Of a stretch of 45,005 nt of DNA, positions 1-45,005 are shown one piece after another. The stretch covers positions 1 through 45,005 of the IMG/VR virus record IMGVR_UViG_3300045988_045233; one strand, given 5' to 3'. The position numbers and the translations under genes are program-made. A model generated the notes under the pieces. The model was given only the letters and a program-made list of their open reading frames with translations. It did no database searches and was not told the origin of the DNA. Position 1 is the first letter of the stretch; each line of letters starts with the position of its first letter. This stretch comes from a virus.

Positions 1-342
1 GACATCAACTCTCTGGTCACCTATACCAGCGAGATCGGCGAGGTGTACCGCTACAACCGTACCATGCGGCTGTGCAACACCATTGCCAACGATCTGTACA
101 AGCAGTTCGCCCAGAGCTATGTGGGCATTGTGGACAACACCGAGGACGGCCGCCGCCAGTACAAGAGCGCCATTGTCAAATATCTGGATCAGATCCAGGC
201 ATCCGGCGGCATCCAGAACTTTGACGGCGAGACCGATGTCATTGTGGAAGCTGGCGAGGCAAAGGATGCCGTGCTCATCACTCTGGCCATCGAGGCCGTG
301 GGCAGCACCAACAAGATCTATATCACCTTGGATGTGGCGTAA
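1..342 (+). CDS. Tail sheath protein, C-terminal part (same gene as 43863..45005)
   Basis: Frame 1 is open from base 1 to the stop at 340-342. Bases 1-141 duplicate 44865-45005. Confidence 0.85.
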   Translation, partial: DINSLVTYTSEIGEVYRYNRTMRLCNTIANDLYKQFAQSYVGIVDNTEDGRRQYKSAIVKYLDQIQASGGIQNFDGETDVIVEAGEAKDAVLITLAIEAVGSTNKIYITLDVA

Positions 343-354
343 GGAGGAACAAAG

Positions 355-840
355 ATGAGTTATTTAATGGCTCAGGACACCCAGAACGGTGCGGAGGGCA
401 AGATCACCATCACCCGGAACGGCCGCATCTTCGAAGTATGCGGTATGCGCAACATCAAAACGTTGGCCGGCATCCAGACCGCCGATATGCGCACCATCGG
501 CACCCGGAAGATTCAGCCCAAGGCCAACGGCGTGAAGCAGACCGGCACCGGCAACGTCTATTTCGGCTCCAACGCCTCCAACCTGTTCACCGATATGGTG
601 CTGAACTACATCGAGAACGGCGTGCAGGATATGTTTGACATCACCATCACCAACCAGGACCCCACGTCCAGCGTGGGCGCGCAGGTAATGGGCTACTATG
701 GCTGTGTGCTGACCGGCGATATCCCGCTGTCCATTCTGGACGACGAGGAAGCCATGCTGAACTACGATTTCAATTTCAGCTATACCAGCGTCAAGCGTCT
801 GGAAGCATTCAAAGACCCTGCCAATCTGGGCAGCAACTGA
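355..840 (+). CDS. Tail tube protein (XkdM-like)
   Basis: 161 aa directly after the sheath gene, RBS AAGGAGG. Position and size are typical of contractile-tail tube proteins. Confidence 0.8.
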   Translation: MSYLMAQDTQNGAEGKITITRNGRIFEVCGMRNIKTLAGIQTADMRTIGTRKIQPKANGVKQTGTGNVYFGSNASNLFTDMVLNYIENGVQDMFDITITNQDPTSSVGAQVMGYYGCVLTGDIPLSILDDEEAMLNYDFNFSYTSVKRLEAFKDPANLGSN

Positions 841-858
841 TTTTAGGAGGTATTTTTT

Positions 859-1266
859 ATGAGCGCACTTTCTGCATTTCTGCATCCCACCGTCACCACC
901 GAGGAAAAAGAAGTCATCATCTCCAAGCGCTTTCTGGGTGAGGACGGTAAACCTGTCCCTTTCCGCATCCGCTCTCTGACGCAGGAAGAGAATTCCGCAT
1001 GCAACAAAGCTGCCACCCGGAACATCAAAGTGAACGGCGGTTATCAGGAAAAAACCAACCAGAACGAGTACATCAGCCGCATCATCGTGGCCGCAACGCT
1101 CGAGCCTGACTTTGCCAGTGCTGAGGTGTGTGAGCATTTCGGCACCAAAGACCCCATTCAGGTCCCCAACAAGATGCTCCTCGCGGGCGAGTTCGCCAAA
1201 CTCTCCGCCGCCATCCTGGAACTGTCCGGCTTCGAGCAGAACCTCGACGACGAAGCAAAAAACTGA
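859..1266 (+). CDS. Tail assembly chaperone (XkdN-like), zero-frame product
   Basis: 135 aa between the tube and tape measure genes, RBS AGGAGG. Ends in the slippery heptamer plus TGA. Confidence 0.75.
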   Translation: MSALSAFLHPTVTTEEKEVIISKRFLGEDGKPVPFRIRSLTQEENSACNKAATRNIKVNGGYQEKTNQNEYISRIIVAATLEPDFASAEVCEHFGTKDPIQVPNKMLLAGEFAKLSAAILELSGFEQNLDDEAKN

Positions 1267-1457
1267 TCACCGGAGACCTCTGGGATATCGACGTTCTGGT
1301 GGCATACTACTGCTTCGATAACCTCAGCTGGTCCCCGGGCAAGTACGATGCCCTGCCGGCGCGTGAAAAGGCACTGGTGAGGGCTTTCGCTTTGCGCTCC
1401 ATGGAAAAGCGCAGAGAAGAGACCCAGCGGATGAAGGAGGCGGGACGAAATGGCTAA
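859..1457 (+). CDS. Tail assembly chaperone, -1 frameshift-extended product (G/GT analogue)
   Basis: The -1 frame is open from 1263 to the TAA at 1455-1457 (64 extra aa, no start codon of its own) and overlaps the tape measure ATG at 1450. Confidence 0.65.
1257..1263 (+). promoter_or_regulatory. Programmed -1 ribosomal frameshift slippery heptamer A_AAA_AAC
   Basis: In the zero frame the sequence reads GCA AAA AAC TGA, which gives X_XXY_YYZ = A_AAA_AAC immediately before the stop codon. Confidence 0.65.
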
Positions 1458-3507
1458 AATTCAGGAAACGCTTGTCCTTCAGGATCGGTTTTCCTCTTCC
1501 TTTGGCGCATACATTCAGGCCGCACAGAGAGCATCAAGCTCTACCACAGCGGCACAAACCGCAGCCCGGAACTATCAGTCTGTTCTGAACAGCGTTTCCC
1601 GGCAGCTGATCTCTTCGAATGCAAAGTTTGAATCGTATGTGGCACAGCAGGAAGAAATGGTAGCCGCTGGGCAGCAGAACACGGAAGCGTTCAAAAAGTT
1701 GGACACCCAGACCGAGAAATTAGGCGCAACCATCCGAGGGCTGGAAACGCAACAGCAGACCCTGACCCAATCCATGAAAGCAGCTGAAAACGCTGCCAGT
1801 GTGGCGGCAACGGCCAAAGATGAGGCGGCAGCAGCTACAAAGCGGCTGCAGGAGCAGGAAAATATGGCGCAAAGCGTCACCAACTCCCTGACATCTTCGG
1901 TTCTCCGGCTGGCCGCGTCCTATGTCAGCATTCAAGGCCTGAAAAAGGCCGTTGACCTGTCTGACAGTCTGGTCTCCATGCGTGCCCGGCTTGACCGAAT
2001 GAACGACGGTCTGCAGACCACGCAGGAGCTGGAAACGATGATCTACCAGTCGGCCCAGCGTTCCAGGGGCAGCTTCACCGATACGATGGGGCTGGTCTCC
2101 CAGCTGGGCACAATGGCCGGTGATGCGTTCAGCAGCTCCAAAGAGATCGTGCAGTTCGCAGAGCAACTGAACAAGCAGCTGGCCCTTTCCGGTGCGTCCG
2201 GTTCGTCTGCGCAGGCCGCGATCCTTCAGCTGGAACAGGGACTTGCATCTGGCGTGCTGCGCGGCGATGAGCTGAACAGCGTGATGGAGCAGGCTCCTGC
2301 CCTCGCAAAGTCCATTGCAGACTATATGAAAGTCAGCGTGGGCGAGCTGCGCGAGATGGGCTCTCAGGGACAGATCACTGCCGACATTGTGAAAAACGCA
2401 CTGTTTGCGGCGGCCAAGGACACGAACGCGGAGTTTGAAAAGACCCCCATGACCTGGGCGCAGGTCTGGACTGTGGCAAGCAATACCGCCGTCCGGGCGC
2501 TTGACCCGCTGCTGACGGCCATCAACTGGGTGGCAAACAATCTGGATGTTGCGATTCCTCTGGTAGTCAGCCTGGGTGCGGCGTTCGGCGTGCTCCTGAT
2601 TGCCGCCAATTGGACAAACATCCTCGCAACGGCCACAAAAACAGCCGCATCCATGCAGGCGTTCTATAACGCCGTTATGGCGGCAAATCCCATCGCCCTG
2701 ACTGCTGCGGCAGTTCTGGTGCTGGTGGCTGCTCTGTATGGCGGCGTGGCAGCATTCAACAAGCTAACCGGTTCCAGCATTTCGGCCACGGGAATCATTA
2801 CCGGAGCTTTTACAACGATGGGGGCATTCATCCTCAACGGTACATTGGTTCCGCTGCACAATGGCTTCGCCGCCTTTGTGAACTTTTTGGGTAATGCGTT
2901 TAATGACCCGATCACAGCAATTGATGTTCTCTTTTATGATATGTCCATTACCATCCTGAAGTACGTCCAGAACGTAGCGCAGGGTTTGGAAGGCCTTATC
3001 AACATGATTCCGGGCGTGGAAGTAAACATGACATCCGGAATCGATAAGCTCATCGGAAAGCTGGAATATGGCCGGAACTGGACCATCAAACAGAACGGAT
3101 ACAAAGAGTATATCAAGCCGTGGGAGAACTTCGACCTGGGCAAGTCCTATAAAGCCGGTTATAACTGGGGCGCGAACCTCGGAAAATCCGGCCTTATGGG
3201 TACCAGCACGGGACAGCTGGAAATTCCGCAGGCGGCAGACGTGAAAGACCTGCTGGGTAATATCGACAAGAACACCGGCAAGATCGCAAAAACCGTTGAC
3301 CTGTCCGATGAGCAGATCAAGATGTTGGTGGATGTGGCAGAGCGCAAGTACGTCAATAACGTCAACCTGACAAGCCAGGCCCCCATGATCACCGTGCAGG
3401 GGCAGAACACCGGCAACACCGAAAAGGATGCCCGAAATCTGGCAGACAACCTGCGGGACCTTCTGTTGGATATGATGAACGCAGGCAGCACCGTCACCGT
3501 GCAGTAA
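1450..3507 (+). CDS. Tail tape measure protein
   Basis: 685 aa, coiled-coil N-terminal half, hydrophobic central segments, located after the chaperone pair. Confidence 0.85.
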   Translation: MAKIQETLVLQDRFSSSFGAYIQAAQRASSSTTAAQTAARNYQSVLNSVSRQLISSNAKFESYVAQQEEMVAAGQQNTEAFKKLDTQTEKLGATIRGLETQQQTLTQSMKAAENAASVAATAKDEAAAATKRLQEQENMAQSVTNSLTSSVLRLAASYVSIQGLKKAVDLSDSLVSMRARLDRMNDGLQTTQELETMIYQSAQRSRGSFTDTMGLVSQLGTMAGDAFSSSKEIVQFAEQLNKQLALSGASGSSAQAAILQLEQGLASGVLRGDELNSVMEQAPALAKSIADYMKVSVGELREMGSQGQITADIVKNALFAAAKDTNAEFEKTPMTWAQVWTVASNTAVRALDPLLTAINWVANNLDVAIPLVVSLGAAFGVLLIAANWTNILATATKTAASMQAFYNAVMAANPIALTAAAVLVLVAALYGGVAAFNKLTGSSISATGIITGAFTTMGAFILNGTLVPLHNGFAAFVNFLGNAFNDPITAIDVLFYDMSITILKYVQNVAQGLEGLINMIPGVEVNMTSGIDKLIGKLEYGRNWTIKQNGYKEYIKPWENFDLGKSYKAGYNWGANLGKSGLMGTSTGQLEIPQAADVKDLLGNIDKNTGKIAKTVDLSDEQIKMLVDVAERKYVNNVNLTSQAPMITVQGQNTGNTEKDARNLADNLRDLLLDMMNAGSTVTVQ

Positions 3508-3517
3508 GGAGAAAGAG

Positions 3518-4366
3518 ATGTCCCTGTACAAACTGTATTTTTCCAGCGGCGCAACGGTGATCGCTCTGCCCATCAACCCGGAAAAGCTGCCAGAGACCAT
3601 CTCTGCTGACAACGGAACCTATAACGTGTTGGGCCTTGGCCCTATCATGCAGCCCCGCACGCCGAACCTGCGCACCGTGTCCATTTCGGGTCTGCTGCCC
3701 GGTCGGCGGCTGCCGGGCCAGACCGGCATTCATCTGCCCCCGGCGGTGTACATGGCGTTCTTCACCACCGCCATGAAAAAAAAGTCCCCCATTGTCTACA
3801 CGCCCGTCCGGTTCTATGAGAACGGCGTACCGTTCCTGGGGCCGAGCCTGGGCTTTCGGTGCCTCGTTACCAGCTTCAAGGCAGAGGAGCGCGGCGCGGA
3901 GACAGGAGATTTCTATTTTGACCTGAGCCTGACCGAGTACAAAGATTACTCCCCGCAGAGGGCTGTTGTGCAGGGCGCTGGCCAGACCGGAACCTTTTCC
4001 CCGGCCAGCATCGTCTCTGACGTGGCCAGCATCGTCTCTGACGTGGCCAGCGTGGCCGCACGGGCTGTTTCGGCAGTCACGGCGGTAAACACTGCAGCAG
4101 ATGCGGCGGGCTCTGTAAAGCTCTCTCTGACCCCAAGCAGGAGCACCCCCGCAGACAAGCTCGTTGTGGGGGCCAGACGGAAAGCCACCGGAAAAGTCTA
4201 CGGCACCGGCAGCGGGGAGGAAGTTCTGACCAGCATCCATGGCCAGATCGTTGTGGTGCGGCGCATCATCGACCGCTCCCGGCCCTGCCCCGTCTGCGTG
4301 GCAGACACCGGCGGCACTGTGCTGGGCTGGATGCCGGAGAACAGCCTGCAGGAGGTGGAAGGATGA
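3518..4366 (+). CDS. Tail/baseplate protein at the XkdP position
   Basis: 282 aa after the tape measure gene. The N-terminal domain pattern resembles XkdP-type tail proteins. Contains a 21-bp tandem repeat. Confidence 0.5.
   Translation: MSLYKLYFSSGATVIALPINPEKLPETISADNGTYNVLGLGPIMQPRTPNLRTVSISGLLPGRRLPGQTGIHLPPAVYMAFFTTAMKKKSPIVYTPVRFYENGVPFLGPSLGFRCLVTSFKAEERGAETGDFYFDLSLTEYKDYSPQRAVVQGAGQTGTFSPASIVSDVASIVSDVASVAARAVSAVTAVNTAADAAGSVKLSLTPSRSTPADKLVVGARRKATGKVYGTGSGEEVLTSIHGQIVVVRRIIDRSRPCPVCVADTGGTVLGWMPENSLQEVEG
4004..4045 (+). repeat. 21-bp tandem repeat x2 (ASIVSDV ASIVSDV) inside the tail protein gene
   Basis: gccagcatcgtctctgacgtg occurs twice in tandem, followed by a partial third copy. 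Confidence 0.9.
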
Positions 4367-5331
4367 CCTATGAGCTTTTGGCCGCTCAGAAAGCCACCGG
4401 AAACACCCTGAACCTGACGAACAGCACCACGCAGGTGGTCTGGTCTACCCAGCGCACAGGTCAGCCGGGCAAACTGACCTTTACCTATCTTCGCACCCCG
4501 GAATCCGAGCTGGAAGAGGGAGACGTGATCCGCTTTTCTGTGGACGGCCAGCTGCAGTTTTACGGCTGGGTGTTTACCCGTGGCTTTGACCGCTGGGGGC
4601 CGGTGGACGTGGTCTGCTATGACCGCATCCGGTATCTCAAGGCCAATGCCAGCTACTCCTTTTACGGCCAGAGCGCCGGGGACATCATCAAGCAGATCGC
4701 AGAGGACTTTGAACTGGACGTGGGCGAGCTGGCCGACACCGGCTATAAGCTGCCCTCCCTCATCATGCAGGACAAAAGCTGCATCGACATCATCAACACT
4801 GCGTTGCAAAAGACTCTGCTCAACACCGGCAAGGTCTATGTGTTTTACGATTCCGGTGACGGACTGGCCCTCAAGGAGGCCAACGACCTGAAAACCGATA
4901 TTGTCATCGGTGATTACAGCCTGATGACAAATTACACCTTCGATTCCTCCATCGACACCCAGACCTACAACAGCATCAAGCTGGCCCGGCCCAATCAGAA
5001 GACGGGAAAGGCGGATGTTTTCGTGATGAAGGATTCGGAACACATCGGGAAGTGGGGCCTTTTGCAGCTGTACCAGACCGTGGACGAGGCTGCAAACGAC
5101 GCTCAGGTAAAGGAACAGGCGAAAGTGAGCCTGGAGTATTACAACCGGGTATTGCAGCAGCTCAAGTTCTCTTCTCTGGGCGTGCCGGGCCTGCGGGCCG
5201 GGGCGCTGATCCTGGTGAACCTGTCCGATCTGGACGGCGAACCGTTCAAACAGTATGTCATGCTGGAAAAGGTGGAGCACACCTTCAAAAATGACGAGCA
5301 CACCATGGAACTGGAAGCAAAAGCACTGTAA
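4363..5331 (+). CDS. Baseplate hub protein (XkdQ/YqbQ, late-control-D-like)
   Basis: 322 aa, ATGA overlap with the upstream gene, position and sequence pattern of the XkdQ family. Confidence 0.7.
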   Translation: MTYELLAAQKATGNTLNLTNSTTQVVWSTQRTGQPGKLTFTYLRTPESELEEGDVIRFSVDGQLQFYGWVFTRGFDRWGPVDVVCYDRIRYLKANASYSFYGQSAGDIIKQIAEDFELDVGELADTGYKLPSLIMQDKSCIDIINTALQKTLLNTGKVYVFYDSGDGLALKEANDLKTDIVIGDYSLMTNYTFDSSIDTQTYNSIKLARPNQKTGKADVFVMKDSEHIGKWGLLQLYQTVDEAANDAQVKEQAKVSLEYYNRVLQQLKFSSLGVPGLRAGALILVNLSDLDGEPFKQYVMLEKVEHTFKNDEHTMELEAKAL

Positions 5332-5343
5332 GGAGGGAGAAAC

Positions 5344-5853
5344 GTGGATTTACTGGCAGTATTGCAGGAAATCTACCGGCAGGCCAACGATGCCGTTCAG
5401 CCCACAGACCTTCAGATCGGAACAGTGACAAAGGCCCCGCCGGACGATGATGAATTGGAGATCCAGATCAGTGAAGCAATGGCCCCGCTGAAACAGGCAG
5501 TGCTCTATCTGGCGGAGCCTGTCATTGAAAAGAAGATTCCCATCCTGCGCCACCGGCACGAGATCAAGATCCTGCTGCACAAGCACGCAACACCATCCGG
5601 CCCCAGCGAGGACGCGTTTACGGCTCCGCCCTACTTCACGGAGTGGTCAGCCCTGCCGGATGGATTTGATGCAGAAGTGCAGGCAGAAAATTTTGTGGGC
5701 TGGGAAAACGGCGCTGCGCTGCCTTTGAGCAAGGACAAAAAGTACATCATCCTGAACCCGGCCCTGAAAGCCGGGGACAAAGTGCTGCTCCTCCGTGTTC
5801 AGAGCGGCCAGAAGTTCATTGTTCTTTCCCGGGTATACGGAGGTGAATCGTAA
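5344..5853 (+). CDS. Baseplate protein (XkdR/DUF2577-like)
   Basis: 169 aa, GTG start after GGAGGGAG, in conserved Xkd gene order. Confidence 0.55.
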   Translation: MDLLAVLQEIYRQANDAVQPTDLQIGTVTKAPPDDDELEIQISEAMAPLKQAVLYLAEPVIEKKIPILRHRHEIKILLHKHATPSGPSEDAFTAPPYFTEWSALPDGFDAEVQAENFVGWENGAALPLSKDKKYIILNPALKAGDKVLLLRVQSGQKFIVLSRVYGGES

Positions 5854-6269
5854 TGGCTACGCTTCCTACAGGATCGTCCATCGACCTTTCCGGCGGCGTG
5901 GAATACGTTTCTCAGCCGGCCAGAACCTGGTTCATTGACCAGACATCTGGCCGCATCGTCGGGGAATGCGATGGGTACGAGGCTGTAAAACAGGCCGTGA
6001 CCATCATTCTGAACGTGGAACGTTATCGATGGCAGATCTTCCGCTCTTACAGCGGCATGGAGTGGGAGGGGCTGCTGGGGCAAGAACCGGGCTACGTGGC
6101 TGCTGAACTGCAGCGCCGCCTGGAAGAGGCTCTGACCGTGGATGACCGGGTGACCGGCGTGAAGGACTTCTCTTACACGGTGCAGGGACAGGCCCTGACA
6201 ACATCGTTTACTGTCTCCACGATCTACGGCGAAATGCAGGCAAGCACGGAGGTGAACACCGCAGCATGA
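5853..6269 (+). CDS. Baseplate wedge protein (XkdS, gp25/W-like)
   Basis: 138 aa, translationally coupled, in conserved order before the baseplate J gene. Confidence 0.6.
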   Translation: MATLPTGSSIDLSGGVEYVSQPARTWFIDQTSGRIVGECDGYEAVKQAVTIILNVERYRWQIFRSYSGMEWEGLLGQEPGYVAAELQRRLEEALTVDDRVTGVKDFSYTVQGQALTTSFTVSTIYGEMQASTEVNTAA

Positions 6270-7384
6270 TCGATTTCTCTACCGCACAGTACCGGGCGAT
6301 TCTGGACTATATGCTGTCTCAGATCCCGGACGACTACGACAAGCGGGACACAAGCCCCATCCCAACGGCTCTTTCTCCCGCCGCCTATGTCTTTGAGGGA
6401 TTCTTTCTTTCCCTGAACATGGTGCAGCGGCAGGCGTTTTTTCGGACGGCCACTGGCCGCGCGCTGGATCTTCTGGCCCCCATCGCCAGCGTTACCCGCA
6501 AGCAGGCCACGGAAGCGGTGCGAAAAGGCGAGTTCAATATTGATATCCCGCTGGGCAGCCGGTTCTCTACCATCAACGGCGCGGACAGCATCAATTTTAT
6601 TGCGCTGTCCGCTCTGGGTTCCGGGCACACCTACCGCCTTCTGGCCGAAACGCCCGGCACCATCGGCAACGACTACACCGGCCCTATCCTGCCCATCGAC
6701 ACCATTCAGGGCCTGACTTCTGCCCGGATCTCGGATATCCTGACACCCGGAGACGAGACCGAGACCGATGATGAATTTCGCGCCCGCATCGAGGCGGCAA
6801 TGAACAGCCGCTCCTTTGGCGGCAATGTGGCGCAGTACAAGGAGGAAATCGAGAAGCTGGACGGCGTGGGCGCTGTGCAGGTATACCCTACATGGAGAGG
6901 CGGCGGCACGGTGCTCTGCTCCGTTCTGGGTGCGGACTGGCTGCCTGCATCCACCGACCTTGTGCAGACCATTCAGAACGCCATCGACCCGGTGCCGAAC
7001 TCCGGGCAGGGACTTGGTCTTGCGCCCATCGGTGCAAAGGCAACGATCACGGCCCCGGAGAAGCTGGAAGTTTCGGTCACCGCATCGGTGACGCTCTTGC
7101 CCAGCTACTCGCTGGATACAGTTCGCACTGCGGTACGGGAGGCGTTGGAGGCATATCTGCTCAATGTACGGAAAAGCTGGGCGACCAATATCAGCAAGAC
7201 CGGCATTGAGTATAGCGCCAACGTCTACACGGCCCGCGTATCTGCGGCCATCATCACGGCAGAGGGCGTGGTAAACGTGACAAACGTCCAGCTGAACGGA
7301 GCAGCGGACGATTTGATTCTGACAGAAACCGGCGCACAGCAGCAGGTTCCTGTGGTTGGGACGGTGACGCTGCATGAAGCTTGA
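6266..7384 (+). CDS. Baseplate J-like protein (XkdT)
   Basis: 372 aa, overlaps the upstream stop, baseplate J family pattern and position. Confidence 0.75.
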   Translation: MIDFSTAQYRAILDYMLSQIPDDYDKRDTSPIPTALSPAAYVFEGFFLSLNMVQRQAFFRTATGRALDLLAPIASVTRKQATEAVRKGEFNIDIPLGSRFSTINGADSINFIALSALGSGHTYRLLAETPGTIGNDYTGPILPIDTIQGLTSARISDILTPGDETETDDEFRARIEAAMNSRSFGGNVAQYKEEIEKLDGVGAVQVYPTWRGGGTVLCSVLGADWLPASTDLVQTIQNAIDPVPNSGQGLGLAPIGAKATITAPEKLEVSVTASVTLLPSYSLDTVRTAVREALEAYLLNVRKSWATNISKTGIEYSANVYTARVSAAIITAEGVVNVTNVQLNGAADDLILTETGAQQQVPVVGTVTLHEA

Positions 7385-8732
7385 TCTCTCGCACGATCTG
7401 CTGCCGCTGCTGCCGCCCATCTACCGGGAAGTGCAGGACTATCAGCAGATCTGCACTGCTGAAAAAGCTGAATTTGACCTGCTGGCCGGTTCCGTGGAAG
7501 GGGTCCAAAGCAACTTCTTTTTCCAGACCATGGACGAGGATTCCGTTGCACAGTGGGAAAAAGTGTTTCACATCGTGGCTGTCCCGGAAAAGGAATCTCT
7601 GGCGTTCCGCAGGCAGCGTGTAATGACCCGCATTGCGACCCGCCCGCCCTACACACTGGGGTTTCTGTATCAGAAGCTGGATGAGCTGATTGGCACGGGT
7701 GAATGGAAGTGCTCCATCACATACCCGCTCTACGAGCTGAGGCTTGCGACGAGCGCAAAGAGCCAGTCGTACTACGACGAGGTGACGCACCTGATCAACC
7801 AAATCAAACCCGCTCACATCGTCTTTATTAGTATGCCGTACCTCAAGACCGGGATCCTGATCACAGAGCAGGTCGATGTGCAGAAATATGATTATCAGTA
7901 TCGCCTGGGCGGCTGGGCCCTTGGGAAAAAGCCTTTTGCCGAGCTCGGAGGATGGACGACCGCAAAGGCTGCTGCATCGCCGACACTGACGCGGACGCTT
8001 CTTCTGGACGTGGCCCACAAGGCGGCAGAGCTTGCCACGACGGCACGGCTCAACCGCGCAACGACCGTGAAACCGCTGAAAAGCGTCATTGCATCTGCGA
8101 CACTGCAGGTGGGTTCTGAAATGTTGATGATCGAGGGTGAGAACCTGAAGCTGGAAGCATCCATTGAACCGGAGGCAGGTTCGACCGTCAACCACTATGA
8201 GCTCCTGAACGATGCGGGAGAAACGCTGTACGCATCGGACTGCTATTTCGGAATTACCGAAAAAACGGACGTGGACGTAAATCTATCCATTCTGGAGGGC
8301 GCAGACACCGTGCTGGCAAGCGGAAGCCGGTATCACTATCTTCTGGGCAGCTGGCTTTTGGGCAAGGATCCCTTTGCGTCACCGGGACAAAATAATTTTG
8401 TCCCGGTGACGGCCGCCGCGCCCGCTTCCGCATCTGTGACCCCGCTGTTCCTGGCAAGCCTAGCCTCGTACCTGGCAGATCACATCAACATGGTGCAGCT
8501 GAACGGAGATTATACCGTTCCGAACCTCGCAAAGAGCCTTTCCGGTGCGGCAGTCACGCTGCAGTATGAGCTTCTGCCATCGGAAAAGATCACAAAAGTC
8601 TCTTCCATCTCCGCGCAAGATGCGTTCGGATCCGCCCTCACACAGGACGATGTGAGCATCGAAACCACGTCCAGAACAAAGTTCAAACACACCATTATCT
8701 TCAAGGAGGGAACATTGCTTTATGGCGGATGA
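7374..8732 (+). CDS. Baseplate/tail protein, P2 gpI-like (DUF2313) N-terminus with a duplicated C-terminal extension
   Basis: 452 aa. The N-terminal ~150 aa show the gpI/XkdU pattern. The C-terminal part contains two modules, each starting Y-x-Y-x-L-G-x-W-x-L-G-K-x-P-F-A. Confidence 0.65.
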   Translation: MKLDLSHDLLPLLPPIYREVQDYQQICTAEKAEFDLLAGSVEGVQSNFFFQTMDEDSVAQWEKVFHIVAVPEKESLAFRRQRVMTRIATRPPYTLGFLYQKLDELIGTGEWKCSITYPLYELRLATSAKSQSYYDEVTHLINQIKPAHIVFISMPYLKTGILITEQVDVQKYDYQYRLGGWALGKKPFAELGGWTTAKAAASPTLTRTLLLDVAHKAAELATTARLNRATTVKPLKSVIASATLQVGSEMLMIEGENLKLEASIEPEAGSTVNHYELLNDAGETLYASDCYFGITEKTDVDVNLSILEGADTVLASGSRYHYLLGSWLLGKDPFASPGQNNFVPVTAAAPASASVTPLFLASLASYLADHINMVQLNGDYTVPNLAKSLSGAAVTLQYELLPSEKITKVSSISAQDAFGSALTQDDVSIETTSRTKFKHTIIFKEGTLLYGG

Positions 8733-9687
8733 TATCCTGAAAAACATTCCTCTTCCCGCTGATCTCCCGGAAAATTGGACATCCGGTCAGATCATCGCCC
8801 CGACCGGCGCAGAAGCTGGCCTGGATGACCAGCACGGGTACAACTACCTGATGATGCAGGTCAACAACGCACAGAAGGCAGCAACGGCGCTGAATGGGGG
8901 CAAGCTTTCCCTCTCAGGCGGTACGCTGACTGGCTCGCTGATTCTCCCCAGCAGTCTGACCGCTCTTGGCTATGCGAACAATGCGGGAAACCGCAACGCT
9001 ATGCCGCCCCGTGACCGCAGCCTCGGTGCGCCTACCACGGAGCATTTCGAGATGATCGCAAGTGACAAGTATAATGAGCTGTTCCTCGGCGACTACTGGA
9101 CGGTGGATGGCGTGGACTGGGTTATCGGCGATTTCAAGTTTTGGTATAACACTGGCGATACGGCTTGCACGAAGCCCCATGTTGTTGCGTTTCCCCGAAA
9201 CAACCTGTACAACTACCACATGAACGCCACCGATACGACCGCGGGCGGCTATGTTGGCTCTGACCTGTACAAGAACGGCTTGACAAAGGCAAAGCAGATG
9301 GTCACTGCTGCGTTTGGCTCCGCGCACATCCTGAACCACCGTGAACATCTGGTCAATGCCGTCACTGACGGTAAACCCACTGGCTCCGACTGGTACGATA
9401 GCACAGTTGAGATTATGAACGAGAACATGGTCTACGGATGCAGACAAATCAGCCCCATGCCGGACGGCATAACTAGACCGCAGGATACCTGTCGCAACTA
9501 CACCATCGACAAGAGCCAACTGTCCATTTTCCGCTACGAGCCGTGGATAATTTGTAACCGTGGCTGGTACTGGTTGCGAGATGTCGTCTCAGCAACCAGT
9601 TTCGCGGATGTCTACCGCTTCGGCAATACGGATGCCACCGCTGCTGTCAGCAGCGGTGGCATCCGCCCTGTCGTCGGTATCTGCTGA
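8722..9687 (+). CDS. Tail fibre / receptor-binding protein
   Basis: 321 aa. The N-terminal motif (PLPADLPENWTSGQ, NYLMMQVN) is typical of Firmicute phage fibres. It is the last baseplate-distal gene. Confidence 0.6.
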   Translation: MADDILKNIPLPADLPENWTSGQIIAPTGAEAGLDDQHGYNYLMMQVNNAQKAATALNGGKLSLSGGTLTGSLILPSSLTALGYANNAGNRNAMPPRDRSLGAPTTEHFEMIASDKYNELFLGDYWTVDGVDWVIGDFKFWYNTGDTACTKPHVVAFPRNNLYNYHMNATDTTAGGYVGSDLYKNGLTKAKQMVTAAFGSAHILNHREHLVNAVTDGKPTGSDWYDSTVEIMNENMVYGCRQISPMPDGITRPQDTCRNYTIDKSQLSIFRYEPWIICNRGWYWLRDVVSATSFADVYRFGNTDATAAVSSGGIRPVVGIC

Positions 9688-9709
9688 TAAGGTGAAAGGA
9701 GGGAAAAAG

Positions 9710-10078
9710 ATGAAAACATACACTATTACCTTTGCCGATGGGACAAAGCTCGAAAACTTGACCCTGAACCCCGGTGCGAATACATTTCACTCTCCCGCAG
9801 AGATCACGGAGGACACGTTTGACGGCAAGCTGTCGGAGGTGCATATCTCTGCCAGAGACGGCGATATGACCGGGTGTGCTTACCCGGACACCCTGCACGA
9901 TGCAGAGCTTGTGCAGATCATGCAGCCTGCTGACACCCCGGACGGCCAGTGGCAGTTTATCTTGCGAGAAATTCCAGAGGACGAAGCCGCTAAAGCCAAG
10001 ACTGAAAAACGTTTCACTTCGTTGGAATCGGCAAACGACGACCTTGTGCTCATGATGGCTGATTTGATTGGAGGTTAA
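9710..10078 (+). CDS. Hypothetical protein (possible fibre accessory)
   Basis: ATG at 9710 after AAGGAGGG. The track start at 9560 lies inside the fibre gene. Confidence 0.5.
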   Translation: MKTYTITFADGTKLENLTLNPGANTFHSPAEITEDTFDGKLSEVHISARDGDMTGCAYPDTLHDAELVQIMQPADTPDGQWQFILREIPEDEAAKAKTEKRFTSLESANDDLVLMMADLIGG

Positions 10079-10082
10079 AACT

Positions 10083-10235
10083 ATGAAGACTTTGAACGCA
10101 TTAAAACTTCGCATCATGGTGCGGGCATTCCGCATCCGGCTGGCCGCTGGTGAGACCTTTGAGGATATCGCGGCGGATTACCTGGCTCTGACAGCTGACG
10201 ACCTGGAAGCCATCAAAGAAGCCCTTTGGCAGTAA
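10083..10235 (+). CDS. Small hypothetical protein (50 aa), at the position of the PBSX xkdX-like gene
   Basis: ATG at 10083, TAA at 10233-10235, tightly packed between neighbouring genes. Confidence 0.35.
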   Translation: MKTLNALKLRIMVRAFRIRLAAGETFEDIAADYLALTADDLEAIKEALWQ

Positions 10236-10246
10236 GGAAGCGTGGA

Positions 10247-11032
10247 ATGAAAACACTTTTTGATTTTATCTCCAAGCTGCTGGCGGCGCTCTCCCACGCT
10301 GCCGGTGACAGCGCCGACAAGGAAGAACCTGCCCCCGCACCGGACGTGCCCACTGTGGACACCGTGACCGGATGGGCAGGGGAACCGCCCTACCGGTACA
10401 TTGACGTGAGCCGGTGGCAGGGAAAAATCAAAATGGAGGGCTGGGCGCAGGTAAAAGTGGCAGGCTACAAAGGCGTGATGCTGCGGGCCGTAGGGAGCCG
10501 CAACAGTGTGCCCTACATCGACCCCACCTTCGAGGGCAACTATGCCAACGCAAAAGCGGCAGGGCTGGACGTGGGCGTGTACTACTACACCAACGCCTCC
10601 TGCGAGAAGCTGGCAGACCGGGAGCTTGCCGTGCTGCGGAAGGCCCTGGTCGGGAAAGAGATGACCATGCCGGTAGCAGTGGATCTGGAATCGCCGAGTC
10701 TTGCCGGGATGCCCTATGGGGACTTATCCAATCTGGCAGCCTATCATCTTGAGCAGATCGAGAAGATGGGGTTCTACGCCCAGCTCTACACCTACACGAG
10801 CTACGCCAACGTCCATCTGGACATGGCAAGGCTTGCAGGGCGGTGGGACGTGTGGCTTGCTGACTACACTGGCAAGACCCCGAAGGTGGATTTCAAGTAC
10901 AGTGCCCACCAGCACACCAGCAAGGGCAGCGTGCCGGGCATCTCCGGCAACGTTGACCTCAACGTGACCACCCTCAACTACCCCCGTATCATCCGCAAGA
11001 AGGGCCTGACCCGTCTCCGGGAGGGTGCATGA
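10247..11032 (+). CDS. Endolysin, glycoside hydrolase family 25 muramidase
   Basis: YIDVSRWQG and VAVDLE motifs of GH25. ATG at 10247 after GGAAGCGTGGA. No recognisable cell-wall-binding domain. Confidence 0.8.
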   Translation: MKTLFDFISKLLAALSHAAGDSADKEEPAPAPDVPTVDTVTGWAGEPPYRYIDVSRWQGKIKMEGWAQVKVAGYKGVMLRAVGSRNSVPYIDPTFEGNYANAKAAGLDVGVYYYTNASCEKLADRELAVLRKALVGKEMTMPVAVDLESPSLAGMPYGDLSNLAAYHLEQIEKMGFYAQLYTYTSYANVHLDMARLAGRWDVWLADYTGKTPKVDFKYSAHQHTSKGSVPGISGNVDLNVTTLNYPRIIRKKGLTRLREGA

Positions 11033-11286
11033 GCGACGCTATCATCGTAGCACTCATCACTGGCGGCCTGAGCCTGATCGGCGTGCTTATCTCTAACAGC
11101 AGGGCCGCTCAAAACATGGACGCAAAGTTAGAAAAACAGCAGGCCATTACTGACACTAAGCTGGACGAGCTGACCCGGGAAGTCCGGACACACAACAATT
11201 TCGCCCAGCGCATCCCGGTGCTTGAAGAGCAGATGAAGGTGGCAAACCACCGCATTGCAGACCTTGAAAAAGAGAGAGGAGAGTAA
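11029..11286 (+). CDS. Holin-like membrane protein (one N-terminal TM plus coiled coil, BhlA/UviB-like architecture)
   Basis: 85 aa with hydrophobic residues at 4-24. ATGA overlap with the endolysin gene. Confidence 0.5.
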   Translation: MSDAIIVALITGGLSLIGVLISNSRAAQNMDAKLEKQQAITDTKLDELTREVRTHNNFAQRIPVLEEQMKVANHRIADLEKERGE

Positions 11287-11289
11287 TAC

Positions 11290-11628
11290 ATGGCAACAAT
11301 CAATAACATTTTGGGCATCATTCCCGTGCCGGTGGCCCTCGTGCTCATGATGGGCGGCTTCATCTTTTACGCCCTGGGCTGCATTCGGCTGGGCTATGGT
11401 GCCGTTGTCAAGGGCACTGTGCTTGACCTGATCGAGCAGGCAGAGCACGAAATTCAGGGAACCAAGAGAGGCGCAGAGCGTAAGGCGTGGGTCGTTAAGA
11501 TGCTTCGCGCTGCTCTGAGTACCAGCAAATACGGCAGGCTCATCAGCTGGGCCATCACCGATGAAACCATCGGCACCGTGATCCAGTTTTTCTTTGACCG
11601 CATGAAAGCGGCGCTGGAAAAGCAGTAA
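11290..11628 (+). CDS. Holin, LL-H-like
   Basis: 112 aa, N-terminal TM, GTKRGAERKAWVVKML motif typical of LL-H family holins. Confidence 0.55.
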   Translation: MATINNILGIIPVPVALVLMMGGFIFYALGCIRLGYGAVVKGTVLDLIEQAEHEIQGTKRGAERKAWVVKMLRAALSTSKYGRLISWAITDETIGTVIQFFFDRMKAALEKQ

Positions 11629-11638
11629 GGAGGATATC

Positions 11639-12050
11639 ATGGCAAGCACTACATACGAGCATTTTGTTGACATCAACAAAATGTACGCCGCACAAGAGCA
11701 ATTTCGGCACGTCACGAAAATGGTCTGCGATTTTGTTGGCCTTAACAAAATCGACCATTTTGCCGTGCTTGGCAATATGGTGCGCAACGCCGGAGAGTTG
11801 CCGCAGCCTTTCTGGCTCGGTGCTGCCTGTGGCGGCGGCTCGTGTAGTGCTGCCCGCTGCGTTGCAAGGCCTTGACCGACAGCAGATGACCGCCGCCATT
11901 AAAAGCGCACCGCTTGGGAGGGTAGACCGAAAGATAGCTCTTTTGCGGTACGTTGAGCGGCTCCCGCTGCCGGACATCGCAGCGCAGACGCATTACAGCC
12001 GGACGGCGGTAGGCTACCGGCTGAAAAGCATTGCAAAAGTTTTTGAGTAA
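11639..12050 (+). pseudogene. Split or frameshifted sigma-70 region-4-like HTH regulator
   Basis: A strong RBS (TAAGGAGG) and ATG at 11639 open a frame that stops at 11873-11875. The +1 frame carries the HTH (RKIALLRYVERLPLPDIAAQTHYSRTAVGYRLKSIAKVFE) through to 12050 but has no convincing start of its own. Confidence 0.4.
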
Positions 12051-12056
12051 AGTAAA

Positions 12057-12098
12057 CCCCCGGTGTTCCGTTTGGAGCATCGGGGGCCTTTTTATTTA
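12057..12098. terminator. Bidirectional intrinsic terminator between convergent genes
   Basis: 9-bp stem CCCCCGGTG/CATCGGGGG (one G-U pair) followed by CCTTTTTATTT. The reverse strand also has a T-rich tail. Confidence 0.6.
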
Positions 12099-12887
12099 TG
12101 CGAGCTGTTCAGCAGGGGCGGGGAGTACCTTGCGTTCCTTCGCTTTCTGCTCGGCCTGTTCCTTCACGGTCAAATAGCCGTGGTCGTACATCTGCTTGTA
12201 GATAAAAGCCTGCCCGGTGCGGTTCCAGCGGGTGTTCTCTTTGGTCTCACCGTTGCCAATTTCAACCGGAATACTTACAGTATAACCTTTATCGATATAC
12301 TTCCGCTTCGGGATCCACTGCCCATTCACTTTGCGCTGGATGCCCCATTCTTCCAGCAGCTTATTGAGCTTGTTGGCCGTCATACCAAAATTGAGCGCAA
12401 TTTGCGTCATGGTGAGCGTTTCGTCACTCAAAAGCATATTGTGGGCGTACTTGGCGGCGGGCTTGAGCTTGGCGTTTTCCTTTTCGAGCTGTTTGGAGCG
12501 TTCCTGTTCCCGGGCAATGATGCCCTGCGCCATCACCAGCGCTTTGGATAGTGCCAGCTCCGGCGGTTCAGGTTCGGGCGTGGTCAGCTTCTTCTCCATC
12601 TCGTTAAAGGCTTGGATGTACTTCAATTTCCAGTCAAGCGCTTCATCACCAGTAAAACCAAAGGTGAGCAAGGAGAACCCGTCGCGGTTCATCAAGTACA
12701 TGGGGTACAGCTTTCCTCGGTTTTCAAACGTGGTTTCGTAAAAAAATGATTTGGTGGCGCAATTTTGCGCCGCCAGATTCTCAATAGCGCGGAGAACATC
12801 TTTGTGGTTCTTGCCAAAACGCTCCGCCACTTCCCGGCTGGATACCACGGCCTGTCCGTTCTGGGTGGAAAGAACAATATCACTCAT
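12096..12887 (-). CDS. Antirepressor, Rha N-terminal domain plus KilAC (ANT) C-terminal domain
   Basis: The N-terminal pattern (SSREVAERFGKNHKDVLRAIENL, YLMNRDGFSLL) is Rha family. The C-terminal LTMTQIALNFGMTANKLNKLLEEWGIQ is KilAC-like. Confidence 0.8.
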   Translation of the reverse strand: MSDIVLSTQNGQAVVSSREVAERFGKNHKDVLRAIENLAAQNCATKSFFYETTFENRGKLYPMYLMNRDGFSLLTFGFTGDEALDWKLKYIQAFNEMEKKLTTPEPEPPELALSKALVMAQGIIAREQERSKQLEKENAKLKPAAKYAHNMLLSDETLTMTQIALNFGMTANKLNKLLEEWGIQRKVNGQWIPKRKYIDKGYTVSIPVEIGNGETKENTRWNRTGQAFIYKQMYDHGYLTVKEQAEQKAKERKVLPAPAEQLA

Positions 12888-13045
12888 GCGCCCACCGCCT
12901 TTTTACCGGCCTTTACACCCTCTGCATAAGCGAAGTTCATAAGTTTGCAGACATCATCGGCGCAGTCTCTCAGCGTTTCATTAAGGTCGGCATCGGTCAA
13001 GCCAGACAGCTTCAGGAGAAAATCGCGCGTAAAAGGATAGTTCAT
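12884..13045 (-). CDS. Small hypothetical protein (53 aa), coupled to the antirepressor
   Basis: ATG at 13045. Its stop overlaps the antirepressor ATG (ATGA). Confidence 0.4.
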   Translation of the reverse strand: MNYPFTRDFLLKLSGLTDADLNETLRDCADDVCKLMNFAYAEGVKAGKKAVGA

Positions 13046-13135
13046 TGTAAAATACCTTTACTTTCTCCGTGAAATAATATAAAATAAAGGTACAAGAGGG
13101 GCTTTTGCTATGGTTGCTTCTTGTGCTTGGAGTGA

Positions 13136-13231
13136 TTAGCTGTTACGAGCGGCTAACCACTCTTTTTTATATTGCTCAAACAATTTGCGCTGCTGTTCAC
13201 GGTTCAGCCGTTGAAACTCTTTGAACTTCAT
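13136..13231 (-). CDS. Small hypothetical peptide (31 aa)
   Basis: ATG at 13231 preceded by AAAGGAGG. First ORF downstream of the minus-strand promoter. Confidence 0.35.
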   Translation of the reverse strand: MKFKEFQRLNREQQRKLFEQYKKEWLAARNS

Positions 13232-13268
13232 GGGCGTCCTCCTTTCCGCCCCTCTTGACCATACGTCT

Positions 13269-13297
13269 ATTATAATACGGTTTACAGCATATGTAAA
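13269..13297 (-). promoter_or_regulatory. Sigma-70-type promoter for the antirepressor operon
   Basis: On the minus strand: TTTACA (13297-13292), 17-nt spacer, TATAAT (13274-13269). Confidence 0.45.
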
Positions 13298-13313
13298 TTG
13301 TCACATTGTATAA

Positions 13314-13353
13314 TGTTTACCGCATAATTTTGTTTAATTTTATAGTGTAAACA
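13314..13353. promoter_or_regulatory. Inverted-repeat operator candidates TGTTTAC...GTAAACA
   Basis: TGTTTAC at 13314-13320 and GTAAACA at 13347-13353. Related half-sites GTTTACA at 13280-13286 and TGTAAA at 13292-13297 overlap both promoters. Confidence 0.45.
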
Positions 13354-13374
13354 GTGTTGCAAATGTGCTATAAT
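13346..13374 (+). promoter_or_regulatory. Extended -10 promoter for the ribbon-helix-helix gene
   Basis: TGcTATAAT at 13366-13374, with a weak -35 TGTAAA 17 nt upstream. Confidence 0.45.
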
Positions 13375-13416
13375 AGCATCGGGAAGCTTTTCTGAAAGTT
13401 GAAAGGAGGGAAAAGC

Positions 13417-13683
13417 ATGACTTCGGAATCTCAAAAAAGAGCAAATGCCAAATGGGACAAGGAGAACATGACGGTGCTGGCCTGCAAGGTGAGGAAGGAA
13501 GTTGCTGACAAGTTTAAAGCAGCTTGTGCGGCAGAAAATACGACCTCGAACGCCGTTTTACAGCAGGCAGTGCGGGACTATATCAATGCTCATCCCGTGC
13601 CGGAAGAGCCAAAAGCGCCACCGGGAGATGCAGAGACGGAAACCCGGCGGGCTGCACTGCTGGAACAAATCAAGAATCTGTAA
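13417..13683 (+). CDS. Ribbon-helix-helix (CopG/Arc/Mnt-like) DNA-binding protein
   Basis: 88 aa, ATG at 13417 after GAAAGGAGGG. The N-terminal beta-strand plus two-helix pattern (KENMTVLACKVRKEVADKFKAACAAENTTSNAVLQQAVRDYI) fits the fold. Confidence 0.65.
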   Translation: MTSESQKRANAKWDKENMTVLACKVRKEVADKFKAACAAENTTSNAVLQQAVRDYINAHPVPEEPKAPPGDAETETRRAALLEQIKNL

Positions 13684-13832
13684 AATAGAATAGCTGAAAA
13701 TTAAGCGCTCATGCGGTGTAATGTCGTGTGGGCGCTTTTTCTTTTTGTCCTTCGTTGTGCGTTCGTTGACTCTCTCGGCGGTTTAAAAAGGTAAACTGGT
13801 GCTACAAGATCAAGAAAGGACGGGGAAGCTTT

Positions 13833-14282
13833 ATGGCGTATCCTTTTGGCGGCTGGCAATCGAACCCTTACAGTGGGATGCCACCGATTGGCTTTGGGCA
13901 AGGCCAGTATCAGCAGCAAATGGCCCAGCAGGCCGCTCCACAGAGCGGGGGACAAAGCCCCTTCACGATGGTGCCAACCATCGCAGACGTGGACAAGGTT
14001 ATGGTGCAGCCCGGCGAAACGCGCTGGATCATGGTGCAAAACGAGCCTGTTATGGCTGTCAAAAAAGCAGACACGATGGGCTATGCCTCCGGCGAGTACT
14101 ACCGCCTGACAAAGATCGACCCGGCGGCGATGCAGACCCCGGCAGAGGCGCAGTATCTGACCTCTGCACAGGCAGATCAGAAGATACAGGCTGCCGTAAA
14201 GGCCGAGGTGGAGCGCGTGATGGCGCAGTATCAGACGGCCCCGGCGGCTCCTGCAAGGACCGCACGGGCAAAGGAGGGTTAA
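13833..14282 (+). CDS. Hypothetical protein, Gln/Gly/Pro-rich N-terminus
   Basis: 149 aa. First gene of the attP-proximal cargo cassette. Confidence 0.55.
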   Translation: MAYPFGGWQSNPYSGMPPIGFGQGQYQQQMAQQAAPQSGGQSPFTMVPTIADVDKVMVQPGETRWIMVQNEPVMAVKKADTMGYASGEYYRLTKIDPAAMQTPAEAQYLTSAQADQKIQAAVKAEVERVMAQYQTAPAAPARTARAKEG

Positions 14283-14285
14283 GGT

Positions 14286-14513
14286 ATGGCAAATCCCTTG
14301 ATGCAGTTTCTGGGCGGCACCTCCGGCCCATCCATGCCCAGCCCGATGGGCAATGTGATGCAGCTTCTCCGGCAGTTTCAGCAGTTCCGCTCCGCTTTCC
14401 AGGGAGATCCCCAAAAGCAGGTGGAAGAGCTGCGCAAGTCCGGTAAGATGTCAGATGAGCAGTACCACCAGCTGGAAGCGATGGCAAAGCAGATCATACC
14501 TTTCATCAAGTAA
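14286..14513 (+). CDS. Hypothetical small helical protein
   Basis: 75 aa, 3-nt gap from the upstream gene, Gln-rich helices. Confidence 0.55.
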   Translation: MANPLMQFLGGTSGPSMPSPMGNVMQLLRQFQQFRSAFQGDPQKQVEELRKSGKMSDEQYHQLEAMAKQIIPFIK

Positions 14514-14573
14514 TCGAAAAATCGTGGCCACGATTTGAAATAATTTCACTATTCGCAAGAAAGGAAATCAACT

Positions 14574-15215
14574 ATGGATAACATGTCTTTGAGCGATATC
14601 GCTGCCGTGACCCGTGGCAACGATAACGACGGCTGGGGCCAGGGCGGCGCGTGGTGGATCATCATCCTCTTTTTGTTCGTCTTTATGGGCGGCAATGGTC
14701 TCTGGGGCAACCGCACCGGCGAGTACGGCCAGTATGCCACCGCGGCAAGCCAGCAGGAAATCCTCTATGGCCAGCAGTTTGGCCAGCTGAACGACCGCCT
14801 GACCAACATCGGCAACGGTATCTGTAATCTCGGTTATGAGATGCAGGGCAATATCGGTCAGCTGGGCAAAGAGGTTGCTCTGGCTCAGGCAGGCACCAAC
14901 ACCACCATCCTGCAGACCGGCAACGGCATCCAGGCACAGCTTGCTCAGTGCTGCTGCGACAACCGGCTGGCGACTGCCAACCTGGCAGCCCAGATGGACA
15001 AGCAGACCTGCGCGATCAACTCCAACATTGACGCAAAGTTTGCCGAGCTGCAGAAGAACCAGCTTGAGCAGACCATCGCGGCACAGGCCCAGCGGATCAG
15101 TCAGCTGGAGCTGGCCTCCCAGATGTACGGCGTTGTGAAGTACCCCAACGGCTACTCCTACAATGCGGGCCCGAGCCCCTTCTGCGGCTGCAATAACGGC
15201 TGCGGCAACATCTAA
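14574..15215 (+). CDS. Hypothetical membrane-anchored coiled-coil protein with Cys-rich motifs
   Basis: 213 aa. TM segment GGAWWIIILFLFVFMGG, long Gln/Asn-rich coiled region, CCCDN motif and C-terminal FCGCNNGCGNI. Confidence 0.6.
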   Translation: MDNMSLSDIAAVTRGNDNDGWGQGGAWWIIILFLFVFMGGNGLWGNRTGEYGQYATAASQQEILYGQQFGQLNDRLTNIGNGICNLGYEMQGNIGQLGKEVALAQAGTNTTILQTGNGIQAQLAQCCCDNRLATANLAAQMDKQTCAINSNIDAKFAELQKNQLEQTIAAQAQRISQLELASQMYGVVKYPNGYSYNAGPSPFCGCNNGCGNI

Positions 15216-15290
15216 CACATACGCCCTTTTGGCGAGGTTCGGCGGGGCGGCAAAGGCTGCTCCGCCTTTTATATAAGGAAGGAGATTTTT

Positions 15291-15692
15291 ATGTCTAAAT
15301 CTGCTATTTATACCGCCAACACCTCGGCTCAGACCGTGGCGGTAAACGATATTATTCCTGTCGGCACCACTTCCCGGCGGTTTGGCTGCAACATTCGGCA
15401 GGACGGCAACACCATCACCCTGTTGGGTCAGGGCTACTACCATGTGACCGTGTCCGCTACACTGGCTCCCACGGCTGCGGGCACTGTGACCCTGACCGGC
15501 CAGAAGGACGGCGTGGCTGTCATCGGCGCTACCGCTTCTCAGGCTGTGGCCACTGCGGCTGCACCGACCAATCTGGCATTGACTTTCCTGGTGCGCAATG
15601 CGTGCGGCTGCGAAAGCTCTATCCTGAGCTTCCTGCTGACCGGTACTGCTGCCGCGGTGAACAATATGGCTGTGGCCGTGGAAAAACTGTAA
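15291..15692 (+). CDS. Hypothetical beta-rich protein, BclA-C-terminal/C1q-like pattern
   Basis: 133 aa, RBS AAGGAAGGAG. Ala/Thr/Val-rich beta-strand pattern (GYYHVTVSATL, LTFLVRN). Confidence 0.5.
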   Translation: MSKSAIYTANTSAQTVAVNDIIPVGTTSRRFGCNIRQDGNTITLLGQGYYHVTVSATLAPTAAGTVTLTGQKDGVAVIGATASQAVATAAAPTNLALTFLVRNACGCESSILSFLLTGTAAAVNNMAVAVEKL

Positions 15693-15708
15693 GGGGGAGG
15701 ACCTGGTT

Positions 15709-16047
15709 ATGATGGACGAAGCAAAGTTTGCAGGGTATAAGGACACACTCGTTCATGCTGCAAAGCAAATGGCCGAAGAGTACAGCGATGCGATGAACTA
15801 CGCAAGCATGGCAATGGACTATAAAACTGTCTGCCCCTACGCTTCTTCTGAGTGGTATAAGCTCTCTGGGGAAGAAATGGAGCACGCTGACGCAAACCGC
15901 CGCATTGCACAGAAAATCCTTACCGGCGTTGACAGCGAGGATTCTGCAGCAGGCGTAGAGCTGCATCACATGTGGAGCATGGCGGAAGACCTTGTTTCTG
16001 GCCTGTGCGAAGCCGTTACAAAAGAACGCTCCGCATACATGCGTTGA
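15709..16047 (+). CDS. Hypothetical helical protein with an EEMEH motif
   Basis: 112 aa. Last gene before attP. Confidence 0.5.
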   Translation: MMDEAKFAGYKDTLVHAAKQMAEEYSDAMNYASMAMDYKTVCPYASSEWYKLSGEEMEHADANRRIAQKILTGVDSEDSAAGVELHHMWSMAEDLVSGLCEAVTKERSAYMR

Positions 16048-16116
16048 ATTTTTGCAACATTTGTTGTAAGATAAGGCGGGCGATTTATCGCTTTTAGAAT
16101 ACGCCATAAGCGAACA

Positions 16117-16127
16117 ACAAGCTAACA
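16117..16127 (+). repeat. Candidate integrase arm-type site ACAAGCTAACA (P arm)
   Basis: Exact 11-mer, repeated in direct orientation at 16311-16321 on the other side of the core. Confidence 0.45.
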
Positions 16128-16162
16128 CTTACTGCAAAAATAGCATAAATACGAAAAATATT

Positions 16163-16212
16163 ATTGATTTGTAATCAGTGGGTTGCAGGTTCAACTCCTG
16201 TCACCAGCTCCA
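16163..16212 (+). other. attP core: 3' 50 nt of a tRNA-Thr(UGU) gene (anticodon arm through CCA)
   Basis: ATTGA-TTTGTAA-TCAGT anticodon arm (anticodon TGT), GCAGG-TTCAACT-CCTGT T arm, CACCAGC acceptor strand, T, CCA. No D arm or 5' acceptor strand lies upstream. The integrase gene is adjacent. Confidence 0.7.
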
Positions 16213-16217
16213 AAAAA

Positions 16218-16265
16218 ATGCCGTTCATTCGTGATATTGAATCACATGAACGGCATTTTCTTTTG
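16218..16265 (+). terminator. Intrinsic terminator following the tRNA fragment
   Basis: Perfect 11-bp stem ATGCCGTTCAT/ATGAACGGCAT followed by TTTTCTTTT. Confidence 0.65.
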
Positions 16266-16310
16266 CGAAAACACGGCAAAAATCGGTAATAATCCGGAAT
16301 AAACTAACAA

Positions 16311-16321
16311 ACAAGCTAACA
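16311..16321 (+). repeat. Candidate integrase arm-type site ACAAGCTAACA (P' arm)
   Basis: Second exact copy. A partial CTAACA lies at 16304-16309. Confidence 0.45.
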
Positions 16322-16324
16322 AAA

Positions 16325-17455
16325 TCAGTATTTCATCTTTTGCATTTCCTGTAACAAGTATGTCGGGTCGTTGTGGGAAACGTACTTGTTTGCTGTGGTG
16401 GAAAAATTTTTGTGGCCGAGGATAGCCTGCACGGCAGTTTTTTCAAGACCGCACTCCACCATCTTGCTGCTGGCCGTGTGGCGAAGGGTGTGCGGGTGCA
16501 CACCATCGATCTGACACTCCTGCATCAAGGCTCGGAACTTTGTGGCCACGTTTCGCTTGTCCAGCTTCGTTCCGGCCTTGGAAGGTATCAGCCACTCGCA
16601 CCCGCTGTCCATCATCCAGAAGGCGATGATCTTGTAAATGGGGTCGAGGATGGGGATGATGCGGTTTTTGCCCGCTTCCGTTTTTTCACCGCCCTGCATG
16701 TAGTGCTCTTTCAGGTACACGTTCTCGCAGCGCATGGAAAGCAGCTCATCGATGCGCATACCGGTATAGAGAAGCACCATAGCGATCTGGGCCGTCTGGC
16801 CGAAGCGCTTGTCGGTCTGGTAGGCGCTGATCCGGGCAATCTCGTCCGCCGTAAGGGTGCGCTCTGCCTTTCCGGCTGCGGCAGGAAGGTGAAGGAGCTG
16901 GGCATAGTTCTTGTTTATGATGTCCTGGGCCATTGCCCACTCACATAGCTGGCTGAAAAGGGTGCGCTGCTTCTCACACGAGCTGCGGGAGAGACCGTCT
17001 GCAACCATCTGGTCTATGATCTGCTGATAGTCCTCCGCTTTCAGGTCTCGCATTTGTCGGCTGTACAGCGGAGCGGATTTTTTGAAAGCCAGCTCGTATC
17101 CATTTATCATGTCCCGGCTGAGACTTGAAAACTTCGGCTGTGCCCGCCATTTTTCGTAGGCATCCGCAAAAGTACACTTCAGGCGTTCTGCCGGGGTGTT
17201 CTGGGCATTGTATGCGTCAAGCGCCTGGACGGCTTCTCCGGGCGTTCCGTATGTGCCCAGCACTTCCTTTTTCCCGGTCATGGCTACATAGGGCCTTGCC
17301 CGGACCCCTTTCAGCTTGTACACGCTGCCGCTTCCCTTTGGGCGGCGGCGCTTTTTTCTATGCACGGGAGCGGACGTTGCATCCTGCTGCTTTCCGCACC
17401 ACGGGCAAAATAAAGCCTTGTCCGGGATGTTTACGTGGCATCTGACACACTTCAT
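16325..17455 (-). CDS. int: Tyrosine integrase with an N-terminal zinc ribbon
   Basis: 376 aa with the catalytic pattern TGMRIDELL, HTLRHT, LGH and ANKYVSH (R..HxxR..H..Y). N-terminal CxxC...CxxC. RBS AAAGGAG. Confidence 0.9.
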   Translation of the reverse strand: MKCVRCHVNIPDKALFCPWCGKQQDATSAPVHRKKRRRPKGSGSVYKLKGVRARPYVAMTGKKEVLGTYGTPGEAVQALDAYNAQNTPAERLKCTFADAYEKWRAQPKFSSLSRDMINGYELAFKKSAPLYSRQMRDLKAEDYQQIIDQMVADGLSRSSCEKQRTLFSQLCEWAMAQDIINKNYAQLLHLPAAAGKAERTLTADEIARISAYQTDKRFGQTAQIAMVLLYTGMRIDELLSMRCENVYLKEHYMQGGEKTEAGKNRIIPILDPIYKIIAFWMMDSGCEWLIPSKAGTKLDKRNVATKFRALMQECQIDGVHPHTLRHTASSKMVECGLEKTAVQAILGHKNFSTTANKYVSHNDPTYLLQEMQKMKY

Positions 17456-17458
17456 GCG

Positions 17459-18046
17459 CTACTCCTTTCTGCGCCCTATATAGCCCAAAGCGCCGTTCTC
17501 TGACGCTGCGCGCCCGGATTTGTAATTGATCTTCAAATCCTCCATCGGGGGATGCGGCTCGTCCGGGCACGGGTCAAGCCCTCTGATCTGGGCAAAGCTG
17601 TACTGATCGATGATGGTGCCGCACACGCTGACCCGGTTGTTGAGAGGGCAGTGGAGGTTTGCGGCTATTTCAGAGATAACTGCAGGCGGGCTGCTCCCGT
17701 GTCGGCCCTTGAGCACGAACAGCAGAAGCCGCCTGGAGAGCGGGGGAAGTGCCTGCACCAGCGTGTGAAGCTCCTTGTCTATGGCCGCGTCTTCCTTCTG
17801 GTTGTCTGGCACTGCGTACAGATCCGGGTGCATAACTTCCATAAACACCGTGATGGGGGACACTCCGCAGGCTGCGCACCAATCCATGATCTCGTCACTG
17901 TCTGGGCTTGTGTCTCCTTTTTCCCAGCTTTGCACCGTCCGCTCTCCCTTCTGGAGGCGGATCGCAATCTCTCTTTGACTTAGCCCGGCGGATACCCGCG
18001 CTTTTGAAAGTGCCTTCCCGATTTGAGCAGCGGTAAAATAACTCAT
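17459..18046 (-). CDS. XRE-family HTH regulator (candidate repressor), co-oriented with int
   Basis: ATG at 18046 after GGGTGA. HTH AAQIGKALSKARVSAGLSQREIAIRLQKGERTVQSWEKG, plus a ~130 aa C-terminal domain of unknown function. Confidence 0.75.
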   Translation of the reverse strand: MSYFTAAQIGKALSKARVSAGLSQREIAIRLQKGERTVQSWEKGDTSPDSDEIMDWCAACGVSPITVFMEVMHPDLYAVPDNQKEDAAIDKELHTLVQALPPLSRRLLLFVLKGRHGSSPPAVISEIAANLHCPLNNRVSVCGTIIDQYSFAQIRGLDPCPDEPHPPMEDLKINYKSGRAASENGALGYIGRRKE

Positions 18047-18070
18047 ACTTATCACCCCTAAACGCAACGT

Positions 18071-18110
18071 GTTATAAAAGAAAAATGGCGCAGAAAAACT
18101 CTGCGCCATT
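18071..18110 (-). terminator. Minus-strand intrinsic terminator upstream of the XRE-int operon
   Basis: Perfect 10-bp stem AATGGCGCAG/CTGCGCCATT, followed on the minus strand by TTTCTTTTAT. Confidence 0.55.
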
Positions 18111-18203
18111 CGACAAAAATTACACCAATTTCATTTTCCTCTGGCGCATGGTAGAATCTGGTACATAAGATGTAAATATTACCAAAAACAGGAGGAAAAT
18201 GAA

Positions 18204-18314
18204 ATGAAAAACAGTCAGACGATCAGCATGGACCCCGATATAACCATCATTGACGGAATGCCCGCCAGCGTGCTCACCGGCACGCGGCCCACTCCGAAGC
18301 CCTGGGAGGAATGA
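18204..18314 (+). CDS. Small hypothetical protein (36 aa)
   Basis: ATG after AGGAGGAAAATGAA. An extended -10 (TGgTAGAAT, 18149-18157) lies upstream. Confidence 0.35.
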   Translation: MKNSQTISMDPDITIIDGMPASVLTGTRPTPKPWEE

Positions 18315-18317
18315 TCT

Positions 18318-18527
18318 ATGGACAAGATGCAGAGCTTTTGTACCCACATCCGCGCCGCCCTGGCGTGCTATGAGGATATGCCGCCCGAGTGTCAGACTCG
18401 GGCCCGATTCTATGTGGTCCGCAAGGCGGAAAGCGTCCGGCGCTTGCTGGATGCCGCCAACTGCCCCGGCGGGGAGCTTGCCGGGGAACTGCTGCAGAAG
18501 ATGCAGCGGCTGGACGACTTCAAGTGA
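18318..18527 (+). CDS. Hypothetical protein (69 aa)
   Basis: RBS GGGAGGAA, ATG at 18318. More protein-like than the antisense ORF 18120..18554. Confidence 0.5.
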   Translation: MDKMQSFCTHIRAALACYEDMPPECQTRARFYVVRKAESVRRLLDAANCPGGELAGELLQKMQRLDDFK

Positions 18528-18619
18528 AAATCTAACTATTTTCAGAAAAATCAAATTTATTTTGTGATATCTATTGAATATTACAACTGAAAGATGTATA
18601 ATGCGTTTGTGGTAGGAAA

Positions 18620-19567
18620 TTAGCTATTAGGGAAAGCCTTAATAGGTTCAAGTCTTCGGTCCCCAATCTCTGCCATCCAAGCCTGATACTTTTCCGAATT
18701 GTCTTTCTTATGCTTAAAATAAGTTCTGAAGGTTTTTGGAAATGAAGTGATTCCGAGTTCAGAGTAAAATTCAAATTCTGACATCTCAAAATGGTATGGA
18801 TCTGTGCAGTCGTAGGTTCCGAGCTGAAAATTTCCATCCCACGAATCAATCAACCCAGTTGAAATAGAATTAAAGACATGAACCTTTGTGTTGTAGTAGA
18901 TGCTTAACCGAGGAATCTTTTTGAAAAGGCATTTTTCTTTTAGCTGCTTTTCCAGAGACGGGCAATTTAAGTATTCTCCGCGATACGTCTCAAAATCATC
19001 TGGAAGAGAAATATCACTGCTCCCAGATATTTGCGTTCCAACATAAAAGGCTCTTAGGTCACTCTTGAACGCTTCCGAGTTATTGCAATCTGAAAAATCG
19101 ATAGCTTCTGAATTGCGAATATAGCAGAGAACATGGGACGGAATTTCCTTTTCTTCTTTCCAATACTCATAAATTGAGTTTTGAGATGATGATGAGCCGG
19201 GAGAAGTAAGGCTGGAGCCAAAAGAAATCGATATTCCATGAGGAATAACACTGTTTCGTTCGTACTCTGCACGGGCATTATATGCACCGAGATAGTCTCT
19301 TTCCATTACAAGCGACATTATTTTTCGGTGTGCGGCGTTTCGTCGGTCTCTTTCGGTTTTCTTGAAATCTTTTGATACTGTTTTACCGGAATTTGTTAAA
19401 GCATATTTTTCAGGAGTGTCAATGATGTAACCTTCAGAAATGATCTCTTTGACATTTTTGTCGAAAGGATAAAACCGATCTTTTACATCATCATGGAGCC
19501 CCCACTTCTTTTCCCGGTCACCAAGGTAATTCACTAGGAAGCTTTTCTCTTGCCATGTCATAATCAA
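18620..19567 (-). CDS. Hypothetical cytoplasmic protein (313-315 aa), no recognisable domain; second gene of the low-GC cassette
   Basis: Long AT-rich ORF. Start is TTG at 19567 or ATG at 19561, 2 nt after the upstream stop (translational coupling). The N-terminal ~100 aa may be winged-helix-like. Confidence 0.6.
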   Translation of the reverse strand: MIMTWQEKSFLVNYLGDREKKWGLHDDVKDRFYPFDKNVKEIISEGYIIDTPEKYALTNSGKTVSKDFKKTERDRRNAAHRKIMSLVMERDYLGAYNARAEYERNSVIPHGISISFGSSLTSPGSSSSQNSIYEYWKEEKEIPSHVLCYIRNSEAIDFSDCNNSEAFKSDLRAFYVGTQISGSSDISLPDDFETYRGEYLNCPSLEKQLKEKCLFKKIPRLSIYYNTKVHVFNSISTGLIDSWDGNFQLGTYDCTDPYHFEMSEFEFYSELGITSFPKTFRTYFKHKKDNSEKYQAWMAEIGDRRLEPIKAFPNS

Positions 19568-19569
19568 AT

Positions 19570-20100
19570 TTAATTGAAGAATGTTGAGTAGGTGATAATA
19601 GACGTTGTGATTTTATTGTTCTCATAATTGATCCAAATGTCATTGATTCCGCAGTTATAAGCGCGATACCATGTTCCGGTGTCGTTTACAGTGGTCTTAC
19701 CTGTCTTTTTCAGATTGAACATTGTAAGGAACTGATCTTTATACTTATAAGGGAAAACGTCATAAAGTGTGATTCGATGCAGGCGTTCAAATACGAAATC
19801 ATATGTATTGTTTCCATAGAACAGCGTATGAATGGCTTGACCGTTGCTGTAAGTCCAGTCTTCGGTACTGTCTGGCTCTCCGATCATGCTGATAAGTTCA
19901 TCTTCTGTCAGGCCGGAACCGTCTTCGTGCTCATATTTTGTGGCATCGAATACAACGTCAACATCGTCTGCAATATTTTTGGCAGAAAGAAAACTAAACG
20001 CAAGCCCGAACACAAGAATCGCAACGATAATTGCGCATCCATTTGGTTTTTTCTTCGTTTTTTCGCCGTTGTTGACAATATCATTCTTTTTCCGAGCCAT
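19570..20100 (-). CDS. Hypothetical membrane-anchored protein (176 aa); first gene of the low-GC cassette
   Basis: ATG at 20100 after AGAGGTG. Lys-rich N-terminus, single TM (CAIIVAILVFGLAFSFLSA), then a ~130 aa extracytoplasmic domain. Confidence 0.6.
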   Translation of the reverse strand: MARKKNDIVNNGEKTKKKPNGCAIIVAILVFGLAFSFLSAKNIADDVDVVFDATKYEHEDGSGLTEDELISMIGEPDSTEDWTYSNGQAIHTLFYGNNTYDFVFERLHRITLYDVFPYKYKDQFLTMFNLKKTGKTTVNDTGTWYRAYNCGINDIWINYENNKITTSIITYSTFFN

Positions 20101-20113
20101 AAAAACACCTCTT

Positions 20114-20144
20114 AGATTCAAAAATAGGCAGCCAACCGGCTGCC
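20114..20144 (-). terminator. Minus-strand hairpin terminator or attenuator just upstream of the cassette
   Basis: 7-bp stem GGCAGCC/GGCTGCC with loop AACC, followed on the minus strand by TATTTTTGAAT. Confidence 0.5.
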
Positions 20145-20373
20145 AGAAAACAAATTTTCAATGACCAAAGGAGGAAAAGAAAGTGCGAGAACATAGCACA
20201 GAATTGATGAAGTCGGCCCCGGAATGTGTTATACTTGAGAAAATCAAGCTTGCACTTTCTCTTGACATTGACGTTGTCGCGCTGCTGGAAGCTGCGCAGA
20301 AAGGATGATTCCTATGACTTCCGAAAAATGGATGCTCGCAACCATCATCATCGATCATCTTCTGATCGGCTAC

Positions 20374-20577
20374 CTACTTCTTAAAACTCGCAATCTGTGA
20401 CATGACGGTCAAGATTCCGCTGAACCATGCAACGAATGGGGCTGTTTTCTCCATGAACTTCCAGATCGATGAACCGATCTGACGGACGGCTTTCTTTGGG
20501 AGTGATCGCTTGTATCGTTTCCACGCTTCTTTGTCCGCCCGGATGAACGGTTCAATCTCTTTGTTCCGAATCTTCAT
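20374..20577 (-). CDS. Small hypothetical protein (67 aa) with a hydrophobic C-terminus
   Basis: ATGA overlap with the upstream XRE gene. Confidence 0.45.
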   Translation of the reverse strand: MKIRNKEIEPFIRADKEAWKRYKRSLPKKAVRQIGSSIWKFMEKTAPFVAWFSGILTVMSQIASFKK

Positions 20578-20927
20578 TCTTTCCCCTTCGCTGCCTCAAG
20601 TGCAGCGTCAAGCATTTTTTCAAACATAACCCTTTGCGCAGGGTTAAGCTGCTCATACTTATATAGTATGGCTTTAGCGTGCGCATTCAGCTCACTCTCT
20701 TCACTGGGAGTGTGCTTTTCTTTTTGCTCCGGTGCTTCACCGGTCAGCTCTTCCACTGTTACACCTAGCGCATCTGCGACCGGTTTAATCATTTTTTCGG
20801 GGATATCCCGATTATTCGCAAGCATTTCAGACAGGTAACTCCGGCTTTTTCCTATCTGAGCGCACACAAATGCAAAGCTTATACCCTTGCTTTTAGCGAT
20901 TTGTTTAGCTCTTTCCACATTTCGCAT
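20574..20927 (-). CDS. XRE-family HTH regulator (CI-like side of the second switch)
   Basis: ATG at 20927 after GAGGTG. HTH SKGISFAFVCAQIGKSRSYLSEMLANNRDIP. Confidence 0.75.
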   Translation of the reverse strand: MRNVERAKQIAKSKGISFAFVCAQIGKSRSYLSEMLANNRDIPEKMIKPVADALGVTVEELTGEAPEQKEKHTPSEESELNAHAKAILYKYEQLNPAQRVMFEKMLDAALEAAKGKE

Positions 20928-20987
20928 AGAAAACACCTCGCATTTTTGTGCATCTAAACAAACTATTAGAAAATCGCAGATTCACTA

Positions 20988-21016
20988 TTGAAACCTAATC
21001 AATTGTTTAGTATAAT
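20988..21016 (+). promoter_or_regulatory. Strong sigma-70-type promoter for the Cro-like operon
   Basis: TTGAAA (20988-20993), 17-nt spacer, TATAAT (21011-21016), flanked by the inverted repeat CTAAACAA (20954-20961) / TTGTTTAG (21003-21010). Confidence 0.6.
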
Positions 21017-21118
21017 ACGAAGCACAGGGACAAAACATAACAAAGCCCCTGAATATTTTATCGGGCTTTCGCTGGATTTTATGCACTTGTATCTCGCACT
21101 TACATAGTAGCATATTTC

Positions 21119-21155
21119 CTAGCGATTTTCAAGCCCAGAAAGGAGAAATCGCTAG
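21119..21155 (+). promoter_or_regulatory. 10-bp perfect inverted repeat enclosing the Cro-like RBS
   Basis: CTAGCGATTT (21119-21128) and AAATCGCTAG (21146-21155). AAAGGAG sits in the 17-nt loop and the 3' arm ends on the first base of the GTG start. Confidence 0.5.
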
Positions 21156-21367
21156 TGAATCTTTCGAAAATTGACGAATTCAGGAAGCTGCATGGCCTAT
21201 CAAGAACGGAACTAGAGGTTGCCGCAGGCCTGAGCAATGGAGCACTCGGACGTTGGGAACGTAGCGTCTACGGCCCCAGCATCAAGCAGCTGATGAAGGT
21301 GGCCCGATACTTTAAGGTATCCGTGGACAAGCTGCTGGTGGAAGAAGAAGGGGGGAAGACAGCGTGA
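21155..21367 (+). CDS. XRE-family HTH protein (Cro-like)
   Basis: 70 aa, GTG start. HTH LSRTELEVAAGLSNGALGRWERSVYGPS. Divergent from 20574..20927. Confidence 0.7.
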   Translation: MNLSKIDEFRKLHGLSRTELEVAAGLSNGALGRWERSVYGPSIKQLMKVARYFKVSVDKLLVEEEGGKTA

Positions 21368-21486
21368 ACAAAAAGCCCAGCCGTAAGCACGACTGGACCA
21401 CAACGAAGATTTTGGCTGCGACGGTTTGCGTTCAGGTTGTGACACTTATCTTGCAAATCATCAACTTAATCAGGAAATTTACCTGA
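21364..21486 (+). CDS. Small hypothetical membrane peptide (40 aa)
   Basis: GTGA overlap with the Cro-like stop. Hydrophobic stretch ILAATVCVQVVTLILQIINLI. Confidence 0.3.
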   Translation: MNKKPSRKHDWTTTKILAATVCVQVVTLILQIINLIRKFT

Positions 21487-21581
21487 AAAGTGAAAGAAGC
21501 GCGCCGAAGGTTATTTAGAGCATCTGCAAGATTCTGGACATTAACTCGCCCACAGCTTAAAAAAGGAGATGAACAACACCT

Positions 21582-21743
21582 GTGCTTTCGTTAATACTTA
21601 TTTTGGCTATCTGGGTTGCAGTGGTTCTCTGCAATCTGATCGCACGGAAAGTGGCTTCGGAGATTTCCGGTTGGTATCTTCCGTACACTATCGTGATTGG
21701 AGTTCTTACAACGGGATTTCTTCTTTTGACTGCAATCTTGTAA
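21582..21743 (+). CDS. Small two-TM hypothetical protein (53 aa)
   Basis: GTG 13 nt after AAGGAG. The product is strongly hydrophobic and more protein-like than the overlapping track ORF 21569..21802. Confidence 0.4.
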   Translation: MLSLILILAIWVAVVLCNLIARKVASEISGWYLPYTIVIGVLTTGFLLLTAIL

Positions 21744-22137
21744 TGATTTTATTGAGAAGCTGCACTTTTTCATCCAGTTTATCACCAAAGGATGTTTCGT
21801 AGCTTATCAGTTTATCCATTGCAAGAATATCTTTCTGGATTTCTTTTGGGACGTAGTAAGCAGCCAGCGCCGAATGAGAGCCATATTCCTGCAGGTTTTC
21901 TACTGTGGGCGACTGAATAGCCGCACCAGCCGCACGGATGTAACCCTCGTAGATTTCACGCTCACGTTTTATGCGTTCCTCGTGCTCCTGATGCTCATAG
22001 TCCATCCGCTTCATTTTTTGTTGATGCCAGTTATTACAAAGCGCGGTCAGCATTGGAGACAGCAAAGCACAGAACGAAACGATCATTGCTACCAACCCAG
22101 ACCAGTCCGAAACAGACATCCCAGCATTTTGTTCCAT
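21706..22137 (-). CDS. Hypothetical membrane-anchored protein (143 aa)
   Basis: RBS GGGAGGTG. N-terminal TM, then a charged helical region. Lies on the opposite strand to the early genes. Confidence 0.55.
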   Translation of the reverse strand: MEQNAGMSVSDWSGLVAMIVSFCALLSPMLTALCNNWHQQKMKRMDYEHQEHEERIKREREIYEGYIRAAGAAIQSPTVENLQEYGSHSALAAYYVPKEIQKDILAMDKLISYETSFGDKLDEKVQLLNKIITRLQSKEEIPL

Positions 22138-22199
22138 TTTAACACCTCCCTTCCGACCGATTATACCACGGGAAGGGAGACCCCAACAAGGAGGTTTAC

Positions 22200-22895
22200 A
22201 TGACAGACATCATCTTATCCACCCAGAACGGCGAGCCGGTGGCATCCAGTCGCCAGATCGCTGAGAATTTTGGCAAGCGTCACAACGATGTGATGGAAGC
22301 GATTCGCAATGTTTTAGCTACGGAAAAATCCGTAACTAAATTTTTCCACGAATCATCGTTTGAGTATCGCGGCCAGACCTACCCCATGTACCTGATGAAC
22401 CGGGACGGGTTCAGCCTGCTGGTGATGGGCTTTACCGGCAAGGCGGCGCTGGAGTGGAAGCTGAAGTACATCCAGGCGTTCAACGAGATGGAAAAGAAGC
22501 TGGCCACTCCGCAGATGCCCAAGCTCAGCAAGGAGCTGCAGGCGCTGTTCCTGCTGGACGACCGCACCCAGAGGCAGAAGCAGCGGATCACGGCGCTGGA
22601 AAACAACATGGTCGTGGACTATGACCAGCAGCTTTCCCTCAAGAATGCCGTGAACCACGTTGTTGTGGAAGCTCTGGGCGGCAAGAACGCCCCGGCATAC
22701 GGCGATTCCCATGTACGGGGCATGGTTTACTGCGAGATCAACAAGGACATTCAGATGTGGTTCCGGGTCAGCAGCAGAAACAACATTCCCCGCAAGCGCT
22801 TTGACGAGGCGGTGGAGTACATCCAGCGCTGGAAGCCCAGCACCAACACCGTGATGCTGATCCAGCAGTCCAACGGCCAGACCAGCATGTTCTAA
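22200..22895 (+). CDS. Rha-family regulatory protein with an ORF6C-like C-terminal domain
   Basis: The N-terminus is a paralogue of 12096..12887 (SSRQIAENFGKRHNDVMEAIRN, YLMNRDGFSLL). The C-terminal domain is different. Confidence 0.8.
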   Translation: MTDIILSTQNGEPVASSRQIAENFGKRHNDVMEAIRNVLATEKSVTKFFHESSFEYRGQTYPMYLMNRDGFSLLVMGFTGKAALEWKLKYIQAFNEMEKKLATPQMPKLSKELQALFLLDDRTQRQKQRITALENNMVVDYDQQLSLKNAVNHVVVEALGGKNAPAYGDSHVRGMVYCEINKDIQMWFRVSSRNNIPRKRFDEAVEYIQRWKPSTNTVMLIQQSNGQTSMF

Positions 22896-22917
22896 GGAAG
22901 GAGATGGGGTGTGCAAA

Positions 22918-23124
22918 ATGACAAAGACCGGCTTTCGCAAGGCGCTCGCACAGGCAGACTGTTACAAGCCGTTCTGCTACACCGAGAAAAGCCAAAGCGG
23001 GCATGAGTACAAGTACTGCTTTATGAAAAGCAGAGAGGGCTACACCCTGCGCAACGAGACCACGGGCAATACCGTATTTTGTGGCTACAACCGCAAATTG
23101 GCAGAAGAAATCATGGTTTACTAA
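22918..23124 (+). CDS. Hypothetical protein (68 aa)
   Basis: ATG at 22918 downstream of AAGGAAGGAG. Early operon. Confidence 0.5.
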   Translation: MTKTGFRKALAQADCYKPFCYTEKSQSGHEYKYCFMKSREGYTLRNETTGNTVFCGYNRKLAEEIMVY

Positions 23125-23158
23125 AACCAATTTGTTTTGAAAGGAAGGAGACAGCGGC

Positions 23159-23413
23159 ATGAGCGAAAGGATCACAATGAAAGGCGTTGCAGAGTGCTGC
23201 GAGATGTTCCGGGCAAACCTCGTTCCGATGAGCCCGAGCAAGTTCTGGAATAATGTTGCACACGGCGAGTATGACGGGTGGGTGGTCCCCCGGGAAGATA
23301 CCAAACGGCGGCAGGCTACAATCTACATCGACGGTTTTATCGATTATATGCACCGGCACGGACGCAAGATCGTCCGCCCGTATGAGAACTACAAGGAGGA
23401 AATGGAAGTATGA
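23159..23413 (+). CDS. Hypothetical protein (84 aa), possibly DNA-binding
   Basis: RBS AAGGAAGGAG. Early operon. Confidence 0.5.
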   Translation: MSERITMKGVAECCEMFRANLVPMSPSKFWNNVAHGEYDGWVVPREDTKRRQATIYIDGFIDYMHRHGRKIVRPYENYKEEMEV

Positions 23414-23628
23414 ATATCAGTCCGAACGCTCAGTTAAAAATCCAGTTGGGGAAGGATGGAAACCCCGAGATTTATGCCTGCGGTACAGAGATGGAACAGA
23501 GAGCCCTTTGCGCCGCTCTGATTGCCGGGATTTGCATAGATCAAAGAAATCCGGAAACATTGCTCAGCATATTGAATACTGCCACAGACATCATGGACAG
23601 AATGGAGGAATCACCCAATGAAGATTAA
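23410..23628 (+). CDS. Hypothetical protein (72 aa)
   Basis: ATGA-type overlap with the upstream gene. Confidence 0.5.
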   Translation: MNISPNAQLKIQLGKDGNPEIYACGTEMEQRALCAALIAGICIDQRNPETLLSILNTATDIMDRMEESPNED

Positions 23629-23899
23629 ATCCTGCGTCTGGTACTGGCTGGCTGCTGCCAGCGGTGCCGCAAGTCTGCTGTACGGCATGGGCATCGAGGG
23701 CAGCGCACAGACGGGCAGCACCATCTCCGACGGCCAGTTCGCCACGGCTTTGTGCCTGGTGCTGGCAGCGGTGATGTTCCTGCGGCTGGGCTTTGCCGCC
23801 CAGGATCGTGAGCAGAACGCCCGCCGTTATGGCCGCGTTGACCGCACCCACGCCCGCACCGAGGAGCCGGAGTACCGGCAGAACCGGAGGGGCGCATGA
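23618..23899 (+). CDS. Hypothetical membrane protein (93 aa, two hydrophobic segments)
   Basis: RBS GGAGGAA. Overlaps its neighbours. Confidence 0.5.
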   Translation: MKIKSCVWYWLAAASGAASLLYGMGIEGSAQTGSTISDGQFATALCLVLAAVMFLRLGFAAQDREQNARRYGRVDRTHARTEEPEYRQNRRGA

Positions 23900-24099
23900 G
23901 CATGACTGTATATGCTTACGCCTACCGTAAGAGCCCTCGGGGCTGCGATGTCAGACAGTTCACAGACCCGCTCACGCCGGACGAATACCCCGGGGAGCCC
24001 GCCAGCGTTAAGGCCCAGCACTGGGCAGATGAGAACATCCTACATTACGAGATGATCCAGGTGCGGGACGCTCTGGGGAACCTGCTGTACGCAAGATAA
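23896..24099 (+). CDS. Hypothetical protein (67 aa)
   Basis: Overlapping start, RBS GGAGGGG. Confidence 0.5.
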   Translation: MSMTVYAYAYRKSPRGCDVRQFTDPLTPDEYPGEPASVKAQHWADENILHYEMIQVRDALGNLLYAR

Positions 24100-24143
24100 T
24101 GCGTTTTGGATTACATAAACCACAAGATATAGGAGAAATCGGC

Positions 24144-24773
24144 ATGAAAACCAAAATTTTGAAAGTCAAGATCACCTTCCTGGAGCCGGTGCTGGGCACT
24201 TGGCCCTCCAACCAGAACGTTGCCCGGGACTTCATTGCCAGCAAGAGCCCGGATGCAGCCACGATCGAGGACGAGGTTGCCGCTCTGGGCGCGGATGCCG
24301 TGGCAGACAAGGGCATGACCGTCTTTCCCCGCAACGAGAACGGAGAGCCGGTGCTCTACGACTACCAGATCAAGGGATTCTTTAAGGATTCCTGCGGTAT
24401 GCTGGCCCGCGTGGGCGGCAAGACCGAAACAGGCAAGAAGCGGGCCGTCAACGAGAGCGGCAAGCTCTCCGCCTACAAGAAGGTCATCGACGGCCTGATC
24501 TTCCCGCAGCCCCGCATGATCCCCATCAAGGTCAACGGCAAGATCGGCGACTGCCAGCGCCCCCTGCGTGCCCAGACGGCCCAGGGTGAGCGTGTGAGCC
24601 TGGCTAACTCCGAGGAGATCCCGGCAGGCAGCACCTGCGAGTTTGAGATCCTTCTCATGGACGAATCGCTCGAGAATGCGGTTCTGGAGTGGCTGGACTA
24701 CGGCGTTCTGCGCGGCATCGGCCAGTGGAGAAACAGCGGAAAGGGCCGCTTCACCTTTGACATCATCGACTGA
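24144..24773 (+). CDS. Hypothetical protein with a RAMP-like (Cas7/Csm3-type) motif pattern
   Basis: ATG at 24144 after TAGGAGAA, 209 aa. Beta-strand start KILKVKITFLEPVLG, mid motif YQIKGFFKDS, C-terminal EEIPAGSTCEFEILL ... GIGQWRNSGKGRFTF glycine-rich loop. Confidence 0.55.
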   Translation: MKTKILKVKITFLEPVLGTWPSNQNVARDFIASKSPDAATIEDEVAALGADAVADKGMTVFPRNENGEPVLYDYQIKGFFKDSCGMLARVGGKTETGKKRAVNESGKLSAYKKVIDGLIFPQPRMIPIKVNGKIGDCQRPLRAQTAQGERVSLANSEEIPAGSTCEFEILLMDESLENAVLEWLDYGVLRGIGQWRNSGKGRFTFDIID

Positions 24774-25410
24774 GCAACGGCATTGCATGGATAGGATTTG
24801 ATCTGCTACGGCAATGATATGATTTGCAAAGGCGCTGAATAGCCTGTAACAGCTTTGCGAAGGCGCGGATATGTGCGCATAACTCGGCAACGGCATTGTG
24901 CTGACAAGTTTGCTCAGCAGGGGCACAGGTAGTCACTGCAGTGCAGCGCGGGGCAAAGGCAAGGCTCAGCTGGAAAGCGCAGCGCAACGGCGTAGATAGG
25001 CGCGTAGATCGCTTGGATCAGACTTGCCTCGATAAGCAAAGCAAAGGCAATGCAGGGCCTCGTGTCGAAAAGCGAAGGCAAGGCTGGGCGTGGTGTGGGC
25101 GGCAAGGCATCGCAAGGGCGTAGAGCAGATACGCGCCGCTCTGCTATGCATTGCAAAGGCATAGCACTTCATGGCTACGGCGATGCGGGGCAAAGAAAAG
25201 CTCAGCGATGGCAAAGAAACGCTGAGTTACGAAATGTTTTGCGACGGCTGTGCGGTGCTGCGTGAAGAAGGGCAAGGGCTTGGAAAAGCGGAGTGGAGCG
25301 AAGCTTTGCTATGGCATGGATAAGCCAGGCTGACCTTTGCAATGCAAAGGCAAAGAAACGCAAGTAGAGGCGGCGAAGCGCGTAGCAAAGGCAAAGCAAA
25401 GTATTCTTGA
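24774..25410. repeat. Purine-rich, ORF-poor tract of degenerate GCAAAGGC-type repeats and palindromes
   Basis: GCAAAGGC at 24826, 24953, 25041, 25153, 25344 and 25386. GCGAAGGC at 24857 and 25072. GGCAAAGAAACGC at 25210 and 25349. GCAACGGCATTG at 24774 and 24887. Palindromes at 24934-24943 and 25334-25350. Confidence 0.7.
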
Positions 25411-25428
25411 ACGAAAGGAGATTTTACA

Positions 25429-25587
25429 GTGAGTAAAACAGAGCTGCTGTTCCGGGCCGTGGAAGCACTTTCCACCCCGGCGGCAAAGGCGGTGGCCCGT
25501 GGGCTGACCTTATGGATCGGATTCAACGTGCTTGTCGTGGTCTTTCTGGTCTGGCGGGCATGGAAAAACGGGAGGTGGCGCAAATGA
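25429..25587 (+). CDS. Small hypothetical membrane protein (52 aa)
   Basis: GTG 8 nt after AAAGGAG. TM LTLWIGFNVLVVVFLVW. Confidence 0.4.
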   Translation: MSKTELLFRAVEALSTPAAKAVARGLTLWIGFNVLVVVFLVWRAWKNGRWRK

Positions 25588-25748
25588 GCACGGTTCAGAT
25601 CTATGGGGCAGATATGTCCTTCCTGAACGAGATCCCTTTCCGGTGTGTGCAGGACGCAGAACAGTATGCGGATCAGCTCAAAAAGACTGACCCGGCGCTC
25701 ACGTACCTTGTCATGGACGATTCCGGGCAGCAGGTATCTATGAGGTGA
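25584..25748 (+). CDS. Hypothetical protein (54 aa)
   Basis: ATGA overlap with the upstream ORF. Confidence 0.45.
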   Translation: MSTVQIYGADMSFLNEIPFRCVQDAEQYADQLKKTDPALTYLVMDDSGQQVSMR

Positions 25749-25872
25749 TCCTTATGCAGTGTGATGAAAAAAAGAGATCTGCCTGAACTATGCGGCCAAT
25801 ATTCCGGAATGGAAGCTGGCGCTGATTCTGGACGCTCTGGCAAAGCTGGGCGATGCATCCCGGTGCTGCGGC

Positions 25873-26175
25873 ATGGTTCAGAAGGCAGTTGCCGGTGGGC
25901 AGTCGTATATGAGACTTCACCCGGACAGGGAATACACAGGAGAGGATCAGGCTGATTATGTGCACATCTGCCAGGAAGCGGCCAGAGCATTGGGCTGCGC
26001 AGTCTATGCGGTGGAGATCGTGCTGTCACAGTCAGAGTGCTTCGGATTGATCAAGGACCTGGCATACGGTGCAGAGACAGCATACAACAGCGCCTATGCT
26101 GAACTGGAGAGCATGTGCCGGAAGCACGGATGCAGAGAGGTGGAGTACAAACATGGACAAAATGACCATTTATGA
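25873..26175 (+). CDS. Hypothetical Cys-rich protein (may begin at 25754 via a frame change at the A7 run)
   Basis: The frame is open from 25768. The only RBS-backed ATG (25754) is in the +1-offset frame and stops after 10 codons. Confidence 0.5.
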   Translation: MVQKAVAGGQSYMRLHPDREYTGEDQADYVHICQEAARALGCAVYAVEIVLSQSECFGLIKDLAYGAETAYNSAYAELESMCRKHGCREVEYKHGQNDHL

Positions 26176-26794
26176 AAGCGCCCGTGGCGTGCCCGATGAA
26201 GCGCGGAAGTCGATCGGCGGCGGCCGCCTGCAGGGTATGACGGACATCAATCCCATGTGGAGGGTCAAGAAGCTGACGGAACTTTTCGGTCCCGCTGGCA
26301 TTGGCTGGCGGTTCGATCCGCCCATCTTTGAGGAAAAGCCCGGAGTAAACGGAGAGATCATGGTGCACTGCTGCACCAATCTTTACATTCGGCAGCTCGA
26401 TGAGAGCGGGGAAAAGAACGAATGGAGCGCCCCGATTCCCGGCGTGGGCGGCTCGATGCTGATCTCCACAGAAAAAGGCGGCAAGCGCACGGATGACGAT
26501 GCCTATAAAAAAGCCTACACGGACGCGCAGAGCGTGGCCTGCAAGGCCCTGGGCATTGGCGCGGATGTTTACTGGGAGAAAGATCCGACCAAGTACGACA
26601 GGCCCACAGCACCGCCCCCGGCAAAGCCCACCTGCGCCAGCTGCGGGAAGCCCGTGGAAGGGTTTACTTACAAGGGCGAAAAGGTCACTGCTCAGCAGGC
26701 AGCTGACCGGAGTAAGAAAAAATACGGGCGTATCCTGTGCATGGAATGCGCCAAAAAGCAGCCGAAAGAAGATGGAGGATTGACGCATGCTTAA
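26153..26794 (+). CDS. Single-strand annealing protein, Rad52/Sak-like, with a C-terminal zinc ribbon
   Basis: GGGRLQGMTDINPMWRVKKLTELFGPAGIGW pattern. CxxC...CxxC at the C-terminus. Located upstream of ssb. Confidence 0.6.
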   Translation: MDKMTIYESARGVPDEARKSIGGGRLQGMTDINPMWRVKKLTELFGPAGIGWRFDPPIFEEKPGVNGEIMVHCCTNLYIRQLDESGEKNEWSAPIPGVGGSMLISTEKGGKRTDDDAYKKAYTDAQSVACKALGIGADVYWEKDPTKYDRPTAPPPAKPTCASCGKPVEGFTYKGEKVTAQQAADRSKKKYGRILCMECAKKQPKEDGGLTHA

Positions 26795-27266
26795 CATCGT
26801 GGCATTGAATGGCCGCCTGACCCATACCCCGGAGCTGAAGACCACCCAGAACGGCACCAGCGTGTGCAGCTTCAGCATTGCGGTTGACCGTACATACACC
26901 CCGAAGGGCGAGGAGCGCAAGGCCGATTTCATCGATATCGTTGCCTGGCGGCAGACGGCAGAGTTTATCTGCAAGTACTTCCAGAAGGGCAGCATGATCG
27001 CCATTGACGGCAGCATCCAGACCCGCTCGTATCAGGACAAGCAGGGCAGCAACCGCACGAAAGTGGAGGTTCTGGCAAACAACGTCAGCTTCTGCGGTCC
27101 AAAGGCGGCAGACAAGCCCGCTGTGTGCGATTTCGATCAGCAGACGGAAAGTTATACTTCCGAAGCAAAAACCTCTTACAGCGCCCCGCAGGCGGCGCAG
27201 AACTTCTCGCAGGGTTCCGCGGATGATTTCGCAGAGATCACAGACGACGGCGATCTCCCGTTCTGA
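26787..27266 (+). CDS. ssb: Single-stranded DNA-binding protein
   Basis: OB-fold N-terminus (NIVALNGRLTHTPELKTTQNGTSVCSFSIAVDR) and an acidic tail ending DDGDLPF. Confidence 0.9.
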   Translation: MLNIVALNGRLTHTPELKTTQNGTSVCSFSIAVDRTYTPKGEERKADFIDIVAWRQTAEFICKYFQKGSMIAIDGSIQTRSYQDKQGSNRTKVEVLANNVSFCGPKAADKPAVCDFDQQTESYTSEAKTSYSAPQAAQNFSQGSADDFAEITDDGDLPF

Positions 27267-27318
27267 CCTCCCAGCTGTGCTATCTGGCTATACGGGCGTG
27301 TAAGGAAGGAGGTGCACC

Positions 27319-28119
27319 GTGGACGATGAAATCAGGCCGAAAGCGTTGATGATTCCATTCGACAAATTTGTGATTTTGGATATTCTTCCACCTGAGCAGT
27401 ACAAAAATACCATCACCAAGATGCGGCGGTATGTGGAGCACGGAGAGGAACCGGATGGACTGGAACCTCTGGAACAGATGGCTTTTGAAGCACTTCGACC
27501 GTTCATGGATGAGAATATTAAAACGTATCAACGTTCCGTTTTGTCTCATAGAGAATCCGGCAGTAAAGGCGGCAGACCCAAGAAAACCGAGAAAAACCAA
27601 ATGGTTATTTCAGAAAACCGAGAGAAACCAAATGGTTTTCCGGAGAAACCGGAAGAAACCAAATGCACACCAAAGTACAAAGGTCAAAGTACAAAGTACA
27701 AAGTACAGTCGTCGTCTACTATCGTAGACTCCGACACGCGCGCGGATGCGCGAGACGACTTGACGACGACCATTGTTTTTGAAGAATTCCGGGGCCGTAT
27801 CGGAAAGCTGAGCGAAACAGGCAAGAAAGAGCTGCCCGTTTACGTTGAGCGCCTTGGTGCTGACCTTGTGACAGAGATCATCCGCAAGTGCGAGGATCTG
27901 GGCGGCCACAGCTGGGCCTATGTACGCAAGGCACTGGCGGAAGCCGCCCGGCAGGGCTGCACGTCTGTGGAAGAGTACCGCAAGACAAACCCCATCGGGG
28001 CGGGGCGTGACAAACTGGTCACGCGCCCCCCAGAAGATGCAGCAAAAGCCCCCGATTTCCTCAAAAACGCTGCAAATCGCAGGCCTTTGCGCAAGAAAGG
28101 AGAGGCGAAGAGTGCCTAA
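27319..28119 (+). CDS. Replication protein with a DnaD/replisome-organiser-like C-terminal domain
   Basis: GTG after GGAAGGAGGTG. C-terminal LVTEIIRKCEDLGGHSWAYVRKALAEAARQG pattern. Confidence 0.65.
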   Translation: MDDEIRPKALMIPFDKFVILDILPPEQYKNTITKMRRYVEHGEEPDGLEPLEQMAFEALRPFMDENIKTYQRSVLSHRESGSKGGRPKKTEKNQMVISENREKPNGFPEKPEETKCTPKYKGQSTKYKVQSSSTIVDSDTRADARDDLTTTIVFEEFRGRIGKLSETGKKELPVYVERLGADLVTEIIRKCEDLGGHSWAYVRKALAEAARQGCTSVEEYRKTNPIGAGRDKLVTRPPEDAAKAPDFLKNAANRRPLRKKGEAKSA

Positions 28120-28294
28120 ATATCACGTTGTTGTGCTGTGCAGCGGCCCGGTAGGAGACGCGGCCCTGACCTACCGTCTGACCGCCAGCAGCCCGCAGGC
28201 CGCAGAATTTCACGCCTGCCAGATGGCGGGCGACCACTACCCGGAGTACCGGGACATCCATGTCAAGAGAACGGAGGTTTTGACACATGGCTGA
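28112..28294 (+). CDS. Small hypothetical protein (60 aa)
   Basis: GTG after AAAGGAGAGG. Overlaps the stop of the replication gene. Confidence 0.4.
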   Translation: MPKYHVVVLCSGPVGDAALTYRLTASSPQAAEFHACQMAGDHYPEYRDIHVKRTEVLTHG

Positions 28295-28691
28295 GAAAAA
28301 GAAGATTGTCCGGCTGGCTGATGTTGGCGAGCTGGAAAACATCTTGAAAAAAGACCTTGCAGAGGAAGAAGCGAAAGGAAAAGATGCTGACACCCTGTTC
28401 TGTGAAGATGTTGCAGGTGAGCTGACGGATCTCGAAAGCCTCCCCACTATTGACCCCGAAAGCCTGCGGCCTGTGTCTGAGTGGGAGCTGAACCCTCACC
28501 GATTTAGCTGCGAGCACTTCCGCTGCAAGTTGTGTCATCACATTTCCTGCCTTACGGATGCTTTTTGCGGCGGGTGCGGAGCTAAGATGAAAAATGCGGG
28601 CACAAAAGCTGAGGATTTGCCGTTACCGATAGATGAGTACGAGTACAAGAAGGGGGAAACGGACAATGTGTGGACCGAAGTGCAATTATGA
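28287..28691 (+). CDS. Hypothetical protein, shared N-terminal module plus zinc ribbon (paralogue of 31731..32102)
   Basis: The N-terminal 65 aa are collinear with 31731..32102, including LPTIDPESLRPV. C-terminal CxxC...CGGCG. Confidence 0.55.
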   Translation: MAEKKKIVRLADVGELENILKKDLAEEEAKGKDADTLFCEDVAGELTDLESLPTIDPESLRPVSEWELNPHRFSCEHFRCKLCHHISCLTDAFCGGCGAKMKNAGTKAEDLPLPIDEYEYKKGETDNVWTEVQL

Positions 28692-29163
28692 TGAGAAACG
28701 CCTGATTGATGCAAATGCTTTGCACAAGCGCATTGAAATGAACCTTCGTGCCAGCAATCCGTTCACTATTGAAGAATGCTGCTATAAGTATGCCCTGAAC
28801 AGTGTGGACGAGGCTCCCACCATTAACCCGGAAACCCTGCGGCCCGTATGGAGAGACCCAGAAACCGACCCGCCGGAGGTCGAAACCGAAGTGCTGATTC
28901 TGTACTGCAATTCGATTAGCAGCTATGGGATTACAACGGCACACTATGAGAACGGTAATGTCTTGTCCCAAAATAGCGCTTTTTACTGGGAAGATCTTTG
29001 GGATTGGGGCCTTTACGACGAAGAACAGGACGATTATCGTATCCCGGAAGGCTGGTGGGAGTATCGGCACTTTAATCCGGACGAAGTTTTTAACAACAGG
29101 GTTGATTATCCGGTTGTGGGCTGGATGCCCTTGCCTCCGAAGGAGGTTGATCAAAATGGCTGA
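28666..29163 (+). CDS. DUF551-type protein with an APTINPETLRPV linker
   Basis: C-terminal WWEY...VVGWMPLPP pattern typical of DUF551. N-terminal KRLIDANAL module. Confidence 0.55.
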   Translation: MCGPKCNYDEKRLIDANALHKRIEMNLRASNPFTIEECCYKYALNSVDEAPTINPETLRPVWRDPETDPPEVETEVLILYCNSISSYGITTAHYENGNVLSQNSAFYWEDLWDWGLYDEEQDDYRIPEGWWEYRHFNPDEVFNNRVDYPVVGWMPLPPKEVDQNG

Positions 29164-29578
29164 GAAACGCCTGATCTATGCGGAGGATGTGATTCAGCAT
29201 CTTGAAAAATGGATTATCGAGGCTGAGAAATGTGAGGCGGCCTCGACATACATTGTGGCAGCCACGCTGAAGCACGTGTTAAAACTCGTCAATTTGGCAC
29301 CTACCGCACACCCTGCATGCACCTGCCAGAAATGGCACCCGGCCAGTGAGATCCCGCTGCTGCACCACGAGGTGGACGAGAATAAATGCGAGGGCACTAT
29401 TGAGTGCGACGTGAGCGAACAGATTCTCTTGTACACGGAAGAGGAGGGCTACAAGGTCGGTGTCTACATGAAGGACTGCTACGGCTTTGACGGCTGGTTG
29501 AACCCTGACTATGGCGGCACCATCCATCATGTGGTGGAGTGGCAGTATCCGCAGAAACCATCAAGGGAGAGAGGCTGA
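29156..29578 (+). CDS. DUF551-type protein
   Basis: RBS AAGGAGG. N-terminal KRLIYAEDV module. C-terminal W...VVEWQYP pattern. Confidence 0.5.
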   Translation: MAEKRLIYAEDVIQHLEKWIIEAEKCEAASTYIVAATLKHVLKLVNLAPTAHPACTCQKWHPASEIPLLHHEVDENKCEGTIECDVSEQILLYTEEEGYKVGVYMKDCYGFDGWLNPDYGGTIHHVVEWQYPQKPSRERG

Positions 29579-29584
29579 ACATTC

Positions 29585-30229
29585 GTGAAGCTGTCAAAAC
29601 GGAGGAAGAGCATGAAACCGAAAACTAAATCAGAGCTGATGGCCGAGTGGGACAGCCAGCCCGGCCGGCTCAAGAAAGAGCGGGAGGTCAAGGCTGTCCG
29701 CAAGGCGATGGACGATGCCCGCGCCGTGATGCAGGACGGTCTGACCCGGTACGTCAAGAAAAAGACCAAAGCCCGCAGCATGGCAAAGGCTGAAGCTAAC
29801 CCCTTTGCTGAGCTGGAAGGCTGGGAAAGCATGGAGCAGATCCAGGATGCCTACGGCTATGGCGAGATCACTGCCGACAGGCGGGATAAACTCACCGACC
29901 TGTGGGAAGCCCGGGAAGCGGCCCAGAAGCAGGAAGAACAGCAGCGCGGAAGGAAGACGCTGCATATGCTGGCCGAAAAAACGATAAAAGAAACTGCGCC
30001 GTGGGAACTGGCGTGGGAAGATGTACAGTTTGGGCTTGAATATTACAAACAACCTCTTCCCGGCGGGGCAATGTTTTGGAAACGAATAGATCAAAACCGC
30101 CAACATGCCGGAATCATGAATTACGACGATTACGCAATCATTTTGCAGGACGGAAAATTTTTTACTTGCGGATGGATTCCGAAAATCAGCGTGATAGCTG
30201 AACTTGTAAGATATTTTGTTTTGAAATAA
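29585..30229 (+). CDS. Hypothetical protein (214 aa; start could be ATG at 29612)
   Basis: Long ORF in the operon. Basic/coiled N-terminal half. Confidence 0.5.
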   Translation: MKLSKRRKSMKPKTKSELMAEWDSQPGRLKKEREVKAVRKAMDDARAVMQDGLTRYVKKKTKARSMAKAEANPFAELEGWESMEQIQDAYGYGEITADRRDKLTDLWEAREAAQKQEEQQRGRKTLHMLAEKTIKETAPWELAWEDVQFGLEYYKQPLPGGAMFWKRIDQNRQHAGIMNYDDYAIILQDGKFFTCGWIPKISVIAELVRYFVLK

Positions 30230-30244
30230 TGGGGTGGACGGACG

Positions 30245-30895
30245 ATGAGAGTGCTTGTTGCTTGCGAAGAATCGCAGGAAGTTTGCAAGGCCTTTCGTGC
30301 GAGAGGTCACGAAGCCTACTCCTGCGATATTCAGGATCCATCCGGCGGACACCCTGAGTGGCATATTCTGGGAGATGCTTTGAAGGCTCTTGAAGGGGGG
30401 CGAATCGTGACAATGGACGGCGTAGAGCATGATGTAGGAAAGTGGGACTTGCTCATTGCACACCCGCCTTGCACATATCTGAGCAACGCCGGAGCAAGGC
30501 ATCTCTGGAAGGGACACCAGCTTCAGGCTGATCGCGTGATGCTCGGAATTCAGGGCCGCGATTTGTTCATGCGGTTTTGGTGGGCAGACGTCCCGAAAAT
30601 TTGCGTAGAGAATCCTATACCGAGCAGAGTTTTTTGTTTGCCGCCATATACACAGGCCATACAGCCGTATGAGTATGGACACCCCTACAGCAAGAAAACA
30701 TGCCTTTGGCTGAAGGGACTTCCGACTTTGCTTCCGACCGATATCGTGGAGCCTGAGGCTACATGGTGCCCGTCCGGCTCATATGCACACAAGCACGATG
30801 AACGCAGCAAGGGCATGTTTACCGCTAACCGTGCAAAAAATCGAGCAAAAACGTTTCCCGGCATTGCAAAAGCAATGTCAGAACAATGGGGGTGA
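30245..30895 (+). CDS. Short DNA cytosine-C5 methyltransferase-like protein
   Basis: 216 aa with AHPPCTYLS (PC catalytic motif) and VENP (ENV-like motif). No obvious target-recognition domain. Confidence 0.55.
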   Translation: MRVLVACEESQEVCKAFRARGHEAYSCDIQDPSGGHPEWHILGDALKALEGGRIVTMDGVEHDVGKWDLLIAHPPCTYLSNAGARHLWKGHQLQADRVMLGIQGRDLFMRFWWADVPKICVENPIPSRVFCLPPYTQAIQPYEYGHPYSKKTCLWLKGLPTLLPTDIVEPEATWCPSGSYAHKHDERSKGMFTANRAKNRAKTFPGIAKAMSEQWG

Positions 30896-30899
30896 TTGT

Positions 30900-31124
30900 A
30901 TGACACAGAAACAGTTTATCAAGCAGCTGATGGGCCGCGGCGTTTCGTATTCGGATGCCTGCGGGCTGGTGGCCTACATGAAAGAGCTTCGCCAGCTGAT
31001 CGAGAAGCATGAGGACGTTGTGATGCTGGCGGATGCAAACACAATGCAGTTCGTCCCGGCAAAGGTTTACTCCTACGAGGAAACCTTCCAACGGATGCAG
31101 GAAGGGAGAGATATCTTTTGCTGA
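30900..31124 (+). CDS. Hypothetical protein (74 aa)
   Basis: ATG at 30900, a few nt after the upstream stop. Confidence 0.45.
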   Translation: MTQKQFIKQLMGRGVSYSDACGLVAYMKELRQLIEKHEDVVMLADANTMQFVPAKVYSYEETFQRMQEGRDIFC

Positions 31125-31738
31125 ATGTGCTTTATATCCCGACAGATAAAGAAGCTGTGGAAGCGGCCCTTGTCCTGCAAAGATATTGCGAGGCAAAATC
31201 TGAAAATGGGTGTAAGGATTGCATCCACAACCTCGGAAGCCATGAAAGTTGTGGTCTTTCTAACGAACTTCCGTATGATTATATTATACCAGATAGAATT
31301 GTAAAAGAAACAGAAGCAAAGCTGAGTGGAAACGAGCTACTGGGAGGCGATGACGATTGCCACCTGATCCTTTACGGCGACCCTCGCACAAAGAAAAACT
31401 CCGCCCGCATCCTTAAGGCCCACGCAAACCGACGCATTGTGGCCCCCAGCGAGGCGTTCATGCAGTATCAGGAAAAGTGCCTGTGGCAGATCAAGCGGCC
31501 TTACAACCCCATCACAGCCCGCGTGAACGTGCGGTGTGTGTACTACATGGCCACCCGGCGCAAGGTTGACCTTGCAAATCTCATCGAGGCTACAACTGAC
31601 ATTCTGGTGAAGGCCAAGGTGCTGGCGGACGATAACAGCCAGATCGTGGCCGCTCACGATGGCAGCCGGGTGGATTACGACAAGAAAAACCCCAGAGCAG
31701 AAATCTGGATCGAGGAAATGGAGGACGAAAATGGATAA
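31118..31738 (+). CDS. RusA-like Holliday junction resolvase with an N-terminal extension
   Basis: The C-terminal ~125 aa show LYGDPRTKKNS ... VDLANLIEATTDILVKAKVLADDNQI, the RusA pattern. The TTG start is uncertain. Confidence 0.65.
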   Translation: MLNVLYIPTDKEAVEAALVLQRYCEAKSENGCKDCIHNLGSHESCGLSNELPYDYIIPDRIVKETEAKLSGNELLGGDDDCHLILYGDPRTKKNSARILKAHANRRIVAPSEAFMQYQEKCLWQIKRPYNPITARVNVRCVYYMATRRKVDLANLIEATTDILVKAKVLADDNSQIVAAHDGSRVDYDKKNPRAEIWIEEMEDENG

Positions 31739-32102
31739 GAAAGAAAAAACTGTACGTTTGGTCGATGTCAGCGAGCTGGAAGCTGACCTCAAAAAAGAAC
31801 TCGCCAAAGAAGATGCCAAGGGCAAGGGTGCCGATATCCTGTTCTGTGAAAGCATCGAAGATGAACTATCAGACCTCGAAAACCTTCCCACCATCGACCC
31901 GAAGTCTCTGCGGCCTGTGGCGCACTGGGAAGAAATTCATGGCTCCTGTGTGAGCAGCGCTGGGAAGAGCGGATCGTGGTGCGTACCTGCAACACGCTGT
32001 ACGAACCCGAAATGCGGAGAGGTCAATCCGTGCGGCCTCAAAACGCCGTTTTGTCCGATGTGCGGATTCAGAATGGAGGACGTGCCGTATGACGATGATT
32101 GA
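31731..32102 (+). CDS. Hypothetical protein, shared N-terminal module plus zinc ribbon (paralogue of 28287..28691)
   Basis: MDKKEKTVRLVDVSELEADLKKELAKEDAKGKGADILFCE...LPTIDPKSLRPV. C-terminal CPMCG. Confidence 0.55.
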   Translation: MDKKEKTVRLVDVSELEADLKKELAKEDAKGKGADILFCESIEDELSDLENLPTIDPKSLRPVAHWEEIHGSCVSSAGKSGSWCVPATRCTNPKCGEVNPCGLKTPFCPMCGFRMEDVPYDDD

Positions 32103-32595
32103 CCGCATTCAGTCATGGACACCTGACACCAACGAGCCGGAAACGCCGGATTACCGTGCCGTCAAAGCATGGTTTCAGCAGTGCAGAGATCTGGCGGAAC
32201 AGGTCGAGGCCCAAAAACAGAAGATCCAGCGCATCCGGGACACTGCAGAAAAGTGCACCCAGAGCATGAGCGGGATGCCCGCGGGCGGTGGAGCCGGTGA
32301 CAAGGTGGGCTTTGCCGTGGAGAGAATCGACACAGAAGAGCGGAACCTCAAGCAGATGGAGCTGGATCTCTGTGAGCTGCGCACCGAGGCTGCCCGGCGG
32401 GCCTACTGCCTGAGTGGGTCTGCACGTGCTCGTAAACAAGCTGACTGCATCTATGATTATTACGTCCAGAACCTGTGCCAACGCAAAATCGCGGAGAGCG
32501 TGAGTTTTAAAAACGTCAATGCCGTTTCCGTCTATATCCGGGAGGGGATGGAGGCACTTGCTGAAATTTGGGAAAATATCCAAACTGACCAATAA
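32089..32595 (+). CDS. Sigma-70 region-4-like / DUF1492-type transcription regulator (candidate late activator)
   Basis: C-terminal IYDYYVQNLCQRKIAESVSFKNVNAVSVYIREGMEAL HTH pattern. Last early gene before the late region. Confidence 0.55.
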   Translation: MTMIDRIQSWTPDTNEPETPDYRAVKAWFQQCRDLAEQVEAQKQKIQRIRDTAEKCTQSMSGMPAGGGAGDKVGFAVERIDTEERNLKQMELDLCELRTEAARRAYCLSGSARARKQADCIYDYYVQNLCQRKIAESVSFKNVNAVSVYIREGMEALAEIWENIQTDQ

Positions 32596-32799
32596 AACGC
32601 ACATTATTTTGGCACTTGTTTTGTGCCGTTTGAATCGACATTTGTGCTAACTTCCTGTATCATGGCATAAGCGGAACCGCGCAAAGCGGTGCGCCGCTTC
32701 TCAGCAGCTTCCAAAGCGCGGCCCCATACGGATTCTCCTTTCGTTCATGCCGCTTAACGCTTTTTCGCTTTGACACCGTGCTTTGCGGGCTGCTTCTAT

Positions 32800-32866
32800 G
32801 CGATGTAACATTTGGGTGCCCCACCGACCCGGGAGATGGGACGCGGTTCGACTCCGCGACATCGCA
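32800..32866 (+). ncRNA. tRNA-like acceptor/T-arm element with a non-canonical core
   Basis: 7-bp acceptor GCGATGT/ACATCGC, perfect T arm CGCGG-TTCGACT-CCGCG, discriminator A then CCG. The 35-nt core cannot form standard D and anticodon arms. Confidence 0.35.
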
Positions 32867-33046
32867 CCGAACGCCGCAAAGTCTGTAACGCGGCATGTCT
32901 GACGCATGGAGTGATTCACCACCGGTGTGCGGGTGGGTGTGGAATTCCTGAAATCTTGCCCACGCCCTGAAACCTCCGCCCGTGAACAGCAGCACCGGAA
33001 ATCCGAGCGGGCCAGCATGCCCCGCAGGATGTGCGTCAACTCAAGC

Positions 33047-33080
33047 AGCCCCGGCGGCGAACCGCGGGCTGTTTTTATTT
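33047..33080 (+). terminator. Intrinsic terminator
   Basis: Stem AGCCC(CG)GCGG-CGAA-CCGC-GGGCT followed by GTTTTTATTT. Confidence 0.6.
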
Positions 33081-33087
33081 GCTATAT

Positions 33088-33157
33088 GGCCGCCTGAGCG
33101 CAATGTGGAGCGCGGTGCGTGTGTGTAGACACGGCTGGTTCGATTCCAAGGGCGGCT
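33088..33157 (+). ncRNA. Degenerate tRNA-like element (probable tRNA remnant)
   Basis: 7-bp acceptor pairing (GGCCGCC/GGCGGCT), D arm GCGC-AATGTGGA-GCGC and TTCGATT loop are present. However, the T stem has only 3 pairs and the anticodon hairpin (CGTGT-GTGTAG-ACACG) has a 6-nt loop. Confidence 0.3.
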
Positions 33158-33163
33158 TTTTAT

Positions 33164-33239
33164 ACTCCGGCAGCTCAAGTGGTAGAGCAGCGGTCTCCAA
33201 AACCGCAGGTTGCAGGTTCGAGCCCTGCCTGGAGTGCCA
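33164..33239 (+). tRNA. tRNA-Trp (anticodon CCA), CCA-encoded
   Basis: 76-nt cloverleaf: acceptor ACTCCGG/CTGGAGT, D arm GCTC-AAGTGGTA-GAGC, anticodon arm GCGGT-CTCCAAA-ACCGC, T arm GCAGG-TTCGAGC-CCTGC, discriminator G, CCA. Position 8 is C. Confidence 0.85.
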
Positions 33240-33361
33240 GACTTTGCATGACCGGGGGACGGCATGCAGAGAGTAGCGGGGCATCCGGCCGCGAAAGTCC
33301 CAGATGCAGCGGCAACGTCTTACTGTCCGGTAAAAGCAGATAACGGCGTTGCTGCTTATAT

Positions 33362-33497
33362 GCCGTCATAGCTCAACTGGGAGAGCGCCGCCCATTTAAG
33401 GCGGGACAACGCTGGTGACACCACGGGAACATCGCTGCACAGCCAACCACTGCGCACATCCATTCCGTGGGTGCTGGTTCAAATCCAGCTGGCGGCT
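33362..33497 (+). ncRNA. tRNA-Lys(UUU)-like element with A33 and a 68-nt insertion at the variable-arm position
   Basis: Acceptor GCCGTCA/TGGCGGC, D arm GCTC-AACTGGGA-GAGC, anticodon arm CCGCC-CATTTAA-GGCGG, T arm GCTGG-TTCAAAT-CCAGC. Bases 33405-33472 are inserted between the anticodon and T arms. Confidence 0.4.
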
Positions 33498-33508
33498 ACC
33501 GTGATTTT

Positions 33509-33538
33509 TAGCTTGAAATAGCTTGAGGTTTAGCTTGA
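33509..33538 (+). repeat. Three direct TAGCTTGA repeats (starts 33509, 33519, 33531)
   Basis: Exact 8-mers roughly one helical turn apart. The third copy forms the 5' arm of the downstream hairpin. Confidence 0.6.
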
Positions 33539-33560
33539 GCAGTTTCGGGCTTTTTTGTTT
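33533..33560 (+). terminator. Hairpin plus U-tract immediately upstream of the late operon
   Basis: GCTTGA-gcagtt-TCGGGC (6 bp, two G-U pairs) followed by TTTTTTGTTTTATT. The RBS of the next gene starts at about 33566. Confidence 0.45.
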
Positions 33561-33577
33561 TATTGGGAGGTGAGCGC

Positions 33578-34402
33578 ATGGCGTTCGGCGAATCGTACGA
33601 GGAGTTTGTTGAAAAGTTCAAGCCGAAAAAGACCACGGACGACTGCTATACACCGCCCGGCGTGTATGCGGTCATACGGGACTGGGCTTGCAAAGAGTAC
33701 GGCATTGACCCGGCCAAAATCGTGAGGCCATTCTACCCCGGCGGAGATTATGAGCACTACGACTACCCGGAAGGTGCTGTGGTGTTGGATAACCCGCCGT
33801 TTTCCATTCTGTCTAAAATCTGCACGTTTTACCTCGATCGTGGCATTCCGTTCTTCCTGTTCGCTCCATCTTTGACAGCGTTTTCTGGAAGGGCAAATAA
33901 TATGCGGATGAACCATATCGTTTGCGACTGTAGTATCGAGTACGAAAACGGCGCAATTGTCAGAACAAGTTTTGTGACAAGCTACGGCGGGGACATCATA
34001 GCGCAGACCGAGCCTCGCCTGACGAAGCTGGTAAACGATGAGGTGAAACGCCTGCGACGCACCAAAACGGTACAGCTGCCAAAGTATACATACCCAGATC
34101 ATATTGTGACGGCTGCATTGCTTCAACGATACAGCCGTTACGGTGTGAATTTCAAAATTCACAAAAAGGATTGCGCTCCGATTTATGCGCTGGATGCACA
34201 ACGCTCCACGGGAAAAGCTATTTTTGGCGGTGGCCTTCTGCTGTCTGATTGTGCTGCGGCTGAGAGGGATGCGGCTGAGAGGGATGCGGCTGAGAGGGCT
34301 GCGGCTGAGAGGGATGCGGCTGAGAGGGATGCGGCCATAAAATGGGAACTGTCCGCGAGGGAGCGCGCTATTGTAGAGTATTTGAACAGCCATGAAAACT
34401 GA
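33578..34402 (+). CDS. N6-adenine DNA methyltransferase-like protein with a C-terminal AAERD repeat
   Basis: ATG after GGGAGGTGA. DDCYTPP and LDNPPF (motif IV-like) present. First gene of the late operon. Confidence 0.6.
   Translation: MAFGESYEEFVEKFKPKKTTDDCYTPPGVYAVIRDWACKEYGIDPAKIVRPFYPGGDYEHYDYPEGAVVLDNPPFSILSKICTFYLDRGIPFFLFAPSLTAFSGRANNMRMNHIVCDCSIEYENGAIVRTSFVTSYGGDIIAQTEPRLTKLVNDEVKRLRRTKTVQLPKYTYPDHIVTAALLQRYSRYGVNFKIHKKDCAPIYALDAQRSTGKAIFGGGLLLSDCAAAERDAAERDAAERAAAERDAAERDAAIKWELSARERAIVEYLNSHEN
34256..34330 (+). repeat. 15-bp tandem repeat x5 (AAERD pentapeptide repeat)
   Basis: gcggctgagagggat occurs five times in tandem, with one unit carrying a single substitution. Confidence 0.9.
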
Positions 34403-34423
34403 ATATGACATCAAGAATTTAGG

Positions 34424-34891
34424 ATGGTGGTGGCGGTGGGTGCGCATCGGTTGACAGACAAGCAGAAAAAGAAGATCATTGCGGACTATGTGCAGCTGCA
34501 GAACTACACCAAGACCGCCAAGCTCAACGGAGTATCTGACACGACGGTAAAGCGGCTGATTTCAACGGCTCCGTCCGAAATGTTGAAAAAAGTTGAGCAA
34601 AAAAAAGAGCAGAACACACTTGAGATGCTGGACTACATGGACAGCAAGAAAGAGCGCGTTCAGGAGATCATAGACGTTTATCTCGGTGTCCTGACCGACC
34701 CGGAGAAGCTGGAAGGGGCGACCCTGCAGCAGATCACTACGGCGCTGGGCACGCTCATCGATAAATGGACCAAGATGGATGACATCAAACGGGATAGCAC
34801 GGCATCGGCCAAGGCCTTCGACTTTCAGACTCTCGCAGACCTTTTGCAGCATCCGGCCCCTGACCGGAACATCAAGGATTTTGAGACATGA
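34424..34891 (+). CDS. Terminase small subunit (start uncertain)
   Basis: 155 aa with an N-terminal HTH-like KKIIADYVQLQNYTKTAKLNGVSDTTVKRLI. Directly upstream of TerL, overlapping its start. Confidence 0.6.
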   Translation: MVVAVGAHRLTDKQKKKIIADYVQLQNYTKTAKLNGVSDTTVKRLISTAPSEMLKKVEQKKEQNTLEMLDYMDSKKERVQEIIDVYLGVLTDPEKLEGATLQQITTALGTLIDKWTKMDDIKRDSTASAKAFDFQTLADLLQHPAPDRNIKDFET

Positions 34892-36156
34892 ACATTCCTG
34901 CACCCTTCACGAAAAATCAGACCCGCTTTTTCTTTGACTGCTTCGACCACTGGCTCAATGTGGCCGAGGGCGGCAAGCGCGGCGGGAAAAACGTGCTCAT
35001 CACGATGGCCTACTGCGCCATCCTCGAAAAGCATCCCAGCCGCATCCATCTGATTGCAGGGGTATCCACCGCGACGGCGCGGCTAAACATTCTGGACTGC
35101 GACGGCTTCGGCATGAAGAACTATTTCGAGGGCCGCTGCCGGGAGGGCGTGTACCAGAACCGCGACTGCCTGTATGTGCAGACCGCGACCGGCGAAAAGA
35201 TCGTGCTGGTCTCCGGCGGCGGCAAGGCCGGGGACGAAAAGCTCATCAAGGGCAACACCTACGGCACCGCCTATATAACCGAGGTGAACGAGTGCAGTGA
35301 AGCGTTCATTCAGGAAGTGTTCGACCGAACGCTTTCCAGCCCGAACCGCAAGGTGTTCCACGACCTGAACCCGAAGGCGGAGGGTCACTGGTACTATAAA
35401 ACCGTTCTGGATTTCCACGAAGAAAAGCAAAAAGCAGACCCTCACTATGGCCTGAACTACGGTCATTTCACCATTGCGGACAATATGAGCATATCGGACG
35501 ACCAGCTCCGGGCTGTGCTGGCGACGTATGACCGGAAAAGCATCTGGTATGCCCGCGATATCTTGGGCCAGCGCAAGGCCGCCGAGGGACTGATCTACGA
35601 TATGTTCGACCCAAAGGCTAATGTCTACACTGTGCCGCCGGTGGCGATGCGGGCGGTTTCGACCCGAACGATTGCGGTAGACTACGGAACCTTGAACGCA
35701 TGTATTTTCGCAGACACGTATGACGACGGCGAGGTCGTCCGTGTTGACCGGGAATACCGCTGGGATGGCCGCAGGGAGCGCCGCCAGAAGACCGATGAAG
35801 AATATGCCGACGACTTCATGGAGTTTATGGGGAAAGACCCCTGCGCCGCCTATGTGGACCCATCGGCGGCTTCTTTCATTGCGGCGCTGCGGCAGCGCGG
35901 TGTCTATGTGATGGAAGCCAACAACGACGTTCTGAACGGCATCCGCCGGTGCAGCACCCTGATCGCCAAGCGCCGCCTTCTGGTGAATGCGTCCTGCGTG
36001 GGCATTCTGGAAGAGTTCGGGCTTTACCGCTGGGATGACAAAGCGGCACTGCTGGGAGTAGAAAAGCCAGTGAAAGAAAACGATCACGGCATGGATGCCA
36101 TCCGCTATTATATCAACTCACTGCCTGATTGGAGGTTTGAACGTGTCCAGACGTAA
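34888..36156 (+). CDS. terL: Terminase large subunit (PBSX-type)
   Basis: 422 aa with a Walker-A-like GGKRGGKN, ATPase then nuclease pattern (DPSAASFIAAL). Conserved position. Confidence 0.9.
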   Translation: MNIPAPFTKNQTRFFFDCFDHWLNVAEGGKRGGKNVLITMAYCAILEKHPSRIHLIAGVSTATARLNILDCDGFGMKNYFEGRCREGVYQNRDCLYVQTATGEKIVLVSGGGKAGDEKLIKGNTYGTAYITEVNECSEAFIQEVFDRTLSSPNRKVFHDLNPKAEGHWYYKTVLDFHEEKQKADPHYGLNYGHFTIADNMSISDDQLRAVLATYDRKSIWYARDILGQRKAAEGLIYDMFDPKANVYTVPPVAMRAVSTRTIAVDYGTLNACIFADTYDDGEVVRVDREYRWDGRRERRQKTDEEYADDFMEFMGKDPCAAYVDPSAASFIAALRQRGVYVMEANNDVLNGIRRCSTLIAKRRLLVNASCVGILEEFGLYRWDDKAALLGVEKPVKENDHGMDAIRYYINSLPDWRFERVQT

Positions 36157-37567
36157 CAAAAACCGCCCCGCCGGGGGCACAGAGAAACCGATGACGGCCA
36201 CGCTGGACGCATTTTCCAACCCGCTGTTCTCGCTGGGGTACGGCTCCCAAAGCCCGCTGGAAGCAACGGAATACCCCCTGACCCGGATGACGGACAATTA
36301 CGCTCTGCTGAACAGCTTGTACCGCAGCAACTGGGTGGTGCAGAACGTTGTGGGCTTGCTCGTGGACGATATGCTGCGAGAGTGGTACGACCTCAAGAGC
36401 ACCACACCGGAGCAAGGAAAGGCGATCCAGACTGTGGAGCGTTCCACCCGGCTCCGTGACCGTGTGAGCACTGGCTTGAAATGGGGCCGCCTGTACGGCG
36501 GTGCCGCCGGTCTCATCCTCATTGACGGGCAGGAGGACCTTTCCCGCCCGCTGGATACAGAAGCCATTCTCCCTGGCAGTTTCCGGGGATTGTACATCCT
36601 CGACCGCTGGCAGGGAATCAGCCCGGACGCAGGCCTGACCTTTGAGGGCGGGGAGCTTGTCCCGGAGTATTACAGCATCAACGATGCCGCCGGGCACACT
36701 GCCGCCCGTGTCCATCACTCCCGCCTTGTGCGGTTCGTGGGCCGGGAGCTTCCCGATCTGGAACGGCAGGCGGAGCTTTACTGGGGCGAGTCCGAGGTGG
36801 AAGCGCTCTATAATGACGTGGTGGCCCACGACAACGTAAGCGCCAACATGGCCGCATTGACCTTCCAGGCGAACATCAACACGATGGAGGTAAAAGGGCT
36901 GGAGCAGCTGCTCTCCATGTCCAGCCCGGATGTGCAGCGGCGTTTCTGGAACACCATGCAGGCCCAGAAGGTCCTGCGCTCCAGTTTCGGGATGCAACTG
37001 GTGGAGCAAGGAAACAAGATCAGCAACACCCAGTACACCTTTACGGGCCTGTCTGATGTGTACGAGAGCATGTGCCTGAACCTGTGCGGTGCGTCCCACT
37101 ATCCCATGACCAAGCTGTTTGGCCGTTCCCCGGCGGGCATGAACGCCACTGGCGAAAGCGACCTGAAGAACTACTATGACTACGTGGACACCCTGCGGGA
37201 AAGCAAGCTGCGGCCCATTCTGGACAAGCTGCTCCCGGTGGTAGCCCGCAGCGCAGGCATTGAGCAGCTCGACCTTGACGTAACGTTCCCGCCGCTGTGG
37301 ACACCCACCGCCAGCGAGACGGCGACGATCGCCAAGGAAAAGACCGATGTCATCATTGCGGCATTTCAGGCAGGGCTTCTGGATGCAGATGTGGCAATGC
37401 GCGAGCTCAAGAAACTGGAGGACGAGACAGGCCTGTTCGGCTCCCTGACCGACGAATTGATTGCCGCAAAGCAGGGCCAGACCTATCAGGACGTGACCGC
37501 CCTGCGCGACCCGCTGGCAGGGCTGATGACAGAAAAGACGCAGGAAGACACCGAGGAGGGCGAATAA
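36143..37567 (+). CDS. Portal protein (DUF1073-type)
   Basis: GTG after TGGAGG, 474 aa, follows TerL. Typical portal sequence pattern. Confidence 0.85.
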   Translation: MSRRNKNRPAGGTEKPMTATLDAFSNPLFSLGYGSQSPLEATEYPLTRMTDNYALLNSLYRSNWVVQNVVGLLVDDMLREWYDLKSTTPEQGKAIQTVERSTRLRDRVSTGLKWGRLYGGAAGLILIDGQEDLSRPLDTEAILPGSFRGLYILDRWQGISPDAGLTFEGGELVPEYYSINDAAGHTAARVHHSRLVRFVGRELPDLERQAELYWGESEVEALYNDVVAHDNVSANMAALTFQANINTMEVKGLEQLLSMSSPDVQRRFWNTMQAQKVLRSSFGMQLVEQGNKISNTQYTFTGLSDVYESMCLNLCGASHYPMTKLFGRSPAGMNATGESDLKNYYDYVDTLRESKLRPILDKLLPVVARSAGIEQLDLDVTFPPLWTPTASETATIAKEKTDVIIAAFQAGLLDADVAMRELKKLEDETGLFGSLTDELIAAKQGQTYQDVTALRDPLAGLMTEKTQEDTEEGE

Positions 37568-37570
37568 TAC

Positions 37571-38725
37571 ATGCCGACCCTTGCACGTGCATCCCCTGAG
37601 CGGGAGCTGCAACGCCTGATCCGGCTTTATCTCAAGGCTGAGACCGATATCATCAACGAGATCGGCCGCCTGCGCAGCCGGGGGCTTGTGGACTATCACG
37701 CCGTGGCCGCACTGGAACGGGTGCAGGAAATTCTCCGAAAGCTGGAAACGGATGAATGGGAGTATGTGCCCCGCATGGTCGAGGCGCAGTTTTACGTTCA
37801 TCACCCGGAGGCCCGGGCGATTCCCGGCGAGACAGCGGAAAAGCACCTGCGCGGCTACACCAACGCCCAGAGCCTTACCAGCACCCAGACGGATATCGTG
37901 CAGAAGCTCACGATGAACCTCATGGGCCAGCTGGTGGACGGGAACATGACGGTGCTTTCCGCTCTGCAAAGCGCCCTTCTGGGCCGGACTGAGCCAGACG
38001 TTTACCGGCGTATCGGTCTGGAGCAGGTGGCGGCACAGCAGGCTGTGGGAAGGGGCGTGAACCAGAGCGTTCCAGCCTTTGTGGATGCTCTGCGCCGGGA
38101 TGGCGTGACGGCGTTCACAGACAAGGCGGGACGGAATTGGAGTCTGCACACCTATGCAACGATGGTCTCCCGCACCACGTCTCGGCAGGCCGAAATCCTG
38201 TCTGTGGTGACGCAGGACGAGGGGCAGGACTTATATCAGATCAGCTCCCACGGCACAACCTGTGCCCTCTGCGCTCCGTATGAGGGCCGGGTATACAGCA
38301 AGAGCGGTAAAGACCCGCACTTCCCTCCGCTTTCGGATGCGTTCGGCAAAGTAGACCAAGCCGGGCCGGATGACCTGACAAACAGCTGGTTGAACATCCA
38401 CCCGAACTGCCTGCACGCCCTTCGCCCATGGACACCCGCCGGGCGGACGGAGGAAGAGCTGGAACGGATCAGGCGCTTTTCTGACCCCACAACAAATCCT
38501 TACAGCCGAGACCCGCGCACTAAGGCACAGATCGAGGCCTACCGCAAAAAGGAGCAGGGTCGCTCCAAATGGCTGCGAGATTACCGCCAGTGGGAAAATT
38601 ACCGCACGGCTCTGGGAGACAAGGTGCCCAAGACCTTTGAAACCTTCCAGCGGCACAAGCTGGCAGATGACGAAAAATATCACAAATGGATGAACGCATA
38701 CAGAACCGGAGGTGATGCCGATTGA
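37571..38725 (+). CDS. Head morphogenesis protein (Mu F / SPP1 gp7-like)
   Basis: 384 aa. WLNIHPNCLHALRPW motif of the F-like family. Follows the portal gene. Confidence 0.8.
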   Translation: MPTLARASPERELQRLIRLYLKAETDIINEIGRLRSRGLVDYHAVAALERVQEILRKLETDEWEYVPRMVEAQFYVHHPEARAIPGETAEKHLRGYTNAQSLTSTQTDIVQKLTMNLMGQLVDGNMTVLSALQSALLGRTEPDVYRRIGLEQVAAQQAVGRGVNQSVPAFVDALRRDGVTAFTDKAGRNWSLHTYATMVSRTTSRQAEILSVVTQDEGQDLYQISSHGTTCALCAPYEGRVYSKSGKDPHFPPLSDAFGKVDQAGPDDLTNSWLNIHPNCLHALRPWTPAGRTEEELERIRRFSDPTTNPYSRDPRTKAQIEAYRKKEQGRSKWLRDYRQWENYRTALGDKVPKTFETFQRHKLADDEKYHKWMNAYRTGGDAD

Positions 38726-40002
38726 TTGCGTACTATGGAAGCAAACTGAGCCCTCACATGACGGAAACGCCGGAGGGCTTTTTAATTTGCCACGATGTCA
38801 AAATCGCCCGTACCGGCACGCAGAACTATCTGGCCCGGGAGATCGGTCTGGACGGGATGCCAGAGCGTGTTCTTCAGGTGACACGAAGCGCCGAGGATGT
38901 GTTTGACCCGGCGGCAATTGCCAGTTTTGAGGGCAAAGATGTCACCAACACCCACCCCTCGGAGATGATCGTGCAGGAAAATCAGGCTGCCTACTCCAAA
39001 GGCCACGCAGAGAATGTTCGCCGAGTGGGTGATTATCTGGTGGCTGACCTGTACCTGAAAGACCCCACACTGATCTCTGAGGTCAAGAACGGGGCCATGC
39101 GGGATGTGTCCTGCGGCTATTACTGCCAGTATGAGGCAGACGGCGCAGGATACCGGCAGACCCATATCAGAGGAAATCACATCGCCATCGTGCCCCGTGG
39201 GCGCGCTGGCCGTGATGTCGCAATAAAAGATAGCGCCGCCGAACTTCCGGCGGAGAAAGGCAAGGTAAAACACATGAGCAAGAGCAAGAGTTTGCTGTCT
39301 CTGTTCGGTCTGGCGGCAAAGAACGCGGCCCCCGAAGAGCTTGACAGCATGGTGGAGACCGCTGCCGCAGCGCTGGATGCAGCACACGCTGCCGCAGCGC
39401 TGGATGCAGCACACGCTGCCGCAGCGCTGGATGCAGCACCCGCCGTTCCGGCGCAGGATGCAGCACCCGCCGTTCCGGCGCAGGATGCAGGCCCCGCTAA
39501 AGACAAAGATCCCACTGACATCCAGAACACCGCTGTTCTGGACGCACTGAACAACCTTTCCGGCAAGCTGGATCAGCTGATCGCTGCCAACACCAAAAAG
39601 GCAGAGGACAAAGAGCCGGAAGACCTGGACAAGGTGATCGCTGAAATGTCCGGCGAAAAGCCTGGCAAGAAGGAAGAGGACGAGGACGAAAGCGGCTCCA
39701 CCACTGTTCCTTCCGAGGACGAGTGCGCAAAGCCTGCCGCCAATGACAGCGGCCTGGCTCTGCTGAAAGCCATGCGCCCCATCATCAACGGCATTCAGGA
39801 CAAGGCCACCCGTGATGCCCTGTCCAAGACCCTGATCGAGCAGGTCAAGGGCACCAGCTCCGTGGATGCTATCGCAAAGGCTGCGCAGGACAGCGCCGCC
39901 GCTGCCGCCAGCGCATCCGGTAAGAGCCAGTATGAGCAGGTGTGCCAGGCTTCCCAGCTCGCTTACAACGAACGCAATCCCCACATGAAGAAGGAGGGCT
40001 AA
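38722..40002 (+). CDS. DUF2213-like protein with a scaffold-like acidic C-terminal half
   Basis: 426 aa. The N-terminal domain shows the DUF2213 pattern. The C-terminal half is Ala/Asp/Glu-rich with tandem repeats. Lies between the MuF-like and capsid genes. Confidence 0.6.
   Translation: MIAYYGSKLSPHMTETPEGFLICHDVKIARTGTQNYLAREIGLDGMPERVLQVTRSAEDVFDPAAIASFEGKDVTNTHPSEMIVQENQAAYSKGHAENVRRVGDYLVADLYLKDPTLISEVKNGAMRDVSCGYYCQYEADGAGYRQTHIRGNHIAIVPRGRAGRDVAIKDSAAELPAEKGKVKHMSKSKSLLSLFGLAAKNAAPEELDSMVETAAAALDAAHAAAALDAAHAAAALDAAPAVPAQDAAPAVPAQDAGPAKDKDPTDIQNTAVLDALNNLSGKLDQLIAANTKKAEDKEPEDLDKVIAEMSGEKPGKKEEDEDESGSTTVPSEDECAKPAANDSGLALLKAMRPIINGIQDKATRDALSKTLIEQVKGTSSVDAIAKAAQDSAAAAASASGKSQYEQVCQASQLAYNERNPHMKKEG
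39361..39495 (+). repeat. 27-bp tandem repeats (AAALDAAHA x2.9, then APAVPAQDA x2)
   Basis: gctgccgcagcgctggatgcagcacac is repeated, followed by a repeated cgccgttccggcgcaggatgcagcacc unit. Confidence 0.85.
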
Positions 40003-40006
40003 AATT

Positions 40007-40531
40007 ATGTCCCTGAATACTCAGATTATCGGCAAGACCATGCCCCACGGCTTTGCTGGCACTTATGCCCGTCAGCCGGATATGATCGTCAACACCCGCC
40101 CCGTTGGCGGCACCGAAAGCATTCCTTTTGGCACTGCCCTGAAGTATGACAACGGCAAGGTCATCGTGATGGGCGGCGCAGGCACTACCGCTGCACAGTT
40201 CGCAGGCATTGCGGGCAGCGAAGTCAAGAGCGCCCTGGTTTATCCTGACCAGAACGGCGGCAAATACGCCCCCGGCGAGGCCTGCAGCGTGTTCCAGCGC
40301 GGCAGCATCAACGTGCTGTGCCAGCGCGGCACCCCGGCTCTGGGCGGTGACGTTTACGTCCGCATTGTCAAGACCGCTGACTATGCCACCGCACTGGTCG
40401 GCGGCTTTGAGGCGGAAGCGGACGAAAAGACCGCCGGAAACTCCGTCAAACTCACCAACTGCCAGTGGGGCGGCGCGGCTGATGCCAACGGCGTGGCCGA
40501 GCTGGTCATCCTCACCCGTGCAAACGCCTGA
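40007..40531 (+). CDS. Head-associated protein (decoration or cement, DUF2190-like position)
   Basis: 174 aa, RBS AAGGAGGG, immediately upstream of the major capsid gene. Confidence 0.45.
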   Translation: MSLNTQIIGKTMPHGFAGTYARQPDMIVNTRPVGGTESIPFGTALKYDNGKVIVMGGAGTTAAQFAGIAGSEVKSALVYPDQNGGKYAPGEACSVFQRGSINVLCQRGTPALGGDVYVRIVKTADYATALVGGFEAEADEKTAGNSVKLTNCQWGGAADANGVAELVILTRANA

Positions 40532-40547
40532 TAGGAGGGCTTAGACT

Positions 40548-41591
40548 ATGGCAAACTTCCAGAACGTCGGCACCACCAATGCCGGCACCTTTACCGTAAA
40601 CAACGCCGGTGCTGCGCTGCCCGGCGGCACTCCCACCATGGACGCGGCTGCTATCCAGAGCGGCAATGCGTTCCTCACCAGCGAGCTGGAAAAGCGTGAC
40701 CCGCTGATCCGCAAGCCCCTCACCAGCGTCACCTATCCCCGTGATATCCCCATCGAGGTAGGCGGCGGCTGGGTGGATTACGTCTCCGCCATGTCCGTGG
40801 CCTACGGTATGGCAGGCGGCTCCGGCGCTTCTGCCGTCAACGGCGGCGGTTCCAACGGCATCCCTGTTGTGCAGGCCAGCGTGAGCAAGGGTGCATTCAA
40901 AGCCCATGTCTTTGCCGCCGCTCTGCGCGTCATGTTCGTGGATATGCAGCGCGCAAACTTCATTGGCCGCAGCCTTGACCAGATGCTGCAGGACGGCATC
41001 CGGCTGGCTTATGACAAGCACATGGATCAGAACACCTACGTGGGTTTCGACGAGTACGCTACCACCGGCCTTGTCAACAATCCCGATGTCACCAAGACCA
41101 CTGCCGCAGCTTCCGGCACCGGCTCCTCTGCCAAGTGGGCGGACAAGACCCCCAAGCAGATTTTGACGGACATCAACAATGCCATCACTGCCGTGTGGGC
41201 TGCCAACGAGTACGACGAGGCAGGCATTCCCAACCACATCCTCATCCCCTACGAACAGTACAGCTACATCACCACCACCATGGTCAGCGACCTGGGCACT
41301 GAGACCATCTACGACTTCCTGAAGAAGCACAACGTGGCCGCAAACCACGGCGTGGATCTGGAGATCGTTCCCACCCGCTGGGTCAAGGGCGCTGGTACTT
41401 CCGGCGGCGACCGCATGGTGGTGTACGTCAACAACCGCCGCTTTGTCAAGGCGGACGAGCTGGTGCCCCTGTCCCGCGTGATGAGCGCCCCCAACGTCAC
41501 CAATGTCTGCTACGACACCGCCTATATGGCAAACGCATCCGAGGTGCAGCTCATGTACCAGACCTCCATGCTGTACGTGGACGGCATCTGA
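40548..41591 (+). CDS. Major capsid protein (DUF2184-type)
   Basis: 347 aa, RBS TAGGAGGG. Position and sequence pattern match capsid genes that accompany DUF2213. Confidence 0.75.
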   Translation: MANFQNVGTTNAGTFTVNNAGAALPGGTPTMDAAAIQSGNAFLTSELEKRDPLIRKPLTSVTYPRDIPIEVGGGWVDYVSAMSVAYGMAGGSGASAVNGGGSNGIPVVQASVSKGAFKAHVFAAALRVMFVDMQRANFIGRSLDQMLQDGIRLAYDKHMDQNTYVGFDEYATTGLVNNPDVTKTTAAASGTGSSAKWADKTPKQILTDINNAITAVWAANEYDEAGIPNHILIPYEQYSYITTTMVSDLGTETIYDFLKKHNVAANHGVDLEIVPTRWVKGAGTSGGDRMVVYVNNRRFVKADELVPLSRVMSAPNVTNVCYDTAYMANASEVQLMYQTSMLYVDGI

Positions 41592-41607
41592 TCAGGAGGT
41601 GGCAGAA

Positions 41608-41865
41608 ATGGCTTTCGTGCTTTCCAAAGCAAACATCATCCTGCCCAGCGCAGACGGCTCTCAGACCTTCCCGCTCCACCGGGAGCAACTGGTCGAAGTG
41701 CCAGGCTGGGCGGCAGAGACGGCCTATTTCAAGGCGCTGGTGGCCGATGGTGACATCGTGCCCACGAACCGCAGTGACAAGGCCGTACAGGATGCCGCAG
41801 ACAAGCCCGTCCGCAAGAAAAAGACTGCGGACTGGGACAAGCCTGCCGAACCGCAGAAAGACTGA
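41608..41865 (+). CDS. Hypothetical head-proximal protein (85 aa)
   Basis: ATG at 41608 after CAGGAGGTG. Confidence 0.45.
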   Translation: MAFVLSKANIILPSADGSQTFPLHREQLVEVPGWAAETAYFKALVADGDIVPTNRSDKAVQDAADKPVRKKKTADWDKPAEPQKD

Positions 41866-41876
41866 GGAGGTTGCCC

Positions 41877-42365
41877 ATGTGCTGGACGATGAAACCGCAG
41901 TTTCAGGGCGTTCTTGCGCAGGCCGCAAATCTGGGGCAGAGCGTTGGCAATTACACCGCAGAGCAGTTCAAGGCGGAATACCCGCAGTTCTGTGACGCGG
42001 ACGGCAATTGTCACCTTCCGGATGCGCTGCTGGAAGAGATCGTGAAAATGGCAAACGTCAGCATTCAGCCTGATAAATGGCTGGACAGCTGGCATTATGC
42101 CGTGGGGCTTTATGTGGCCCACTACGTCACTTTGCAGCTGCGCACCTATGCGGAGAACACCGCCACCCCGGCGCAGGCGGCAGCGTCCGGCGCTCTGGTG
42201 GGTGTGGTGAAGTCTGCCACGCTGGGCGACAGCTCCGTGACCTACGACACCAGCGCCCTGACCGCAGGAACAGAGGACTGGGGCGATCTGAACGCCACCA
42301 CCTACGGTCAGATGCTGGCAAACCGTGCCCGCTTTATCGGTGCGGCCGGAACTTTTGTGATGTGA
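41877..42365 (+). CDS. Head-tail connector protein (DUF4054-like)
   Basis: ATG after GAGGAGG. WHYAVGLYVAHYVTLQLR pattern. Confidence 0.55.
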   Translation: MCWTMKPQFQGVLAQAANLGQSVGNYTAEQFKAEYPQFCDADGNCHLPDALLEEIVKMANVSIQPDKWLDSWHYAVGLYVAHYVTLQLRTYAENTATPAQAAASGALVGVVKSATLGDSSVTYDTSALTAGTEDWGDLNATTYGQMLANRARFIGAAGTFVM

Positions 42366-42374
42366 GGTGCACCC

Positions 42375-42758
42375 ATGAACTGGAATGACTGGTATACCGA
42401 CCTGATGGAGATCAGGCGCACGGAAACCGTGAAGGACGGAAATCTGACCCGCAAGGAACGGAAGGTCATCCGCTCCGGTGTTCCGTGCCGGGTGTACCGC
42501 AGCCAGGACAAGGCCCCGACGATGACCCAGACAGCAGCCAATGTCCAGAAAACGGACAAGCTGGCCTGTGATATTGATGTGGATATCAAGCCCTTGGATG
42601 AGCTAGTGATCCACAGGGGGGCACGGCTGGGGCACACCGTGCAGGAGACCCGGTATTTTGCCGGGGACCCTGACCTGTACTATGAGCCCTTCGGGGCAGT
42701 GCTGCCCGGGCTGGCCCATCAGGAGATCACGCTTCTCAGTCAGGAGCGTGCGAAATGA
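42375..42758 (+). CDS. Head-tail adaptor / head closure protein
   Basis: 127 aa, RBS GAGGTG, conserved position. Confidence 0.5.
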   Translation: MNWNDWYTDLMEIRRTETVKDGNLTRKERKVIRSGVPCRVYRSQDKAPTMTQTAANVQKTDKLACDIDVDIKPLDELVIHRGARLGHTVQETRYFAGDPDLYYEPFGAVLPGLAHQEITLLSQERAK

Positions 42759-43258
42759 ACCTGCAGGAATACATCAAGAAGCTGGAAGCGGCGCAGGCCG
42801 CTTTTCCCGAAATGCTCGCAGACGTTGCCCGCAATGCCACCCTCCGGGCCGTGGAAGCGGCGCAGGATAAGACCCCGCCCACAACGGACAGCCTGAGCGG
42901 CACCAATACCCGCACCGGAGAGCTGAAACAGCACTGGGCAACTGACAGCCTCGCCGAGCCCCGGTTGCAGGGTGGAGAGATCGTCACCGAGCTGAACAAC
43001 AACAAGGAATACGCCTCCTACGTCAACGACGGTCACCGGATGGACAAGCACTTTGTGCCGGGTCTGCACGCAGACCAATATACCGGAATGCTGGAATACG
43101 ACCCGGGCCTCCGGGGCGAGGTTGGCATGATGGTGGGCACGAAAACGACCTACGTTGAGGGCCTGCACATGTCAGATGCGGGAATTGAAGCCTATAAGCA
43201 CACCGTGAAAGTAGAGACAGAAAAAGCCGTGAACAAGCTGGGAGAGATGCTGAAATGA
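42755..43258 (+). CDS. HK97 gp10-like neck protein
   Basis: 167 aa, ATGA overlap. The N-terminal pattern resembles the gp10 family. Confidence 0.55.
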   Translation: MNLQEYIKKLEAAQAAFPEMLADVARNATLRAVEAAQDKTPPTTDSLSGTNTRTGELKQHWATDSLAEPRLQGGEIVTELNNNKEYASYVNDGHRMDKHFVPGLHADQYTGMLEYDPGLRGEVGMMVGTKTTYVEGLHMSDAGIEAYKHTVKVETEKAVNKLGEMLK

Positions 43259-43704
43259 ACTTTACCATTACAACGCTGGCCCGGTCTCTGGCGGAGTATC
43301 TGGCTCCCTTCCTGCCCGGCGTGCAGATGTTGGAAGACCCTGCACAGCAAGGCGTAGAGCCGCCCTGCATGTTTATCCAGCAGAGGGGCAGCGATATCAA
43401 GCCTTACCCCGGCGGGCGCTGGCTGCGCACCATCCGGCTCGACCTGACCTATCTGCTGGACTATAACCTCACAGACCTGCGCCAGCAGTACAACAAAGCC
43501 GCTGAAGCGCTCGATTTCTGCATGGAAACGTTCCCTTATTCCGATGGAACAGAAGCGGAAAAGCTCCTGCACGCCTACGAGCGCAGCACGGATATCGACG
43601 ATGACGGCCTGCATTACAAGTTTGAGCTGCGTGTCTTTGTGGAAAAGCCCGTGGACGCAGTGAAAATGCAGACCCAGACCGTAAACCAGAAGGTAGACCA
43701 ATGA
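43255..43704 (+). CDS. Tail completion / sheath terminator-like protein
   Basis: 149 aa, ATGA overlap. Last gene but one before the sheath gene. Confidence 0.45.
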   Translation: MNFTITTLARSLAEYLAPFLPGVQMLEDPAQQGVEPPCMFIQQRGSDIKPYPGGRWLRTIRLDLTYLLDYNLTDLRQQYNKAAEALDFCMETFPYSDGTEAEKLLHAYERSTDIDDDGLHYKFELRVFVEKPVDAVKMQTQTVNQKVDQ

Positions 43705-43856
43705 AACAGGACAATACCCAATACAGCCGGGAAGTGCTGCTGAAAGACCCGCGTTTTGCGGGGTATCAGCCGGATTTTCTGGCTGTTGTTTTACACAAAC
43801 CGTTTTACACCCTCGCAGAGGCTGATGCCGCTGTGAAAGAATTTTGGAAGGAGTGA
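43701..43856 (+). CDS. Small hypothetical protein (51 aa)
   Basis: ATGA overlap with the upstream gene. Stop at 43854-43856, just before the sheath RBS. Confidence 0.4.
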   Translation: MKQDNTQYSREVLLKDPRFAGYQPDFLAVVLHKPFYTLAEADAAVKEFWKE

Positions 43857-43862
43857 CACCCT

Positions 43863-45005
43863 ATGGCAGCAGGCGGAACCTGGACTGTACAGAACAAGGT
43901 GCGGCCCGGCATTTACTTTAAATTTCGCTCCAAGAACCAACAGAATCTGACCGTTGGCGACCGCGGCAAGGTCACGATCTGCGAACCCATGAGCTGGGGC
44001 CCCGTTGGCAAGGTGATGGAGATCGCCGCCGGAGATGACCTGACCCCTTATACCGGTTACGACATCACAGACGCACACAATCGCTTTGCATCCATGATCT
44101 TCAGCGGCTCCAACCGCACCGCAGCACCCACCAAGCTGCTGCTTTACCGCCCGGCCGCTGCGGACAGCGCAAAGGCCACTGGCACTATCGCCCCGCTGAC
44201 GGCTACCGCAAAATTCCCCGGCTCCCGAGGCAACGACATCGTTGTGATCGTCACTGCACTGACGGAACCTGCGGGCAGTTTCCAGGTCTCCACGGTCGTT
44301 GACGGTGTGGTGAAGGATCAGCAGACTGGCAAGACCGTTGCAGACCTGACCGGCAATGACTGGGCGGATTTCAGCGGCACGGGCACTCTGGCTGCAAATG
44401 TCGGCACCCAGCTTTCCGGCGGCAAGGACGGCGAGGTAAACTCTGCCGCATACAGCACCTACCTGACGAATATCGAGCCCTACAACTTCGATTCCATGCT
44501 GTACGACGGCGAGGATGCCACCGTAAAGACCGCGATGGAGACCTTTATCAAGCGCGTGAACACCGAAGTGGGCCGCTTCTCTCAGCTGGTGGAAGCCAAT
44601 GCCACCAACCCTGACACCCGCTTTATCGTCAACGTCTGCAGCGGTCTGGTGATGAACGATGGTACTACCCTGACCCCGAAGGAAGCCGTCTGGTGGGTCG
44701 GCGGTGCGCTTTCCGGCGCGACCTACGCCAACGACCTGACGAATGCCGCCGTTCCCAACGCGGTGGACGTTTCCCCCAAGATGACCCACAACCAGTATGT
44801 GGATGCCATCAATGCGGGCAAGTTCGTGTTCAACGCCGATGACGGCACTGTCCGGGTGGAGTATGACATCAACTCTCTGGTCACCTATACCAGCGAGATC
44901 GGCGAGGTGTACCGCTACAACCGTACCATGCGGCTGTGCAACACCATTGCCAACGATCTGTACAAGCAGTTCGCCCAGAGCTATGTGGGCATTGTGGACA
45001 ACACC
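43863..45005 (+). CDS. Tail sheath protein, N-terminal 381 codons (continues at 142..342 after the wrap)
   Basis: ATG at 43863 is preceded by GGAAGGAG. The frame stays open to the window end and is in frame with 1..342. XkdK-like sheath sequence pattern, followed by the tube gene. Confidence 0.85.
   Translation, partial: MAAGGTWTVQNKVRPGIYFKFRSKNQQNLTVGDRGKVTICEPMSWGPVGKVMEIAAGDDLTPYTGYDITDAHNRFASMIFSGSNRTAAPTKLLLYRPAAADSAKATGTIAPLTATAKFPGSRGNDIVVIVTALTEPAGSFQVSTVVDGVVKDQQTGKTVADLTGNDWADFSGTGTLAANVGTQLSGGKDGEVNSAAYSTYLTNIEPYNFDSMLYDGEDATVKTAMETFIKRVNTEVGRFSQLVEANATNPDTRFIVNVCSGLVMNDGTTLTPKEAVWWVGGALSGATYANDLTNAAVPNAVDVSPKMTHNQYVDAINAGKFVFNADDGTVRVEYDINSLVTYTSEIGEVYRYNRTMRLCNTIANDLYKQFAQSYVGIVDNT

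Follow-up and report, generated by a model that had tools for sequence, protein, structure and literature searches.

A conserved tRNA-Lys(UUU)-like RNA with a pseudoknotted variable-arm domain in gut phages

The locus and its array

The window analysed here is the whole stretch of 45,005 nucleotides of the virus record IMGVR_UViG_3300045988_045233, carried by a temperate siphovirus (a gut prophage), probably of gut Clostridia. A tRNA-like gene lies on its plus strand as the last RNA unit of an array of about 0.9 kb, in which tRNA-like unit 1, tRNA-like unit 2, a tRNA-Trp, a structured spacer, the element and a terminator follow one another (Table 1). The array sits between a late-gene regulator and the packaging genes, with the element just upstream of the latter. 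The promoter-like site at its head has a counterpart in relatives, where a -10-like TAAAAT box stands at the matching place, and the relatives also display clearer terminators immediately 3' of the element. Each array unit is preceded by a hairpin and a YUUMUAU leader, unit 1 consists of an acceptor/T-arm minihelix only, and ordinary tRNAs (Trp, Met, Lys) occupy other slots of such arrays.

Table 1. Positions of the array signals and of the parts of the tRNA-like element in the window
Feature	Position	Strand	Remarks
Promoter-like site TCGACA-17-TATCAT	32635..32663	+	10/12 consensus positions; head of array
Whole tRNA-like gene	33362..33497	+	136 nt, family F1, insert type A
Acceptor stem, 5' strand	33362..33368	+	pairs with 33490-33496
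D arm GCUC-AACUGGGA-GAGC with G18 G19	33371..33386	+	sequence reading
Anticodon-like arm CCGCC-CAUUUAA-GGCGG	33388..33404	+	A33 at 33394, UUU at 33395-33397
Single-stranded linker GACAACGCUGGUGACA	33405..33420	+	near-invariant in all insert types
Pseudoknot 5' strand UGGU	33413-33416	+	in linker; covaries with hairpin loop
Outer stem P1 CCACGGGA/UUCCGUGG	33421..33428 with 33463-33470	+	8 bp, one G-U
Inner hairpin UGCACAG-CCAACCA-CUGCGCA	33436..33456	+	pairing kept, sequence differs
Pseudoknot 3' strand ACCA	33446-33449	+	inner hairpin loop
G46 and U48 equivalents, closing the variable region	33471..33472	+	sequence reading
T arm GCUGG-UUCAAAU-CCAGC	33473..33489	+	sequence; standard T loop
Acceptor 3' strand and discriminator U	33490..33497	+	CCA not encoded
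Terminator-like hairpin and T run	33532..33561	+	array end

Every family places the element after a promoter with upstream repeats and ahead of the HNH/terminase genes, with a terminator following it, and the F3 relatives described below show the same promoter and terminator placement. This constant position, together with the leader before each unit and the reduced unit 1, speaks for a reading without any function in trans, by which the element would be a cis-acting leader of the late operon, providing RNase P and RNase Z signals (tRNA punctuation) or termination-modulating structures before the packaging genes. However, processing needs only the acceptor and T arms, leaving the invariant anticodon arm, the discrete loop alleles and the covarying pseudoknotted domain unexplained, and the array resembles a closed RNA operon because the terminator is located after the element. 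A purely cis-acting leader is considered quite improbable.

Annotation of the 36 open reading frames of the window with PHROGs gave no tRNA nuclease, RNA ligase, repair enzyme or other tRNA enzyme, and Pfam and PADLOC searches of the ten without a PHROGs assignment likewise gave no tRNA nuclease, RNA ligase or repair enzyme. An attP-like tRNA fragment, the 3' half of a tRNA-Thr, occurs beside the integrase at 16152-16218. The element at 33362-33497 was also considered as an attP remnant, a reading that was rejected since it is a complete tRNA with covariation at the RNA level and the attP-like fragment is elsewhere.

The tRNA body

The four intact tRNA helices that a sequence-only reading had reported are present, and the Rfam tRNA model RF00005 matches the element on the plus strand with 45.4 bits against a gathering score of 29 (E = 1.3e-6 with the whole window searched). 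The alignment spans model positions 1-71, and the extra bases all fall between model positions 44 and 45. ARAGORN, one of the tRNA finders which that reading had proposed to run, did not call the element, its only call being the neighbouring tRNA-Trp. A covariance model built for the family (R1) scores the element at 165.6 bits, and the minimum free energy fold of the 136 nt is a cloverleaf with an insert hairpin (-53.1 kcal/mol, z = -2.1).

The acceptor stem comprises 7 bp (GCCGUCA/UGGCGGC), one U-G pair included, and its pairs 5-68, 6-67 and 7-66 show double-sided changes among relatives (UG/UA/CG, CG/UA/UG and AU/GC, respectively). Pair 11-24 of the D arm is CG or UA, with the GG of the D loop conserved, and pair 51-63 of the T arm is UA in 65, CG in 33 and UG in 7 sequences. 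As read from the sequence, U48 could pair with A15 and G46 could stack on the 13-22 pair, as in canonical tRNA.

Measured against the features of canonical tRNAs, the element has the cloverleaf with four helices above the family threshold, and it departs from them at other points. Its loop is CAUUUAA, with GAGUUAA as a second allele, rather than a 7-nt loop with a pyrimidine at 32 and U33, and its variable region is a 68-nt pseudoknotted insert rather than 4-5 nt or a hairpin of about 10-24 nt.

Rfam searches of the whole window at the gathering threshold and of 32000-34200 at E up to 10 returned tRNA and chance matches only, with no ribozyme, intron, tmRNA, YrlA, GOLLD or ROOL match. A tmRNA was rejected, as neither ARAGORN nor Rfam found one and the element has D and anticodon arms.

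The variable-arm insert and its pseudoknot

The 68-nt insert between the anticodon and T arms, already delimited from the letters alone as 33405-33472, was confirmed and lies exactly at the variable-arm position. Its stem CCACGG/CCGTGG is likewise there, although at 6 bp it had been drawn too short: the outer stem P1 comprises 8 bp with one G-U pair. Seven of the eight P1 pairs are altered on both sides between families, and the G-U pair is found in 71 of 105 sequences. Insert lengths range from 68 to 87 nt in relatives, with a common core. P1 and the inner hairpin retain their pairing in insert types A, B, C, D and E despite different sequences, those of the inner-hairpin stem being wholly different between types.

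The linker and the inner hairpin loop form a 4-bp pseudoknot, UGGU with ACCA, which is replaced by UGGC/GCCA in family F2 and locus L371 and by UGAU/AUCA in types D and E, with wobble intermediates in L041 and L083. One of its pairs varies as GC/AU and another as UA/CG/UG, and 94.7% of the pseudoknot is paired in an alignment that was not fitted to it. The insert by itself has ordinary folding stability (z = -0.33), and its structure is accepted on the ground of conservation and covariation rather than folding energy. Taken together, the insert is predicted from the compared sequences to be a folded module of an outer stem, an inner hairpin and a 4-bp pseudoknot.

Three other pairings were tried for the linker. 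The pairing GGUG:CAUC with the junction strand was dropped because it has no equivalent in F2 and F3 and the single variants partly support and partly contradict it. The register GUUGG:CCAAC occurs in type A only and is broken in the window itself, and a T-box-like pairing of the linker with the element's own NCCA end was rejected, as the discriminator does not covary with the linker.

The precise location of the insert at 45/46, where its removal would restore a normal variable loop, and the stem P1, which brings its ends together, would suit an intervening sequence that cuts itself out with ligation of the ends, or is excised by an enzyme, so that a tRNA of about 73 nt with A33 would remain. 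Against this, the bacterial tRNA introns described so far are, to our knowledge, of the group I kind and interrupt the anticodon loop. Rfam families of introns and ribozymes gave no match, even with the cut-off relaxed to E = 10, and the insert junctions showed no bulge-helix-bulge motif by eye. Moreover, conservation is highest in the linker of about 15 nt, whose pairing with the inner loop would be expected of a mature domain, and the core shared by inserts of 68-87 nt points to a functional module. An intron-containing tRNA gene was rejected on the same insert position and searches, and an excised insert is considered very improbable.

Conservation and sister RNAs

The element was found in at least 205 gut virus and metagenome loci, with at least 136 distinct sequences (both totals are lower bounds, counted from the matches listed in metagenome scans), and the F1 gene with a type A insert is conserved in more than 150 loci. 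In the close family, 93.7% of the alignment cells are paired and 12 pairs are altered on both sides, a result reached by none of 500 shuffles; all families together show 29 pairs altered on both sides, and compensatory changes occur in every helix, those of the insert included. The plus strand is the RNA strand, since the frequent G-U pairs would be C-A mismatches on the opposite one.

With its A33, its 68-nt insert and the missing ARAGORN call, the gene has the look of possible damage, as would be expected of a tRNA-Lys pseudogene broken by an insertion and a point mutation. This reading is contradicted by the conservation and the compensatory changes in every helix, and the chance of it is negligible. 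Comparison with MT839005 (L001), a metagenomic relative, shows the insert to be better conserved than its flanks, at about 91% identity against 78.5% for the aligned intergenic part of the array, and A33 is invariant in the close family and retained in the second loop allele. Neutral decay, which the sequence-only reading had named as grounds for giving up a functional element, is thus at odds with the number of loci and the compensated helices.

Two groups of sister RNAs share the insert module. F2 RNAs have an 8-bp anticodon stem with the loop CUGAUAC or CUGGUAC, or a triloop, and F3 RNAs a 6-nt loop, GUUGCA or UUUGCA; judged by these arms, both are predicted to be unable to decode.

A BLAST search of the body without the insert gave, besides MT839005, only weak matches to a tRNA-Thr and to the tRNA-Lys of Phass-1. 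The genome collection gave a single match, in a metagenome bin named Oxalobacter to which a phage contig was probably misassigned, and the exact-protein look-up returned metagenome contigs only. The closest portal protein from cultured phages, that of Agathobaculum phages, is 36% identical. Full-text literature searches did not find such an RNA described, and within the scope of Rfam 15 and these searches the element is a member of a family of phage tRNA look-alikes that had not been described before.

The anticodon loop and the likeness to tRNA-Lys

The label tRNA-Lys(UUU)-like, given from the sequence at the outset, is borne out by the anticodon arm, 16 of whose 17 nt are identical to the canonical gut-phage (Phass-1) tRNA-Lys(UUU) arm, CCGCC-CUUUUAA-GGCGG. 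The sole difference is U33A, so that the loop CATTTAA with A at position 33 had been read correctly. The loop CAUUUAA is invariant in at least about 32 family members retrieved through an anchor outside the loop, and a scan for C32 with a base other than A at 33 gave no homologue among the matches listed. The same body also carries the allele GAGUUAA (G32 A33) in at least 18 loci and AAUUUAA in at least one; CAUUUAA and GAGUUAA are found on otherwise identical bodies, with A33 retained in both while positions 32 and 34 vary. Neither flank contains a cis target complementary to the loop (UUAAAUG or UUAACUC, tracking the loop allele).

In E. coli, LysRS and AsnRS use the discriminator base as an identity element. 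Over the at least 205 loci it is U in 109, A in 96, G in 3 and C in 2, and the choice between U and A is independent of the loop allele, rather than the conserved base matching the identity that a canonical tRNA would have. A canonical tRNA-Lys(UUU) stands in the same array as the element in three relatives (L018, L083 and L364), and in another (L321) the equivalent slot is filled by a canonical tRNA-Lys.

As in resistant phage tRNAs of the T5 tRNA-Lys type, a host-type anticodon is here combined with a substitution near the nuclease site. The sequence-only reading had noted that anticodon nucleases target tRNA-Lys around positions 33-34 and that phage tRNAs with anticodon-loop changes resist such cleavage. 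For PrrC the literature agrees, as it cleaves 3' of U33, at site 33/34 (PMC2610378), and phages do use variant tRNAs, with escape through changes in the anticodon arm, against such nucleases (PMC11464382, PMC12409363, PMC10264068). A single defence nuclease, AriB, attacks the Lys(UUU), Asn(GUU) and Thr(UGU) tRNAs alike (PMC12409363). A33 stimulates gamma-toxin on a stem-loop substrate (PMC2275089), and it is thus not a block to every anticodon nuclease.

The element could accordingly be a working, nuclease-resistant tRNA-Lys(UUU), charged by LysRS and decoding AAA/AAG, with U33A and the bulky variable arm protecting it from host nucleases that deplete tRNA-Lys. Its cloverleaf dimensions are canonical (a 5-bp anticodon stem, a 7-nt loop, the D-loop GG, a standard T loop and possible A15-U48 and G46 contacts), its anticodon arm is that of a real tRNA-Lys except at position 33, and the UUU and GUU alleles are both anticodons of the AAN codon box. 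The escape of other phage tRNAs and the ordinary tRNAs elsewhere in the same arrays point the same way, and in E. coli a tRNA engineered with about 98 extra nt in its variable loop can still be charged and is accepted by EF-Tu and the ribosome (PMC5397188). However, U33 is near-universal in decoding tRNAs and positions 32 and 33 are both purines in the second allele, the discriminator is U or A about equally, several relatives carry a canonical tRNA-Lys(UUU) in addition, and the sister families combine the same module with non-decoding arms. Tolerance of an insert alone also leaves the strict conservation of the linker and pseudoknot unexplained. A decoding tRNA-Lys is regarded as unlikely.

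A non-decoding tRNA mimic as the favoured explanation

Of the three readings first offered for the element, a tRNA-derived structured RNA or a decoy fits best, given the non-decoding sisters, the swappable loop alleles, the free discriminator and the co-carried normal tRNA-Lys(UUU), and the resistant replacement is weakened by the same points. The explanation tentatively favoured, at somewhat less than an even chance, is that the RNA imitates a tRNA without decoding and possibly serves as a decoy for tRNA-targeting factors. The gene product would be a stable, L-shaped, tRNA-derived RNA, transcribed from the array's own promoter as its last unit. The tRNA body, with its acceptor, D and T arms and core contacts, would let host tRNA-processing enzymes excise and stabilise the RNA, and the 68-nt domain would form a compact appendage beside the anticodon stem. 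The RNA may then act in trans as a pseudo-substrate, bound and not consumed, of a host factor that recognises the anticodon arm of tRNA-Lys, most plausibly an abortive-infection anticodon nuclease. A33 would deprive a PrrC-type nuclease of the base on the 5' side of its cut, and the extra domain might strengthen binding or contribute bulk around positions 39-45, and hold the RNA back from translation.

Several points weigh against such a mimic, among them the gamma-toxin result given above. Decoding is structurally possible for the geometry described above, and the large engineered insert is tolerated by synthetase, EF-Tu and ribosome. Anti-defence factors are often made early, which makes the start of the late operon an unusual place for one, and PADLOC and Pfam searches of the ten PHROGs-unassigned genes of the window gave no defence partner. 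Furthermore, the F2 and F3 loops are unlike any known tRNA, so that one decoy mechanism may not account for all members of the class.

A broader proposal, possible but rather doubtful, is that these RNAs might constitute a modular, programmable anti-defence class, in which a constant body and a pseudoknotted handle or trap would be combined with a swappable loop choosing the tRNA-specific host enzyme to be neutralised. The loops would then comprise UUU with A33, GUU with G32 A33, and the 6-nt and long-stem variants. Seen in this way, the RNAs would be made at the late-operon head, shortly ahead of the structural proteins by which many abortive-infection systems are triggered. In a variant of this proposal, the RNA would be charged and kept off the ribosome, serving as a lysine donor in a non-ribosomal reaction.

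Significance

Natural tRNAs with a structured variable-arm domain of 68-87 nt are undescribed in Rfam 15 and in the literature searched, the sole counterpart found being an engineered aptamer-tRNA fusion. The family is common in human-gut phages and, with its covariation-supported fold and discrete loop alleles, would provide a direct way to study phage tRNA mimicry. Should the RNA act as a decoy, the contest over tRNAs between bacteria and phages would gain an RNA-based counter-measure, in gut Clostridia, a group in which tRNA-centred defences are little studied. If it decodes, the ribosome would naturally accept tRNAs of double size without U33. For annotation, standard tRNA finders overlook the element or would mislabel it as tRNA-Lys.

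Comparison with known systems

The element resembles nuclease-resistant phage tRNAs in being phage-encoded, in an anticodon arm that copies a host-type tRNA but for a change near the nuclease site, and in the Lys(UUU) and Asn(GUU) anticodon types (PMC11464382, PMC12409363, PMC11555353). Those tRNAs are of normal size, decode and replace the cleaved host tRNA, whereas the element is changed at position 33 itself and has a 68-nt knotted domain, a free discriminator and sisters predicted not to decode.

With class II tRNAs (Leu, Ser, bacterial Tyr, Sec) and allo-tRNAs it shares an extra helix between 45 and 46 on a canonical L-shape. Natural class II variable arms are simple hairpins of about 10-24 nt, in contrast to the 68-87 nt of this family, with its single-stranded linker of about 15 nt, nested hairpin and pseudoknot; the authors of PMC5397188 knew of no natural tRNAs of such length. 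Their engineered V-Spinach tRNA likewise has a large structured RNA at the same variable-loop site, a fusion that E. coli processes and that is stable there (PMC5397188). V-Spinach tRNA is man-made and keeps U33 and decoding, while the module of the element is natural and has its own conserved fold.

Pseudo-ToxI of phage phiTE and RNA anti-CRISPRs are structured phage RNAs of small size; as copies of a host RNA they sequester or block a defence nuclease. They differ in mimicking an antitoxin RNA or a CRISPR repeat, not a tRNA. The tRNA-like domain of tmRNA, bacterial YrlA and the T4 'species 1/2' RNAs are tRNA-shaped modules with extra domains that are processed by the tRNA machinery, and some tRNA-like non-coding RNAs lie next to phage tRNA genes, as do T4 'species 1/2' in the tRNA cluster. 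Unlike tmRNA and YrlA, to which it has no Rfam match, the element keeps all four tRNA arms, with the extra domain replacing the variable loop only.

A tRNA-shaped RNA under selection

Searching the 45-kb window with the Rfam tRNA model (gathering score 29) recovered the tRNA-Lys(UUU)-like gene, referred to as the mimic, with 45.4 bits (E = 1.3e-6) over the full model, and the alignment put all of its extra bases between positions 44 and 45 of the model. The tRNA-core bases are present (U8, A14, A15 with U48, G18, G19 and a G at the G46 position), so the insert exits exactly at the class II variable-arm site. The sequence and the Rfam score confirmed the cloverleaf helices, A33 and the 68-nt insert described in the sequence-only reading; the insert stem proposed there also appeared in the minimum free energy fold of the 136 nt, as 8 bp rather than 6, together with the cloverleaf. 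ARAGORN did not call the mimic. The insert folded alone was of ordinary stability (z = -0.33), and its support therefore had to rest on relatives.

The layout of the window recurs in MT839005 (locus L001), a phage record from human faeces; its insert is ~91% identical, versus 78.5% for the intergenic array where that aligns. At least 119 IMG/VR contigs and one genome-collection contig contain an exact match to a 21-mer that covers the loop and the first bases of the insert. A further scan of the metagenome collection, anchored within the insert to avoid ascertainment bias at the loop, found CAUUUAA in all ~32 true family members recovered. None of the 75 matches to C32 followed by a non-A at 33 was homologous. 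In total, 205 loci comprising 136 distinct elements were collected, from human gut or faeces wherever the sample source was stated.

In the close-family alignment A1 (105 distinct sequences), standard pairs occupied 93.7% of cells and 12 pairs were altered on both sides, values attained by 0 of 500 shuffles, and sliding the partners by 1-3 columns left pairing at only 33-43%. Examples are acceptor pair 5-68 (UG 76, UA 20, CG 7), T-stem pair 51-63 (UA 65, CG 33, UG 7) and D-stem pair 11-24 (CG 103, UA 2). Given the many G-U pairs, which would become C-A mismatches if the opposite strand were the RNA, the selected molecule is the plus-strand RNA. The mimic is a selected, tRNA-shaped RNA gene. 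A decaying pseudogene is ruled out by this covariation, and the compensated pairs contradict the neutral decay without compensatory change that had been raised as a possible outcome.

A pseudoknotted variable-arm domain

Five insert types were distinguished: A (68 nt, that of the window), B (82-87 nt, with an additional helix), C (69 nt), D (68 nt) and E (69-71 nt). Their stem sequences are wholly different with pairing retained, and all have an outer stem P1, an inner hairpin whose loop contains RCCA or AUCA, and a near-invariant linker, (G/U)(A/C)AAC-R-Y-UGRY-GAYA. That the 68 nt form a removable intervening sequence is highly improbable, since the linker is the most conserved part and any known ribozyme or intron signature is absent.

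Across the insert types, changes in the linker tetramer are matched by changes in that of the loop. UGGU faces ACCA in most of F1, the mimic's own family; UGGC faces GCCA in all of the sister family F2 and within type A at L371; UGAU faces AUCA in types D and E (~19 contigs). UGGU/GCCA, UGGU/ACCG and UGGU/ACUA represent wobble intermediates, and a few single sequences are mismatched. Alignment A2, with 35 sequences representing all families, was produced by a covariance model lacking a pseudoknot term; in it, the four proposed pairs were 94.7% paired, one being GC 26 and AU 5 and another UA 24, CG 5 and UG 1, with both-side changes in 29 of 40 pairs. The variable-arm domain of the mimic is pseudoknotted. 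A further insert variant on a Lys-like body (…CCACGGGAAUGUCUCUGUCCGGACAACCAGUCUGCUCC…), cut by the contig end, was observed at L232:2449-2557, and additional module types probably exist.

Sister families and loop alleles

R1, the covariance model built here, retrieved a second insert-bearing tRNA-like gene at L056 (67.9 bits; 44 bits with Rfam tRNA). Its family, F2, spans 16 viral contigs and features an 8-bp "anticodon" stem, a loop of CUGAUAC or CUGGUAC (in near-identical sequences) or else a triloop, and an encoded CCA end. The other sister family, F3 (17 contigs), shares the body of the mimic and has a 6-nt loop (GUUGCA or UUUGCA), CAUUUAA being retained in one member group. Within the mimic's family, A33 is constant and the bases at 32 and 34 vary as discrete alternatives: GAGUUAA (G32, A33, anticodon GUU) occurred at 18 loci with otherwise identical bodies, including type B and type C inserts, and AAUUUAA at one. 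The discriminator (U at 109 loci, A at 96) is independent of the loop allele.

Genomic setting

The window, ENA contig k141_95848, comprises the complete genome of a temperate siphovirus in circularly permuted form. It also encodes a repressor, anti-repressors, replication genes, a methyltransferase and RusA; none of its genes was recognised as coding for a tRNA nuclease, an RNA ligase or a defence function. The closest cultured homologue of its portal (36% identical) comes from Agathobaculum phages (Clostridia).

Features of the window and of the mimic
Feature	Position	Strand	Detail
tRNA-Thr(UGU) gene, 3' part	16152-16218	+	non-coding, beside integrase
Integrase	16325-17455	-	
Late-type transcription regulator	32089-32595		
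Non-coding array	32596-33578		
Palindrome	~32622-32638		GGCAC-N7-GTGCC
Promoter-like site	32635-32663		array head
Unit 1	32800-32868	+	acceptor/T-arm minihelix RNA
Unit 2	33088-33157	+	degenerate tRNA-like
tRNA-Trp(CCA)	33164-33239		
Conserved structured spacer	33240-33361	+	also L321:4450-4550
Mimic	33362-33497	+	Rfam tRNA match
Mimic, acceptor stem			GCCGUCA/UGGCGGC
Mimic, D arm			GCUC-AACUGGGA-GAGC
Mimic, anticodon arm			CCGCC-CAUUUAA-GGCGG, A33 = 33394
Mimic, insert	33405-33472		68 nt
Mimic, pseudoknot	33413-33416 with 33446-33449		
Mimic, T arm			GCUGG-UUCAAAU-CCAGC
Mimic, discriminator			U
Direct repeats	33509-33538	+	3 UAGCUUGA copies
Terminator-like hairpin and T run	33532-33561		array end
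phrog_21498 protein	33578-34402		function unassigned
Large terminase	34888-36156		
Portal	36095-37567		
The elements of the mimic were read from the sequence.

The array runs from unit 1 through unit 2, tRNA-Trp and the spacer to the mimic. Unit 1 has a 7-bp acceptor stem (GCGAUGU/ACAUCGC, compensated to GCGAUAC/GUAUCGC in L001), a 5-bp T arm (CGCGG-UUCGACU-CCGCG), discriminator A and an encoded CC, while a hairpin region, ~20 to 90 nt in relatives, replaces the D and anticodon arms; the unit could imitate the acceptor end of a tRNA as a minihelix. The unit 1 slot of L031 (5780-5856) holds a full tRNA with an ARAGORN 4-base anticodon (attg), which corresponds to an 8-nt anticodon loop. Unit 2, kept directly upstream of tRNA-Trp in most relatives, has intact acceptor and D arms, a weakened T stem, no variable loop and a central arm that differs between relatives; it scored 20.9 bits with R1 and matched Rfam tRNA-Sec weakly (17.6 bits). 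The spacer (…AUAGCGGGGCAUCCGGCCGCGAAAGUYCYRGAUGC…, a hairpin, then UUAUAU) is followed by the mimic in the window and, in L321, by a canonical tRNA-Lys(UUU). Its stem GCAUCYGG/YCRGAUGC shows C-G, U-G and C-A variants, and the spacer may act in processing or yield a small RNA.

Array units in relatives are reshuffled or swapped for ordinary tRNAs (Met, Lys). F3 relatives have the same placement with the mimic alone, in the order direct repeats, promoter, leader, mimic, terminator, HNH endonuclease and terminase. The mimic is a member of a multi-family class located in a promoter-to-terminator RNA array ahead of packaging genes. A purely cis role in late-leader processing or termination would account for this placement but leaves the invariant arm, the alleles and the pseudoknot unexplained, and is considered rather improbable.

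Short direct repeats lie directly upstream of the array promoter in L321 (4020-4095, ~4 copies of GTCCGATTTGTCCGGAAT) and L375 (4330-4400, ~5 copies of (C)GCACTGTTTT) and are likely candidate late-activator binding sites; the palindrome takes their place in the window. The UAGCUUGA copies, 10 and 12 nt apart between mimic and terminator-like hairpin, are absent from relatives with a different trailer. From its anticodon arm (AUUGA-UUUGUAA-UCAGU) the tRNA-Thr fragment continues through the T arm and the acceptor 3' strand to U73 and CCA. It probably represents attP, in which case the phage would integrate into a host tRNA-Thr gene. Pattern-scan false positives (L124, L130, L136, L143, L146 and others) revealed a conserved hairpin unrelated to the mimic, GGCCCYGYURCGGCGGGACAACY; many environmental viral contigs have it 60-90 nt ahead of an ORF that begins MA(D/N/G), and it may be a cis-regulatory element.

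Proposed function

Apart from U33A, the mimic has the same anticodon arm as a canonical tRNA-Lys(UUU) from the gut phage Phass-1 (CCGCC-CUUUUAA-GGCGG). Canonical tRNA-Lys(UUU) genes lie ~450 nt downstream of the mimic in L018, L083 and L364, and one occupies the mimic's slot behind the same spacer in L321. The accessory tRNAs at this distance are Lys(UUU) or Met/Ile2(CAU) (L018:698-772, L083:4285-4359, L010:3321-3396, L012:1260-1334 and others); they have the acceptor stem and D arm (GCCGCUUUAGCUCAGUCGGCCAGAGCA) in common with swapped anticodon and T arms, which suggests that tRNA halves are exchanged modularly between phages.

Tentatively, we favour a non-decoding mimic or decoy. Host tRNA machinery would release and stabilise the RNA, which would not decode and would act in trans on a factor recognising the tRNA-Lys anticodon arm. 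It is taken as non-decoding because its module is also carried by sister RNAs whose arms do not decode, purines fill both 32 and 33 in one allele, the discriminator varies freely, and canonical tRNA-Lys genes are found in the same arrays. A nuclease-resistant decoding tRNA-Lys is unlikely on these grounds, even though the body is canonical and an engineered ~98-nt variable-loop insert was tolerated by synthetase, EF-Tu and ribosome (PMC5397188).

The decoy reading fits the constant A33 at the PrrC-type cleavage junction, and the loop alleles look like arms-race products. RNA mimics that neutralise defence nucleases have precedents in pseudo-ToxI and RNA anti-CRISPRs. Also in keeping with a decoy, Lys(UUU), Asn(GUU) and Thr(UGU) can all be targets of one defence nuclease (PMC12409363). 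Among nucleases that the sequence-only reading had cutting tRNA-Lys around 33-34, PrrC does cleave 3' of U33 (PMC2610378), whereas AriB cuts at 40/41 (PMC11464382). The latter calls for caution, as does the anticodon nuclease gamma-toxin, which A33 stimulates rather than blocks (PMC2275089).

Comparison with known RNAs

The mimic lies above the Rfam tRNA threshold and departs from decoding tRNAs in three defining features examined here, namely U33, variable-region size and a conserved discriminator; it was rated a tRNA-derived, tRNA-like RNA. Rfam 15 holds no family for the insert module, and a full-text literature search found no description of such an RNA. An engineered aptamer-tRNA fusion is, according to its authors, longer than any natural tRNA (PMC5397188). 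Support for the fold is strong, members of the family are plentiful in the human gut, and function can be tested directly through the loop alleles. Like nuclease-resistant phage tRNAs, the mimic reproduces an anticodon arm of host type that is altered at a nuclease site, but it differs from them in its size, its extra domain and its non-decoding relatives.
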